DNA of 52,350 nt from Candidatus Daviesbacteria bacterium (lineage in GTDB: Bacteria > Patescibacteriota > Microgenomatia > Daviesbacterales > UBA10151): the NCBI GenBank assembly GCA_027451625.1, contig DAIDIY010000047.1, forward strand, positions 1 to 52,350. The letters run 5' to 3'. The notes beneath the pieces were generated by a model. It was not told the origin of the DNA. It saw only the letters and a program-made list of their open reading frames with translations, and searched no databases. How positions within the stretch are numbered: the stretch's first letter is position 1; every line of letters begins with the position of its first letter. A program made the position numbers and the translations under genes. This document shows positions 1 to 52,350 of this stretch, piece after piece.

Positions 1-2
1 AG

Positions 3-1433
3 ATTCAAGCTTTTAAGCCTGTAGAATACTGGACTATTGAGGTCGAACTAAAACCTATCCCCGCTAAAGCTTTATCTTTTAAAGCCTTTGTTATCCAGTT
101 AAATGGTAAAAAAATTAATATAACCAACCAAGAAGAGGCTGGAAAGCATGTATCCTTCCTAAAACAGGCAAACTATACCGTCCAGAATGTTATTAAAAAG
201 GAAGTAAAACGACACCCCTATCCTCCTTTTACTACATCAACTCTTCAACAGACTGCTGCTAATAGACTCGGTTTTACAGCCAAGAGAACAATGATGCTAG
301 CTCAATATCTATATGAACAAGGTTTAATTACATATATGAGGACAGACTCATTAAATATTTCCTCAACTGCAATCTCTCAAGCAAGAGAGCATATTAATAA
401 CCATTTTGGCAGCTCATTTTTGCCTCCACAACCTAAGATTTATCGAACTAAATCCAAAGTAGCCCAAGAAGCTCATGAAGCAATAAGACCAACAAATATT
501 GATACTCAAGTAGAAAAATTAATGGAAGCTGAAGGTTTATCGAAAGATCACTTAAAGCTTTACGATCTAATTTGGAAGCGATTAGTTGCTTCACAGATGG
601 CTGATGCCATTTTGGATCAAACAACTGTTGATATAGATGGACTAGCTGATGCTAATAAATATTTACTCCGTGTAGTGGGCACAATTTTAAAATTTCCGGG
701 ATGGACAACCTTGTTTGAGGTAGAAAAAGAACCTCAAAAAGAAGCTGAAGAAAGCCAAGAATTACCAGCAATACAGTCTGGAGAAAATCTTATTTTTTGT
801 AACATCTATCCACTCCAACATTTTACTCAACCTCCACCAAGATATAATGAAGCTTCACTGATAAAAAAGTTAGAAGAATTAGGGATAGGAAGGCCTTCAA
901 CTTATGCTCCAACGCTAAGTACGATCCAAGATCGGTATTATATAGAAAAAGTAGAAAGACACTTAGTCCCTACTGAACTAGGTTTTGCGGTCACTGACTT
1001 TTTACTAAAAAACTTTCCCAACGTAATCGATTATACATTTACTGCAGGGTTGGAGGATCAACTCGATGAGATAGCAAGAGGTGAAAGAAAATGGCAAGAA
1101 GCAATCGGTCAGTTTTATACCCCTTTTGCTAATCAAATAGAAGATACTGCGAAGAAAGCGCAAAGAGTAGAGATTAACACTCCTGAAGTTGATAAAAAAT
1201 GCCCTGATTGCGGTAAACAATTGGTAGTTAAATTCGGGAAATTTGGCAAATTTTTGGCGTGTTCTGGTTTCCCCGATTGTAAACATACCGAAAATCTGGA
1301 AGAAATAATTGATGCTAAATGTCCAAATTGTGGAGGCCAAATAGTAATTCGACACAGCAAACGAGGTAAACCTTTCTATGGATGTAAGAATTATCCTAAT
1401 TGTAAATTTGCCAGTTGGACTAAACCTAAATAA
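3..1433 (+). CDS. topA: DNA topoisomerase I (type IA), 5'-truncated by window edge
   Basis: Frame is open from nt 3 (IQAFKPVEYWTI...PFTTSTLQQ). Motifs LYEQGLITYMRTDS (catalytic Tyr), QEAHEAIRPT, GIGRPSTYA and two C-terminal C4 zinc ribbons. The ORF-track start at 291 is internal. Confidence 0.97.
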   Translation: MQAFKPVEYWTIEVELKPIPAKALSFKAFVIQLNGKKINITNQEEAGKHVSFLKQANYTVQNVIKKEVKRHPYPPFTTSTLQQTAANRLGFTAKRTMMLAQYLYEQGLITYMRTDSLNISSTAISQAREHINNHFGSSFLPPQPKIYRTKSKVAQEAHEAIRPTNIDTQVEKLMEAEGLSKDHLKLYDLIWKRLVASQMADAILDQTTVDIDGLADANKYLLRVVGTILKFPGWTTLFEVEKEPQKEAEESQELPAIQSGENLIFCNIYPLQHFTQPPPRYNEASLIKKLEELGIGRPSTYAPTLSTIQDRYYIEKVERHLVPTELGFAVTDFLLKNFPNVIDYTFTAGLEDQLDEIARGERKWQEAIGQFYTPFANQIEDTAKKAQRVEINTPEVDKKCPDCGKQLVVKFGKFGKFLACSGFPDCKHTENLEEIIDAKCPNCGGQIVIRHSKRGKPFYGCKNYPNCKFASWTKPK

Positions 1434-1521
1434 ATATAAATTGTTAAATTAGATTATCTATATCTGAATAATGATTGATTTTTGACTTTAAATGTGAGAC
1501 TCTTTAATTAAGAGTCTGCCC

Positions 1522-2727
1522 ATGGCTGATATCTTTTATCCAACTACTGAGAATAATTTTGATCTTCTAACTACTATTATCTATGATGGGATAAGCCGCA
1601 GATCTAGTGATATTCATTTCCAGATTGAACGTAATCAGTTTCTAATTAGATTTAGAATTGATGGACAGCTTTATGAATATAAGAACTTTCCTGAAGAGGC
1701 AGCTGAGGAAATAGTATCGAGAATGAAAGTTTTAGGGGGAATGGATATAGCCAAACATCATGTACCCCAAGATGGACATTTTGAATTTTCTTACAATGGT
1801 AATACTTTTAATATACGGGTTTCGAGTATTCCTACTATATATGGTGAGTCCGTTGTCTTAAGACTTCACACAAGGCCAGAGACACTTCTTCCACTTGATA
1901 AAATTGGTTTTGAACAGGACCAATTAAGGCTTCTTAAAAATATGATTACATCAAGTTCTGGAATTATCTTAGTAACCGGCCCAACCAGCTCTGGAAAAAC
2001 TACCTTGCTTTACTCCATTCTTAACTTTCTTAATAATCCCACCAGGAGTATTTTAACTATAGAAGACCCGATAGAACTTCAAATTAACAATATCCGCCAA
2101 ACCCAAATAAACGAAGATATGGGACTAACATTCCCTAAAATCCTTCGCTCTGTCTTAAGACAAGATCCAAACATTATTATGCTTGGGGAGATTCGTGATG
2201 ATGAATCTGCTTTAATATCTATTCAAGCAGCTTTATCTGGAATTTTGATTCTTTCCACTTTCCATACTTTTGATGTCCCCGCACTTGTTAGCAGATTTAT
2301 GGAGATGAAAATACCTCCATCTGTCGTTGCTCAAGCAGTTAAAGGTGTTATATCAGTAAGATTAATCAGGACTATTTGTAAATATTGTAAATCTGAATAC
2401 ACTCTCAGTGAGTTTGAACAACGAATTTATGATCATTACCGACAAATAATTCCTCAGCTTGCAAATGTGAAATTTCAAAAAGGTAAAGGATGTAGTAACT
2501 GCCAAGGAACTGGCTATTTAGGTCGATCTCCTATCTTCGAAATAGTTTATTTCGATGAGCTTATTCGGTCAGGAATTATTGAAAGGAAACCTATATCATT
2601 TATTTATGATCTCCTTAAGCAAAAAAAAATTAAAAGCCTGCAAGAAATGGCATTGGCAAAAGTACTTACAGGAGAAACTACTTTTGAGGAAATAGCGAGA
2701 GTAACCGACTTTGCTCATCTAATGTAA
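1522..2727 (+). CDS. GspE/PilB-family secretion/pilus assembly ATPase (short form)
   Basis: SSDIHF, PQDGHF, Walker A GPTSSGKT, TIEDPIE, LRQDPNIIMLGEIRD, CxxC...CxxC zinc motif. Confidence 0.92.
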   Translation: MADIFYPTTENNFDLLTTIIYDGISRRSSDIHFQIERNQFLIRFRIDGQLYEYKNFPEEAAEEIVSRMKVLGGMDIAKHHVPQDGHFEFSYNGNTFNIRVSSIPTIYGESVVLRLHTRPETLLPLDKIGFEQDQLRLLKNMITSSSGIILVTGPTSSGKTTLLYSILNFLNNPTRSILTIEDPIELQINNIRQTQINEDMGLTFPKILRSVLRQDPNIIMLGEIRDDESALISIQAALSGILILSTFHTFDVPALVSRFMEMKIPPSVVAQAVKGVISVRLIRTICKYCKSEYTLSEFEQRIYDHYRQIIPQLANVKFQKGKGCSNCQGTGYLGRSPIFEIVYFDELIRSGIIERKPISFIYDLLKQKKIKSLQEMALAKVLTGETTFEEIARVTDFAHLM

Positions 2728-2819
2728 AACATAATTAGAGATTACTCTAAAAAGGTAATTGATTTTTAAGTTAAATTTTGCCATTATAGTCAAGGCTTTT
2801 TAAAATCACTAAGTTTTCC

Positions 2820-4433
2820 ATGAAGTACATCTTTGTTTCAGGCGGAGTTATATCAGGTATAGGTAAGGGAATCGCCACCGCTTCAATCTGTCTACTTCTA
2901 AAAGCTGCTGGATATCGCGTAACAGTTATCAAGATGGATCCATATTTGAATGTAGATGCAGGGACTATGAATCCTCTAGCGCACGGGGAAACTTTTGTTC
3001 TTGATGATGGTCGAGAGACGGATCAAGATTTAGGACATTATGAGAGATATTTAAATCAAAACCTTAATTCGACAAATATAGCTACCCAAGGAAGCATATA
3101 CCTTTCAGTAATCCAAAAGGAACGCAACTTAGAATATGATGGAGATTATGTTGATATACACAATGTTACTCAAGAGATTATAAACCGTATCAACCTGGCA
3201 GGCAAAGAAAATAATGCTGAGATCACAATTATTGAGATTGGGGGGACTACTGGGGAGTATCAAAATGTCTTATTTTTAGAGGCAAATAGGTTATTAAAAT
3301 TAAAAAAGCATAATGATGTAATTCATATTCACATTAGCTATCTACCGATACCCGCCAATATAGGAGAGCTCAAAAGTAAACCAGTCCAGATGTCGGTAAA
3401 AGACTTACATGAAGTAGGAATTCAGCCTGATATCCTTTTAGCTCGAGCCGAAATTTCTATAGATACTCCAAGAATTAAAAGATTGGCATTTAATACAGGG
3501 ATCGAAGAGGAAGATATTATTGCAGCCCCTGATGTTGGTAATATATACGAGATTCCTCTCAACTTTGAATCAGGCCATCTAACCTCACGGATATTAAAAA
3601 AACTAAAACTCCGCCGTCGTAAAACCCACCTCTTAAGCGACTGGAGAAAATTTATTCAAAAAGCCAAGAAAGCAAAAAATGAGGTCAGGATAGCTATCGT
3701 TGGTAAATATTTCGCTTCTGGTTCGGGAGTATTAACTGATTCTTATATTTCAGTTATCGAAGCGATCAAGCATGCCTCTTATACACAAGGACTTATACCC
3801 AAAATTACATGGGTAGACTCAGGTAGAGTTTTAAAAGATATCAGTCAACTTAATGGATTCCAAGGGATTATTGTACCTGGAGGATTCGGATCGCGAGATA
3901 TTGAAGGGAAAATTGAGGCTGTAAAATTTGCTCGAGAGAATAAAATTCCATATTTGGGGCTATGTTATGGAATGCATATGGCAGTCATTGAATATGCACG
4001 AAATGTCTTAAATTTTTCTAACGCTCACACTACAGAGGTTGATCCTAACACAAAATATCCAGTCATTCATATAATGCCCGAACAGCAGAAAAAATTATTA
4101 TCCCGTGATTATGGAGGAACTATGCGCCTTGGAGCATGGGAGTGTGTTCTAAAAGATGGAACTTTAGTCAGAAAACTTTATGGAAAAAAACAGATCTCTG
4201 AAAGGCATCGACACCGTTATGAGTTTAATAATGATTTTCTCCAATCATTTCTGACTAATGGTTTTACTATTTCCGGTACCTCTCCAGATGGAAAATTAGT
4301 AGAAATCATTGAGCTAAGACATCACCCCTTCTTTATTGCTACTCAATTTCATCCTGAGCTTAAATCACGACCACTATCCCCTCATCCATTATTTGTAGGT
4401 TTTATCAAAGCAGCAAGTGAAATTATAAGTTAA
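2820..4433 (+). CDS. pyrG: CTP synthase
   Basis: GGVISGIGKG, KMDPYLNVDAGTM, GATase GLCYGM, RHRHRYE, QFHPE. Confidence 0.98.
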   Translation: MKYIFVSGGVISGIGKGIATASICLLLKAAGYRVTVIKMDPYLNVDAGTMNPLAHGETFVLDDGRETDQDLGHYERYLNQNLNSTNIATQGSIYLSVIQKERNLEYDGDYVDIHNVTQEIINRINLAGKENNAEITIIEIGGTTGEYQNVLFLEANRLLKLKKHNDVIHIHISYLPIPANIGELKSKPVQMSVKDLHEVGIQPDILLARAEISIDTPRIKRLAFNTGIEEEDIIAAPDVGNIYEIPLNFESGHLTSRILKKLKLRRRKTHLLSDWRKFIQKAKKAKNEVRIAIVGKYFASGSGVLTDSYISVIEAIKHASYTQGLIPKITWVDSGRVLKDISQLNGFQGIIVPGGFGSRDIEGKIEAVKFARENKIPYLGLCYGMHMAVIEYARNVLNFSNAHTTEVDPNTKYPVIHIMPEQQKKLLSRDYGGTMRLGAWECVLKDGTLVRKLYGKKQISERHRHRYEFNNDFLQSFLTNGFTISGTSPDGKLVEIIELRHHPFFIATQFHPELKSRPLSPHPLFVGFIKAASEIIS

Positions 4434-4439
4434 AAGCCG

Positions 4440-5012
4440 ATGATTATAGGTTTAAATGAGATTGTAAAACGAGTTCGGGAACAAAATCTAATTGAAGGAT
4501 TATCAGAACGTGAACTTCACAATCCTGAAGGATGTGGAATAGATTTAAGAATCAAAGAGATTCATAAGATAGTTTCTGGAGGAGCATTTATAAAAGCAGA
4601 CGATGGTCTTGATTTAGGATCTCGCAAAGGAGTTGAAACAGAACTTATAAGCTGCTATGATCCTAAAAAAGGGGCATCAGAACAGGATGAAATTTCATTG
4701 CAGCCCGATGAATATTATCTAATTAAAACCCTAGAGTATCTAAATATACCTAGTGATTTAGCAGTCTTAGGTTATGGAAGAGGGACATTAATGAAATCTG
4801 GAGTTTTACTTATCGCGACTAAGGGAGATCCGGGATATGAAGGCCATTTAGTTTTTGGTTTAAAAAACTTTAGTCAGTTTCCCGTATCGATTCAGCTGGG
4901 AGCTAGAATTGCGAATGTTATATTTATAAAAGTTGACGGAGAAACTATAAATTATAGAGGTCAACATCAAGGAGGACGCATATCAATAAGTCAGGAGGAA
5001 AAACAAGTCTAA
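4440..5012 (+). CDS. dcd: dCTP deaminase / trimeric dUTPase family protein
   Basis: GIDLRI, GRGTLMKSG, DPGYEGHL, GARIA and YRGQHQG motifs; lies between pyrG and tmk. Confidence 0.75.
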   Translation: MIIGLNEIVKRVREQNLIEGLSERELHNPEGCGIDLRIKEIHKIVSGGAFIKADDGLDLGSRKGVETELISCYDPKKGASEQDEISLQPDEYYLIKTLEYLNIPSDLAVLGYGRGTLMKSGVLLIATKGDPGYEGHLVFGLKNFSQFPVSIQLGARIANVIFIKVDGETINYRGQHQGGRISISQEEKQV

Positions 5013-5078
5013 ATAATAATTTGATTTTAACAAGTCAATGGCAGGTCTAAAAAAGATTATTTAGAAGAAGAGTTAGAG

Positions 5079-5774
5079 ATGAACAAAAAGAGAGGACATT
5101 TTATTGTTTTTGAGGGAACTGATGGCTCAGGGAAGGCTACTCAAGTCAAACTTTTGAGAGCAGAGTTACAAAGAAAAGGTGTTAAACATCAAGTAATCGC
5201 TTTCCCACGGTATGGAGGAAACCCGTATAGCAAACTTATCTCAAATTATTTGAATGGAGATTTTGGTGAGGTGGACGAAGTTAATAATTATTTAATCTCT
5301 CTAGCTTATGCCGGAGATAGATTTTTAGCCAAAGAAATAATTAATGATTGGCTGGATCAAGGATATTTGGTAATAGCAGATCGATATGTATCTTCAAATA
5401 AGGCCTTTATGGGAGCTAAATTGCCCAAAGATAAAAGGCAGGAGTTTATCGATTGGCTAGATGATCTAGAATATTCAATCAATGGAATTCCGCGCGAAGA
5501 ATTGACTCTTTTTCTAAATGTTCCTGTTGATCTAACTTTTAAAAACGTAGCCCAAAAAGGAGGAAGAGATTATCTTAAAAATCAAACTCACGATATACAT
5601 GAACGGAACCTTAATTATCAAGAAGAAACTCGAAAAGTGTATTTAGGAATATCTGAGATTGAACCGGGGTGGGAAGTAATTAATTGCATAATCAAAGATA
5701 AAATGATCGACAGACAGACGATACATTCGCAGATAAAACAGATACTTTCTAATAAAGAGATAATTAATATTTAA
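5079..5774 (+). CDS. tmk: Thymidylate kinase
   Basis: FIVFEGTDGSGKATQ P-loop, FPRY, ADRYVSSN, DIHE. Confidence 0.93.
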   Translation: MNKKRGHFIVFEGTDGSGKATQVKLLRAELQRKGVKHQVIAFPRYGGNPYSKLISNYLNGDFGEVDEVNNYLISLAYAGDRFLAKEIINDWLDQGYLVIADRYVSSNKAFMGAKLPKDKRQEFIDWLDDLEYSINGIPREELTLFLNVPVDLTFKNVAQKGGRDYLKNQTHDIHERNLNYQEETRKVYLGISEIEPGWEVINCIIKDKMIDRQTIHSQIKQILSNKEIINI

Positions 5775-5804
5775 AGAATTTTTATCTTAATTTAAGAAAA
5801 CCAC

Positions 5805-6419
5805 TTAAAATCCTAAGACCTCTTTGACAAAAATTAAAGTAATCCTATCTGGAGCTACCTCTTTATCAATTATTAAAATTTTATTCACAGCACTACCCGG
5901 TACTCCGTAGGCCTTTTTTGCTCTCTCAGACTCAAGGGGTAAAGAGTGTCCATAAATTCGATCGAAACCTTCTTGTCGATCTCTAACTATTTTTTGAGTA
6001 CCAACAACCCAAATTACATGATCTGCTCCATAAGCATATGCTGGTAACTGACTTCCTGTATTTGACGCTATTATAACCTCTCCTTCTTCAGTGACGGCAT
6101 GGACACTCCCTATCGCCCACTGCGGAGTTGCACCTAATTTCTTCATTTGAGCCCCCTGAGTTTGTCTATCCATACCCATAAGTTCATTTCTTATAGATTT
6201 GTATCTGCCAGAATTATTAATTTCTTCAGATATTCCGACAGTATCTAAAGTCACAGATGTTAAGGTAAATACTTCTGATCCCTCGGGAACCATCTCTAAA
6301 ACTTTCTGTTTTGCTTCCTCTTTATTATCAACCACAACAACTTTAATATTATGATCATCAAGTGACTGAGATGTTTTTTGAACTGATTCTTCCGATGCAA
6401 GTGTAGTCCATTTATCCAT
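5805..6419 (-). CDS. LUD (lactate utilization LutC-like) domain protein
   Basis: GSVHAVTEEGEVIIASNTGSQL, VIWVVGTQKIV and C-terminal EVLGF, typical of LUD-domain proteins. Confidence 0.8.
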   Translation of the reverse strand: MDKWTTLASEESVQKTSQSLDDHNIKVVVVDNKEEAKQKVLEMVPEGSEVFTLTSVTLDTVGISEEINNSGRYKSIRNELMGMDRQTQGAQMKKLGATPQWAIGSVHAVTEEGEVIIASNTGSQLPAYAYGADHVIWVVGTQKIVRDRQEGFDRIYGHSLPLESERAKKAYGVPGSAVNKILIIDKEVAPDRITLIFVKEVLGF

Positions 6420-6433
6420 GTATATTATTTTAT

Positions 6434-6480
6434 ATACTTACTTTATAATGTAAAGTAGTTACAAAATATAAAGTAAGTAT
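6434..6480. promoter_or_regulatory. Inverted repeat / probable HxlR-family operator between divergent genes
   Basis: ATACTTACTTTATA (6434-6447) is the perfect reverse complement of TATAAAGTAAGTAT (6467-6480). Confidence 0.6.
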
Positions 6481-6492
6481 CAATAAATCTAT

Positions 6493-6801
6493 ATGAATTT
6501 AGAAGATCATTCTAACTGTAGTATTTCTAAAACATTAAAAATAATCGGATCCAAGTGGACCATGTTAATTTTGCATCTTCTGTTTGATGAGACTCTAAGA
6601 TTCGGACAATTACAAAAATCATTGAATGGTATTAGTCCTAAGACTCTATCTCAAAGGCTTAAAGAGTTAGAAAAAGATGGAATAATTAAAAAAGAGGTAT
6701 ATATACAAATTCCACTTAAAGTTGAATATTCCTTAACAGCGAAGGGTCAGTCTTTAAAAGAAATTTTCTCTAAAATGACAGAATGGGGATCTACGATATA
6801 A
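6493..6801 (+). CDS. HxlR/DUF24-family winged-helix transcriptional regulator
   Basis: N-terminal Cys (CSISKTLKIIGSKW), LRFGQLQ, ISPKTLSQRLKELE, KVEYSLT. Confidence 0.93.
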   Translation: MNLEDHSNCSISKTLKIIGSKWTMLILHLLFDETLRFGQLQKSLNGISPKTLSQRLKELEKDGIIKKEVYIQIPLKVEYSLTAKGQSLKEIFSKMTEWGSTI

Positions 6802-6808
6802 CCTTGTC

Positions 6809-9331
6809 TTATAAAAAATCCATGAATGAGTCGTCAACCGTAATCTTTTCACCCCGTTTTAGTTTATTCTCTAAAATCATTACTGAAAATCTTGCTTCAA
6901 GGGTATCTTGAATTAAACGTCTAAGCGGTCTTGCTCCCATTACTGGATCATAACCTTTTTGTGCGAGTAAGGAAACCAATTTATCGGTAAAATCTACCAT
7001 AAAACCCTGATCGGAAAGTATCTTCTGTAATGATTTAAGTTTAATCCTAACTATTTCTTCTAACTCTTCAACTTTAAGCGGCTTAAAGATGACAACTTCG
7101 TCAAATCTATTTATAAGCTCTGGTTGAAATATTTTTAACAGTTCTTCTTTGACTTGAGATTCTATTTCTTTTACCCCTTTCCCCTCTTCAAGTTTTGAAG
7201 CAATAAGTAAGCTAGCAGCGTTTGAAGTAGCAATTATAATTATATTAGTCAAATCAACTATTTCTCCTGTTCCATCTGTTAATCTACCATCTTCTAAAAC
7301 TTGTAAAAACAAAGTTAATATTTTAGGATCTGCTTTTTCAAATTCGTCCAATAATAGTAACCCATAGGGATGGTGATGTATCTCGCCTGTGAGTTGGCCT
7401 TCTTCATCATCTTTTCCTATAAGTCTTTCGATAGACTCAGGATTTTGGTACTCTGACATATCAAAGCGCCAAAAACTACCTTTATTATGAAAGTATATCT
7501 TAGCCACAATTTTAGCGAGTTCTGTCTTACCTACACCTGTCGGACCTACAAAGAGAAAAGAGCCAATAGGTCTTTTTATATCTCTTAATTGGGCTGCAGA
7601 TCGTTGTAAAACTTTAGAGACTGCGCTGACAGCCTCTTCTTGATCTATGAATTCTTGATGAACTAGTGGAGAAAAATTTAGTATTTCCTCCTTTTGTTTT
7701 CCGGTCACCTCTCCTACTGGTATATTAAGTTCGGTTTGAATTAATTTTTGAACACAAGCTCGTTTCACCCACGCTTTATCTGCATACGATAATGATCTCT
7801 CCCATAAATTCAAAGCACCAGCAGGTAAAGCTTGATCTACTATAAACTTTTGGCTACTTAAAATTATCTCTTTTAAGGCTGGGATTGTATATGATATCCT
7901 TTTCTCTTTTTCTGTCTTAATACACTCAATTTCTAAAATTTCAAACGTTTCATCTGTGGATGCTGGAGGAAGAGATATTTTAGTAAATCTTTGTAAGAAA
8001 GTATGATCCCGTTCTAAAACTTTCCCTAACCCCTCTTCTGTTGAGCTTATAATAAAGACAATGTCCTGAGAATTGAGATAAGGTAATATTAAGGAATAAA
8101 TATTTAAATTATTTCCTGCATCTCCTATTCCCAGGTCCTCTACTTCATCTATATAAATAATGATATTCCCACAATTTTGAGCTTCATCAAATATGCTTTT
8201 TATCCGTTCAGCTAACTCCCCTTCCGTTTTGACACCAGAGATAAGTCCTGTTAGATCTAACTGAACAATTCTTTTTGTTGCTAGTGACGAAGGAGCATCC
8301 CCACGAATAATTAATTTGGCTAAATATTCAACTAATGTTGTTTTCCCTGTTCCTGGTTGTCCTATTAATAGGATATTTCGATTATTATTTAAAGATAAGG
8401 TATTTACTACTTTACTCACAACATCTACTCTTCCTATAAGGTCAGGAATAAATCTTGTTGAAGCTTTTTGGGTCAAGTCAGATGTAATACGGTCCAAATT
8501 CGGGGTAGGAATATTTAACCATCCTCTGTTGACTCCTTTTAAATGCCTTACTTCAAATTTTTCATCCCAAACATTCACTCTTTCTTTTAATTCTATCTTC
8601 TTTTCGACAAACTTTAGAGTATTAATAAAATCCTCTTCTCCAAGTCTAAATTGAATTAATTTTTGACTAAAAAGAGAGGTTGAGAGAACAATTCCACAAA
8701 AAAAATACTCTGAGGAAAGATATATCGCATTCAGTTCTTTTCCTAGCTTAAGTGTTTTCTCTAGAGCAGAATTAGGATCATAGATCAAGTTTAAATTCAA
8801 GACATCTTTTGGAGTTAGCTCTAAATATTCCAAAAAGACTTTTATTTCATCAAATTGTAGGAGTGCCTTTAAATCAAATTTAGACTTATCAATCAGCGAA
8901 GACTTCCATATTTCTTCAACTCCTTTAATTTTCCAGACCTTCTTTTGAGGATGACTGAAATAATTATAAACAATAAAAATTACCCCCCAAGCACAAACCA
9001 AATGAAAAATAACCCTCCATTCATCTTGTATAATAAAAGAAAGGAATGGAGATGCAATCCAAATCACGCTTAAGGATAAAACTATCAAACTAACGAAACC
9101 GAAACTAAATAATCCAAGAATAATTCTGCTTAATCTAAATAAAAGACTTAAAATACGACCAGTTATCGACCTGTCATGATATAAAGGTACAAAAAGTAAT
9201 CTAAACATTAAGCCAACACTCAAGTCCTCTTCTAAGTAAAACAATGAGTTTTCCCAAATTCTCAACCATACTAAAACTCCATCAATAAACCAAAACTTAA
9301 AGATATATAAAGGCAAATATAAAAATCTCAT
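6809..9331 (-). CDS. Clp/Hsp100-like double AAA+ ATPase with N-terminal transmembrane region
   Basis: Walker A GQPGTGKT and GPTGVGKTE; Walker B IIIYIDE and LLLLDEFEKA; FQPELINRFD, GARPLRR; hydrophobic helices in the first ~125 aa. Confidence 0.88.
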   Translation of the reverse strand: MRFLYLPLYIFKFWFIDGVLVWLRIWENSLFYLEEDLSVGLMFRLLFVPLYHDRSITGRILSLLFRLSRIILGLFSFGFVSLIVLSLSVIWIASPFLSFIIQDEWRVIFHLVCAWGVIFIVYNYFSHPQKKVWKIKGVEEIWKSSLIDKSKFDLKALLQFDEIKVFLEYLELTPKDVLNLNLIYDPNSALEKTLKLGKELNAIYLSSEYFFCGIVLSTSLFSQKLIQFRLGEEDFINTLKFVEKKIELKERVNVWDEKFEVRHLKGVNRGWLNIPTPNLDRITSDLTQKASTRFIPDLIGRVDVVSKVVNTLSLNNNRNILLIGQPGTGKTTLVEYLAKLIIRGDAPSSLATKRIVQLDLTGLISGVKTEGELAERIKSIFDEAQNCGNIIIYIDEVEDLGIGDAGNNLNIYSLILPYLNSQDIVFIISSTEEGLGKVLERDHTFLQRFTKISLPPASTDETFEILEIECIKTEKEKRISYTIPALKEIILSSQKFIVDQALPAGALNLWERSLSYADKAWVKRACVQKLIQTELNIPVGEVTGKQKEEILNFSPLVHQEFIDQEEAVSAVSKVLQRSAAQLRDIKRPIGSFLFVGPTGVGKTELAKIVAKIYFHNKGSFWRFDMSEYQNPESIERLIGKDDEEGQLTGEIHHHPYGLLLLDEFEKADPKILTLFLQVLEDGRLTDGTGEIVDLTNIIIIATSNAASLLIASKLEEGKGVKEIESQVKEELLKIFQPELINRFDEVVIFKPLKVEELEEIVRIKLKSLQKILSDQGFMVDFTDKLVSLLAQKGYDPVMGARPLRRLIQDTLEARFSVMILENKLKRGEKITVDDSFMDFL

Positions 9332-9368
9332 TTTATAGGTAAATTAGAATTCAAACTAACAATATCAT

Positions 9369-9728
9369 TTATTTCACTCTAACAACATTTCCTTTAAGAT
9401 CCAATTCAACAAAATGTTTGGCTCTACCTTCTAAATAAGCTTGACATTGATTTCCTGGCAAATCATCTACAGGCTGCCTTGGGTTATGAACTATATCGGC
9501 TACCCACCCTGGCATCAAATCATTTGTTAAACAAGGACCAGATGAGAATTTTACTCCCTCTTTGACTGCTTTCCGATATAAACCCTGTGCCAAAAAAACG
9601 GCGTGTTCCGAATCCATTTTAAATTTCATCTCCTTACTGACCTGTTGTTGATTAAATATTACAGTCAAAGTAGCCATTAACAAAACGAATATTAGAACTC
9701 CCCAAAACAATCTTGTTCGGCGCTCCAT
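9369..9728 (-). CDS. Small single-pass exported protein of unknown function
   Basis: N-terminal TM helix, then a compact domain with two Cys (GPCL...NQC) and HFVELD. Confidence 0.75.
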   Translation of the reverse strand: MERRTRLFWGVLIFVLLMATLTVIFNQQQVSKEMKFKMDSEHAVFLAQGLYRKAVKEGVKFSSGPCLTNDLMPGWVADIVHNPRQPVDDLPGNQCQAYLEGRAKHFVELDLKGNVVRVK

Positions 9729-9768
9729 ATAAATATTCTAGCAAACTTTAATAGAAATTTTTACAGGG

Positions 9769-11625
9769 CTACTCCCCTAGTTTGGCTGCAGAAGTAGATA
9801 CTGGTGCAGCATCGAAGTTTTTTAATTTAGTTTTATCAGGACTAAAATACCAAGTATAAATATTTTTGACAACAGGTGCTGCGACATTTGACCCCTCACC
9901 ACCGCCTTCTATTAAAACTACACTAGAAAGTTGAGGATTATTAATTGGAGCATAAGAAACATACCAAGCATGAGTTCTCCCTTTGGGGTCTCCATATTCT
10001 GCTGTCCCTGTTTTACCAGCCGTAGGGATTGAAAAATTAAAAAATGGCCACGCAGTACCTCCATATTGAGGAACCAGACTGATTCCTTTTTTGACTAAAG
10101 TTATAAAGCTAGGATCAAATTTAAAATCTACAGGAAAAAATGTAAATTTTTTAATCAAAGATCCATCAGATGCAGTAATCTTAGTAACAAGATGAGGTCT
10201 ATAATCTTGACCATTATCAGCGATTAAATTGATCTCATAGATAATTTGTAGAGGAGTAGTGAGCAGATACCCTTGGCCTATCGCCATATGCAAAGTATCA
10301 CCTGGATACCAAATCTGCCCAATATTTTTTTCTTTCCATCTGTTATCAGGAACTAATCCAGTAGCCTCGCCAGGAAGATCTATCCCTAATCTTTGACCGA
10401 ATCCTATCTTTAAAGCAGTATCTCCGAGAATTTTTTCACCAATTTTCTCACCAAGCACATAGAAATAAGTATCATTTGAACGCTGTAAGGCTTTAACCAT
10501 ATCAACCGGTCCCTCAACCTTTCCATATTGTGTATAGTACCAATTTGTAAACGTAAATTTTCCTAGGTGTAAAATTCCAGTATCATTCACAATCGTTTGA
10601 GGTGTTATTTTTCCTGAACTTAATCCTGCTAAAGCTGATGTTATTTTAAAAGTCGATCCGGGAGGATATGTTCCTGAGATAGCTCTATTCAATAATGGAG
10701 CATTAGGATCATTAAAATAACTAGTTATTAAATTATCTTTATGGGGATCAGTAAAAGCATTCGGGTCAAAAGAAGGATAAGAGACCATCGCTAATACATC
10801 TCCATTTTGGGGATTTTGTACTATTGCAGCTCCACAACAAGATCCTACTGATAAAGCCGCCTCTTTGACACTACTATAAAGTTCCTTTTGTAAATTAATA
10901 TCCAATGATAAATAAATATTATCCCCGGGTATGGGGTTAATCGTTCTAAGTGTCTGAATTTTTCGCCCATCTGCATCAACTTCGATAATCTCTGCTCCGT
11001 CTTTCCCACGGAGAACGTTTTCATAAACTTGCTCTACACCAGCTCTTCCAATCCGATCCCCACTTCTATAATTAGCATACTGAGGTTCTTTAAGCTCACC
11101 TGATGATATCTGACCTACATAACCTACAACATGTGCCGCAATCTCTCCGTATGGATAATGCCTTATCGTATCAATCTCTAGCTCATTAGCCCTAGGATCA
11201 TGACTTGCCTCTAAAGACAAAGCTTCATCACGGCTAATAAATTTATTTTTTAATCTAAATCCTGGCTCATTATCTGCTAAAATCTGTCCATTTCGATCAT
11301 ATATTACCCCTCTGGGGGCATGAATAATACGAATTTGAATCCTATTAGAATCTGCCAAAGCTCTATTAGCCTCACCAGTTACTATTTGCAAATAAAACAT
11401 CCTTAAAAACAAACTGAAAGAGATTAAAATAAAGGCAATCCCGATCAATACTATTCTCCAGACTGAAATTAAAGGAACCTCTCTTTCATTAATTAAATTC
11501 GGAATCAAAGAATCTTCCCATTCAGTTTCCTTTTGTTTTCCAGTAGAAATCTTTGAAGAGACTTTCTGTAGGCTGTCATGAAAGGCTAAACCTAATTTTT
11601 TACGATGGCGTCGAAAACTTACCAT
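9769..11625 (-). CDS. mrdA: Penicillin-binding protein 2 (class B)
   Basis: APRGVIYDRNG dimerization domain, PGSTFK (SxxK), SNDTYF (SxD), KTGTAE; follows mreC-mreD. Confidence 0.95.
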   Translation of the reverse strand: MVSFRRHRKKLGLAFHDSLQKVSSKISTGKQKETEWEDSLIPNLINEREVPLISVWRIVLIGIAFILISFSLFLRMFYLQIVTGEANRALADSNRIQIRIIHAPRGVIYDRNGQILADNEPGFRLKNKFISRDEALSLEASHDPRANELEIDTIRHYPYGEIAAHVVGYVGQISSGELKEPQYANYRSGDRIGRAGVEQVYENVLRGKDGAEIIEVDADGRKIQTLRTINPIPGDNIYLSLDINLQKELYSSVKEAALSVGSCCGAAIVQNPQNGDVLAMVSYPSFDPNAFTDPHKDNLITSYFNDPNAPLLNRAISGTYPPGSTFKITSALAGLSSGKITPQTIVNDTGILHLGKFTFTNWYYTQYGKVEGPVDMVKALQRSNDTYFYVLGEKIGEKILGDTALKIGFGQRLGIDLPGEATGLVPDNRWKEKNIGQIWYPGDTLHMAIGQGYLLTTPLQIIYEINLIADNGQDYRPHLVTKITASDGSLIKKFTFFPVDFKFDPSFITLVKKGISLVPQYGGTAWPFFNFSIPTAGKTGTAEYGDPKGRTHAWYVSYAPINNPQLSSVVLIEGGGEGSNVAAPVVKNIYTWYFSPDKTKLKNFDAAPVSTSAAKLGE

Positions 11626-11633
11626 ATAAGTGA

Positions 11634-12086
11634 TTAATAATCCTTTTTAAAAACTAAGCTACTTTTACTTTTAACCTCAATTCTCTCAACCCAAATTTTT
11701 ATCAGTGGATAGATAACAATTACCGAAAGCGTTTGTATACTAAGACTCATCCAGTCAATACTTGTCCCCATTATCAAAAATAATAATTGTTGAACCAAAG
11801 TTAAAAGTAAAGCAAGAGGCAAAATAAAAAACCATTTTGTCGAGAATGGTACTCTTTTTATAAGATATGTTAATTTCACTAATATCAGATAAAATATGCT
11901 CAATAATCCGAGATCCATATTTTGGAGGAATGAAACTAACAATCCTAATCCGAATGCTAAATAGTAATTAGTATTATCTTCAACTAATAAACTTCGAGAA
12001 AGGAGTACAATCGCCAGAAGATCAATCCGCAATAATGAACTTTGAATGAAACTAAGTAGTATGAGCAGGATGATAAATATAATCAT
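11634..12086 (-). CDS. mreD: Rod shape-determining protein MreD-like membrane protein
   Basis: Very hydrophobic 150 aa (AFGLGLL motif) between mreC and pbp2; assigned mainly by synteny. Confidence 0.7.
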   Translation of the reverse strand: MIIFIILLILLSFIQSSLLRIDLLAIVLLSRSLLVEDNTNYYLAFGLGLLVSFLQNMDLGLLSIFYLILVKLTYLIKRVPFSTKWFFILPLALLLTLVQQLLFLIMGTSIDWMSLSIQTLSVIVIYPLIKIWVERIEVKSKSSLVFKKDY

Positions 12087-12874
12087 AAACTCTTGATAAT
12101 ATAAACTATCTCCAAATCTGAAACCTCAAAGTTGGGTTTGACTTCAGCTGTTTTAAATACCTCATTAGGATTATCATTCACCTTACTCACTGTTCCCATT
12201 ACTAACCCTTTTGGCAAATTGTTTTCTATCCCTTCTGAATACACTAAATCTCCCACCGAGATAGGCTCTTGATGTAGTATCTTTCCCATAATTATGACTG
12301 AGCTAAACTGTCCTTGCAGTATACCTTTCGCCTTTCCTCTCTCACTTTGTGAATAAACTGCAAGGGTTGAATCAGGATCTGCTAATAATTGGATTGAAGA
12401 TGTTCTAGGGCTTACACTCTTAACCTGCCCAATATAATTATTTAAATAAACAACAGTATCTCCCACTGCTACTCCGTCTTCTGAACCTTTATTCAGTATT
12501 AGATATCTTCCCTCTCCAATAGGTCTTGCAACTATTGTTTGGAAGCTATTTAAGCTCAATACTTTGTTTTGTGCTATTTGAGCTTGAGTTTCCGCTAATT
12601 GCTGTTCAAGTCTGGCTTTATCACTACTAAGCTGAGCAAGCTGTAATCTTAAAGCACGATTCTCTTGACCTGCTTTTCTTGCATTCCATATGAATAAAAA
12701 TTGATTCTCTGCCTTTACGCCAGTATCGTATATTCCTATCTCAATAGGTACACAGATAAGGGAAAGTTCTCTTTTAGGAAATTCTAAGATTTTAAATGTG
12801 TCTATTATTGCTATAAATACTGAAATAAATAGTAATACAAAAAGCAATTTCAGATCTGCTGTAAAAGAATCCAT
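12083..12874 (-). CDS. mreC: Rod shape-determining protein MreC
   Basis: TM helix, coiled coil (ENRALRLQL), LNKGSEDGVAVGDTVV, VGDLVYSEG...PKGLVMGTV. Confidence 0.93.
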   Translation of the reverse strand: MDSFTADLKLLFVLLFISVFIAIIDTFKILEFPKRELSLICVPIEIGIYDTGVKAENQFLFIWNARKAGQENRALRLQLAQLSSDKARLEQQLAETQAQIAQNKVLSLNSFQTIVARPIGEGRYLILNKGSEDGVAVGDTVVYLNNYIGQVKSVSPRTSSIQLLADPDSTLAVYSQSERGKAKGILQGQFSSVIIMGKILHQEPISVGDLVYSEGIENNLPKGLVMGTVSKVNDNPNEVFKTAEVKPNFEVSDLEIVYIIKSL

Positions 12875-12945
12875 CGTTGGTAATATACCACTAAAGGCTC
12901 AATACTTAAAAGATTTAATTACCAGCTTTACAGAGAATATTAAAT

Positions 12946-13251
12946 ATGATTATCATTGGTAAAGAGATAGGAGATAAACCTAAGTTGAAAAAAATTTTAA
13001 TTGTAGCATTTATATTTTTGATTATTATAATAGGAGGGCTCTCTTTATATCGTCAGTACCGACGTAACCATCTAACTCCTGTTTATACTAATCCTCAATT
13101 CCTTCAGAATAAGACTGTCCCTACTGTTACAACGAACTCTTCCTCAGATAGTTCTACACTCACCAATCCTAAAAAGAGTGCAGCTCAGATTAATCAGGAA
13201 TTAGATAATATAAATAGCTCTTTAAACAGTGATGACCTCAGCGGACTTTAG
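12946..13251 (+). CDS. Small single-pass membrane protein, Ser/Thr-rich
   Basis: TM helix followed by a low-complexity S/T/N tail; followed by a terminator. Confidence 0.7.
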   Translation: MIIIGKEIGDKPKLKKILIVAFIFLIIIIGGLSLYRQYRRNHLTPVYTNPQFLQNKTVPTVTTNSSSDSSTLTNPKKSAAQINQELDNINSSLNSDDLSGL

Positions 13252-13275
13252 AAAGTGTTTGACTAATAAATACTT

Positions 13276-13308
13276 AAAAACCCAGATTTTAATGACCTGG
13301 GTTTTTTT
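13276..13308. terminator. Bidirectional intrinsic terminator
   Basis: AAAAACCCAG-N11-CTGGGTTTTTTT between the convergent 12946 ORF and the 16S unit. Confidence 0.75.
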
Positions 13309-13328
13309 AATAGCTAAAAAGTGGTGGG
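13305..13328. repeat. 16S trailer arm of the pre-rRNA processing stem
   Basis: TTTTAATAGCTAAAAAGTGGTGGG is the reverse complement of 15806-15829 at 23 of 24 positions. Confidence 0.8.
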
Positions 13329-13632
13329 CACCGTCTTAACGGTGTAGTTTTTTAAAGAAGTACCAAAAACTTCTGTCACCTTATCCTCTAATTAGCTTAA
13401 AAATTAAGTTTTGTTAAAGGGTGAGCAAGGATAACAATGGATCCAAATTTCAGCTACCTATCGCCAGAGGCGATTTAAGGAATCTGTCAATTTGATCAAA
13501 TCTCCAGAAAGGAGGTGATCCATCCGCAGCTTCGGCTACGGATACCTTGTTACGACTTAAGCTTCATCGCTGGTTTCACCTTCGACCGATAAAATCGATC
13601 TTCGGGTGCCCCCAACTTTGCTGCCTTGACGG

Positions 13633-14373
13633 ATTGGAATAATTTAAGGTTATCTTCCGTTCCCACTTAGCGAGCCGATTTCCGGCACTAAGCGAGCCGA
13701 AATGTTTTTAACTCATTATGTAAAGCATCCATTGTGAGTTTTAAAAACCAAACTTATTGTAATGGATTCTCCTTAAAGAAAGGAACTATCACATTTTGGA
13801 TATCTGCTTATTTAGTAACTTCATACGAAGATTGTATTCTTTTTATCGTTCCCTTGAAACTTTCTATAAATATATCCTATCTTGAAAAATATACAGGCTT
13901 TGTCTAAAAGCCTTTTATTATCAGAGTTCTAATCTGAACTAAAAACAACCTTCTTCATCAGTTACCCCAACAATATAGTCTAACGTTAACATTTCGTAGA
14001 TTCCTTTGGTATCTATTTGTAATTATTAATCTCAGTAGTAATTCAGATTAATAATCTTGCCAATACCTACTATGAATCTGCTGACTTCCTAAGAGGCAAT
14101 TACCTCATTCTTCTTAGGATCTCCATGGGTTATATATAGTGCTATTCCGAACATTCCATATAAGTTTTAAGATATTTATCTTAAGACTTCTCTCAAACCG
14201 CCCGATGAGATCATCTATTAAAAAACTCTTTTTAGTTGGACTATTCTTCGCTTCAGGCCCTCCAGCTAAAAGGTTACCCTTTATAGCCTGCCAATTTTTT
14301 TTAGCTATCTATAAATTATAGAATAGGACTTTAACCTATTAGTACTATATACTGCCATGCGCGGATAAAATTT
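13633..14373 (-). mobile_element. Group II intron (IIC-like ribozyme core, no RT ORF) in 16S rRNA at E. coli 1402/1403
   Basis: Splits GTACACACCGC|CCGTCA. Domain V at 13662-13696 (CGC triad, 2-nt bulge, GAAA loop). Domain VI with bulged A at -8 and AAT terminus. J2/3-DIII motif AAGTCAGCAGATTCATAGTAGG (14066-14087). EBS loop at 14191-14210. Confidence 0.88.
13754..13992 (-). pseudogene. Degenerate LAGLIDADG homing endonuclease in intron domain IV
   Basis: Manual translation: MLTLDYIVGVTDEEGCF* (stop at 13939-13941), then frameshifted fragments DNKRLLDKACIFFKIGYIY and SYEVTK*ADIQNVIVPFFKENPLQ*. Confidence 0.85.
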
Positions 14374-15661
14374 GCGGTGTGTACAAAAGGCGAGAACGTA
14401 TTCACCGCGACCTGCTGATTCGCGATTACTAGCAATTCCTCCTTCATGAGGTCGGGTTGCAGACCTCAATCTGAACTGAGGCGAAATTTCAGAGATTAGC
14501 TTACAGTTACCTGCTTGCAACTCGTTGTTTTTCGCCATTGTAGGGTGTGTGTTGCCCAGGACGTAAGAGCCGTGCTGACCTGACATCATCCCCACCTTCC
14601 TCCCCGACAAAATCGGGGCTGTTTCGCATGAATAATTTAACATACGATGGGGGTTGCGCTCGTTACCCGACTTAACGGTACAGCTCACGCCACGAGCTGA
14701 CGACGGCCATGCAGCATCTGTGTAGCACCCTCGAAGGTCACACGTTTCCGTGCGCTTGCAGCTACATGTCAAGTCCTGGTGAGGTTCTTCGCTTTGAATC
14801 GAATTAAACCACACGCTCCACTGCTTGTGCGCCTTCCCGTCAATTCCTTTGAGTTTTAAACTTGCGTTCGTACTCCCCAGGCGCTCTGCTTAACGCGTTA
14901 GCTTCGACACTGATTCCGACAAATCGGAACCAATATCTAGCAGAGATCGTTTACGGCTTGGACTACGCAGGTCTCTAATCTGCTTCGCTCCCCAAGCTGT
15001 CGTGCCTAAGCGTCAAGAATACCCTAGGTGTCTGACTTCTCCTTCGGCGTTCCCGATGATCTCAACACATTTCACTGCTCCACCATCGGTTCCAACACCC
15101 TCTTGTATCTTCAAGATTGAACATATCTTGTCCCAAACCTCGATTGAGTCGAGGGCTTTCAAACAAGATGCTTCAATCCGCCTACGCAACTCTTTACGCC
15201 CAATGAATCCGGATAACGCTTGCACCCTACGTATTACCGAGGCTTCTGGCACGTAGTTAGCAGGTGCTTATTCGCTAAGTACCGTCATAATCTTTCTTAG
15301 CAAAAGGAGTTTACAATCCGAAGACCTTCAATCCTCCACGCGGCGTCGCTCGGTCAGGCTTTCGCCCATTGCCGAATATTCCCAGTTGCTGCCACCCGTA
15401 GGTGTATGGGCCGTGTCGCAGTCCCATTGTGGCTGACCATCCTCTCAGACCAGCTACCCGTCGTTGCCTTGGTAGGCCATTACCCTACCAACTAGCTGAT
15501 AGGACGCAGGCTCATCTTAAAGCGCGAAAGCTTTAGTCTTACGACCACATTGGAAATTACCCCATCTTTCGATAAGCTATGTCCAACTTTAAGGAAGATA
15601 CCCACGCGTTACTCACCCGTCCGCCGGTTGCCCTTGCGGGCCCCCTTGACTTGCATGCTTA

Positions 15662-15704
<43 letters not shown>

Positions 15705-15805
15705 AAAAAAAGCGTAAATAGTTAGTTTAGTTTTATCTGAAAATCAAATAAAACTATTTAATACTAAGCTTTTTGGAATTGACAAGTTGACTCTTGTCAA
15801 AAAAT

Positions 15806-15829
15806 CCCACCACTTTTTCGCTATTAAAA
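15806..15829. repeat. 16S leader arm of the pre-rRNA processing stem
   Basis: CCCACCACTTTTTCGCTATTAAAA pairs with 13305-13328. Confidence 0.8.
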
Positions 15830-15844
15830 GTGGTTAAACTATTT

Positions 15845-15859
15845 CAATTTTCAAAGAGC
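15845..15859 (-). promoter_or_regulatory. rRNA antitermination boxA-like element
   Basis: Minus-strand GCTCTTTGAAAATTG in the 16S leader. Confidence 0.65.
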
Positions 15860-15982
15860 TATAGACCTTCTTTATAAAAACTTCATGGAAGGTGGTCTGT
15901 GAGGACCTAATTAGTTATGAGTAGTTTTCTTGCATTAAAAGAACTTTCCCAAACCTATCTTTGAAACTTCAAAGATGTAAGT

Positions 15983-16011
15983 ATTCTACCTAATATGACA
16001 TCTAGTGTCAA
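15983..16011 (-). promoter_or_regulatory. Sigma70-type promoter of the 16S gene
   Basis: TTGACA-17 nt-TAGAAT on the minus strand, about 270 nt upstream of the 16S 5' end. Confidence 0.85.
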
Positions 16012-16027
16012 TCCCAAATGAAGCTAT

Positions 16028-16570
16028 TTAAAAAATTGATAAAGATTGGTTAGATAAAAACAAAGAAGAGGAAAATTTCCGCTTTAAAATGACGCCTAAA
16101 TCAATATTGCCAAAACTAGCACTCCTTTCCTTTGCATATGGTAATTGATTCTCCAAAGGCACTAACCCCTGTAAGTTTCCTTCACCTACATTCAATGATT
16201 GCGGCAAAATGGGACCAGATCCTCTCACATTAAATGCCGATATTGCTTGATCGGAGATTCTCGTCTCTACAATCCTACCTTTCAGGTTATAAAAGCTCTC
16301 CATGCGAGTGTCTAAAGTTAACGAATATCCGCATCCTTTTTCCAAAGCCTCTGTTACGAGCTTAATTCCATCTAATCCTGCGGAAAGACAGGCTAATAAA
16401 GTTCTTCCAGCTTGATTAAAATCTCCCTCCTTAACTCCAGTTACCATTCTAATACAAACTTGATAATCATCAGCCTGTGGAATCGGTTTTAAGCTCTGAA
16501 AATTTTCATCCTGATCCAAAGGTTGGATATAAGAAGTATTTTGAAATACCAAAAAGTCAGAGTTACTCAT
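16028..16570 (-). CDS. Hypothetical protein
   Basis: 180-aa ORF in AT-rich DNA with TAAAAT 6 nt before the ATG; no recognised motif. Confidence 0.6.
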   Translation of the reverse strand: MSNSDFLVFQNTSYIQPLDQDENFQSLKPIPQADDYQVCIRMVTGVKEGDFNQAGRTLLACLSAGLDGIKLVTEALEKGCGYSLTLDTRMESFYNLKGRIVETRISDQAISAFNVRGSGPILPQSLNVGEGNLQGLVPLENQLPYAKERSASFGNIDLGVILKRKFSSSLFLSNQSLSIF

Positions 16571-16649
16571 GACAGTATTTTACTACCATTTTATCGTTTT
16601 GAAGAATATATATTGCAAGAGTTAAGGAATTAACTTAATCTTAGTATAG

Positions 16650-17510
16650 ATGAAGTCAAAATTAATTATTAAGTTAATTTTAGCATTATTTATTATAATA
16701 TTAATTCTTCCAATTAGCCCTTCTAAAGCTCTTTCATCAAATACTACAATTCCTTGTCCCACCCCTGCCGCAGGAGCTTATCAAGGTATTCTAGTATCCC
16801 CTAATGATTTACTTACCGCACCCACCCCAGATGCGAATAATTTTTCAACTTTCTCAGGGACCAATTGCATTATAAGCAATGCTACTATTTTTTCAGATTA
16901 TTACTTTACTTCATTTGATAATGCACTCACTACTTATTTTACGAAAACTAATATCTCAAAGCTTTCACTTGTATATACACCTCCGGGGTCTGGAAGCTGT
17001 AATAAACAAACATTTACGCTTAACAATGATCAAAGTTGCTTTCAAAACTCACAAGGTAATTATGACCGATTATACTCTGTACAAAATGCTAATATAGATA
17101 TTCAAGGCGATCCTTCATCAATTTTTACCGTACCAACTGTTTTTTTTATTGATGGAAATCTTAATATCAAACACAATATTGCAGCAAGAAATGGCGTATT
17201 AACTTTTATTGTTTCTGGGAACATCAATATCGACCCTTCAGTAACGAATATAGATGCTTTTATGATAACTTTCGGTTCCTTTTGCGATAGTTATGTCTCA
17301 AATAGTTGTCAATCCAATGGCAGTGATTCTAAGCTTGTTATTAATGGATCAGTTATTTATTTGAACCCAAGCTCAACAAGCCCTAGTTTTGTTCGCAGAA
17401 TTTCTGGAACCGTAAGTTCATCAGAACAGATAATTTACGACCCAAGCTATATAGTTAATTTTGCAAATATCTTTTCTCAAGATCAAATTATCTGGAGCGA
17501 GATTCAATAA
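16650..17510 (+). CDS. Secreted beta-rich (beta-helix-like) protein
   Basis: Signal peptide (..PSKA), several Cys, repeated beta-turn motifs FIDGNLNI, IVSGNINID, LVINGSVI, QIIYDP. Confidence 0.8.
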   Translation: MKSKLIIKLILALFIIILILPISPSKALSSNTTIPCPTPAAGAYQGILVSPNDLLTAPTPDANNFSTFSGTNCIISNATIFSDYYFTSFDNALTTYFTKTNISKLSLVYTPPGSGSCNKQTFTLNNDQSCFQNSQGNYDRLYSVQNANIDIQGDPSSIFTVPTVFFIDGNLNIKHNIAARNGVLTFIVSGNINIDPSVTNIDAFMITFGSFCDSYVSNSCQSNGSDSKLVINGSVIYLNPSSTSPSFVRRISGTVSSSEQIIYDPSYIVNFANIFSQDQIIWSEIQ

Positions 17511-17564
17511 GAGTTTATAAAACTAAAATCTGCTAATTATTAGGAAACTGTGGGCAATATATTA

Positions 17565-18634
17565 GACTTGTAGCGAAATAGCTTTAATTATCCCCCTTAC
17601 ACCTGATATTTTATCCAGGTGGTCTGGTAAAGTTATATATACAAGCTACAGTTTTAATTGGTAGATTTAATTGCTCCTGATTTGTAATTTTTCCCCTGTA
17701 CCTTTGGCTTAATATATTGAAATGTTTAAGGTAACTGATTGGATGTTCTACCTTTACCCTAATGGAGGAGATTTTATGGTTGTTTCTTTTCTCCTCTTCA
17801 GTTAACTCTTTACCTTTAGGTTTTTTCTGAGGTAGGATCATCTTAAGATGAGGATTAATACCATTTGAGCCTAGATATCCTAAATCCGCTATATCTACTG
17901 AATTAGGTGGAATATACAAAGTATTTTTATCAGATTCAAACAATTTCTCATCATGAACAGTTCCTGGAACTGTATCTGAAACAGAAGTTATCCTTTTGGT
18001 TTTAGGATTAACCATAATTTGATTTTTAACACTATGATGTTTCTTTTTGCCTGAATAATAATTTTCTTGATTTATGTTATGGCTAATATTAGCTTTAGCA
18101 TTATCTTTAGGTCGTTGGATTGCTCTTTCAGTACAATCAACAATGAACTCAGATAATTCTGGATACTCCAGTATCCAACTCTCAAATGAGTTAATCCGGT
18201 GTAATCTTTGTTTTAAGGCTAGCTCATGACCTAATGCAGCAAACAGTACTTTAGATAAAAATTTAGTCCAAAGTTGAATGTTCCTTTTATCAAACTCAAA
18301 TAGTACTTGAGCAAATCTAAAGGTAGGATATATTTTGTAGTAAAACAGGATGAAAAACAGTTTATCTGTATCATCTTTTAAAGTTGAATGTCTTCCACCA
18401 CCTACATCCCTGACTCTGATAAATGAATATGCTCTTTTAGTTTCAGCTTGCCTTAGAGCTTTAGAAAATTTAGGCAATAGCTGATTAAATTGATTAAAAG
18501 TAATGCCAATTGCATATTGAAAAAGTTCAGGGTGTTTGAGAAGATAATTTATCATAAAGGCAGTAGCTGACAGGCTCCTGCCTTTTATGTTATCAACCTA
18601 ATTTAATTTTAGTCAAATTAAATCGCTACAAGTT
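17565..18634 (-). mobile_element. IS5-family (ISL2-like) insertion sequence
   Basis: Terminal inverted repeats GACTTGTAGCGA (17565-17576) and TCGCTACAAGTT (18623-18634), flanked by TA on both sides (TTA also possible; ends +/-1). Confidence 0.85.
17611..18555 (-). CDS. IS5-family DDE transposase (HTH_Tnp_4 + DDE_Tnp_4 type)
   Basis: IVDCTERAIQRP, YYSGKKKHHSVK, GTVHD, ADLGYLG, RVKVEH; intact 314 aa. Confidence 0.93.
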   Translation of the reverse strand: MINYLLKHPELFQYAIGITFNQFNQLLPKFSKALRQAETKRAYSFIRVRDVGGGRHSTLKDDTDKLFFILFYYKIYPTFRFAQVLFEFDKRNIQLWTKFLSKVLFAALGHELALKQRLHRINSFESWILEYPELSEFIVDCTERAIQRPKDNAKANISHNINQENYYSGKKKHHSVKNQIMVNPKTKRITSVSDTVPGTVHDEKLFESDKNTLYIPPNSVDIADLGYLGSNGINPHLKMILPQKKPKGKELTEEEKRNNHKISSIRVKVEHPISYLKHFNILSQRYRGKITNQEQLNLPIKTVACIYNFTRPPG

Positions 18635-19165
18635 TATTGTTTCTAACGCTTGATACAACACTATTCCTAAAGAAACCATCACGTTCAGGCTTATATTTAC
18701 TCCAGCCATTGGCAACTCTACTATAGTATCGCAACTTTGTAGAACTTCTTTCGATATTCCCAAACTTTCGTTTCCAACAACTAAACATACAGGCAAGCTA
18801 TAATCAAGCTTATCGTATGGTAAAGAATCACTATCTTGCTCTATAGCGACTATAGATAAATCTGGAATCGTTGTTTTTAATTTCTTTAAAGCTTCTATTG
18901 TTGTTGGAAAATATTCCCAATCAACCCATTCTGTTGTATTGATTGAAGCTTTTTTTATTCGAGAGTTTGGAGGTGTAGCAGTTTCACCGCAAAGATAGAT
19001 CTTTTTAGCAGCTACCGCATCAGCTAGACGGAATATAGAACCGATGTTATAAGTATCCAATACATTATCCAATAATATATATATATCTTTTTTTTGAATT
19101 TGATCTCGTCCCAATCCTGGTTCACCTTTACGAAGTTGTCGAGCGTTAAGTTTAATCATAGCCAT
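18626..19165 (-). CDS. SpoU/TrmH-family RNA methyltransferase (likely start 19159)
   Basis: LDNVLDTYNIGSIFRLAD, VVGNESLGI, LPMAGVNISLNV SPOUT motifs; the stop codon lies inside the IS end. Confidence 0.92.
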   Translation of the reverse strand: MAMIKLNARQLRKGEPGLGRDQIQKKDIYILLDNVLDTYNIGSIFRLADAVAAKKIYLCGETATPPNSRIKKASINTTEWVDWEYFPTTIEALKKLKTTIPDLSIVAIEQDSDSLPYDKLDYSLPVCLVVGNESLGISKEVLQSCDTIVELPMAGVNISLNVMVSLGIVLYQALETINL

Positions 19166-19208
19166 AATTCTACCATGATTTTACTTAAACTATCTTGCTT
19201 TGTTTTTA

Positions 19209-19237
19209 TTGACAGCACATTCTTTTTCTCATACCAT
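19209..19237 (+). promoter_or_regulatory. Sigma70-type promoter of the 19247-21937 operon
   Basis: TTGACA-17 nt-TACCAT, 9 nt before the ATG at 19247. Confidence 0.65.
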
Positions 19238-19246
19238 AAATAAAAG

Positions 19247-19744
19247 ATGAAAAATAATAAGATATTATTAATAATCATTACTAATGTATTAGTTATTGCG
19301 ATTTTAGGATTTCTTTTTTATTTATATCTCAATAGCCATTTTATCTATTTTCCCAAAAATCCATCAATCAATATTCCACAAGGTAATAATCAATCTCCTA
19401 CTGATCAAAATTCCTCACCACTTATAAATCCTAATAGCCACACATTACCTACTCCGCCTCCTCAACCTCCTCTAGTTCAAGGACAAAGAGCAACCTCTAT
19501 TGGTACAATTACGAAAAAAGATAACGACAGCATTACAGTACAAAGTGCAGACGGTAAATATTCTCAAACTTTTAATTTTGCAAGTGTCGTGGTGATATAT
19601 CCACTAGCTAGTCCAGGCAGTAGAGGAGTCAGTGGAACTACTAACAAAGATGCTATCATTTTAAATAAGCCTGTGGTGATAAATTTAATTCTTGAAAATG
19701 GAAAATATCTAGTCAATACTATTACATATCTAGCAAATTTTTAG
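19247..19744 (+). CDS. Membrane-anchored exported protein with Pro-rich linker and small beta domain
   Basis: TM helix, PTPPPQPP linker, GTITKKDNDSITV OB-fold-like segment. Confidence 0.8.
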   Translation: MKNNKILLIIITNVLVIAILGFLFYLYLNSHFIYFPKNPSINIPQGNNQSPTDQNSSPLINPNSHTLPTPPPQPPLVQGQRATSIGTITKKDNDSITVQSADGKYSQTFNFASVVVIYPLASPGSRGVSGTTNKDAIILNKPVVINLILENGKYLVNTITYLANF

Positions 19745-19745
19745 A

Positions 19746-21455
19746 ATGAAAACATTAAAAGATAGACTAAAAAAAATTCCTCTACATAAGATTCCAAAAA
19801 CTGTGGCTTTTTCAGTATCATTATTTTTACTACTTTTAGCAACATACATATTAATTAATCAATACCCATTTGCTCACGCTTCAGATTATGCTTCAACTAA
19901 AATTTTACTGCCTATCTCCCCTTGTCCAACCAACCCGCCAGCACCAACTCCAGCTCCTCCTTGCGTATTAGGCGCAGCAAGTGCAGCAACGGCTACATAT
20001 CAAGATGTTTCATCAGATGTACACATCTCAGGAAATGTGGGTATAGGCAATACTGCTCCATTAGGACCTCTAGCCGTTGGTGATGCAACGACAGTTGGCT
20101 CAGATGGGTATATAGTCTTAGGTAAGAAAACTAGTAATGGCTGGAACAGAGAAGCAAGGATTGGATATGATAACAACTACAATTTGATCCTAGGAGATTT
20201 TGGCGCTGGAAATAGTTCTGGCAGTGTTTGGACTCCTCAGTTAAGTATTGCATGGCAAGCTCCAGCGAATGATATCGTTGTAAATCAATATGGAAATATA
20301 GGATTAGGGACAGTTAATCCTATCGAACAGCTGGATCTTACTGGATCTATACATTTAAATGGAGCAAATAATTCTGGTGATTCTCCAGCTATTACATTAA
20401 ATTCTGCAGACCAATGGACCTTTAATGGTCAAAGCTTAAGGTCATATGGTTTTGGCTTTCATACAGATGAAAACAGTACCAACTGGGGTCCTTATATATC
20501 AGGTTGGGGTGGAATCGAGATGTTTACAAATGATACTGCCAGTAATATTTTCGATATGACTCAAGCGGGTAATGTAGGTATAGGAACATCGACCCCGTGG
20601 ATGAAACTAGATGTTCAGGGAAGTTTAGACTTAGCTAATAATAATAGTGCTTCTACCAATAGAATATATTTATCCTCTGGAGATGCTAACCATTACATTT
20701 ATTCTACAGGTAGCGGAGGAAATAATATGTACTTTGGTGAATATGGAGCTAATTTTCACTTTACTGATACGAGTAATGGATCAGATGCAGTTGCAATCAG
20801 TCAGGGAGCATATTCATCGGGGGGTATAAAAATAGGAGGATCAAATTCATTAAGCGGTAATGCCAACGGGTGGATTTATGTAGGAGATGGTAGCAATACA
20901 GTTTATGGTAATCAAGGTCTTGCTGCCAATAAATTATGGGCAAACTCAACTCTTTGTCTATCAGGAAAGTGCATAACTGGTTGGCCTGGTCAAGAAACAA
21001 CAGTTAGCTTAGGTCATTCCTCAGGATCTGGACATTGGGATAATACTAATTGGGATTCAAACGGGAATTTCTTTTATTATGATTCATCAAAATATACAGG
21101 TGCGACAGTGTATCTTGATGTAACAGGTACATCGGGCGCACCTTATAGTGCTGGTCCAGGGAGTGCTCCTTGCGCGGATGATACTACTCTGATACAGACA
21201 GTCTATGGAGAGTTAAAAAGCAATACAGATACAACTGGGGCTAATACTGCTGAAAACACGGACAGTACTTTTAATGTTACTAGTTGGCAAGACGTCCCCG
21301 GAACGCAGATGACTTGGAACAGTCATCCAAATTTATTAAGGCAAAGGATTGGTCCTATAACATTAACATCCGGCAGATTATATACTTATGCATCGCAATC
21401 GAAGAACTGCAATGGTTTTATTGTAACAGATGCGAATTTGGTATTTGACTGGTAA
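19746..21455 (+). CDS. Exported fibre/adhesin-like protein with GNVGIG repeats
   Basis: Signal/TM segment, Pro-rich linker, three repeats (GNVGIGNTAP, GNIGLGTVNP, GNVGIGTSTP), LCLSGKCITGWP motif, Gly/Ser/Asn-rich. Confidence 0.8.
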   Translation: MKTLKDRLKKIPLHKIPKTVAFSVSLFLLLLATYILINQYPFAHASDYASTKILLPISPCPTNPPAPTPAPPCVLGAASAATATYQDVSSDVHISGNVGIGNTAPLGPLAVGDATTVGSDGYIVLGKKTSNGWNREARIGYDNNYNLILGDFGAGNSSGSVWTPQLSIAWQAPANDIVVNQYGNIGLGTVNPIEQLDLTGSIHLNGANNSGDSPAITLNSADQWTFNGQSLRSYGFGFHTDENSTNWGPYISGWGGIEMFTNDTASNIFDMTQAGNVGIGTSTPWMKLDVQGSLDLANNNSASTNRIYLSSGDANHYIYSTGSGGNNMYFGEYGANFHFTDTSNGSDAVAISQGAYSSGGIKIGGSNSLSGNANGWIYVGDGSNTVYGNQGLAANKLWANSTLCLSGKCITGWPGQETTVSLGHSSGSGHWDNTNWDSNGNFFYYDSSKYTGATVYLDVTGTSGAPYSAGPGSAPCADDTTLIQTVYGELKSNTDTTGANTAENTDSTFNVTSWQDVPGTQMTWNSHPNLLRQRIGPITLTSGRLYTYASQSKNCNGFIVTDANLVFDW

Positions 21456-21937
21456 TGACAAAAATCTTAGCTGTTGCCTATATCTTAATAGTCTTTTTAT
21501 ATTTCTTCATTATTCCTAAAATAGTGTACGCGTCCTGGATTATAGATATGACTCCTCCCGTATGTAAAGTAACAGCTCAAAGTGTTCCAAATAATATTGA
21601 CCTTACTAATCAGTCTGTCCCTGCAGGAACAAACTATACAGCTCAAGCCTCATCTGAAGATACTCAGAGCTCTCTAATTTCTTTTACCTTTACCGGAACT
21701 ACTGGAACTGGAACTCAAATTTTTAACTATTCTTTAGGGTCTCCTGTAGGAGCAGGAACTTGGGCTTATTTACCGACTCCTACTCCATATAATGGAACCA
21801 CTTCAATAAGTGACTATCCTTACACATTTACAGCGACATGTGAAGATTCTGCTGGAAATAGTATTACAGTAAATCCTAAGATGTACACTCCCCCTTATAT
21901 GCAGACAGTAGGCGGAGATGTTCATGCTAATCAGTAG
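21455..21937 (+). CDS. Secreted Ig-like domain protein
   Basis: Signal peptide (..IVYA), DMTPPVC...YTFTATCEDSAGN Ig-like pattern, ends in PYMQTVGGDVH; translationally coupled (TAATG). Confidence 0.78.
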   Translation: MTKILAVAYILIVFLYFFIIPKIVYASWIIDMTPPVCKVTAQSVPNNIDLTNQSVPAGTNYTAQASSEDTQSSLISFTFTGTTGTGTQIFNYSLGSPVGAGTWAYLPTPTPYNGTTSISDYPYTFTATCEDSAGNSITVNPKMYTPPYMQTVGGDVHANQ

Positions 21938-21940
21938 ATT

Positions 21941-22642
21941 TTACTTGCCGAAATTCCTCTTTTGTTTTTGATACCAGCTAACTGCTCTTCTTAATTCTTT
22001 CGCTCCAAAATCAGGCCATAAAGTAGGAGTAAAGTATAGCTCCGAGTAGGCTGTTTGCCAGATTAAAAAATTAGAGAGCCTTACTCTGCCACCGGTACGA
22101 ATAACTAACTCGGGCTCAGTTTGACCATTAGTATATAAGTGCTTATCAAGAAGTTCCTCGTTAATTTTATCTAACTCTACACCATTTTTAACTATCTCCT
22201 TAATTGCTGATATAATCTCTTTTTTACCACCATAGTTTAAAGCAATATTTAATTTTATTGCCTCATTTTTGATATATGTTTTGCGCAATTCTCTAATAAT
22301 TTTTTTTATTGTTTCTGGCAATCCGTTCAATTCTCCTAAGATCTCTACAGAAACACCCTTTTTCATCATTTTTTTTAACTTTGTATGATAATTAGTACTA
22401 ATAATTCTAAATAAGCTTAAAACTTCGCGTTTTGCTCTCTCTTTGATATTTTCTGTTGAAAGAGCATAAACAGTAATCGTCTTTATTCCCATATCAGAAG
22501 CTTCATCTACAACTGTTTCTAAAGCATCCGCTCCTGCTTCATGTCCTTTATAGTCCGGTAGGTTATGATTTCTCGCCCATCGACGATTTCCATCCATAAT
22601 GATAGCAATATGAGAAGGAATATTATTTTTACTTAGATCCAT
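21941..22642 (-). CDS. uppS: Undecaprenyl diphosphate synthase (cis-prenyltransferase)
   Basis: HIAIIMDGNRRWA, ALSTEN, IRTGGRVRLSNFLIWQ, LWPDF. Confidence 0.96.
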   Translation of the reverse strand: MDLSKNNIPSHIAIIMDGNRRWARNHNLPDYKGHEAGADALETVVDEASDMGIKTITVYALSTENIKERAKREVLSLFRIISTNYHTKLKKMMKKGVSVEILGELNGLPETIKKIIRELRKTYIKNEAIKLNIALNYGGKKEIISAIKEIVKNGVELDKINEELLDKHLYTNGQTEPELVIRTGGRVRLSNFLIWQTAYSELYFTPTLWPDFGAKELRRAVSWYQKQKRNFGK

Positions 22643-22771
22643 GGATGAAATAATATCAGATTAAATACTAGACTGCAAAGCTGATTAGCTTTATTTAGGC
22701 TTTTATAAAAATTTATACAAAATAAAGATTATTTATTCTCCTTTTAAGGTCCTTTATAATTTATAAGTAAT

Positions 22772-24046
22772 ATGAAAGTTGCAATCTTGGGAGGTGGGTT
22801 TTGCGGCCTGACTGCCGCTTTAAGACTCTTACAACAAGGCCATCAAGTAGTTGTTATTGAAAAAGATACAGAGGTAGGAGGACTTGCTGTGGGATTTTCC
22901 CAACTAAAATGGGATTGGTCCTTAGAAAAAGCGTATCACCACTGGTTTACCAATGATGACTTTGCCTTAAAACTGGCAAAAGAATTAGGACATAAAGTAA
23001 TTATTACAAGACCACGAACAGATGTTTTTATTAACCAACGAATTCTTCCTTTTGATTCAGCAAAAGCGTTACTTACTTTTCCATATCTTAAATTTTTCTC
23101 TAAAGTTCAAACAGCGGCTACTCTTATTTTTCTTAAATATTTAGCTTCAGAGTCGACATTTTCTAATCAGTGCGCATTAGATTATCTTCGTAAAACTATG
23201 GGTGATGAAGTTGTAACTCTCATTTGGGAACCATTAATGACAGGAAAGTTTGGCGACTATGCTTCGCAAATTCTAATGACATGGTTTTGGGCCAGAATCA
23301 AAAAAAGAACTTCTTTCCTTGCTTATCCTGAGGGGGGATTTTTATCATTTGCAAAGGAGATAGAAAATAAAATTAGGAATTTGGGAGGAGAAGTTCAACT
23401 TAAAACTGCTGTTAAATCTATTAATTCCACTAAAGAAGGAATTGTGATTGAAACTTCTTCAGAAAAAATGGTTTTTGATCGGGTTGTATCGACTCTCCCT
23501 TCACCGGTTTTTTGTAAAATTGCCTCTTTCTTACCTCAAAATTATATAAATAATATAACATCTATTCCTCATCTCTCCGCTTTAAACCTAATCTTAATAT
23601 TAGATGAACAGTTCATGCCCTCTTACTGGTTGAATATAACTGATAAGCAATTTCCGTTTCTTGTTCTTGCTGAGCATACAAACTTTATAGATAAAAAACA
23701 CTATGCAAATCAACATATCTTATATATTGGCAACTATTTACCACCTACCCACCCAAGTTTTAAATTTACTCCTCAGAAATTATTAGTAGAATATTCACCT
23801 TATCTAGAAAAAATTAATCCCAATTTTAAATCTCATCTCCTAGATATAAAAATGTTTTCAGCACCTTTCGCTCAACCGGTAGTCACTCAAGGATATAGAG
23901 AAAAAATTCCTCTATTTCACTCACCCCTCAAGAATATCTATATAGCTAATATGGATATGGTTTATCCCTGGGATCGAGGAACAAATTATGCTATCAAGAT
24001 GGGCGAAGATATTGCCGAGATGGTAGATGAGGAGGGAGAAGTTTAA
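22772..24046 (+). CDS. FAD-dependent oxidoreductase (amine oxidase/protoporphyrinogen oxidase-like family)
   Basis: ILGGGFCGLTAA Rossmann fold, GGLA, YHHWF, AQPV, YPWDRGTNYAI. Confidence 0.85.
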   Translation: MKVAILGGGFCGLTAALRLLQQGHQVVVIEKDTEVGGLAVGFSQLKWDWSLEKAYHHWFTNDDFALKLAKELGHKVIITRPRTDVFINQRILPFDSAKALLTFPYLKFFSKVQTAATLIFLKYLASESTFSNQCALDYLRKTMGDEVVTLIWEPLMTGKFGDYASQILMTWFWARIKKRTSFLAYPEGGFLSFAKEIENKIRNLGGEVQLKTAVKSINSTKEGIVIETSSEKMVFDRVVSTLPSPVFCKIASFLPQNYINNITSIPHLSALNLILILDEQFMPSYWLNITDKQFPFLVLAEHTNFIDKKHYANQHILYIGNYLPPTHPSFKFTPQKLLVEYSPYLEKINPNFKSHLLDIKMFSAPFAQPVVTQGYREKIPLFHSPLKNIYIANMDMVYPWDRGTNYAIKMGEDIAEMVDEEGEV

Positions 24047-24058
24047 ACCTATATCTTC

Positions 24059-25711
24059 ATGAAACATCTCCGTTTACTAAATCTAGATACACTTTTCCTG
24101 ATACTAATAATTATTACCGGAGGTTTTTTACGTTTCTATAAGCTTGATTGGGGAAATGGTTTGTTTGCTCACCCGGATGAATATCATATCGTTATTGCAG
24201 CAAATCAGTTATCTTTTCCCACTCAGATGAATCCTCATTTCTTCTCATATGGAACTTTTACTATCTACCTTATTTACTTTACAAAGACTTTTTTATCTTT
24301 TCTTGGACAATTTATTTCATTTAATGCAAACTTGCTAAACCCTTTTTTGATAGGCAGATTTTACTCAGCACTATTCTCCACTTTAACTATCTATATAATT
24401 TATAAAATCGTAGACTCGAATTTTAATCGTCAAACAGCTCTTCTAGCAGCCTTTCTCACTGCCTTTACTCCTGGTTTAGTACAACAAGCCCACTTCACTA
24501 CTCCAGAGTCGAATTTGATCTTTTGTCTTTTTGCCTCTTTGTACTTTATTCTTCTATATGTAAAAAACCCTCAAGTTAAAAATATAATCCTTAGTACAGT
24601 ATTTTTAGGATTGGCCAGTGGAACAAAAGTCAGTAGCTTAACATTTTCTCCAGTAATCTTACTTGCTTTAGTTTTGAAGCAAAGGCATCAACCAATAAAG
24701 AAAGTCCTCTCCAACATTCCCGTCATTGCAGTCGCTTACTGTATTACCTTTTTTATAGTTGATCCCTATGTATTTCTTGATTTCCCAGATTTTATAGGCA
24801 ATTTAACATATGAAGGAAATCTTGCAGCTGGGACATTCGTAGTTTTTTATACTCGACAATTTATTGGAACAATCCCCTTTTTATTCCAATTTAAAAAAAT
24901 CTATCCATTTGCTGAAGGTCTAATTCTCCCATTCGCTGTAATAGGATTCATTGTTAATTTGTTTTTGATGGTAAAAAAGAAGTCCTCAACTTTAATGATA
25001 CTCATTATCTCCTTTTTACTAATTTTTATTCCCAACTCATTACTCTTTGCCAAATGGACTCGGTTTAGCTCTCCTGTATTCCCTTTTTTAGCTATATTCG
25101 CTAGCCTTTCTATAATCACGTTTTCGAAACTACACACCAAGATTGGATCTATATTGGAGATAATTCTAATCATCAGTGCTTATTTATGGACTTTATCCTT
25201 CTTTTCTATTTATCTTCTTCCAGACGTTAGGATAACTGCTTCCAATTGGTTAGCAACTCATACACCAAAAAACTCCTTATTCCTTATTGAAGAAGGAAAT
25301 ACAGTTGATCTCCCTTTGGATGGAGAATATCGACGAATTGGATTTAATTTCTATAACTTAGAGAATAACTACATAGCTAAATTAGAACTCGGACAAGATC
25401 TAGTTGCTTCTGATTACTTTTTAATCCAGAGCCGTCGAGTGTTTGCAAATTTAGGAAATAAAAACTCTTTTCCGACAACTTCAAAATTTTACAAACTATT
25501 ATTTAATGGAACCCTCGGTTTTAAGGAAATAGCCCAATTTTCTTCATACCCAGGGCTTTATCCTTTAGGAATTCCTATTCAGTTTCCAGATGAGGGAGCT
25601 GAGGAGACATGGAGTGTTTTTGATCATCCAGTAATTAGAGTCTATAAAAAAGTTCATTCTTTTACACTCCAAGAATATCTTGATATGCTAAACAGAGCAA
25701 ATAATAATTAA
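24059..25711 (+). CDS. GT-C fold (PMT/ArnT-like) membrane glycosyltransferase
   Basis: LRFYKLDWG...HPDE, NPHFFSYG, multi-TM, C-terminal EETWSVFDHP. Confidence 0.85.
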   Translation: MKHLRLLNLDTLFLILIIITGGFLRFYKLDWGNGLFAHPDEYHIVIAANQLSFPTQMNPHFFSYGTFTIYLIYFTKTFLSFLGQFISFNANLLNPFLIGRFYSALFSTLTIYIIYKIVDSNFNRQTALLAAFLTAFTPGLVQQAHFTTPESNLIFCLFASLYFILLYVKNPQVKNIILSTVFLGLASGTKVSSLTFSPVILLALVLKQRHQPIKKVLSNIPVIAVAYCITFFIVDPYVFLDFPDFIGNLTYEGNLAAGTFVVFYTRQFIGTIPFLFQFKKIYPFAEGLILPFAVIGFIVNLFLMVKKKSSTLMILIISFLLIFIPNSLLFAKWTRFSSPVFPFLAIFASLSIITFSKLHTKIGSILEIILIISAYLWTLSFFSIYLLPDVRITASNWLATHTPKNSLFLIEEGNTVDLPLDGEYRRIGFNFYNLENNYIAKLELGQDLVASDYFLIQSRRVFANLGNKNSFPTTSKFYKLLFNGTLGFKEIAQFSSYPGLYPLGIPIQFPDEGAEETWSVFDHPVIRVYKKVHSFTLQEYLDMLNRANNN

Positions 25712-25721
25712 TTTAGGTTCA

Positions 25722-27440
25722 ATGACTATGAAGAAGTATATCTTATTAGCAATCTTTTTATTAGCATTAGCTTTGCGTTTATATGACATTAACTGGGATC
25801 AAGGTTATCATCTGCAACCAGATGAGAGAGAGATAACGCTTGTCACTTTAACTTTACATTTGCCTATCACACCTCAAGATTGGGCAAATTTATTGACGCC
25901 TCAAAGCACCTTAAACCCTAAATTTTTTGCTTATGGCTCATTGCCGATATATCTCCTCTTCCTTTTAGGTCAAATTTTAAATCTTGCCTCTTATGATCGA
26001 ATTGCCATTTTAGGTAGAGTGTTATCTGCCTTAGCAGACAGTGGAACGGTTTTACTGGTTTTCTGGTTAGGTAAAAAATTAATCAATCGTTCTGTTGGAA
26101 TAATAGGAGCTCTTTTTTATACTTTCTCAGTATTACCTATTCAACTCTCTCATTTTTATGCAGTGGATACATTACTTACATTCTTTATTACTTTGACTTT
26201 AATTTTATCAATTTGTTACTATGAAAAACCCTCATTTAAAAAAGCAATAATTTTAGGTTTATTCTTAGGAGCTGCTTTAACGACAAAGATTAGTTCACTA
26301 GTTCTTCTTGCGCCAGTTTTATTATCTTTAGGTATAGATTTCTGCTTAATATTTCTCAAAACATTACATCAACCTAGATTCTGGATACCACATATAACCA
26401 AAACTGCTCGCAAGGTAATACTTGAGGGGTTTCTAATAATAGGTACCGCTGCTGCTACTTTTGTTATCTTTGAACCTTACGCATTAATAGATAATTTAAA
26501 TTTTTATCAACAGAACTTAGAACAAGCGGCCATGACTAAAGACCCCTTTGTTTTCCCATATACATTACAATATGTTGGTATCCCGCATTATATCTATGAA
26601 ATTAAGAATATCTTCCTTTGGGGATTGGGACCTATCCTTGCTTTGATATGCTTTATCGGCGTACTTTATGTAACTTTTATCGTTATCAAAAGAACAATTG
26701 ATCATCCAACACCTCATCAAACAAATATTTCTAAATTCTTCTTATTACTTGTTTTTTTCTGGATATACCTCGGGATAGTTGGAAGTTTTGCAATAGGTTT
26801 TATCCGTTACATGCTTCCTGTATACCCTCTGCTTTGTTTCTTCGGCGCAATATTCTTATGGCAAATTATAAAAATAATAAAATTTAAACTTTTACAAAAT
26901 GTATGCTATATTCTTTGCTTCATCTTGATCTTGATTTGGCCTCTTTCTTTTATGCATATATATTCGAAAGACAATACTAGAGTTTTGGCTACTAAATGGA
27001 TTATTAAAAATATTCCCATTGGAGGAAAGATTGCCGTTGAACACTGGGATGATACTTTACCTTTGGGTATAGCTTCGAATTTTCAAATGTTTACTCTCCC
27101 TTTATATGACCCTGAGACACCCGCTAAATGGCAGCTAGTCTCCCACATATTGAATCAAACAGATTACATTGTTATTGCCAGTAATAGGTTATATGTTCCT
27201 CTTCAAAAGCTTACTGATTGCAGACATTTACCTCCAGGAAAATGCTACACACAGACCGCTCAATACTATAAAGAGTTATTTAATGGCAGTTTAGGTTTTA
27301 AAAAAGTAGCTCAGTTTTCAATTCATCCTCAGTTTTCTATCCTAGGATTTAAAATACTAATTGATGATTCCTCAGCTGATGAATCTTTTACCGTTTATGA
27401 TCACCCAACAGTAATGATATTCAAAAAATCCGCATCATGA
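25722..27440 (+). CDS. GT-C fold (PMT/ArnT-like) membrane glycosyltransferase, paralog of upstream gene
   Basis: LRLYDINWD...QPDE, NPKFFAYG, RYMLP, DESFTVYDHP. Confidence 0.85.
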   Translation: MTMKKYILLAIFLLALALRLYDINWDQGYHLQPDEREITLVTLTLHLPITPQDWANLLTPQSTLNPKFFAYGSLPIYLLFLLGQILNLASYDRIAILGRVLSALADSGTVLLVFWLGKKLINRSVGIIGALFYTFSVLPIQLSHFYAVDTLLTFFITLTLILSICYYEKPSFKKAIILGLFLGAALTTKISSLVLLAPVLLSLGIDFCLIFLKTLHQPRFWIPHITKTARKVILEGFLIIGTAAATFVIFEPYALIDNLNFYQQNLEQAAMTKDPFVFPYTLQYVGIPHYIYEIKNIFLWGLGPILALICFIGVLYVTFIVIKRTIDHPTPHQTNISKFFLLLVFFWIYLGIVGSFAIGFIRYMLPVYPLLCFFGAIFLWQIIKIIKFKLLQNVCYILCFILILIWPLSFMHIYSKDNTRVLATKWIIKNIPIGGKIAVEHWDDTLPLGIASNFQMFTLPLYDPETPAKWQLVSHILNQTDYIVIASNRLYVPLQKLTDCRHLPPGKCYTQTAQYYKELFNGSLGFKKVAQFSIHPQFSILGFKILIDDSSADESFTVYDHPTVMIFKKSAS

Positions 27441-28981
27441 AGGAAAGACTTTGTCTTTTATTAATATTATTACTTGGTTTTATAATCAGAGTTTGGAACT
27501 TAGAACAATATCCCACTGGATTTTTTGCTGATGAGGCCTCGATAGGATACAATGCCTATACCATACTTTCCTCAGGGAAGGATCAATATGGAATGTCATT
27601 CCCATTTTTCTTTAAATCTTTTGGTGAATATAAAGATCCAGTAGAAATCTATAGCACAGTTCCTTTAATTTATCTATTTGGTTTAAGTCAATTCTCAACA
27701 AGACTTACTTCAGCTATATGGGGCACATTAGGGATTTTAGCTATTTTTTATCTAATACTAGAAATGTTTAAAGATTATCCTCATAAGACTCAGCTAGCGT
27801 CTTTCGGAGCCATTTTTTTAGCCACCTCACCTTGGGCCATTCAATTCAGCAGAGTATCTCTGGAAGGGCTAATGCCTTATCTCACTTTTTCTATCCTTGG
27901 AACTTTTTTCTTTCTAAAAATTAATCAATCTTTAAAATTCTTAATCCTTAGTATTATATGTTTTAGTCTAGCTTTTTACAGCTATTTTCCAGCCCGAATC
28001 TTTATTCCTTTTTTTGTCATTGGTTTATTAATTTTTAACTCTCAAATTTTTATTAAAAATAAGCCAGCTCTTCTTTGGGGAGGATTAATTACAGGTATAT
28101 TTCTAACACCATTTTTATTATCAATTATTTCCAACCAGGCTTTTTCAAGATGGAATCAGGTGAGCATTTTTTCAAACCCTCCGCAAAATCAACCAATTAT
28201 AGTGCATATCATAAATAATTATATAAGTAACTTATCAATATCTTTTCTATTTCTAAAAGGAGATATCGGAATGACTGGACAGTTTATCACACGGCATTCT
28301 GTTCGCGGATTTGGCGAGCTTTACCTATTCCAGGCACCTCTCATTCTATTAGGAATCATATTTTTAGTAAAAAAAAGGCTTTATTACCCCTCTTTTATAT
28401 TACTACTGTGGACAATTTTATTTCCTAGTGGCAGTATGCTCACCACAGATAGGAGCGTCCAAGCAACCCGATCTATTATTGGAATTGTTCCCCTGCAGAT
28501 TTTTTCTGCTTTAGGCCTAATCTATCTTTTGGAGCTGATAAAAATCAAAAAAGCAAAAGAATATGTTCTCTCCCTTTTCTTAATAATTATATTTATCTCT
28601 TTAGGATTATATCTTTATGTATACTTTAAAATTTACCCTTCTTATTCGGCTAACTTTTGGGGGTGGCAATACGGACCAAAACCGATAATGGCTTATTTTT
28701 TATCTCATCAGAATCTTTATGATGACCTCTATATGAGTGGAGAATTCAATGGTTCAGATATTTTTTTAAAATTTTATGATCCAATTAGCCTTTGTCAAAA
28801 CAAATGTCGAATAGGAGATTTTCTCAGAGAACCGGGAATTATAAATAAAAACAAAAAACAACTTTTTGCTCTTAGTCCAGATTACTTAAAAAAGAGTGCT
28901 TTCGGATCTAAATTCGATATATTAAAAACTATTCTTTATCCTAACAAGCAAACTGCATTTTTAATAGGTATTCTCAAATAA
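27437..28981 (+). CDS. GT-C fold (PMT/ArnT-like) membrane glycosyltransferase
   Basis: PTGFFADEASIGYNAY, FKSFGEYK, SPWAIQFSR, multi-TM, WQYG. Confidence 0.85.
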   Translation: MKERLCLLLILLLGFIIRVWNLEQYPTGFFADEASIGYNAYTILSSGKDQYGMSFPFFFKSFGEYKDPVEIYSTVPLIYLFGLSQFSTRLTSAIWGTLGILAIFYLILEMFKDYPHKTQLASFGAIFLATSPWAIQFSRVSLEGLMPYLTFSILGTFFFLKINQSLKFLILSIICFSLAFYSYFPARIFIPFFVIGLLIFNSQIFIKNKPALLWGGLITGIFLTPFLLSIISNQAFSRWNQVSIFSNPPQNQPIIVHIINNYISNLSISFLFLKGDIGMTGQFITRHSVRGFGELYLFQAPLILLGIIFLVKKRLYYPSFILLLWTILFPSGSMLTTDRSVQATRSIIGIVPLQIFSALGLIYLLELIKIKKAKEYVLSLFLIIIFISLGLYLYVYFKIYPSYSANFWGWQYGPKPIMAYFLSHQNLYDDLYMSGEFNGSDIFLKFYDPISLCQNKCRIGDFLREPGIINKNKKQLFALSPDYLKKSAFGSKFDILKTILYPNKQTAFLIGILK

Positions 28982-29057
28982 GGAATTCATAAATTTACTA
29001 TTGCTAAAAAGCTTATAAAATTTTAAACTTTAGAATTGCTTAATATAAAATTATAAG

Positions 29058-30113
29058 ATGGGTACTTTAAAAAAAGAACGTGTACTAATCACTGGAGGAT
29101 CGGGTTTTTTAGGGATCAATTTAGCTAGGTTTTTATTCAACAAAGGGTATCAGATAACTATTTTAGATATAGCTCCTTTTGATTATTCAGACATCAAAGA
29201 TAAAGTTAAAGTAGTCATTGGAGATGTTAGAAATAAAAAAGATGTTGCTTCAGCGATGAAAGATGCAGATTATGTTATACATACAGCAGCAGCCTTGCCT
29301 CTTTATAAAGAAGAGGATATCATATCTACAGAAGTTGAAGGAACTAAAAATATCCTCTTAGGCGCATTTAAAAATAAACTAAAAAAGGTTATTCATATCT
29401 CGTCCACTGCAGTATATGGAGTTCCTAATCATCATCCAATATATGAAACAGATAAGCTGCAAGGAGTAGGTCCATATGGAAACGCTAAAATTGAAGCAGA
29501 AGCCGAATGCCAAAGATGGCGCCAAAAAGGACTTTGCGTCACCATATTTAGACCAAAATCTTTTGTTGGTCCTGAAAGATTAGGTGTATTTGCTCTTTTT
29601 TATGACTGGGCTTATTCAGGCAAAAATTTTCCTCTTATGGGAAATGGCAAAAACAGATATCAGCTTCTTGACGTATCTGATGTATGCCAGGCTGTTTATC
29701 TGGCATTAACTTTAAAAAAATCTCAGGTGAACGATACATTTAATATCGGCGCTGAAAAATTTACAACTATGAAAGAAGACTACCAGGCAGTTTTAGATTA
29801 TGCAGGACACAATAAAAAAATTATAACTTTTCCTGCTACTCCAGTGATATTATTTTTGAGATTCCTTGAATTTCTTCATCTCTCTCCTCTTTATAAATGG
29901 GTTTATGAAACAGCTGCTACAGATTCATTTGTTTCCATTGACAAGGCAAAAAAAAATCTTGGCTTTAAACCTAAATTTTCAAATAAACAAGCTCTAATAA
30001 AAAATTACAAATGGTATGTTTCTAATATTGACCAGTTTCAAGGGATATCGGGTGTATCACACCGAGTCCCTTGGAGACAAGGAGCACTCACTTTGGTAAA
30101 ATTATTTTTTTAA
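29058..30113 (+). CDS. NAD-dependent epimerase/dehydratase (extended SDR)
   Basis: ITGGSGFLG, HISSTAVYG, YGNAK (YxxxK). Confidence 0.92.
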   Translation: MGTLKKERVLITGGSGFLGINLARFLFNKGYQITILDIAPFDYSDIKDKVKVVIGDVRNKKDVASAMKDADYVIHTAAALPLYKEEDIISTEVEGTKNILLGAFKNKLKKVIHISSTAVYGVPNHHPIYETDKLQGVGPYGNAKIEAEAECQRWRQKGLCVTIFRPKSFVGPERLGVFALFYDWAYSGKNFPLMGNGKNRYQLLDVSDVCQAVYLALTLKKSQVNDTFNIGAEKFTTMKEDYQAVLDYAGHNKKIITFPATPVILFLRFLEFLHLSPLYKWVYETAATDSFVSIDKAKKNLGFKPKFSNKQALIKNYKWYVSNIDQFQGISGVSHRVPWRQGALTLVKLFF

Positions 30114-30176
30114 TCAGTTGAAAACCTTAATAGATAGATTTAGGATGGAAAGTAGTCTACAATTATTTATAAATTT

Positions 30177-30842
30177 ATGAATATCGGTTTTGATCTGGAT
30201 AAAGTTTTTATAGATTATCCCCCACTTATTCCTCAAACAACAATTGATTGGCTGTATAAACATAGCATCAAAGAATTAATCCATCCTGGAGATTCTCACC
30301 TTCATTACAATATTCCTAAAAACAGATATGCTATCATGATTCGAAAACTAAGCCATCATCGTCTACTTAGGCCGAAAATTTCTCGAAATATCGCATTTTT
30401 AGAGTATCTAAAATCAAATTATCCACAGATTAATCTGTACTTAATATCTAGCCGATATTCATTTTTAGAAAATACGACAATAGAAATTCTCCGCAAATAT
30501 GAAATTCTTCCTTATTTCCAAAAAATTTTCTTAAATAGTAAAGATGAACAACCTCATATATTTAAACAAAAAATTATAAATAGAGTAAAAATAGATTTAT
30601 ATATAGATGATGACCTTAATCTCTTAGAACACCTTAGAAAAAACTGCGTTAAAACTGGTCTTTTGTGGTATCATCCAGATGCAAACAAATCCCATATTGA
30701 TCATATTAAGCAGATCTCAAGCCTGACTCAAGTGGTAGGATATATCAATATTAATAAGGATTCGGATCCAATCATATCTTCACAGCCTGTAGAAGTTTTA
30801 AAAAATAGGTTATCTTTAAACTTAGCCCAAAGTTTTAAATGA
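30177..30842 (+). CDS. HAD-superfamily phosphatase-like protein
   Basis: IGFDLDKV (DxD), ISSR, K, YIDDD motifs. Confidence 0.75.
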   Translation: MNIGFDLDKVFIDYPPLIPQTTIDWLYKHSIKELIHPGDSHLHYNIPKNRYAIMIRKLSHHRLLRPKISRNIAFLEYLKSNYPQINLYLISSRYSFLENTTIEILRKYEILPYFQKIFLNSKDEQPHIFKQKIINRVKIDLYIDDDLNLLEHLRKNCVKTGLLWYHPDANKSHIDHIKQISSLTQVVGYININKDSDPIISSQPVEVLKNRLSLNLAQSFK

Positions 30843-30870
30843 ATCTAAAGATTTCAGGTTCTTGTAATAT

Positions 30871-33060
30871 ATGCTTTCAGATTTTGTATATATTTTTATA
30901 TTTTGGTTAGTTTTATTCTCAATAGGTTTAGTCTTTTTACCTTTGACAGTAACTATTTTCAATAAGTTCTTCGACAGAGGTTATATTTTTTCAAAAATAT
31001 TAGGTCTTACAATAATCAGTTATTTAATATGGATTCTATCAAGTTTTAAAATTTTTCCATTTGCTACATGGGAGATAATTTTAGTATTTTTAGCGTTTAT
31101 CATCTTCAATACATATCTTGCTTCTAAGACTGGCCTAAAACAAATTATTACTTTGCCAATTAAATTATTTGTGGTAGAAGAAGCTATCTTTCTTTTTTGC
31201 CTAACATTCTGGTCATACATTCGCGGATTCAATCCTCAGATTCATGGATTAGAAAAATTTATGGATTATGGATTCGTTAATTCGATTATTCGTTCTACTT
31301 ATTTTCCTCCAAAAGATTTATGGTTAACTCCTTTCACAATCAATTATTACTATTTTGGTCATCTAGTTACTGTAGTCTTAACTAAACTCTCTGGGATCAA
31401 TCCCGATATTACCTATAATCTGATGATTGCCACTCTATTTGCATTTGCATTCAGTGCTTCGTTCTCAATTGGAACAAACCTGTTTCATAAATTAAACCCC
31501 AATTCAAATAAGCTTATCTTTTTAGCAGGATTCCTAAGTGCCTACTTGGTTAGTTTAGGAGGAAACTTACATACGATATACATTTTTTTTCAAACGTATA
31601 CTCCTCCGGACAAGCCGGTACCGTTTTGGCAACTTCCTCTCCAGCTGAATTTAACAGGTTATTGGTATCCAAATGCTACCAGGTTTATTCCTTTTACTAT
31701 TCATGAATTCCCTATATACTCTTTCGTTGTTTCAGATCTTCATGGGCATGTCTTAGACATACCATTTGTTTTGGTATTCATCGCATTTATAATTAAATTC
31801 TTTTTCGAACCTAAATTTACTAAGTTAGATCTTTTACTGAGCTCGTTACTAGTCGCAGTATTCTTAATGACCAATGTACTTGATGGTCCGATATATCTTA
31901 TGATTATTGGTCTGGTTTTTTATTCGAAAAAAGTCTACCAACAAGCTATTGACAAGGACATATCATTTATCAAGAGTATGACTCTTAATCATAATTCAGT
32001 AATACTTAATGTAATTAAACAGGTAGGTATAATAACTGTTCTGTCCATAGTATTATCTTTTCCTTTTTGGGTTAATTTTAAGCCGTTTGGAGCAGGAATT
32101 GGGGTTATATGTGCACCGACGTTTTTAACGAAGATTGGACACATAGGACCTCTGCTTTTTGAACCGGATCACTGTCAAAGATCGCCACTTTGGATGTTAC
32201 TTATTTTATGGGGACTACCTCTTTTCCTTACTTTAGTCTACCTATATTATTTAATCTATAAAAAACCTAAACAAAATTCTAAATTACATATTTTAGTCAC
32301 GACACTTCTTATTTCAGGATTTATTTTAGTTGCTATCCCAGAGATATTTTATGTTAAAGATATATACCCTGCCTACTATAGGGCTAACACAGTATTTAAA
32401 TTTGGTTATCAAGCATTTATAATCTTTGGACTGATCGGAGGATACATTCTAACCAGAATATTTGCCTCGGCAAAATCTATACCGATTGTAATCAAAGTTG
32501 TCACCTGTTTTTTATTGTTCCTGGCTGCGATTTATCCATATTTTGCAATCAATTCATATTATGGATCCCTTGCTTCTTATAAAGGACTTAATGGTTTTAA
32601 TTATTTCTCAACCCTGTATCCCCAAGATTACAAGGCAATCCTTTGGTTAAGACAGAATATTTCAGGTCAACCTGTAATTTTAGAAGCTCAAGGGGATTCT
32701 TATACAGACTATGCTAGAGTTTCATCTAACACTGGTTTACCAACTATTTTGGGTTGGCCTGTTCATGAATGGCTTTGGAGAGGTAGATATTCAGACAATT
32801 CTGTGGTCACTGGTAATTTTGATCCGACAATTCATGATGTTCCAGCTCCTAGAGTTAATGAAGTTACTACACTCTATCAAACATCAGATATTCAACTGAC
32901 CAAAGAGCTTCTTAAAAAATATCAAGTTCGTTATGTATTTATTGGAGCTTTGGAACGGCAGAAGTATCTAAATTTAAACGAGGTAAAATTTACCAAATTA
33001 GGTAAGATAGTTTTTTCTGATGGATTTACTAGTATTTATAAAATTAATCAAAATCTATAA
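30871..33060 (+). CDS. DUF2298 / Chlor_Arch_YYY-domain membrane protein (GT-C-like)
   Basis: EKFMDYGF, INYYYFGH, IHEFPIYSFVVSDLHGH, RANTVFKF, GLPTILGWPVHEWLWR. Confidence 0.88.
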   Translation: MLSDFVYIFIFWLVLFSIGLVFLPLTVTIFNKFFDRGYIFSKILGLTIISYLIWILSSFKIFPFATWEIILVFLAFIIFNTYLASKTGLKQIITLPIKLFVVEEAIFLFCLTFWSYIRGFNPQIHGLEKFMDYGFVNSIIRSTYFPPKDLWLTPFTINYYYFGHLVTVVLTKLSGINPDITYNLMIATLFAFAFSASFSIGTNLFHKLNPNSNKLIFLAGFLSAYLVSLGGNLHTIYIFFQTYTPPDKPVPFWQLPLQLNLTGYWYPNATRFIPFTIHEFPIYSFVVSDLHGHVLDIPFVLVFIAFIIKFFFEPKFTKLDLLLSSLLVAVFLMTNVLDGPIYLMIIGLVFYSKKVYQQAIDKDISFIKSMTLNHNSVILNVIKQVGIITVLSIVLSFPFWVNFKPFGAGIGVICAPTFLTKIGHIGPLLFEPDHCQRSPLWMLLILWGLPLFLTLVYLYYLIYKKPKQNSKLHILVTTLLISGFILVAIPEIFYVKDIYPAYYRANTVFKFGYQAFIIFGLIGGYILTRIFASAKSIPIVIKVVTCFLLFLAAIYPYFAINSYYGSLASYKGLNGFNYFSTLYPQDYKAILWLRQNISGQPVILEAQGDSYTDYARVSSNTGLPTILGWPVHEWLWRGRYSDNSVVTGNFDPTIHDVPAPRVNEVTTLYQTSDIQLTKELLKKYQVRYVFIGALERQKYLNLNEVKFTKLGKIVFSDGFTSIYKINQNL

Positions 33061-33495
33061 GTATTCTTCTCCTGATATCTGAACTATTAAGCTTCTATCT
33101 CTTATGTGGTCCAATTCGATAAAAAAAATATTTTGATAAGTTCCCAAAAGTAGTTTCCCATCAGATATAGGTATAATTTCAGAAGGTCCTAGAAGAAGAT
33201 GCTGACAATGTGAATGTGCATTAGGTTTTTTATCCAGCAGGTGATCAGGACTTTTTGAATGATTATACAAAGCCTCCTTGGGAGCAAGAGAGCAAAGAAA
33301 GTTTTTTATATCTTGCTCCAATAACTTTTCTGACTCTTGAATTATTACCGCTGCAGTCGTATGTCGAGAGAATATCAGAACCTGACCGTCTTTTATATTA
33401 CTTTCTTTTACCAAATCTCCTATTTTATCTGTAATATTAATCAGATCTGGAGCTTTATTTCGACTCTTTAAAGAGATAGTTGTTGTCTTTATCAT
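33055..33495 (-). CDS. yjbQ: YjbQ/UPF0047 family protein
   Basis: HTTAAVIIQE, NAHSHC, LLLGTYQNIFFIELD. Confidence 0.9.
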   Translation of the reverse strand: MIKTTTISLKSRNKAPDLINITDKIGDLVKESNIKDGQVLIFSRHTTAAVIIQESEKLLEQDIKNFLCSLAPKEALYNHSKSPDHLLDKKPNAHSHCQHLLLGPSEIIPISDGKLLLGTYQNIFFIELDHIRDRSLIVQISGEEYL

Positions 33496-33534
33496 TTTAG
33501 AAATTTATTATTTGTTATATTATTAGTCTTTGAA

Positions 33535-34101
33535 ATGATAAAAACTACACGGCCAAAAAGTCTAAGTTATAAAAGTTTCGAATCATCTTACAAGAAGCTG
33601 GCTCTGCCTATAATGAAATTTATTATTAAAAGAATGGGAACAAACAGTCCGGAAGCAGAAGAGATTTTTTCTCAAACTATGATTGCTGCTTGGCAAGGAT
33701 GGCTAACGTTTGAACACAAGAGTAGCTATTTTACATGGATTTGTCGGATAGCCCTTAATAAAATAGCAGATTATTACCGCAAAGAGATTAATAATCATTC
33801 CAGATTAATAGCTCCAACTCTAGAAGAGATAGCAAATATAGGAGATCCGAGCATAACTATTGATGAGTCATTAGCTCTTTTAGAATTAAGACAATCTGTA
33901 AGAGAATGTCTTAACCTACTACCAGAGCATAAAAGACAGTTACTATACCTTAGATTCTGGAAAGAACTAACCTATAGCGAGATCGCTAAATTATTAAATC
34001 AGAGCAATAGATCTATAGAAGGCAAACTATATAGATACAAAATTGAGCTTAAAAAAATTTTGATTTCGAAATACCCGGAGTTAATTGCGATTAAAAATTA
34101 G
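33535..34101 (+). CDS. ECF RNA polymerase sigma factor
   Basis: AEEIFSQT, SYFTWICRIALN (region 2), LTYSEIAKLL (region 4). Confidence 0.9.
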   Translation: MIKTTRPKSLSYKSFESSYKKLALPIMKFIIKRMGTNSPEAEEIFSQTMIAAWQGWLTFEHKSSYFTWICRIALNKIADYYRKEINNHSRLIAPTLEEIANIGDPSITIDESLALLELRQSVRECLNLLPEHKRQLLYLRFWKELTYSEIAKLLNQSNRSIEGKLYRYKIELKKILISKYPELIAIKN

Positions 34102-34150
34102 TATCTTCGCTGATTTTTTAAGATTAGAAATAAACGAAATACAAAGATAG

Positions 34151-35185
34151 TTATTTTTGCCTCTGGATTAAAAAATCAGCCATCTCAGAAAGGAGCTTTT
34201 TATGACCATGACTTACATTCATTCTTTGAATTATTTTATGAGCTTCTGAAACTAATCTTTGCGAATAATTCTGAGCAAAATCTAAAGCACCTGTACTAAT
34301 AAATAACTGCTTAACTTTTTCAAGATCTTCTTCATTTATCTCTCCATGACCATAATAGTCTCTTAAGACTTTTTTACTAAGACCACTTGATTTCTCAGCT
34401 GCTATAATATAAAGAATAGTTACTTTACCTTCTGCTACATCTGAAGTTACTGATTTTCCCAACTCTTTTTCATTACCAAATACTCCAAGAACATCATCTT
34501 GAATTTGGTAAGCTATTCCTAAATTTTCTCCTAGCAGCTTCAGTTGATAAAGAAGCTTGTCATCTCCATCTGCCAAAATTGCTCCAATTAGCAAAGGATA
34601 AACGATAGTATAATAAGCAGTCTTAAATTTATAGATTGTAATAACGTCATTTAGGCCATATTTTTGTTTCCGAGAAGCTAGTTTTACATCCAGCATTTCA
34701 CCTAACACTGTATTAATAAACATTTCAGAGAATGCTCCTAAAGCCTTAATTTTATTTTTATTGGAAAAGTTGGTTTCTGCGATTAAACGATTTGCAATGA
34801 AGAATCCAATATCTCCCAAACAAATAGTTTGAGCTATTGCTTCGTGATCTCCTCCCAAAGCTTGATACAAGGTTTTTTTACCTCTTCTTAGCATACTTTT
34901 ATCGATAATATCATCATGTGCTAGTATAGCTGTCTGAAAAATCTCTATAGCGGTTGATATTTTTAGTATATCTTCTGATTTTTCTCCACCACCAAGATCA
35001 TATCCTAGTTGCACCAAAGTTCCCCGGAGTCTTTTCCCCCCCTCAGAGCTACTTATAAAAGTTTTTGTTAAGGGTAATAATTTAGATGAGACTTGAGAGA
35101 CTCCTGAGTTCCATTTTTTAAGTTCTTGCCTCAAAGACTCATTAATATCAGTCCCTATTTGTTGTAAATAATCTAAAAAACCCAT
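34151..35185 (-). CDS. Trans-polyprenyl diphosphate synthase (FPP/GGPP synthase family)
   Basis: GGKRLRG, LAHDDIID...RRG, FKTAYY, YQIQDDVL, SDVAEGK. Confidence 0.93.
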   Translation of the reverse strand: MGFLDYLQQIGTDINESLRQELKKWNSGVSQVSSKLLPLTKTFISSSEGGKRLRGTLVQLGYDLGGGEKSEDILKISTAIEIFQTAILAHDDIIDKSMLRRGKKTLYQALGGDHEAIAQTICLGDIGFFIANRLIAETNFSNKNKIKALGAFSEMFINTVLGEMLDVKLASRKQKYGLNDVITIYKFKTAYYTIVYPLLIGAILADGDDKLLYQLKLLGENLGIAYQIQDDVLGVFGNEKELGKSVTSDVAEGKVTILYIIAAEKSSGLSKKVLRDYYGHGEINEEDLEKVKQLFISTGALDFAQNYSQRLVSEAHKIIQRMNVSHGHKKLLSEMADFLIQRQK

Positions 35186-35224
35186 CTGCTAAATTTAGCA
35201 TAAAGGTTTGGTATAATTCAATTC

Positions 35225-36019
35225 ATGTCAAGGAATCTTATTATCATCAAGATTGGAGGAAGTGTTATAACTGATAAGACTAAAGACATTCCGACTCCAA
35301 ATATTAAAATTATTAAAGATATAGGGCAACAGCTATCTCAACTTTATAAATTAGGGAGCTATCAGCTCTTACTGATTCATGGAGCAGGATCTTATGGTCA
35401 TCCTCTAGTCAAACAATTTAATTTAAATGAAGGAATAAAAACGGAAAAACAATTCTCAGCAGTCTCTCAAGTACAAAGTTTAATGATCCAATTAAATAAT
35501 CTAATGTTAAATTATTTCGATTTTCCTTGTACTGTTTTTCCTCCTCATTCTTTTATATATCAAGACAACAAAGAGCTCTCTTCTTTCAATACAGAGTTAA
35601 TCGAAAAAGCTCTTTCACAAAATATTGTTCCAGTTCTTTTTGGAGATATGATTTACGATATAAGTCTGGGATACTCAGTTGTCTCTGGAGACACATTAAC
35701 ATCTTACTTGGCTCAGAAGATATATCCCAAAAAAGTCATTTTTTTATCTGATGTCAACGGTATATATGATCGAAATCCTAAAATTTATTCAGAGGCTAAA
35801 CTGATTACTGAGATTAATAGCTCGAACTTAAAATCGGTACTAACCAAATTATCTACTAATAAATCAAATGATACAACTGGAGAGATGAGAGGAAAATTAT
35901 TAAGTATTCAAAAATATCTTCCAGGAATAGAAGTATTAATTATCAATGGAGGTTATCAACTAGATATTAGAGCTGCTGTCTCAGACTCATATCTTTTTGG
36001 GACCAAAATACTATTTTGA
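35225..36019 (+). CDS. Isopentenyl phosphate kinase (amino acid kinase family)
   Basis: KIGGSVITDK, HGAGSYGH (IPK His), PVLFGD, VSGD, DTTGEMRGK. Confidence 0.88.
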   Translation: MSRNLIIIKIGGSVITDKTKDIPTPNIKIIKDIGQQLSQLYKLGSYQLLLIHGAGSYGHPLVKQFNLNEGIKTEKQFSAVSQVQSLMIQLNNLMLNYFDFPCTVFPPHSFIYQDNKELSSFNTELIEKALSQNIVPVLFGDMIYDISLGYSVVSGDTLTSYLAQKIYPKKVIFLSDVNGIYDRNPKIYSEAKLITEINSSNLKSVLTKLSTNKSNDTTGEMRGKLLSIQKYLPGIEVLIINGGYQLDIRAAVSDSYLFGTKILF

Positions 36020-36678
36020 TTGTTTCCTATTATATCCAAATAATCAAAGACTATAGAAGGTAATCTCCCCGAAGGGCTTTCGAGCACAGGTGGACGATAT
36101 AAAGATCCCAATGAAGCTCTTAATCTATAACAATAAACTCCGTCCCAAGTTCCAGGTCTCCAACCTAACCTACCTAGATTAATTGAAGTATCCTTTGATA
36201 ATTTAGTAGATAAAAGATGAAGAGCAGATTTAACTTCTGGATGAAGATTTTCTGGAATCTCTGGAGTTTGTTGTCCATGTAGTGTATACAAAGGAGCCTG
36301 TAAAATATTGGAGGCAGAGTGCCAATAGATACCATCCACATCATTAAATTGAGATCCACGACCTCTTTTATTAGTCGTATGGAGCTCGTAGATATTAACC
36401 CAAACCCCCGGAGTCATTTGTACACGACAGAGGTGCCCATCCTTTAAGCTCTCTGGCGTCAAAATCTCTATTTGCAAACCGGCTGCTTCCTCTTCTAATA
36501 GTCTAAGAGTCGTTTGGAAATCACTCTCTCCAGGTTCTTGTGTCTCCATAGGGATCGTCAACATCCCAGCTACTTTACCTGTTACACGTTTAGAAGTATT
36601 TTCTCTCGTAGACAAAATTTTTCCATCAGGACCTACGATTACGGCGCAAACTCCAGAGATATTAACAATTTCATTCAT
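35956..36678 (-). CDS. Nudix-fold protein with degenerate Nudix box
   Basis: GVCAVIVGPDGKIL then GMLTIPMETQEPGESDFQTTLRLLEEEAAG. Confidence 0.65.
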   Translation of the reverse strand: MNEIVNISGVCAVIVGPDGKILSTRENTSKRVTGKVAGMLTIPMETQEPGESDFQTTLRLLEEEAAGLQIEILTPESLKDGHLCRVQMTPGVWVNIYELHTTNKRGRGSQFNDVDGIYWHSASNILQAPLYTLHGQQTPEIPENLHPEVKSALHLLSTKLSKDTSINLGRLGWRPGTWDGVYCYRLRASLGSLYRPPVLESPSGRLPSIVFDYLDIIGNNQNSILVPKRYESETAALISS

Positions 36679-36715
36679 ATAAACATCTACTTCAGATTTA
36701 GAAAGTCTCTCGAAA

Positions 36716-37486
36716 TTAGCTTTTCAAAGCAGTTTCAATGGCAGCTTTAACATCGGAATAAGAGGCAGCACCATCAATATATTTACCGTTTATAAATAAT
36801 CCTGGCGTTCCAGTCACACCAGCAGATTGTCCAGCTGCCGTATCATTTTTTACTTCAGAGACATATTTATTACTATCTATACAATCATTAAACTGTTGGC
36901 TATTAAGCCCAAGCTCTGAGGCGAATTGTTTTAACTTATCTTTTGAGAATACTCCAGAGTTTTCAGATCCTTGGGAAGAGAATAATTTATCATGATATTG
37001 CCAAAATTTACTTTGATCATTAGCACATCTTGCAGCATTAGCTGCATCAATAGATTCTGGGCCTAAAAAGGCATAATCACGGTAATAAAATTTAACTTTC
37101 CCAGTTTTAACATAATCATTAATTATTCCCGGAACATAAGGTTCCCATCCTTCGATTTGACCTTTTAAAGCAAGTGTCGTCTGGCTATTAGGTTGAAATC
37201 CGCTAACCGCTCCACAAAAAGGACATTGATAATCAGCAAATTCAATTACAGTAACTTTAGCTGAAGAATCTCCCAATGGAGGAAGATTCCCTACAGTAGG
37301 AGGTTTTGGAGTTGGTGAAGGATGAACAGGAGCTGAGGAAGGATTGATAGATGACTGATAATTATTTGCAGATAACAACTTTAATCTTTGAGGAGATAAA
37401 ACTCCTCCAGAAATTAATATAGAGACGCTTATCATAAGACTACCAAGTAATACTGCGGTCTCCACTGACAGACCCTTCTTTTTCAT
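36716..37486 (-). CDS. DsbA-family thiol-disulfide oxidoreductase
   Basis: TM anchor, EFADYQCPFC, GVTGTP cis-Pro loop. Confidence 0.92.
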   Translation of the reverse strand: MKKKGLSVETAVLLGSLMISVSILISGGVLSPQRLKLLSANNYQSSINPSSAPVHPSPTPKPPTVGNLPPLGDSSAKVTVIEFADYQCPFCGAVSGFQPNSQTTLALKGQIEGWEPYVPGIINDYVKTGKVKFYYRDYAFLGPESIDAANAARCANDQSKFWQYHDKLFSSQGSENSGVFSKDKLKQFASELGLNSQQFNDCIDSNKYVSEVKNDTAAGQSAGVTGTPGLFINGKYIDGAASYSDVKAAIETALKS

Positions 37487-37548
37487 TTGACTTAGTTTAT
37501 AACACTACTCGAAAATTTTCAATTTCAGATTAGGCACTTTTTATTTAG

Positions 37549-38136
37549 TTATTGATTATATTCATTCTGTGCCTCTTGAAAACCTTTTGTAATAATCGTA
37601 TCAATAGCTGAAACAGCCTTTTTAAGTACTCTCTCAATTTCTGTTTTTTCCTTAAGTTGAAATTCTTCAGTAACAAATATATTTGCATCCATGCTCTTTC
37701 TCCCTTGGTCGTTTAAATGAGTACTCTGATTACCAATTCCGATTCTTAGGCGAATAAATTGATCGCTACCCAAATTAGAAATAATAGACTCAACTCCGTG
37801 GTGTCCTCCTGCACTTCCTCCCATCCTAATTCTCAATCTCCCCAAAAGTAGATCCAAATCATCATGGACTATAATTAGGTCAATTAAAGAAACTTTATAA
37901 AAATGAACCAGAGCATTTACTGCCAAACCAGAGTTGTTCATATAAGTTTGAGGTTTAGCTAACAATAGATCTGATCCTACTTTTAGTATTTGAGAGTGAA
38001 ACTTAGTTGATTCTTCCCAATCAGCTTTTCGAGGATTATTTTTTTGGATAAATTTATTTAAAGCCATAAAACCTACGTTATGGCGTGTCCACAAATATTT
38101 CTCACCAGGATTTCCAAGACCGACAATCAGTTTCAT
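37549..38136 (-). CDS. pth: Peptidyl-tRNA hydrolase
   Basis: LIVGLGNPG, TRHNVG, KPQTYMNNSG, HDDLD, GGHHG, RLRIGIG. Confidence 0.97.
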   Translation of the reverse strand: MKLIVGLGNPGEKYLWTRHNVGFMALNKFIQKNNPRKADWEESTKFHSQILKVGSDLLLAKPQTYMNNSGLAVNALVHFYKVSLIDLIIVHDDLDLLLGRLRIRMGGSAGGHHGVESIISNLGSDQFIRLRIGIGNQSTHLNDQGRKSMDANIFVTEEFQLKEKTEIERVLKKAVSAIDTIITKGFQEAQNEYNQ

Positions 38137-38148
38137 TGTTCTATAGAA

Positions 38149-39903
38149 TTATCCTTTCTTAAATTGATTCTTATACATTTCAACAAATTCAGACACCGTT
38201 GTTGCATCTTCGGCTCTTTTATCATCGCTTCTAAATCTGATCATTCTCGGAAATCTTAAAGCATAACCAGGTTCACCTTCAATTTTACCAGCTGTATGTA
38301 TCGGACTTCTTGTAATTTCATCTGCAAGCACCTCAATTACCAACTCAGGTTTTATCCATACAGAAGGAATAATCTGTGAATTTACCCTAGCAGGCTTTTG
38401 TTCAAGCTTGATTTTATCTGCTTTCTGATGAATCTCTCGCCATTCTTCATCTGTTAATCCCGTACCAATTTTAGAAACTGTAACAAATTCATCTTTCTCT
38501 TTATCATAAATTCCAACCAGAAGAGCTCCTGCCCCAAAATCAGCTCTTTTACCTTTACCGAAGATATAGCCTAGGATAACAACATCTATTGTATCTTTCA
38601 GCTCTCCAGCTGAATGTTTCTTGAGTTTAACCCAATTGAAATTTCTAGCTCCTGCTTCGTATAGCGAGTCTGGACGCTTAATAATTAGTCCTTCTAACCC
38701 TTTTGTCAAAGCATCATCGAACAACTCTTGAATCTTATCTGCGTCTTTAGTAATTGTTCCTTTTTGAGGGAGAAGAATTTCATTTCCTTTTACATATTTC
38801 ATCAACTTATCAATCCTCTCCTTAAGAGGTTTGTTCACTAAAGACTCATCATTGAGATACATCATATCGAATACAAAAGCTTTTAGAGGTAATTTTTTTT
38901 GCATCTCTTCAATACCATATTTCCTACGTCTTTTAGTAGTCTCTTGGAAAGGGAGAAACTCTTCTGATTCGGGATTATAAGCTAATGCTTCAGCATCTAA
39001 GATTGCAGTTTCAGCATTAATTTGAGATAAAGCTCCTTTAATTAATTCAGGAAACATGTGAGTTGTTTCTTCTAAATTTCGAGAGAAGAGCCTAACTTGG
39101 TCTCCTTTAGGTTGCCTCCTATCTAGATGAATTTGTACTCGAAATCCATCAAGTTTATTTTGCACATGTACCTCTCCTCCCATTTTTTCTATGATGGTTT
39201 GTGGGTTAGGTAATCGTTCGCAAAGCTCAGATCTTAATGGTCGACCAATCATTACGTCTAATTTATTAATACCTTCTATCCCTTTACTCCATAAAACTTC
39301 GCCGATTAAACCTAAATCAGAAGTCTTATTATATGCATTCTCTAAAAGTTTTCTTCCTGATCTATTGCCTATCTTGGCCTGAGCAAAAGCATCAAGCACA
39401 GTTGAGTCTCCAACTCCTATCCGACTACTCCCCAAAGGAATCCTAACTAAATGTTTAGCTGCTATTGGGGTAGTTATTTGTAAAATGTTCGCAAGTTTTG
39501 TAACCTTTTTATCTATAGCCCCTTCACCTATAGTTTTAGCTATTTCAGATAAATCTTTAAAAACATCCTTAACTAAGAGCTTAGTAGTCTGTGATTCTAC
39601 TTTTTTAGCTAATTTCTCTGCTACATCTCCTAAATCACCTATTCGACGGTATTCAGCTAATATCTCCTCTTTATCAACACAAAATGCTTGAGATATCGCA
39701 GCAACTACCAGTTTTTCATTCATACCTATTTCAAGAGGAATATAGAATGGAGCAATTCTACTTTGCAGCAAATAAGTAATTTGAGCTATTTCGGATCCTT
39801 GAGCTTCTTGAAAGAGACTAGTTAATATATCTATCAACACCAACCGCGAAGATGTTTTTTCCAATTTTTCAAAATATTGAGCTAATGTATTAAATATCAT
39901 CAT
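38149..39903 (-). CDS. lig: ATP-dependent DNA ligase (archaeal/eukaryotic three-domain type)
   Basis: N-terminal DNA-binding domain, KLDGFRVQIH, EGLIIK, WVKLK, LRFPR. Confidence 0.95.
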   Translation of the reverse strand: MMIFNTLAQYFEKLEKTSSRLVLIDILTSLFQEAQGSEIAQITYLLQSRIAPFYIPLEIGMNEKLVVAAISQAFCVDKEEILAEYRRIGDLGDVAEKLAKKVESQTTKLLVKDVFKDLSEIAKTIGEGAIDKKVTKLANILQITTPIAAKHLVRIPLGSSRIGVGDSTVLDAFAQAKIGNRSGRKLLENAYNKTSDLGLIGEVLWSKGIEGINKLDVMIGRPLRSELCERLPNPQTIIEKMGGEVHVQNKLDGFRVQIHLDRRQPKGDQVRLFSRNLEETTHMFPELIKGALSQINAETAILDAEALAYNPESEEFLPFQETTKRRRKYGIEEMQKKLPLKAFVFDMMYLNDESLVNKPLKERIDKLMKYVKGNEILLPQKGTITKDADKIQELFDDALTKGLEGLIIKRPDSLYEAGARNFNWVKLKKHSAGELKDTIDVVILGYIFGKGKRADFGAGALLVGIYDKEKDEFVTVSKIGTGLTDEEWREIHQKADKIKLEQKPARVNSQIIPSVWIKPELVIEVLADEITRSPIHTAGKIEGEPGYALRFPRMIRFRSDDKRAEDATTVSEFVEMYKNQFKKG

Positions 39904-39975
39904 TTTCTAGATTTTACATCATAAAAAAAATATTTTGGAGATCTTTTTAACAAACTCCAATTAAACAAAAAAGAT

Positions 39976-41052
39976 TTAACGGAGGACATAGGCAGCTTTT
40001 TTAGTACCCCCAGTTTTCTTAATCAATCCTTTTTTCTTTAGAAACCTCAGTTCTCTTAATACTGTATCATCAGAATAATCAGGAAAAATTTTCCTAAAGT
40101 CTTTATTCTGTATCTGTTTATACTTATGAATATATTCCATAATTAACATCTGTCTCTCGTTTAATTCTATCTGCTCTCCCAAACGATCTTTAATATGACT
40201 ATCCATTGAGATCCTCTTAACTCTTTCTTTAATACGATTTAACTCAATCGCCATTCCTTCAGTAAAGTATTCAAGCCATGGGGTTAGATCTCGTTGAGAA
40301 CTATCCAAAACCAGTTGATTAGATACTACCTGCAGAGTCAAATAATACTGTAATGGATCATTATCGAAATATTCTTCTAATGAAAATAATTTTCTAATAT
40401 CGTAATTCTCTAGAAACAATATTAACGTTGCAAGCGCTCTAGAAGTTCGTCCATTCCCCTCCACAAAGGGATGGATTCGAGCCAATTCATAATGAACAAT
40501 TGCGGCTTTAATTACTGGATGTAAGTCTTTCGTCTCTTGTGAGTTAATCCAGTTTAAAAGATCTTCTACTAAATAAGGTACCTCCGCAGCAGGTGGAGGT
40601 GTATATGAGATCTGACCAGTTTGGCTATTTCTTAAAACCACCTGGCGTAAACGGAATTTTCCTGCATACTCATCATCAACCACTCTATATACAGTTAAAC
40701 GATGAATCTCCAAGATAGCTGCATTTGTTATAAAATGTGGCTTTTCTGGATTTACTTCTGAGGAGATAGTATCGATAAACTTTAAGACGTTTCTGTAGTT
40801 AATAATTTCTTGGATATCTCTATCACGAGCTATCACTTCTTTACCATCTAATACTTCTTGCGCTTCTTCAAAAGATAAAGGATTACCTTCGATATGTGTC
40901 CCATGATGGACAAATTTCTCTACAGCCTCTTTGCGAAATTTTGCTTCCCAAGCAGGTATCAAAGGGGAATTTAAGATTACTTCACGAGAGGCGTCAATTA
41001 TACCTATATTCTTTAAAATTTTATTTGTAATTATATACTTAGGTGAAAGCAT
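39976..41052 (-). CDS. Fic-domain protein with C-terminal winged HTH
   Basis: HPFVEGNGRTSR; N-terminal GTHIEGN (alpha-inh-like); C-terminal HTH (SDDTVLRELRFL). Confidence 0.92.
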   Translation of the reverse strand: MLSPKYIITNKILKNIGIIDASREVILNSPLIPAWEAKFRKEAVEKFVHHGTHIEGNPLSFEEAQEVLDGKEVIARDRDIQEIINYRNVLKFIDTISSEVNPEKPHFITNAAILEIHRLTVYRVVDDEYAGKFRLRQVVLRNSQTGQISYTPPPAAEVPYLVEDLLNWINSQETKDLHPVIKAAIVHYELARIHPFVEGNGRTSRALATLILFLENYDIRKLFSLEEYFDNDPLQYYLTLQVVSNQLVLDSSQRDLTPWLEYFTEGMAIELNRIKERVKRISMDSHIKDRLGEQIELNERQMLIMEYIHKYKQIQNKDFRKIFPDYSDDTVLRELRFLKKKGLIKKTGGTKKAAYVLR

Positions 41053-41137
41053 ATCTAAATGATAAAACCTAAATAATTATTGCATATTTCCCGCAAATGG
41101 TACAATATAGTCGTATAACATTTTGGATTATTAATAT

Positions 41138-41428
41138 ATGGCATCATCTTCAACTAAAAAGGCAGAAGAAAAAAACTTTCAGGAAACTCTTGTGTCTCAG
41201 CTCGTCACTTTATCAACTTCTGGGTTCGGATTAGTGGCTGCTCTCGCATGGAATAATGTGATTCAAGATTTGGTTAAAAACTATATTCAAACATATTTTC
41301 CTAAAAATGCTGGAATAATATCAGAATTGATTTATGCTGTTTTAATTACTATGATCGCTGTAACAGTTACCTACCAGCTGTCACGTCTTGCTGCTAGATT
41401 ACATAATCTTAAAAACAGATCATCATAA
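41138..41428 (+). CDS. Small membrane protein (DUF5654-like)
   Basis: GFGLVAALAWNNVI and IYAVLIT, two TM helices. Confidence 0.8.
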   Translation: MASSSTKKAEEKNFQETLVSQLVTLSTSGFGLVAALAWNNVIQDLVKNYIQTYFPKNAGIISELIYAVLITMIAVTVTYQLSRLAARLHNLKNRSS

Positions 41429-41438
41429 TAAGCAATTA

Positions 41439-42521
41439 TTAAATGATGTCTCCTTTTTCAATTTTAATTACCTTAGCTTTATTTAAAAACTCTTTTGGTA
41501 GATCTAAGATATTTATAACAGACAAAAAAGTCTGTTGACTATCTACCATCGAGATTACATAATCACGATGTTTTTGATCTAGCTCAGAGAAGATATCATC
41601 AAGTAACAAGATAGGATCAAGACCTTTAATATCTTTAATAAACATTCTCTGTGCAAGTTTCAAGTCTAAAACTGCTGTTCTCATTTCCCCTCTTGATCCA
41701 TAATATGCTAAATTTTTATTATTTGCTTGAAATAAAAAATCATCTCTGTGTGGACCTACCAAGCTCATTCCTGCTTCAATCTCTTTAGATAAATATTCAT
41801 TAATACGTCCGATAGAAATTACATTTGGTTGATGTACAAATTGTAATCCCGGCAAAAACCCTTCGCTTTCACCTAACATCTTAACTTTTTGATTTAAAGA
41901 ATCAATAAACTCAGATCGTTTACGAGAAATTTTTTGTCCCAAGTCAATTATTTGGAGTGTCCAATATTCAAGCTCTGAGAGCCGACTAGTACCTTCTCTT
42001 ATCCTTTTTAAAAGACGATTCCTAGAAGTTAAACTCTCATTATATCCAATTAAATCTTTTCTATAAGATAGATCTATTTGAGATAAGGAGTTATCAATAT
42101 ATGATCTTCTATCAGCTGGAGAACCCAAAATTAAATTTATATCTTCAGGAGAAAAATATACAACTATTAGTTCGCCAGCATAATCAGTAATCCTCTTTGC
42201 TAATCCGTTTAGCTTAAATTTCTTTTCAATTTTTTCATCGATATGGCCATCAGATACTTTTTGCATTCCAATTACAACTCTTGATGTCTGTTGATTATTT
42301 TCAATTTCTCCTTCTAAATAAGTAAATTTCTCACCATCTTTTATCAGCTGGAAATCTTTGTCAACTCGAGGAGACTTTCCTCCAGCTAAAAAATAAATAC
42401 TTTCTAAAAGGTTAGATTTTCCTTGAGCATTATCCCCCACTATAACGGTCATCAGTGGGAACTCTAACTCCAATTTTGAGAAGTTTCGAAAATTTATAAG
42501 TTTTAGTGTCCTTAACAACAT
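41439..42521 (-). CDS. recF: DNA replication/repair protein RecF
   Basis: NFRNF, GDNAQGKSNLLE, GPHRDD, GSRGE, LLLDDIFSELD. Confidence 0.96.
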   Translation of the reverse strand: MLLRTLKLINFRNFSKLELEFPLMTVIVGDNAQGKSNLLESIYFLAGGKSPRVDKDFQLIKDGEKFTYLEGEIENNQQTSRVVIGMQKVSDGHIDEKIEKKFKLNGLAKRITDYAGELIVVYFSPEDINLILGSPADRRSYIDNSLSQIDLSYRKDLIGYNESLTSRNRLLKRIREGTSRLSELEYWTLQIIDLGQKISRKRSEFIDSLNQKVKMLGESEGFLPGLQFVHQPNVISIGRINEYLSKEIEAGMSLVGPHRDDFLFQANNKNLAYYGSRGEMRTAVLDLKLAQRMFIKDIKGLDPILLLDDIFSELDQKHRDYVISMVDSQQTFLSVINILDLPKEFLNKAKVIKIEKGDII

Positions 42522-42611
42522 ACCTTAATCTGATTTAAGACATTACGAAAAACTAAATAGACTGTCAATCTAATGAAGCATGATAGAATTTTTAGAGTTT
42601 AAAAATTTAAT

Positions 42612-44009
42612 TTATACTCCTTTATTTCCTTTTTGCCAATGTTCCAGTCCTAAAAATTCTCTTAGCTTATAAGGCAAAAATTTTTCTTTGAAAAATAGGC
42701 TTGGAGAATAAGCCAACATGCCTAAAATAAATATTATAAGTCCTAGCCCTAAAAAAACAGTTGCAGCTCCAAAGCTATCTGAAAGAATACCAGCCAAAAA
42801 TACAGGTAAAGCCGCAAAAGACGTCATTATTACAGCAAGTACTGCGAAAACTTTACCCCGATCCTTTTCTGGAGTATTCTCTTGCAGCACTGTCTGACAA
42901 GGTATAATTATCGACACAGTTGCAAAACCTAAAATCATTGCTCCTAAAGCAAAATAGGAAGAAATCGAAGGAGCTCTAAAAAAATACCGTGGGTGCATCA
43001 GATGAATTGGGATCTCGTGAAGCTGTAATAATTTTACAATTATTGGTGTTGCTCCTACTAGAATAAAGATCAATCCCGAAACGATAATGGCCGGGATAAC
43101 GATTAACCTTCGAGGTAACTTATGAAACCAAAACTTATTACCGAGTATTATACCTAGAATCATTCCAATTCCCAATGGAAACATTACAAAATAAGATGAA
43201 TCAGTTGCATGAATTTTCAAAACAGTCTCTAAATATGAAGGCATTAAAACAGCCAACACCCCCACTACTCCCTGCATTCCAGAGAGAATAATAATCGCAG
43301 CAAATACGGATACTTTTTCTCGAATGAGCTTAAGGGTTAACTTGCTTTCTATATAGGTTACTCTAATCAAACGGTCTATGCTATTAAAATTTAAGAGTCC
43401 TTCGAATTTTTTATCTTCTGTTAAAACCTTAATTGGAGGTAAATTCTGAGCAAGTAGTGAAGCTATGAGTAGTATTCCAGATCCTAAAATGAATATCGCA
43501 TTAATTCCTAGTACGTTTAATATAGGTCCTGCTATAGAATAGCCTATCATCAAAGCTGCAGAAAATGTCAGTGAGAATAAAGAATTTGCTAAAAAGAGCT
43601 GTTTTTCAGATACTAACATTGGGATTGAAGAGCTCTCTGAAGGCATAAAAAACTGAGCTAAAGAATTAATTATAAAAGTATCAAACAATATTAGTACAAA
43701 AGAGGCTTTAATGAAGATAAAGAGCGCGAAACAGAGTGCTATCACAAAATCAATTAATATAATCAGTTTTCGTCTATCTAAGATATCTACAAATACTCCA
43801 GCAAAAAGCCCAAATAAAATTGCCGGGGAGTAGATTGAGAGCATCAGAGCAGAAACTGCTACTTCTGTTCGAACAAGCTTAAATACCCAAATGATTAAGG
43901 CAAAGTTTATTGCGTTGTATGAAAGTTGAATTAATATTTGATTGAACCATAAATACCTAAACCCTTTATTTCTTAAAAGCTCACGAAATCTCACACTCGA
44001 ACCATCCAT
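42612..44009 (-). CDS. MFS transporter
   Basis: About 12 TM helices, AGVFVDILDRRK (motif A), LQENTPEKDRGKVF. Confidence 0.92.
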   Translation of the reverse strand: MDGSSVRFRELLRNKGFRYLWFNQILIQLSYNAINFALIIWVFKLVRTEVAVSALMLSIYSPAILFGLFAGVFVDILDRRKLIILIDFVIALCFALFIFIKASFVLILFDTFIINSLAQFFMPSESSSIPMLVSEKQLFLANSLFSLTFSAALMIGYSIAGPILNVLGINAIFILGSGILLIASLLAQNLPPIKVLTEDKKFEGLLNFNSIDRLIRVTYIESKLTLKLIREKVSVFAAIIILSGMQGVVGVLAVLMPSYLETVLKIHATDSSYFVMFPLGIGMILGIILGNKFWFHKLPRRLIVIPAIIVSGLIFILVGATPIIVKLLQLHEIPIHLMHPRYFFRAPSISSYFALGAMILGFATVSIIIPCQTVLQENTPEKDRGKVFAVLAVIMTSFAALPVFLAGILSDSFGAATVFLGLGLIIFILGMLAYSPSLFFKEKFLPYKLREFLGLEHWQKGNKGV

Positions 44010-44062
44010 AAGTTAAAAATTATTATATACTAAAATAATTCTAGACTATTTGATAACAATCA

Positions 44063-44920
44063 TTACATTTGACATCTAGAACAATAAAAACTACTCCTTC
44101 CATTCAAAATTATATTCTCAATCAGATTTCCACAGGTAAAACATGGTTTTCCTTCTCGATTATAAACTTTGGCAACATTTAGAAAGTTTCCTTTTTCTCC
44201 TCTTTCATTGACAAAATGAGATCTACTAGCACCTTTTTGAGCAATACCCATCAATAAAACTTTCCTCATAGAATCAAATAACTTTTTAATCTCAGATTGG
44301 CTAAGCTGTTCAATCTTTTTTACAGGATTAATTCTAGCCAAAAATAGAGCTTCTGAAGAATAAATATTACCTATTCCTACTATCAGATGTTGATCCATAA
44401 GTGCTACTTTAATTGCAGTTTTTCCTCTTTTCTGTAAGCTCCTTCTAAAATCATCAAATGAAAAGTTGTCCTCTAAAGGTTCTGGACCTAAATTTCCAAA
44501 TATATCATCTATTGCTTTCTGTAAACTAGGAAATTCCCTTATCCAACCAAACTTTCTTTGGTCATTAAAGTATAGTTTCGAACCGTTATCAAAAGTAATA
44601 ATTACTCTTATTTGTTTATGAAATAGTGCTTCATATCGTTTAAGGTTATATATTGTAGATCTATTTTTTTTTATTTTACTGGGAACAAAGATTAGCTGCC
44701 CGCTCATTTTTAGATGGATCACCAAGACTCTATCATTTTCGAACTCAATACCTAACATTTTGCCGCGTCGGAAGATATCTTTAATTGTTAAATTGAAAAA
44801 ATTTTGAGGATTTCCTTGGAAACTTTTCTGATTATAAATATCTATTTTTAATACTTTCAAATTAACAGCTTGTTCCTTTAGACCCATTCTAATCGTTTCT
44901 ACTTCAGGAAGTTCAGGCAT
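44063..44920 (-). CDS. mutM: Formamidopyrimidine-DNA glycosylase
   Basis: MPELPEVE, RRGK, HLKMSG, GIGNIYSSE (H2TH), C-terminal C4 zinc finger. Confidence 0.97.
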   Translation of the reverse strand: MPELPEVETIRMGLKEQAVNLKVLKIDIYNQKSFQGNPQNFFNLTIKDIFRRGKMLGIEFENDRVLVIHLKMSGQLIFVPSKIKKNRSTIYNLKRYEALFHKQIRVIITFDNGSKLYFNDQRKFGWIREFPSLQKAIDDIFGNLGPEPLEDNFSFDDFRRSLQKRGKTAIKVALMDQHLIVGIGNIYSSEALFLARINPVKKIEQLSQSEIKKLFDSMRKVLLMGIAQKGASRSHFVNERGEKGNFLNVAKVYNREGKPCFTCGNLIENIILNGRSSFYCSRCQM

Positions 44921-44983
44921 AGACTTTGTAAGACTAACAGATACAGGTCATCTTTGTCTAGAATAAATAGTTAATACTGTTGA

Positions 44984-45415
44984 CTACAAAGCCCTTACAT
45001 AGAGAAAATATAAAGCTAACAGTGTAACTATACATTGGCTTGATAAACCATATACAACACCTACTTGAGTTTGCCACCCCGAGCCTGTAACATGAGTTTT
45101 AATACCAATCTTCTGAGACAGATGTAAAAAATTATCAAGATCAGTAAAAGCTCCAACAAATCCACCAACCATCATGTTTGGATCGCTTCTTAAAAGCCAA
45201 AGTAAACCTAACCCTAAAGATAGATCAATAAGGAAAAGAATAATATATAAAATCTTCCGCCATCTAGGCATATTTTTATCTCGAACATTTGGATCCCAGT
45301 GAGGCAGGAAATCCAAAACTAAATGGCTAATATAACCGCCTCCAATAGCCTCTGGGATATTAGAGGTAAAATAACCAACGCTAGCTCCAACTGCTACATG
45401 AGGCAAGATACTCAT
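44984..45415 (-). CDS. Small membrane protein, putative metal-dependent hydrolase fold
   Basis: PHVAVG, SHLVLDFLPHWD, TDLD and H motifs within TM helices. Confidence 0.65.
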   Translation of the reverse strand: MSILPHVAVGASVGYFTSNIPEAIGGGYISHLVLDFLPHWDPNVRDKNMPRWRKILYIILFLIDLSLGLGLLWLLRSDPNMMVGGFVGAFTDLDNFLHLSQKIGIKTHVTGSGWQTQVGVVYGLSSQCIVTLLALYFLYVRAL

Positions 45416-45418
45416 ATT

Positions 45419-46576
45419 TTATTTATAACTGTTAATTTTAGATAATTTTTCTTCTACCTCAAGACCTTGCTTAATAAGTGAGAGAATATCTTTTTTAAAC
45501 CTTTCTTTAGAAAACTTCTCTACTTCTTTGGAGATATGAGAAGATTCGAATTCTATTTGATCAAACTTCTCCAGTACAGACATTAAAGATTCAACGGTTG
45601 CTTCCTCATAAAATAATCCTGTTTTTTTATCAATAACCGTCTCTAAATATCCCCCAGCTTTTACTGCAATAACTGGAGTACCTAGAGATTGTGATTCAAC
45701 TGCAGTTATGCCAAAATCCTCATCTTCTGAAGCCACAATCAAAGCTTTAGCACCTTGATATAATTTAGCTAGTTCCTCATCTCTCACAGATCCCAAAAAT
45801 TCTATATTTTTTCCGGACTTTTTTCTCAGATCTTGTTCTATTGGCCCTACTCCAACTACCTTAAGAGGAAGATTTAAAGAAGTACACGCATCAATTATAA
45901 TGTCAACACCTTTACCTCTTACCAATCTAGAAACTGACAGAAAATAACTCTTTTCTGATTTATGAAAAATTTCCATAGATTTAAGTTTTTCAATCTCTAC
46001 GGGAGGATAAACAACTACTGCTTGCCGCTTATAAAATTTTTTAATTCTCTCAGCCACATTTTGTGAATTAGCGATTAACAAATCCGGCCTTTGAGATATC
46101 TGATAATCATAGAGGCGCAATAAATGATTAGCTAATTCTCCAAACACTCTAGTTAAAAGATGTTTTTTATAATTAAAACTAGTCGTGTACCCATATAGGA
46201 ACCTTGGAGGAGTATGAATATACGCTAAATGGAGAGTTTTAGTCCCTGTTAATACACCTTTAGCAAAATACACAGCAGAGGAAGAGATCACTACATCATA
46301 ATCTCTAAGATCAAAATTCTCAAATATTAATGGGGCAAAGATACGAAAAGGTGAGATAAGTTTATTCGCCAACGGTAACTTTTGAAGCCAAGAAGTTTTA
46401 ATATTCCAATTTTTAAGTCTGTCCCTATGAACACCTAACCCTTTCAGATTACAATAAGCTGTATATATAGGCGCATCTGGAAAAAGCTCATGAAGAGCTT
46501 CTAATACTCTCTCTGCACCTCCATACTCTCTTATATAATCATGAACCAATGCCACCTTCATATAATACTTTCTCAA
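45419..46576 (-). CDS. GT4-family glycosyltransferase (likely start ATG at 46561)
   Basis: MKVALVHDY, GGAERV, HTPPRFLY, EDFGITAVE (EX7E). Confidence 0.93.
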   Translation of the reverse strand: MRKYYMKVALVHDYIREYGGAERVLEALHELFPDAPIYTAYCNLKGLGVHRDRLKNWNIKTSWLQKLPLANKLISPFRIFAPLIFENFDLRDYDVVISSSAVYFAKGVLTGTKTLHLAYIHTPPRFLYGYTTSFNYKKHLLTRVFGELANHLLRLYDYQISQRPDLLIANSQNVAERIKKFYKRQAVVVYPPVEIEKLKSMEIFHKSEKSYFLSVSRLVRGKGVDIIIDACTSLNLPLKVVGVGPIEQDLRKKSGKNIEFLGSVRDEELAKLYQGAKALIVASEDEDFGITAVESQSLGTPVIAVKAGGYLETVIDKKTGLFYEEATVESLMSVLEKFDQIEFESSHISKEVEKFSKERFKKDILSLIKQGLEVEEKLSKINSYK

Positions 46577-46649
46577 ATATATTCTATAATATCTCAGATT
46601 AAATGATAGCCATTAGTCCTAAAATTTTAGAATATTCTGTAGATAAGAA

Positions 46650-47366
46650 CTATTTTTTCCCACTTGTTAATTTATTTTTAGTTTCTCGTATTGCAATTGC
46701 AGGTAAATTATTTTCGTTTATCTGTAAATAATCAACTAGCATCGCACGATTGTATCTAATAAGACTCCTCAGTAGCCATGAGATAGCTTTTGATATTAGA
46801 ATATTCTTTTCTGCTTTTAGACTATCGATATTCATAAGCGATAGCTTCACTAATCGCAAATCACTACTATGACCAACGGGAGAGGTCAATAATACCAAAC
46901 TTGCTCTACGTTTATTAATATTTTCGTCATTAGCAAGTCTTAGCAGGAAACATTCCCATTCACTCCACCTGGATAAAATTTCATCCGCAGTAAATATCCC
47001 TTGACAGGTAGAATCAATTTCTGCCCATCCATTTAATTTTCCAAGCCATTCATCAAGCTTTAATAAAGAGATTTCATGTCTATAGTTTGAAAAACATCTT
47101 AATATTTCCCCGGTAATAGTTTTTTCTTCATAAAATTGTCCATCGTATAATTGATCTAAAAGATATATAAAATCACCATGGCTCAAACTTTTATATCTAT
47201 TTTTAAAATAGTGCGCAATCATTTTTTTACGTGGATTTCTGATTGACAAATATTTATGCCCGCTAGATAAGTAGTTATCATTTCCAGATAGTCTCGAGCG
47301 ATCTCCTGCAGCTTTTTTGAGTTCTTCTAAAATCTCTTTGTAATATTTATTCATCTTTTTGCCCAT
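46650..47366 (-). CDS. AlkD-like DNA alkylation repair protein
   Basis: NGWAEIDS, RRASLV, KAISWLLR HEAT-like motifs. Confidence 0.85.
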   Translation of the reverse strand: MGKKMNKYYKEILEELKKAAGDRSRLSGNDNYLSSGHKYLSIRNPRKKMIAHYFKNRYKSLSHGDFIYLLDQLYDGQFYEEKTITGEILRCFSNYRHEISLLKLDEWLGKLNGWAEIDSTCQGIFTADEILSRWSEWECFLLRLANDENINKRRASLVLLTSPVGHSSDLRLVKLSLMNIDSLKAEKNILISKAISWLLRSLIRYNRAMLVDYLQINENNLPAIAIRETKNKLTSGKK

Positions 47367-47877
47367 ACCTTTGTCTTAGTATTTCATATAGAAACAATGC
47401 TGCCGCAACTGACACATTAAAACTCTCTGTCAATCCTTGCATCGGCAGATATACAAGATGATCGGCTAAGTTAATTACTTCTTCAGATATACCTTGTGAT
47501 TCATTTCCCATAACCAATGCTATCCTCCCTTCAAATCTGGTTGTCAATAGATTATTAGCAGTCGGATTAACATAGGTTCCATAGATAATAAATCCTTCTT
47601 CTTTTAATTTACTCAAGCACTCAGAACTCGAAGAATAATAGGTGATATCTAACCATTTAGAAGCTCCTGATGAAACATTAGAAGATAATCTGGGTCGCTT
47701 TCCTGCCGAGTTAATAATAAATACTCTGCCTATTCCAAATCCTTCTGTAGTCCGAAGAATTGCTGAGATATTAAGCTCTTCAGACAAATTCTCTAATACC
47801 AAAACTAAATTTTTGTTTCTATTTTCTAGAGCTTTACTAATTCTATCCTCTCTTGATAAATACGAATAATTTTTCAT
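47347..47877 (-). CDS. SpoU/TrmH-family RNA methyltransferase
   Basis: NISAILRT, MGNESQGIS, LPMQGLTESFNVSVAA. Confidence 0.92.
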   Translation of the reverse strand: MKNYSYLSREDRISKALENRNKNLVLVLENLSEELNISAILRTTEGFGIGRVFIINSAGKRPRLSSNVSSGASKWLDITYYSSSSECLSKLKEEGFIIYGTYVNPTANNLLTTRFEGRIALVMGNESQGISEEVINLADHLVYLPMQGLTESFNVSVAAALFLYEILRQRYGQKDE

Positions 47878-47929
47878 AGATCAATCCTTAGAGTTTAGCA
47901 AAAACATATAATCATGATAATATGGTCTT

Positions 47930-48862
47930 ATGTCGATATTAAAAAGAATCTTTTTTTCCATCCCTTTTCTGATATGTTTTATTATCTTTAATAATTATTT
48001 AAGTATCTTTTTAGAAAATACTAATAATATTCTCTCTTTAAATCTAACAGTTTATTTACAGACATTATATCTTGCTCTTTTCCTTATCTTAAGTGGATTT
48101 TTCTTGATAATTTTTATAACACTTGCAGAGAAATGGTTTTTAGTAATTCCTGTTATTACTATTGCAAGTGTATCTTCTTTCTTATCATATACTCCCCCCA
48201 TTGTATACATTATGCTCATAGGCTCAATAATTTCATTTTTAATAATCTATATCACTCTCCTTAACAAGCTAAAAACTTATCTTTCATTTTCGCCTACAAT
48301 TATTCTTGTCCCATCGATCAAACATTTAGTAATTTTATTAATATTAATTTCGTCTATATCATTCTACTTAATTGAAAGTTCTCGCATAAAGGCTAATGGT
48401 TTTACCATACCTACAAGCATTCTCAATCAGGAATTAAATCTTGTTAATTCTCAACTAAATCAAGGAGTTGGACAGAATAACCTGAACAGTATTCCCCAGA
48501 TATCTGCACAAAATTTACAAATACTTAAAAATAATCCTCAAGCATTAAAACAATTTGGGATTAATCCTGATATCATAAATAATTTCATCCAAAATGGAGC
48601 TGTTAATATTAATACTCAAAGTGTTCCCCAAAGCTTTACTAAAAATCTAATTGAGAACCAGATGAACGCTTTTATAAGACCTTATCTGAAATTTATCGCC
48701 CCAGTGCTTACTTTACTTTTCTTTCTGACCTTAACCTCTTTTACTTCCTTATTAGAGTTACTCTTAACTCCTTTGGTTGGAACTTGCTTTTGGATACTCG
48801 AAAAAATTCATTTTACTTCTTACCAAATAGAGATGCGTGAAGTAAAAAAATTAATTACTTAG
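47930..48862 (+). CDS. Multi-pass membrane protein of unknown function
   Basis: About 5 N-terminal TM helices, a Gln/Asn-rich loop, C-terminal TM, ends REVKKLIT. Confidence 0.8.
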   Translation: MSILKRIFFSIPFLICFIIFNNYLSIFLENTNNILSLNLTVYLQTLYLALFLILSGFFLIIFITLAEKWFLVIPVITIASVSSFLSYTPPIVYIMLIGSIISFLIIYITLLNKLKTYLSFSPTIILVPSIKHLVILLILISSISFYLIESSRIKANGFTIPTSILNQELNLVNSQLNQGVGQNNLNSIPQISAQNLQILKNNPQALKQFGINPDIINNFIQNGAVNINTQSVPQSFTKNLIENQMNAFIRPYLKFIAPVLTLLFFLTLTSFTSLLELLLTPLVGTCFWILEKIHFTSYQIEMREVKKLIT

Positions 48863-51800
48863 TCTGAAACCTCAAATGATTCCATCTGTCCCCAATTATG
48901 TCCTACTTTTACTTCTACTTTAACCGGAACCGAAAGCTTTAAAGCATTCTCCATATTTTCCTTAACAATGGCTGCAGATTGGCTTAAATCATGTGGATTA
49001 CATTCAAAAAGAAGCTCATCATGAATTTGTAATATCATTTTACAGCCTACATTTTTCTCTTTAAATTTTTGATCTATTTGCAACATTGCTTTTTTTATCA
49101 TGTCGGCAGCTGTATTTTTTGAAATAACTCCTTCACTATCAAATCTATGACTTCCAGGGACACTTAAAGTATATGTTGTCTCAAATCGGTCAAGTTCTTC
49201 AATCTCTAAAATCTCGTTATATTGATAGACTGGAGTTTCTATTCTGAAAAAACCTCCCTCCATCCCGCTTTGGGGATAAATCAAAGGTGAACATCCTCCA
49301 TAATCTTTAAGAGGATAATATGCATTTGGAACAAACTGAACTTTATAAGACTGTTTTTCTACATAAAAATCATTTCGTACTGTAGGTAGAGGATATAAAT
49401 TTCTTAAATTTTGATTATACTTTGGCAACTCCACCGTAGTAATTAAACTCTTTACTATATCAAGTCGATAAAAAGAATTATTTTTATAAAAATATGGACC
49501 TTTAATTAAGCTTCCTACTCCCAGTGTTCTAAGTAGAAGCTGGAGATCTTGAAGAAGTTCCCTTGAATCAAGACAAACGGTTAAATTACCACCTTGGTCA
49601 TCTTCACCCTCAGAAGAATCTAAAATCCCTTTTATGAAATAAAAACGTTTTTCAATAGATTCTGTAAAAATAAGTGAAGGAATGGTTTTGGTATCTCCTA
49701 CTTCCAAATGTTTAAAGATATCTCCTAAAATCTGCGACTGAATTACCACTGAATAAGATGTTGAAGATTTACCTTTATTCCTTTGCTCTTTTAGATTTGG
49801 ATCTAAAAGAGCAAAAAACCGAATACACTCTTTTCTCTTTTGGGTTTCATCTTTTGAGAATAAATAAGTCAATGAATAAATCTCATCCTTACTTTTCTTC
49901 TTAGACAGATATCCGTTACCAATATAGTATCCTAACCAATACCATAAATCTTTCTTCATAATAAACTCTAAAAAAAGATCACTCTTTCTCTTTTCTTCCT
50001 GGTCGTATTTTGCAGATTTTGGATAAAATTCAAAAATCATCGGCACACTAAAACATACTTTTACTCCTGGTCTTAATTTTATAAATTCCATCCATTCATA
50101 TCCTTGCTCTCCTACGGTTAAAACTTTATGCCGCGTATCACATTTGAAGATTTGCCCATTAGAAAATTTTATTCTTGCTAACTGTGCTGTACCACGATTT
50201 AGTACTGTATAAGGCCTCCATTCAGTTCCATCCCAGACAAAAGGTGGTTTTGGATCTGACTTATAGAGCGTGCCAATTGGAATATATCCACTTGAAGTTA
50301 AAATTCTTGTATCTTCTGGAAGGCATCCTTGGACCGGATGATTGACAGCAGCTCTTTCTCCGAAAGATGAAAGAGCATGATTTGACGATCCTAACTCAGG
50401 GATATATCTTTTTCTCCCCCAAACGGTCTCAACAAATCCTTTCTCTCTACCCTCCTGGATAATTTTATTCATCCAGTCGTGTACTTTAGGAAACTGCATA
50501 AAATATTCACTAATATAACCCTGAGCTGTTTTATAATCAACTCCGAGTTGTCTACTTAACGAATGCGCTCCCTGTCCATAAAGGGTAGCGAAGTTCGTCG
50601 TTTTCCCTACCATCCGTTGTTCTTTAGTAACCTTACCAATTGGTATATTAAAAATCCTTGCTGCTGTGGCTGCATGAATATCCAGACCTTCCTCGAAACT
50701 CTTCCTAAGCCCTGGGTCATCAGTTAGATGGGCCATTATTCTAAGTTCAATCTGAGAATAGTCTGCTCCCAAAAGAATTTTTCCAGGTTCTGCTATAAAA
50801 GATTTACGAATCTCTCCCCCTTCAGTTCCTCTGATAGGAATATTCTGTAAGTTTGGATTCTGAGAAGAAAGCCTACCAGTCGCAGCCCCTTCTACATTAA
50901 ATGTTGAATGAACTCGTCCATTTATATCTGCATATTTTGGTAAAGCATCAAGATAAGTAGAAATCAATTTAAAAAGCTGACGATATTCCAAAATGAGCTT
51001 TACTGCGGGATGAAAATTAATAAGCTGAATTAAAGTTTCTTCATCAGTTGAGCGACCTGTTTTGATTTTTTTAATAACAGGAAGATTAAGTTGATCAAAT
51101 AATAGCTGTTGAAGTTGTTTAGGGCTCTTTATATTGATCTCATGTCCTATTATCGAGTAAATCTCTCTCTCTAAATCGACTAGTCTCCCTTTCATGTCGA
51201 TTCTCAATTTATCTAAAAACTTCAAATCTATTAATACTCCATTCTCAGACATCTGTTGTAGTAGAGGCTCAACTTGATGATCTAATTCTGTAGTAAATGA
51301 TGAGTCATTGGAAATGCTATATCTATCCTCCCCTGACTCCTTCAAATTATCTTCACCAGGTAATTTATTGTTCATATTTTCAAAGGTATCGTCTTCAGAT
51401 CTATGTTCCTTATCTCCATTTGGAATCCTTGAAAGTAAACTTTTAAATTCAAGTTGAGTAAAAATGTTTATTAAATCATCACGATTAAAGTTTGAGACAA
51501 TACTCTTTTGAAGGTCAAACTTTACAGGAAGTTCAGTTTCTATAGTAGCTAATTTCTTGCTCAATCTTGCATTTTCTTCTCCTTCTATCAGTAATTTCTT
51601 AATTCGTTCAGGAAGATCATTAAGATTTTTATATACATTCTCTAAAGTCTTATACTTCTGAATAAGTTTCGTAGCAGTTACTTCTCCAATACCAGATACG
51701 CCCGGTATATTATCAGAAGCGTCTCCAGCTAGACCTTTAAAATCAACTAAGTACTTTGGCTCAAATCCAAATCTAGCTATAAACTCTTCTTCCCCATATA

Positions 51801-52278
51801 ATCCGACGTCCTGAATCGTTTTTTTAGGCATAAACACTTTAACTCTATGATCTATTAGTTGCATGATATCTCTATCTCCAGTAACTATTATTACTTCCGT
51901 AGATTTCTGTTGTCTCTCTGTTAGTCGAGCTAATGTTCCAACTAGATCATCAGCCTCAAAGCCAGGTAATTTAAACTCTGGAATATTAAAGGCAGAAACT
52001 ACCTGATGAACCCTCTCGTATTGAGAAGTAAGATTGTCGTCAGCTGGTCCTCTATTGGCTTTATAACTTTCAAACTGATTATGACGGAAAGTAGGAGATC
52101 TCATGTCCCATGCTACCGCCAAATAATCTGGCTTTAGGTCTTCTAGAACCTTAAATAACATAGAAGAGAATCCATAAACTGCATTAATTATCTCTCCTTT
52201 AGAAGTTGTAAACATCGGTGTCGCATGGAAGGCGCGATGTAAAAGAGCATTACCATCAATTAAAACGAGTCGTTTCAT
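48859..52278 (-). CDS. polA: DNA polymerase I (5'-3' exonuclease + polymerase), intein-containing
   Basis: LIDGNALLHRAFHA, EADD, GDASDNIPG, TGRLSSQNPNLQNIP, ADYSQIELR, QIHDELLFE; 735 aa after intein removal. Confidence 0.97.
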   Translation of the reverse strand: MKRLVLIDGNALLHRAFHATPMFTTSKGEIINAVYGFSSMLFKVLEDLKPDYLAVAWDMRSPTFRHNQFESYKANRGPADDNLTSQYERVHQVVSAFNIPEFKLPGFEADDLVGTLARLTERQQKSTEVIIVTGDRDIMQLIDHRVKVFMPKKTIQDVGLYGEEEFIARFGFEPKYLVDFKGLAGDASDNIPGVSGIGEVTATKLIQKYKTLENVYKNLNDLPERIKKLLIEGEENARLSKKLATIETELPVKFDLQKSIVSNFNRDDLINIFTQLEFKSLLSRIPNGDKEHRSEDDTFENMNNKLPGEDNLKESGEDRYSISNDSSFTTELDHQVEPLLQQMSENGVLIDLKFLDKLRIDMKGRLVDLEREIYSIIGHEINIKSPKQLQQLLFDQLNLPVIKKIKTGRSTDEETLIQLINFHPAVKLILEYRQLFKLISTYLDALPKYADINGRVHSTFNVEGAATGRLSSQNPNLQNIPIRGTEGGEIRKSFIAEPGKILLGADYSQIELRIMAHLTDDPGLRKSFEEGLDIHAATAARIFNIPIGKVTKEQRMVGKTTNFATLYGQGAHSLSRQLGVDYKTAQGYISEYFMQFPKVHDWMNKIIQEGREKGFVETVWGRKRYIPELGSSNHALSSFGERAAVNHPVQGCLPEDTRILTSSGYIPIGTLYKSDPKPPFVWDGTEWRPYTVLNRGTAQLARIKFSNGQIFKCDTRHKVLTVGEQGYEWMEFIKLRPGVKVCFSVPMIFEFYPKSAKYDQEEKRKSDLFLEFIMKKDLWYWLGYYIGNGYLSKKKSKDEIYSLTYLFSKDETQKRKECIRFFALLDPNLKEQRNKGKSSTSYSVVIQSQILGDIFKHLEVGDTKTIPSLIFTESIEKRFYFIKGILDSSEGEDDQGGNLTVCLDSRELLQDLQLLLRTLGVGSLIKGPYFYKNNSFYRLDIVKSLITTVELPKYNQNLRNLYPLPTVRNDFYVEKQSYKVQFVPNAYYPLKDYGGCSPLIYPQSGMEGGFFRIETPVYQYNEILEIEELDRFETTYTLSVPGSHRFDSEGVISKNTAADMIKKAMLQIDQKFKEKNVGCKMILQIHDELLFECNPHDLSQSAAIVKENMENALKLSVPVKVEVKVGHNWGQMESFEVSD
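49114..50325 (-). mobile_element. Intein (404 aa) with LAGLIDADG-type endonuclease remnant in PolA
   Basis: NHPVQG|CLPEDTRILT...HRFDSEGVISKN|TAADMIK interrupts the conserved QG-TAAD motif; internal WLGYYIGNG and FIKGILDSSEG blocks. Confidence 0.93.
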
Positions 52279-52350
52279 CTACTCATTTTACCACGTCTAG
52301 AGGGCAAAAATGATTCATAGAATAACCTACTCAAAACCAGGAGAAAATCT

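Follow-up and report, generated by a model that had tools for sequence, protein, structure and literature searches.

A probable class IIC-derived group II intron with a decayed homing-endonuclease gene in the 16S rRNA gene of a Candidatus Daviesbacteria bacterium

The 16S rRNA gene in the window (the whole stretch of 52,350 nucleotides analysed here, from a Candidatus Daviesbacteria genome) is interrupted by a 741-nt insert that is very probably a genuine group II intron of the class C type, with a decayed endonuclease gene and a ribozyme predicted to be self-splicing (Table 1). The sense strand across the insert reads ...UUGUACACACCGC / AAAUUUUAUCCGCGCAUGG ... UUAUUCCAAU / CCGUCAAGGCAGC..., a slash within a sequence or between positions marking a junction here and below, and excision of positions 13633-14373 rejoins the exons as GUACACACCGC/CCGUCA. 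The exact restoration of the 16S sequence announced in the original prediction is thus recovered when the junction is read on the minus strand, and, with A as its first and U as its last nucleotide, the intron leaves no ambiguity about its boundary in this copy. The insertion point, placed via the 1392-1406 primer region, is one that we take to be C1402/C1403 in E. coli numbering. A single 16S gene was found in the assembly, which comprises 51 contigs of a genome that is 98.45% complete. Since the sole 16S gene found carries the insert in its decoding centre, excision of the intron and exact ligation of the exons presumably remain necessary, in line with the requirement for precise removal proposed earlier; the ribozyme would hence still have to splice, and we assume that it does so efficiently in vivo. 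From the standpoint of annotation, the 16S gene is intact once the 741 nt are subtracted, and primers or models that span positions 1392-1406 would miss it or mis-size it.

Table 1. Coordinates of the 16S rRNA gene, the predicted intron and its parts in the window.
Feature	Position	Strand	Details and basis
16S rRNA gene	13508..15710	(-)	Rfam SSU_rRNA_bacteria, 1270.6 bits
16S 5' exon	14374-15710	(-)	
16S 3' exon	about 13508-13632	(-)	3' end reads ...GGAUCACCUCCUUUC
Predicted group II intron, IIC-derived	13633..14373	(-)	741 nt
IBS1, ACCGC	14374..14378	(-)	final 5 nt of 5' exon (A1398-C1402); Watson-Crick complement of EBS1 loop
5' terminal linker, AAAUUUUAU	14365..14373	(-)	9 nt, between 5' splice site and GUGYG equivalent; alignment
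CCGCG, counterpart of canonical 5' GUGCG	14360..14364	(-)	alignment
Domain I (DI)	14124..14359	(-)	RNAalifold and pair counts, 12 sequences
DI closing stem, CAUGG with CCAUG	14355-14359 with 14124-14128	(-)	
DI 12-bp helix	14341-14352 with 14132-14143	(-)	
DI hairpin, AUAGG-UUAAAGU-CCUAU	14323-14339	(-)	
DI GUAA-tetraloop hairpin	14264-14288	(-)	
EBS1 loop, GGGCGGU	14197..14203	(-)	in hairpin 14191-14210
Domain II (DII), CCUAAGA with UCUUAGG	14083..14123	(-)	12 pairs, 6 with compensatory changes
J2/3, AGC	14080..14082	(-)	invariant in 12/12
Domain III (DIII), AGAUUC..GAAUCU	13998..14079	(-)	AUAGUA and AAAG internal loop; Rfam sub-threshold match and paired helices
Domain IV (DIV)	13698..13996	(-)	basal stem CGAAAUGUU with AACAUUUCG, perfect inverted repeat
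Decayed LAGLIDADG homing-endonuclease gene	13707..13992	(-)	MLTLDYIVGVTDEEGCF, TAG, later pieces in other frames
Domain V (DV)	13662..13696	(-)	14 pairs, formed in all 12 sequences (100%); compensatory changes at 4
Domain VI (DVI)	13636..13658	(-)	bulged A at 13640 (-8)

The case for a group II fold was built on comparative structure because the available Rfam models remain below threshold. Searches at gathering cut-offs and at E<=10 yielded nothing significant in the insert for either group II or group I models: the group-II-D1D4-1 model (RF01998) reached 22.6 bits at 14001-14107, under its cut-off of 35, and Intron_gpII (RF00029, DV-DVI) had no match in the insert even at E<=10, so that the group II match envisaged in the original prediction did not materialise. 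What is decisive for the identity of the element is its comparison with introns at the same site, a set of 21 other distinct 1402-site introns, with structural alignments of 12 sequences. RNAalifold predicts 85 pairs in DI-DIII for these 12 sequences, 55 of them with compensatory changes. When 82 DI-DIII pairs were counted, 96.2% of the cells were paired, as against 76.3% in shuffles, none of which (0/500) reached the observed value, and 37-47% in a control with slid partners. Both sides change at 54 of the 82 pairs, which provides the covariation with other 1402-site insertions that had been anticipated. The 21 pairs of DV and DVI yield a similar picture (93.7% paired versus 78.6% in shuffles; 0/500 reach the observed value). 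It might be argued that a group I or bulge-helix-bulge intron has been mistaken here for a group II intron, a confusion that the original prediction had itself considered; LAGLIDADG-bearing group I introns have been described as the commoner kind in the rRNA genes of the CPR, and one relative (L002) does carry a group I intron further downstream in its 16S gene (RF00028, 41.5 bits). Nonetheless, the same search that finds the L002 intron reports no Intron_gpI match in the insert at E<=10, and the fold backed by covariation is that of DI to DVI with the triad and bulge of DV, which renders this explanation extremely improbable.

The motifs by which six domains had been traced are all present in the predicted group II intron, and most of them are backed by covariation in the relatives. 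DV consists of 33 nt, close to the roughly 34 nt expected of a group II DV, with a CGC triad at 13692-13694 (G.U wobble included), a 2-nt UC bulge at 13672-13673, a 4-bp upper helix and a 5-nt loop, GAAAU, rather than a GNRA tetraloop; the triad pairs (C-G, G.U and C-G) are invariant in all 12 sequences. The AGC of J2/3 lies within GGAAGUCAGC, a motif common to canonical IIC introns. In DVI, the four basal pairs are formed in 12/12 sequences, with compensatory changes at three of the four, and the three inner pairs are unpaired in 4-6 of the 12, the helix being regular in a part of the family that includes the subclade of the window. The 3' end past DVI is AAU, consistent with an AY boundary, and position -3 is A; most IIC introns are described as having G at this position. 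The epsilon-prime-like GAAGC and the gamma-gamma' positions do not vary in any of the 12 sequences, an invariance that is neutral on both contacts. The basal stem of DIV is replaced by CGUAAUG paired with CAUUACG in relatives, which amounts to a compensatory change, and is predicted to sequester the AUG at 13990-13992. At the opposite end of the element, the 5' splice site does not directly abut the GUGYG equivalent: the 9-nt linker intervenes before CCGCG, whose last four letters are invariant in 12/12 sequences and whose first letter is variable. The columns of this linker are gaps in canonical IIC introns, and its length ranges from 8 to 31 nt among those relatives in which it can be delimited. 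A splice site upstream of GUGYG is a variant on record for group II introns borne in rRNA. The linker, together with the EBS1 loop and the wrecked state of the LAGLIDADG gene, had been overlooked in the original prediction.

The EBS1 loop is the best functional evidence for the intron. Its GCGGU pairs with the ACCGC that closes the 5' exon, and its two 5' G's could in addition pair with C1403 and C1404, giving up to seven pairs across the junction. None of the 22 distinct 1402-site introns departs from the GGGCGGU loop, and the stem of its hairpin covaries in the 12-sequence alignment. The two introns of the L002/L094 type, inserted at 1396/1397, present GUGUAC in the equivalent loop, matching GUACA/C. 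A IIA-like delta-delta' pairing of the two G's located 5' of EBS1 with the 3' exon is not established: the 1402 and L002-type families agree with it, a third family does not. This conserved loop also bears on the proposal that the insert is removed in the manner of the intervening sequences (IVSs) of 23S rRNA, that is, by RNase III-type processing in the absence of ligation, leaving a fragmented 16S rRNA in which the likeness to group II introns would be vestigial. IVSs that fragment the 23S rRNA of bacteria are known from published descriptions, and a 23S_rRNA_IVP-family ORF lies in the DIV of one relative, but no inverted repeat joins the two ends of the insert as a processing stem, such processing has no use for a conserved EBS1 loop or a catalytic DV, and a break at C1402/C1403 would presumably sever the decoding centre. 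We therefore deem this alternative very unlikely.

Returning to the group II reading, the CGC triad and the collinear DI, J2/3 and DIII blocks point to class IIC as the ancestry of the intron. The matches listed for a pattern scan of contigs with a J2/3-DIII motif probe were mostly ordinary RT-encoding IIC introns, which were used solely as class comparators (L007, L013, L016, L021, L022 and L069). All six 5' flanks inspected in these canonical introns show a hairpin and T-run terminator directly upstream, and the CGC triad was present in the four DVs inspected. The conserved blocks of the Daviesbacteria intron are collinear with four canonical IIC introns, whose 5' ends coincide with the end of the linker. 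In common with canonical IIC introns such as B.h.I1 and O.i.I1, the element displays the same CGC triad, a compact ribozyme and a series of shared blocks (GGCAG, the GGU..AAGUCC hairpin, the GGUAAC loop, GGAAGUCAGC, CAUAGUAGG and GAAGG). Canonical introns start with GUGYG, follow closely on the hairpin of a terminator or of attC and carry the gene for a class C RT, whereas the Daviesbacteria intron has none of these features; it differs further in its linker, its rRNA site, its 5-nt IBS1, its shorter DI and its LAGLIDADG remnant. The IBS1 of canonical IIC introns is 3-4 nt long. No RVT_1 match was found anywhere in the Daviesbacteria genome and, with the triad and the collinear blocks, this bears out the proposal of an RT-less, IIC-derived ribozyme at C1402/C1403.

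The Daviesbacteria intron and the 21 others lie at 1402/1403, and those of L002/L098 and L094 at 1396/1397. Of 401 genomes sampled from the class, 14, the one analysed here among them, contain the exact 3'-junction pattern, with no control hits. When the whole intron was compared by BLAST with 60 relatives, one true, weak match emerged (L002); a second match, in L003, is a chance one located inside a coding region. The records of L047, L117 and L052 name Gammaproteobacteria or Spirochaetota, and the introns of L047 and L117 were discarded as instances of spread outside the CPR, given that identical introns occur in genomes of the class to which the window belongs. The idea that the long, hairpin-forming linkers in certain relatives are relics of IIC target terminators was dropped, since the spacers that follow them are A-rich rather than U-rich and the short-linker copies have no hairpin.

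Most relatives carry in DIV an intact single-domain LAGLIDADG_1 ORF (Pfam E values of 2e-16 to 2e-23). The two ORF fragments of the Daviesbacteria copy (27 and 35 aa) match no Pfam family, being too short as queries; the broken homologue aligns with the ORFs of relatives at the DNA level. Alignment of the whole length of DIV with intact relatives shows a T run shortened by 1 nt, three deletions (40, 2 and about 96 nt) and stop codons, about 140 nt having been lost. The Daviesbacteria element is now devoid of both RT and endonuclease. The link to a homing-endonuclease lineage drawn in the original prediction is supported; in the copy at hand, a decayed remnant of the gene persists. The DIV of relative L137 holds the 23S_rRNA_IVP-family ORF mentioned above.

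Decay of the coding insert raises the question of whether the whole element is a dead relic, in which case the ribozyme would be inactive and the 16S copy either a pseudogene or rescued by an intron-less copy that escaped assembly. The decayed gene and a genome with neither maturase nor RT are in keeping with this scenario. So is an assembly of 51 contigs, in which rRNA copies are often missed and a second, intron-less 16S gene or a chimeric join within conserved 16S sequence might be concealed. Public reads have also yielded no RNA from the Daviesbacteria organism: at most 16% of the sampled words were present in any one run, and the contigs assembled correspond to conserved 16S sequence of other organisms. 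Against a relic stand the detection of no more than one 16S gene in a genome 98.45% complete and the integrity of all positions that do not vary among the 12 sequences (triad, DV bulge, J2/3, EBS1 and DI closing stem). Furthermore, the damage does not extend beyond the coding insert within DIV, as selection on the ribozyme predicts. A dead relic thus seems unlikely to us. Among the public data, the RNA contig X5 has at its end a ligated CACCGC/CCGUCAAGGCAGCA junction, which is indistinguishable from that of an intron-less relative, and a groundwater DNA run provided short contigs over DV-DVI whose 5-6 differences assign them to relatives.

The combination of a IIC intron and a LAGLIDADG gene in 16S rRNA has already been published for both giant sulfur bacteria and the CPR, and the element is not new in this respect. 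Tsurumaki et al. 2024 (PMC11270868) describe, under the name 16IS9, group II-like insertions at 'position 1400' of CPR 16S genes, mostly encoding LAGLIDADG_1 proteins; of 53 such insertions, 39 have an annotated ORF, frequently an LHE, and 14 are ORF-less. As described there, 16IS9 shares with the Daviesbacteria intron its CPR host, the position-1400 region, a group II-like RNA and the lack of an RT. The 16IS9 insertions carry a single-domain LAGLIDADG_1 ORF or none and the Daviesbacteria intron a broken homologue. The Daviesbacteria element is almost certainly a member of 16IS9, within which it would belong to a lineage located between C1402 and C1403. In its accessible parts, the 16IS9 account gives 'position 1400' only, with no separation of 1396/1397 from 1402/1403 and no reference to EBS1, a 5' linker or class IIC. 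A second relevant system is the rns-1396 family, group II introns of Thiotrichaceae 16S genes that combine a IIC backbone with a LAGLIDADG gene (Salman 2012; Liu 2026, PMC13190283). By its published description, this family resembles the Daviesbacteria intron in IIC backbone, 16S location, a 5' terminal linker in all members, the lack of EBS2, a conserved IBS1 and the degeneration of the LHE, which is common there, and it is further characterized by a single-motif LHE in DIV. Compared on the same descriptive basis, its hosts are Gammaproteobacteria and its site is 1396, whereas the Daviesbacteria intron lies 6 nt downstream and has another EBS1. The terms 'CPR' and 'Patescibacteria' are absent from the text of Liu et al. 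2026 (PMC13190283).

Linkers of this kind are also found in more distant introns. Fungal mitochondrial rRNA introns are described as having a 5'-terminal insertion of 1-33 nt (Li et al. 2011, via Zimmerly & Semper 2015), and C.te.I1 of Clostridium tetani splices 8 nt upstream of GUGYG. The likeness to the fungal introns, as they have been portrayed, extends to the extra nucleotides between 5' exon and GUGYG, the location in rRNA genes, the association with LAGLIDADG proteins and the loss of EBS2. On the other hand, the fungal introns and C.te.I1 are reported as IIB1 and have usually lost the branch-point A too, whereas the subclade of the window, unlike the fungal introns, retains a canonical bulged A and a 4-bp basal DVI helix.

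These observations suggest how splicing might proceed. The linker would loop out, the point where the EBS1-IBS1 helix ends would define the 5' splice site, and catalysis would fall to the DV and J2/3 core, in an intron that encodes no maturase and a genome that shows no group II RT. Splicing might begin by hydrolysis or by branching from the retained bulged A, two routes that we consider about equally probable; hydrolysis is usual in vitro for IIC ribozymes and for rRNA introns that bear linkers. The element would have spread originally at the DNA level, through LAGLIDADG-mediated homing, and the Daviesbacteria copy would now be immobile, persisting because its loss must be precise. A compact ribozyme (about 450 nt without DIV) would have to function where the ribosome is most constrained, unassisted by maturase or endonuclease, and its union of a non-canonical linker with a canonical branch site makes it a convenient substrate for the study of 5' splice-site choice and of branching versus hydrolysis.

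More generally, we put forward, tentatively and with somewhat less than even confidence in the reading as a whole, that the 'position-1400' introns comprise sister IIC lineages, at least two and probably three in number, in which EBS1 has been rewritten for sites only nucleotides apart (GUGUAC for 1396/1397, GUACA for 1395/6 and GGGCGGU for 1402/1403), and that copies like the one studied here are natural protein-independent ribozymes. If so, copies with a dead endonuclease, no RT, a 9-nt linker and a sole 16S gene as host would be IIC ribozymes of ~450 nt that choose their 5' splice site in vivo purely via EBS1-IBS1, and the 6-nt retargeting of an RT-less intron would imply either an RNA-level (reverse-splicing) step or the co-evolution of endonuclease and EBS1. 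The accessible parts of the published accounts mention neither site-specific EBS1 loops nor the two-intron arrangement seen in relatives, in which two lineages can share one gene and leave between them a 6-nt micro-exon, CACCGC.

Excision of the 741 nt at 13633-14373 (minus strand) regains the universal GYACACACCGCCCGUCA exactly, placing the insert, as originally proposed, in the 16S rRNA gene between C1402 and C1403. The numbering is that of E. coli and follows the 1392-1406 primer region. On the sense strand the gene reads ...UUGUACACACCGC up to the 741 nt and resumes with CCGUCAAGGCAGC..., continuing to ...GGAUCACCUCCUUUC. Since the intron begins with A and ends with U, this boundary cannot be slid. 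Bacterial 16S rRNA, on the minus strand, is the sole Rfam match at the gathering score in the window, and the assembly (98.45% complete, 51 contigs) contains one 16S gene and one copy of the intron. By Rfam, no 23S gene follows the 16S gene anywhere in the 52-kb window; the 23S and 5S genes lie on another contig.

Database models alone leave the group II identity of the insert unsettled. Rfam at E<=10 yields a single weak match within it, to DII-J2/3-DIII of group-II-D1D4-1 (14001-14107; score 22.6 bits, cut-off 35, E 0.09-0.31), and no match to either Intron_gpII (DV-DVI) or the group I model. The original prediction had named the lack of a group II covariance hit among the outcomes that would speak against it, and by that criterion this result would be a near miss. 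Relatives of the intron were therefore compared. A BLAST search of 60 related genomes returned one true match, L002, in which a homologue of the intron, its LAGLIDADG ORF intact, is inserted between A1396 and C1397; a match in L003 falls within a coding region and was discarded as chance. Species-representative genomes scanned for the J2/3-DIII motif that the two introns share gave at least 119 loci, and 15 of those listed match the 5' exon of the window (the window itself and L002/L098 included, the latter two being identical over the compared stretch and counted once). Among these 15 listed loci, nine hold an intron at 1402|1403, like the window, two hold one at 1396|1397 (L002/L098 and L094) and two (L117 and L052) hold two introns at once, one ending before CACCGC and the other starting after it, so that a 6-nt micro-exon is left between them. 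The upstream intron of the tandem is ORF-less and 474 nt long in L117 and carries a LAGLIDADG ORF in L052; the intron tail in L136 is identical to that of L117 over the 600 nt compared. Of 401 genomes sampled from the class of the window, 14, its own included, contain the exact 1402-type 3'-junction pattern; a reversed-pattern control had no matches. Removal of identical sequences leaves 22 distinct 1402-site introns, one of them interrupted by a contig end.

Insertions in the 16S genes of comparator genomes
Feature	Locus	Positions	Strand	Description
tandem introns	L117	6574-7904	-	two group II introns, one 16S gene
tandem introns	L052	331-2081	+	two group II introns, one 16S gene
1402-site intron	L009	2016-2125	-	36-nt insertion inside the DV 3' strand
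1402-site intron	L137	1650-2027	-	23S_rRNA_IVP-family ORF in DIV (PF05635, E 6e-29), no LAGLIDADG gene
second insertion	L002	2277-2561	+	more 3' in the same 16S gene, between AAGUCGU and AACAAGGUA

The strongest evidence that these RNAs recognize their exons in the manner of group II introns comes from the exon-binding loop of DI (EBS1), which changes with the insertion site. All 22 introns at the 1402 site present GGGCGGU in a DI hairpin loop, complementary to ACCGC|CC through five pairs with the 5' exon that end exactly at the splice site, with two further possible pairs to the 3' exon. The equivalent loop of L002 and L094 is GUGUAC, complementary to GUACA|C at 1396|1397, and that of the L117a/L052a-type introns, whose boundary is ambiguous by one A, is CGUACAG, in which GUACA pairs with U1391-C1395. 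The end of the EBS1-IBS1 helix would thus define the 5' splice site, and a linker between that point and the first recognizable group II motif can therefore be part of the intron. Such a linker is present in the window, where the intron lacks GUGYG at its start and opens with nine A/U-rich nucleotides (14365-14373), followed by CCGCG; the last four letters of this motif are invariant and align with UGCG of the canonical GUGCG, the first being free. The linker measures 8-31 nt in those relatives in which it can be delimited. The long ones (the first 25-31 nt in L045, L018, L006, L044, L009, L126 and L138) form, by eye, a hairpin that begins 1-2 nt past the splice site, with an A-rich spacer after it; the short-linker copies, the window included, have an A/U-rich spacer only. 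Both the exon-binding loop and the linker had been overlooked in the original prediction.

Covariation among twelve 1402-site introns, aligned in two separate parts (A1 and A2) with nothing joined, upholds every domain assignment of the six-domain tracing by eye. For the 5' part, RNAalifold predicted 85 pairs, 55 of them with compensatory changes; dropping two pairs within the exon-binding loop and an isolated one leaves 82 pairs in 12 helices, which correspond to the DI closing stem of that tracing, a 12-bp helix, the AUAGG/CCUAU hairpin, the GUAA-tetraloop hairpin, DII and DIII. These positions are paired in 96.2% of cases; shuffled controls give 76.3%, none of the 500 reaching the observed value, and slid partners give 37-47%. 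On the evidence of sequence change, 54 of the 82 DI-DIII pairs change on both sides. DIV is closed by CGAAAUG/CAUUUCG, which becomes CGUAAUG/CAUUACG in other members, and the start codon is sequestered in this stem. The 33-nt DV, with a 2-nt bulge and a 5-nt loop, is fully paired across the 12 sequences (14 pairs, four with compensatory changes), and the C-G, G.U and C-G pairs of its CGC triad are invariant. All 12 sequences form the four basal pairs of DVI, three of which show compensatory changes; four to six of the 12 leave the three inner pairs open, and in the subclade of the window the alignment reads as a regular inner helix with the single bulged A at -8 (13640) that had been pointed out. 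In L009, the insertion in DV separates the lower helix from the triad partners and contains two small hairpins by eye; catalysis would be hard to reconcile with it unless the insertion is itself removed or tolerated.

The motif scan also yielded ordinary RT-bearing introns, which in a set of 18 loci compared with Rfam match D1D4-3, D1D4-1 and Intron_gpII above the cut-off. The six whose 5' flank was inspected all lie directly behind a hairpin and T run, and the four inspected for DV all have a CGC triad, which identifies them as canonical IIC introns. The 1402-site introns share with them, in the same order, GGCAG, a GGU..AAGUCC hairpin, a GGUAAC loop, GGAGG, ACCC..GGAGAUCC, GGAAGUCAGC, CAUAGUAGG and GAAGG. 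Together with the triad, this collinearity bears out the proposed IIC-like class and shows the 1402-site ribozyme to be IIC-derived. Canonical IIC introns start exactly where the window-type linker ends and have a longer DI. The window intron lacks the IIC features that concern mobility: a terminator or attC target, an IBS1 of short length and an RT of class C.

The proposal that the intron exchanged its RT for a homing endonuclease holds in its first part, with no RVT_1 match anywhere in the assembly (98.45% complete, 51 contigs), but not as regards a functional endonuclease, the decay of which had been overlooked. An intact ORF of 147-173 aa is found in 10 of the 12 aligned introns, starting in one with GUG, and the ORFs of the four relatives tested are single-domain LAGLIDADG_1 proteins (E 2e-16 to 2e-23). 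The frame in the window reads MLTLDYIVGVTDEEGCF and then a stop, with the remainder scattered over other frames; relative to the intact genes it has lost one nucleotide in a T run, in common with L028, and has three deletions (40, 2 and about 96 nt), plus stops, so that the gene is dead in this copy. The run is T5 in the window (13939-13950) and in L028, its closest relative (about 600-612), and T6 (GGUUGUUUUUAG) in intact genes. Downstream of it the L028 frame is open for 146 codons, so that the frameshift there would be very recent, unless ribosomes slip by -1 at UUU-UAG. Besides the DIV of the window intron, the only LAGLIDADG_1 ORF in the genome is an intact one of 156 aa within the 23S gene (contig C48).

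Decay is limited to the coding insert, and all alignment-invariant ribozyme positions are intact in the window. We infer that this RNA still undergoes excision with ligation of its exons. The insert might instead be a dead relic in a pseudogene, a possibility conditional on a second, unassembled 16S gene; against it stand the single 16S gene of a 98.45%-complete assembly and the intact ribozyme. The fold rules out a bulge-helix-bulge intron and, with the lack of a group I match from a tool that does detect one in L002, a group I intron. An RNase III-type IVS is likewise rejected, as the insert has no terminal stem and such an element would need neither EBS1 nor DV. For a splicing intron, the first step could be hydrolysis or branching: IIC ribozymes and linker-bearing rRNA introns are reported to use mostly hydrolysis in vitro, a 4-bp basal DVI helix is described as favouring branching, and the window copy retains the canonical bulged A upon such a helix.

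The original observation is thus confirmed and its interpretation supported, and the intron is a member of an already known kind. Tsurumaki et al. 2024 (PMC11270868) count 53 group II-like insertions among CPR 16S genes, 'found only at position 1400 (16IS9)'; an ORF, often LAGLIDADG, is annotated in 39 of them, the other 14 are ORF-less, and none has an RT. Liu et al. 2026 (PMC13190283) describe the bacterial rns-1396 family, which they found only in Thiotrichaceae: its introns have a IIC backbone, carry an LHE of a single motif in DIV, lack EBS2 and all possess a 5' terminal linker. They credit the first IIC-LHE intron to Salman et al. 2012; neither 'CPR' nor 'Patescibacteria' occurs in their text. 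Introns splicing 1-33 nt upstream of GUGYG are summarised by Zimmerly & Semper 2015. Literature searches on group II introns in Patescibacteria/CPR 16S genes and on group IIC and LAGLIDADG yielded no description of the EBS1 loops and no separation of the 1396 and 1402 sites, although the supplements of Tsurumaki et al. may list exact sites. What the present analysis adds lies in the match between EBS1 loop and insertion site, the tandem introns with a micro-exon in relatives and a window copy that is a protein-less IIC ribozyme in the sole 16S gene found.

An ORF-less, 542-nt version of the 1402-site intron is found in L134, and that of L129 carries a different LAGLIDADG_1 lineage. The second insertion in L002 resembles a group I intron (RF00028, 41.5 bits, cut-off 50), and the same position is occupied in L047, about 100 nt 3' of the group II intron, by an insertion that contains, by eye, a long open reading frame.
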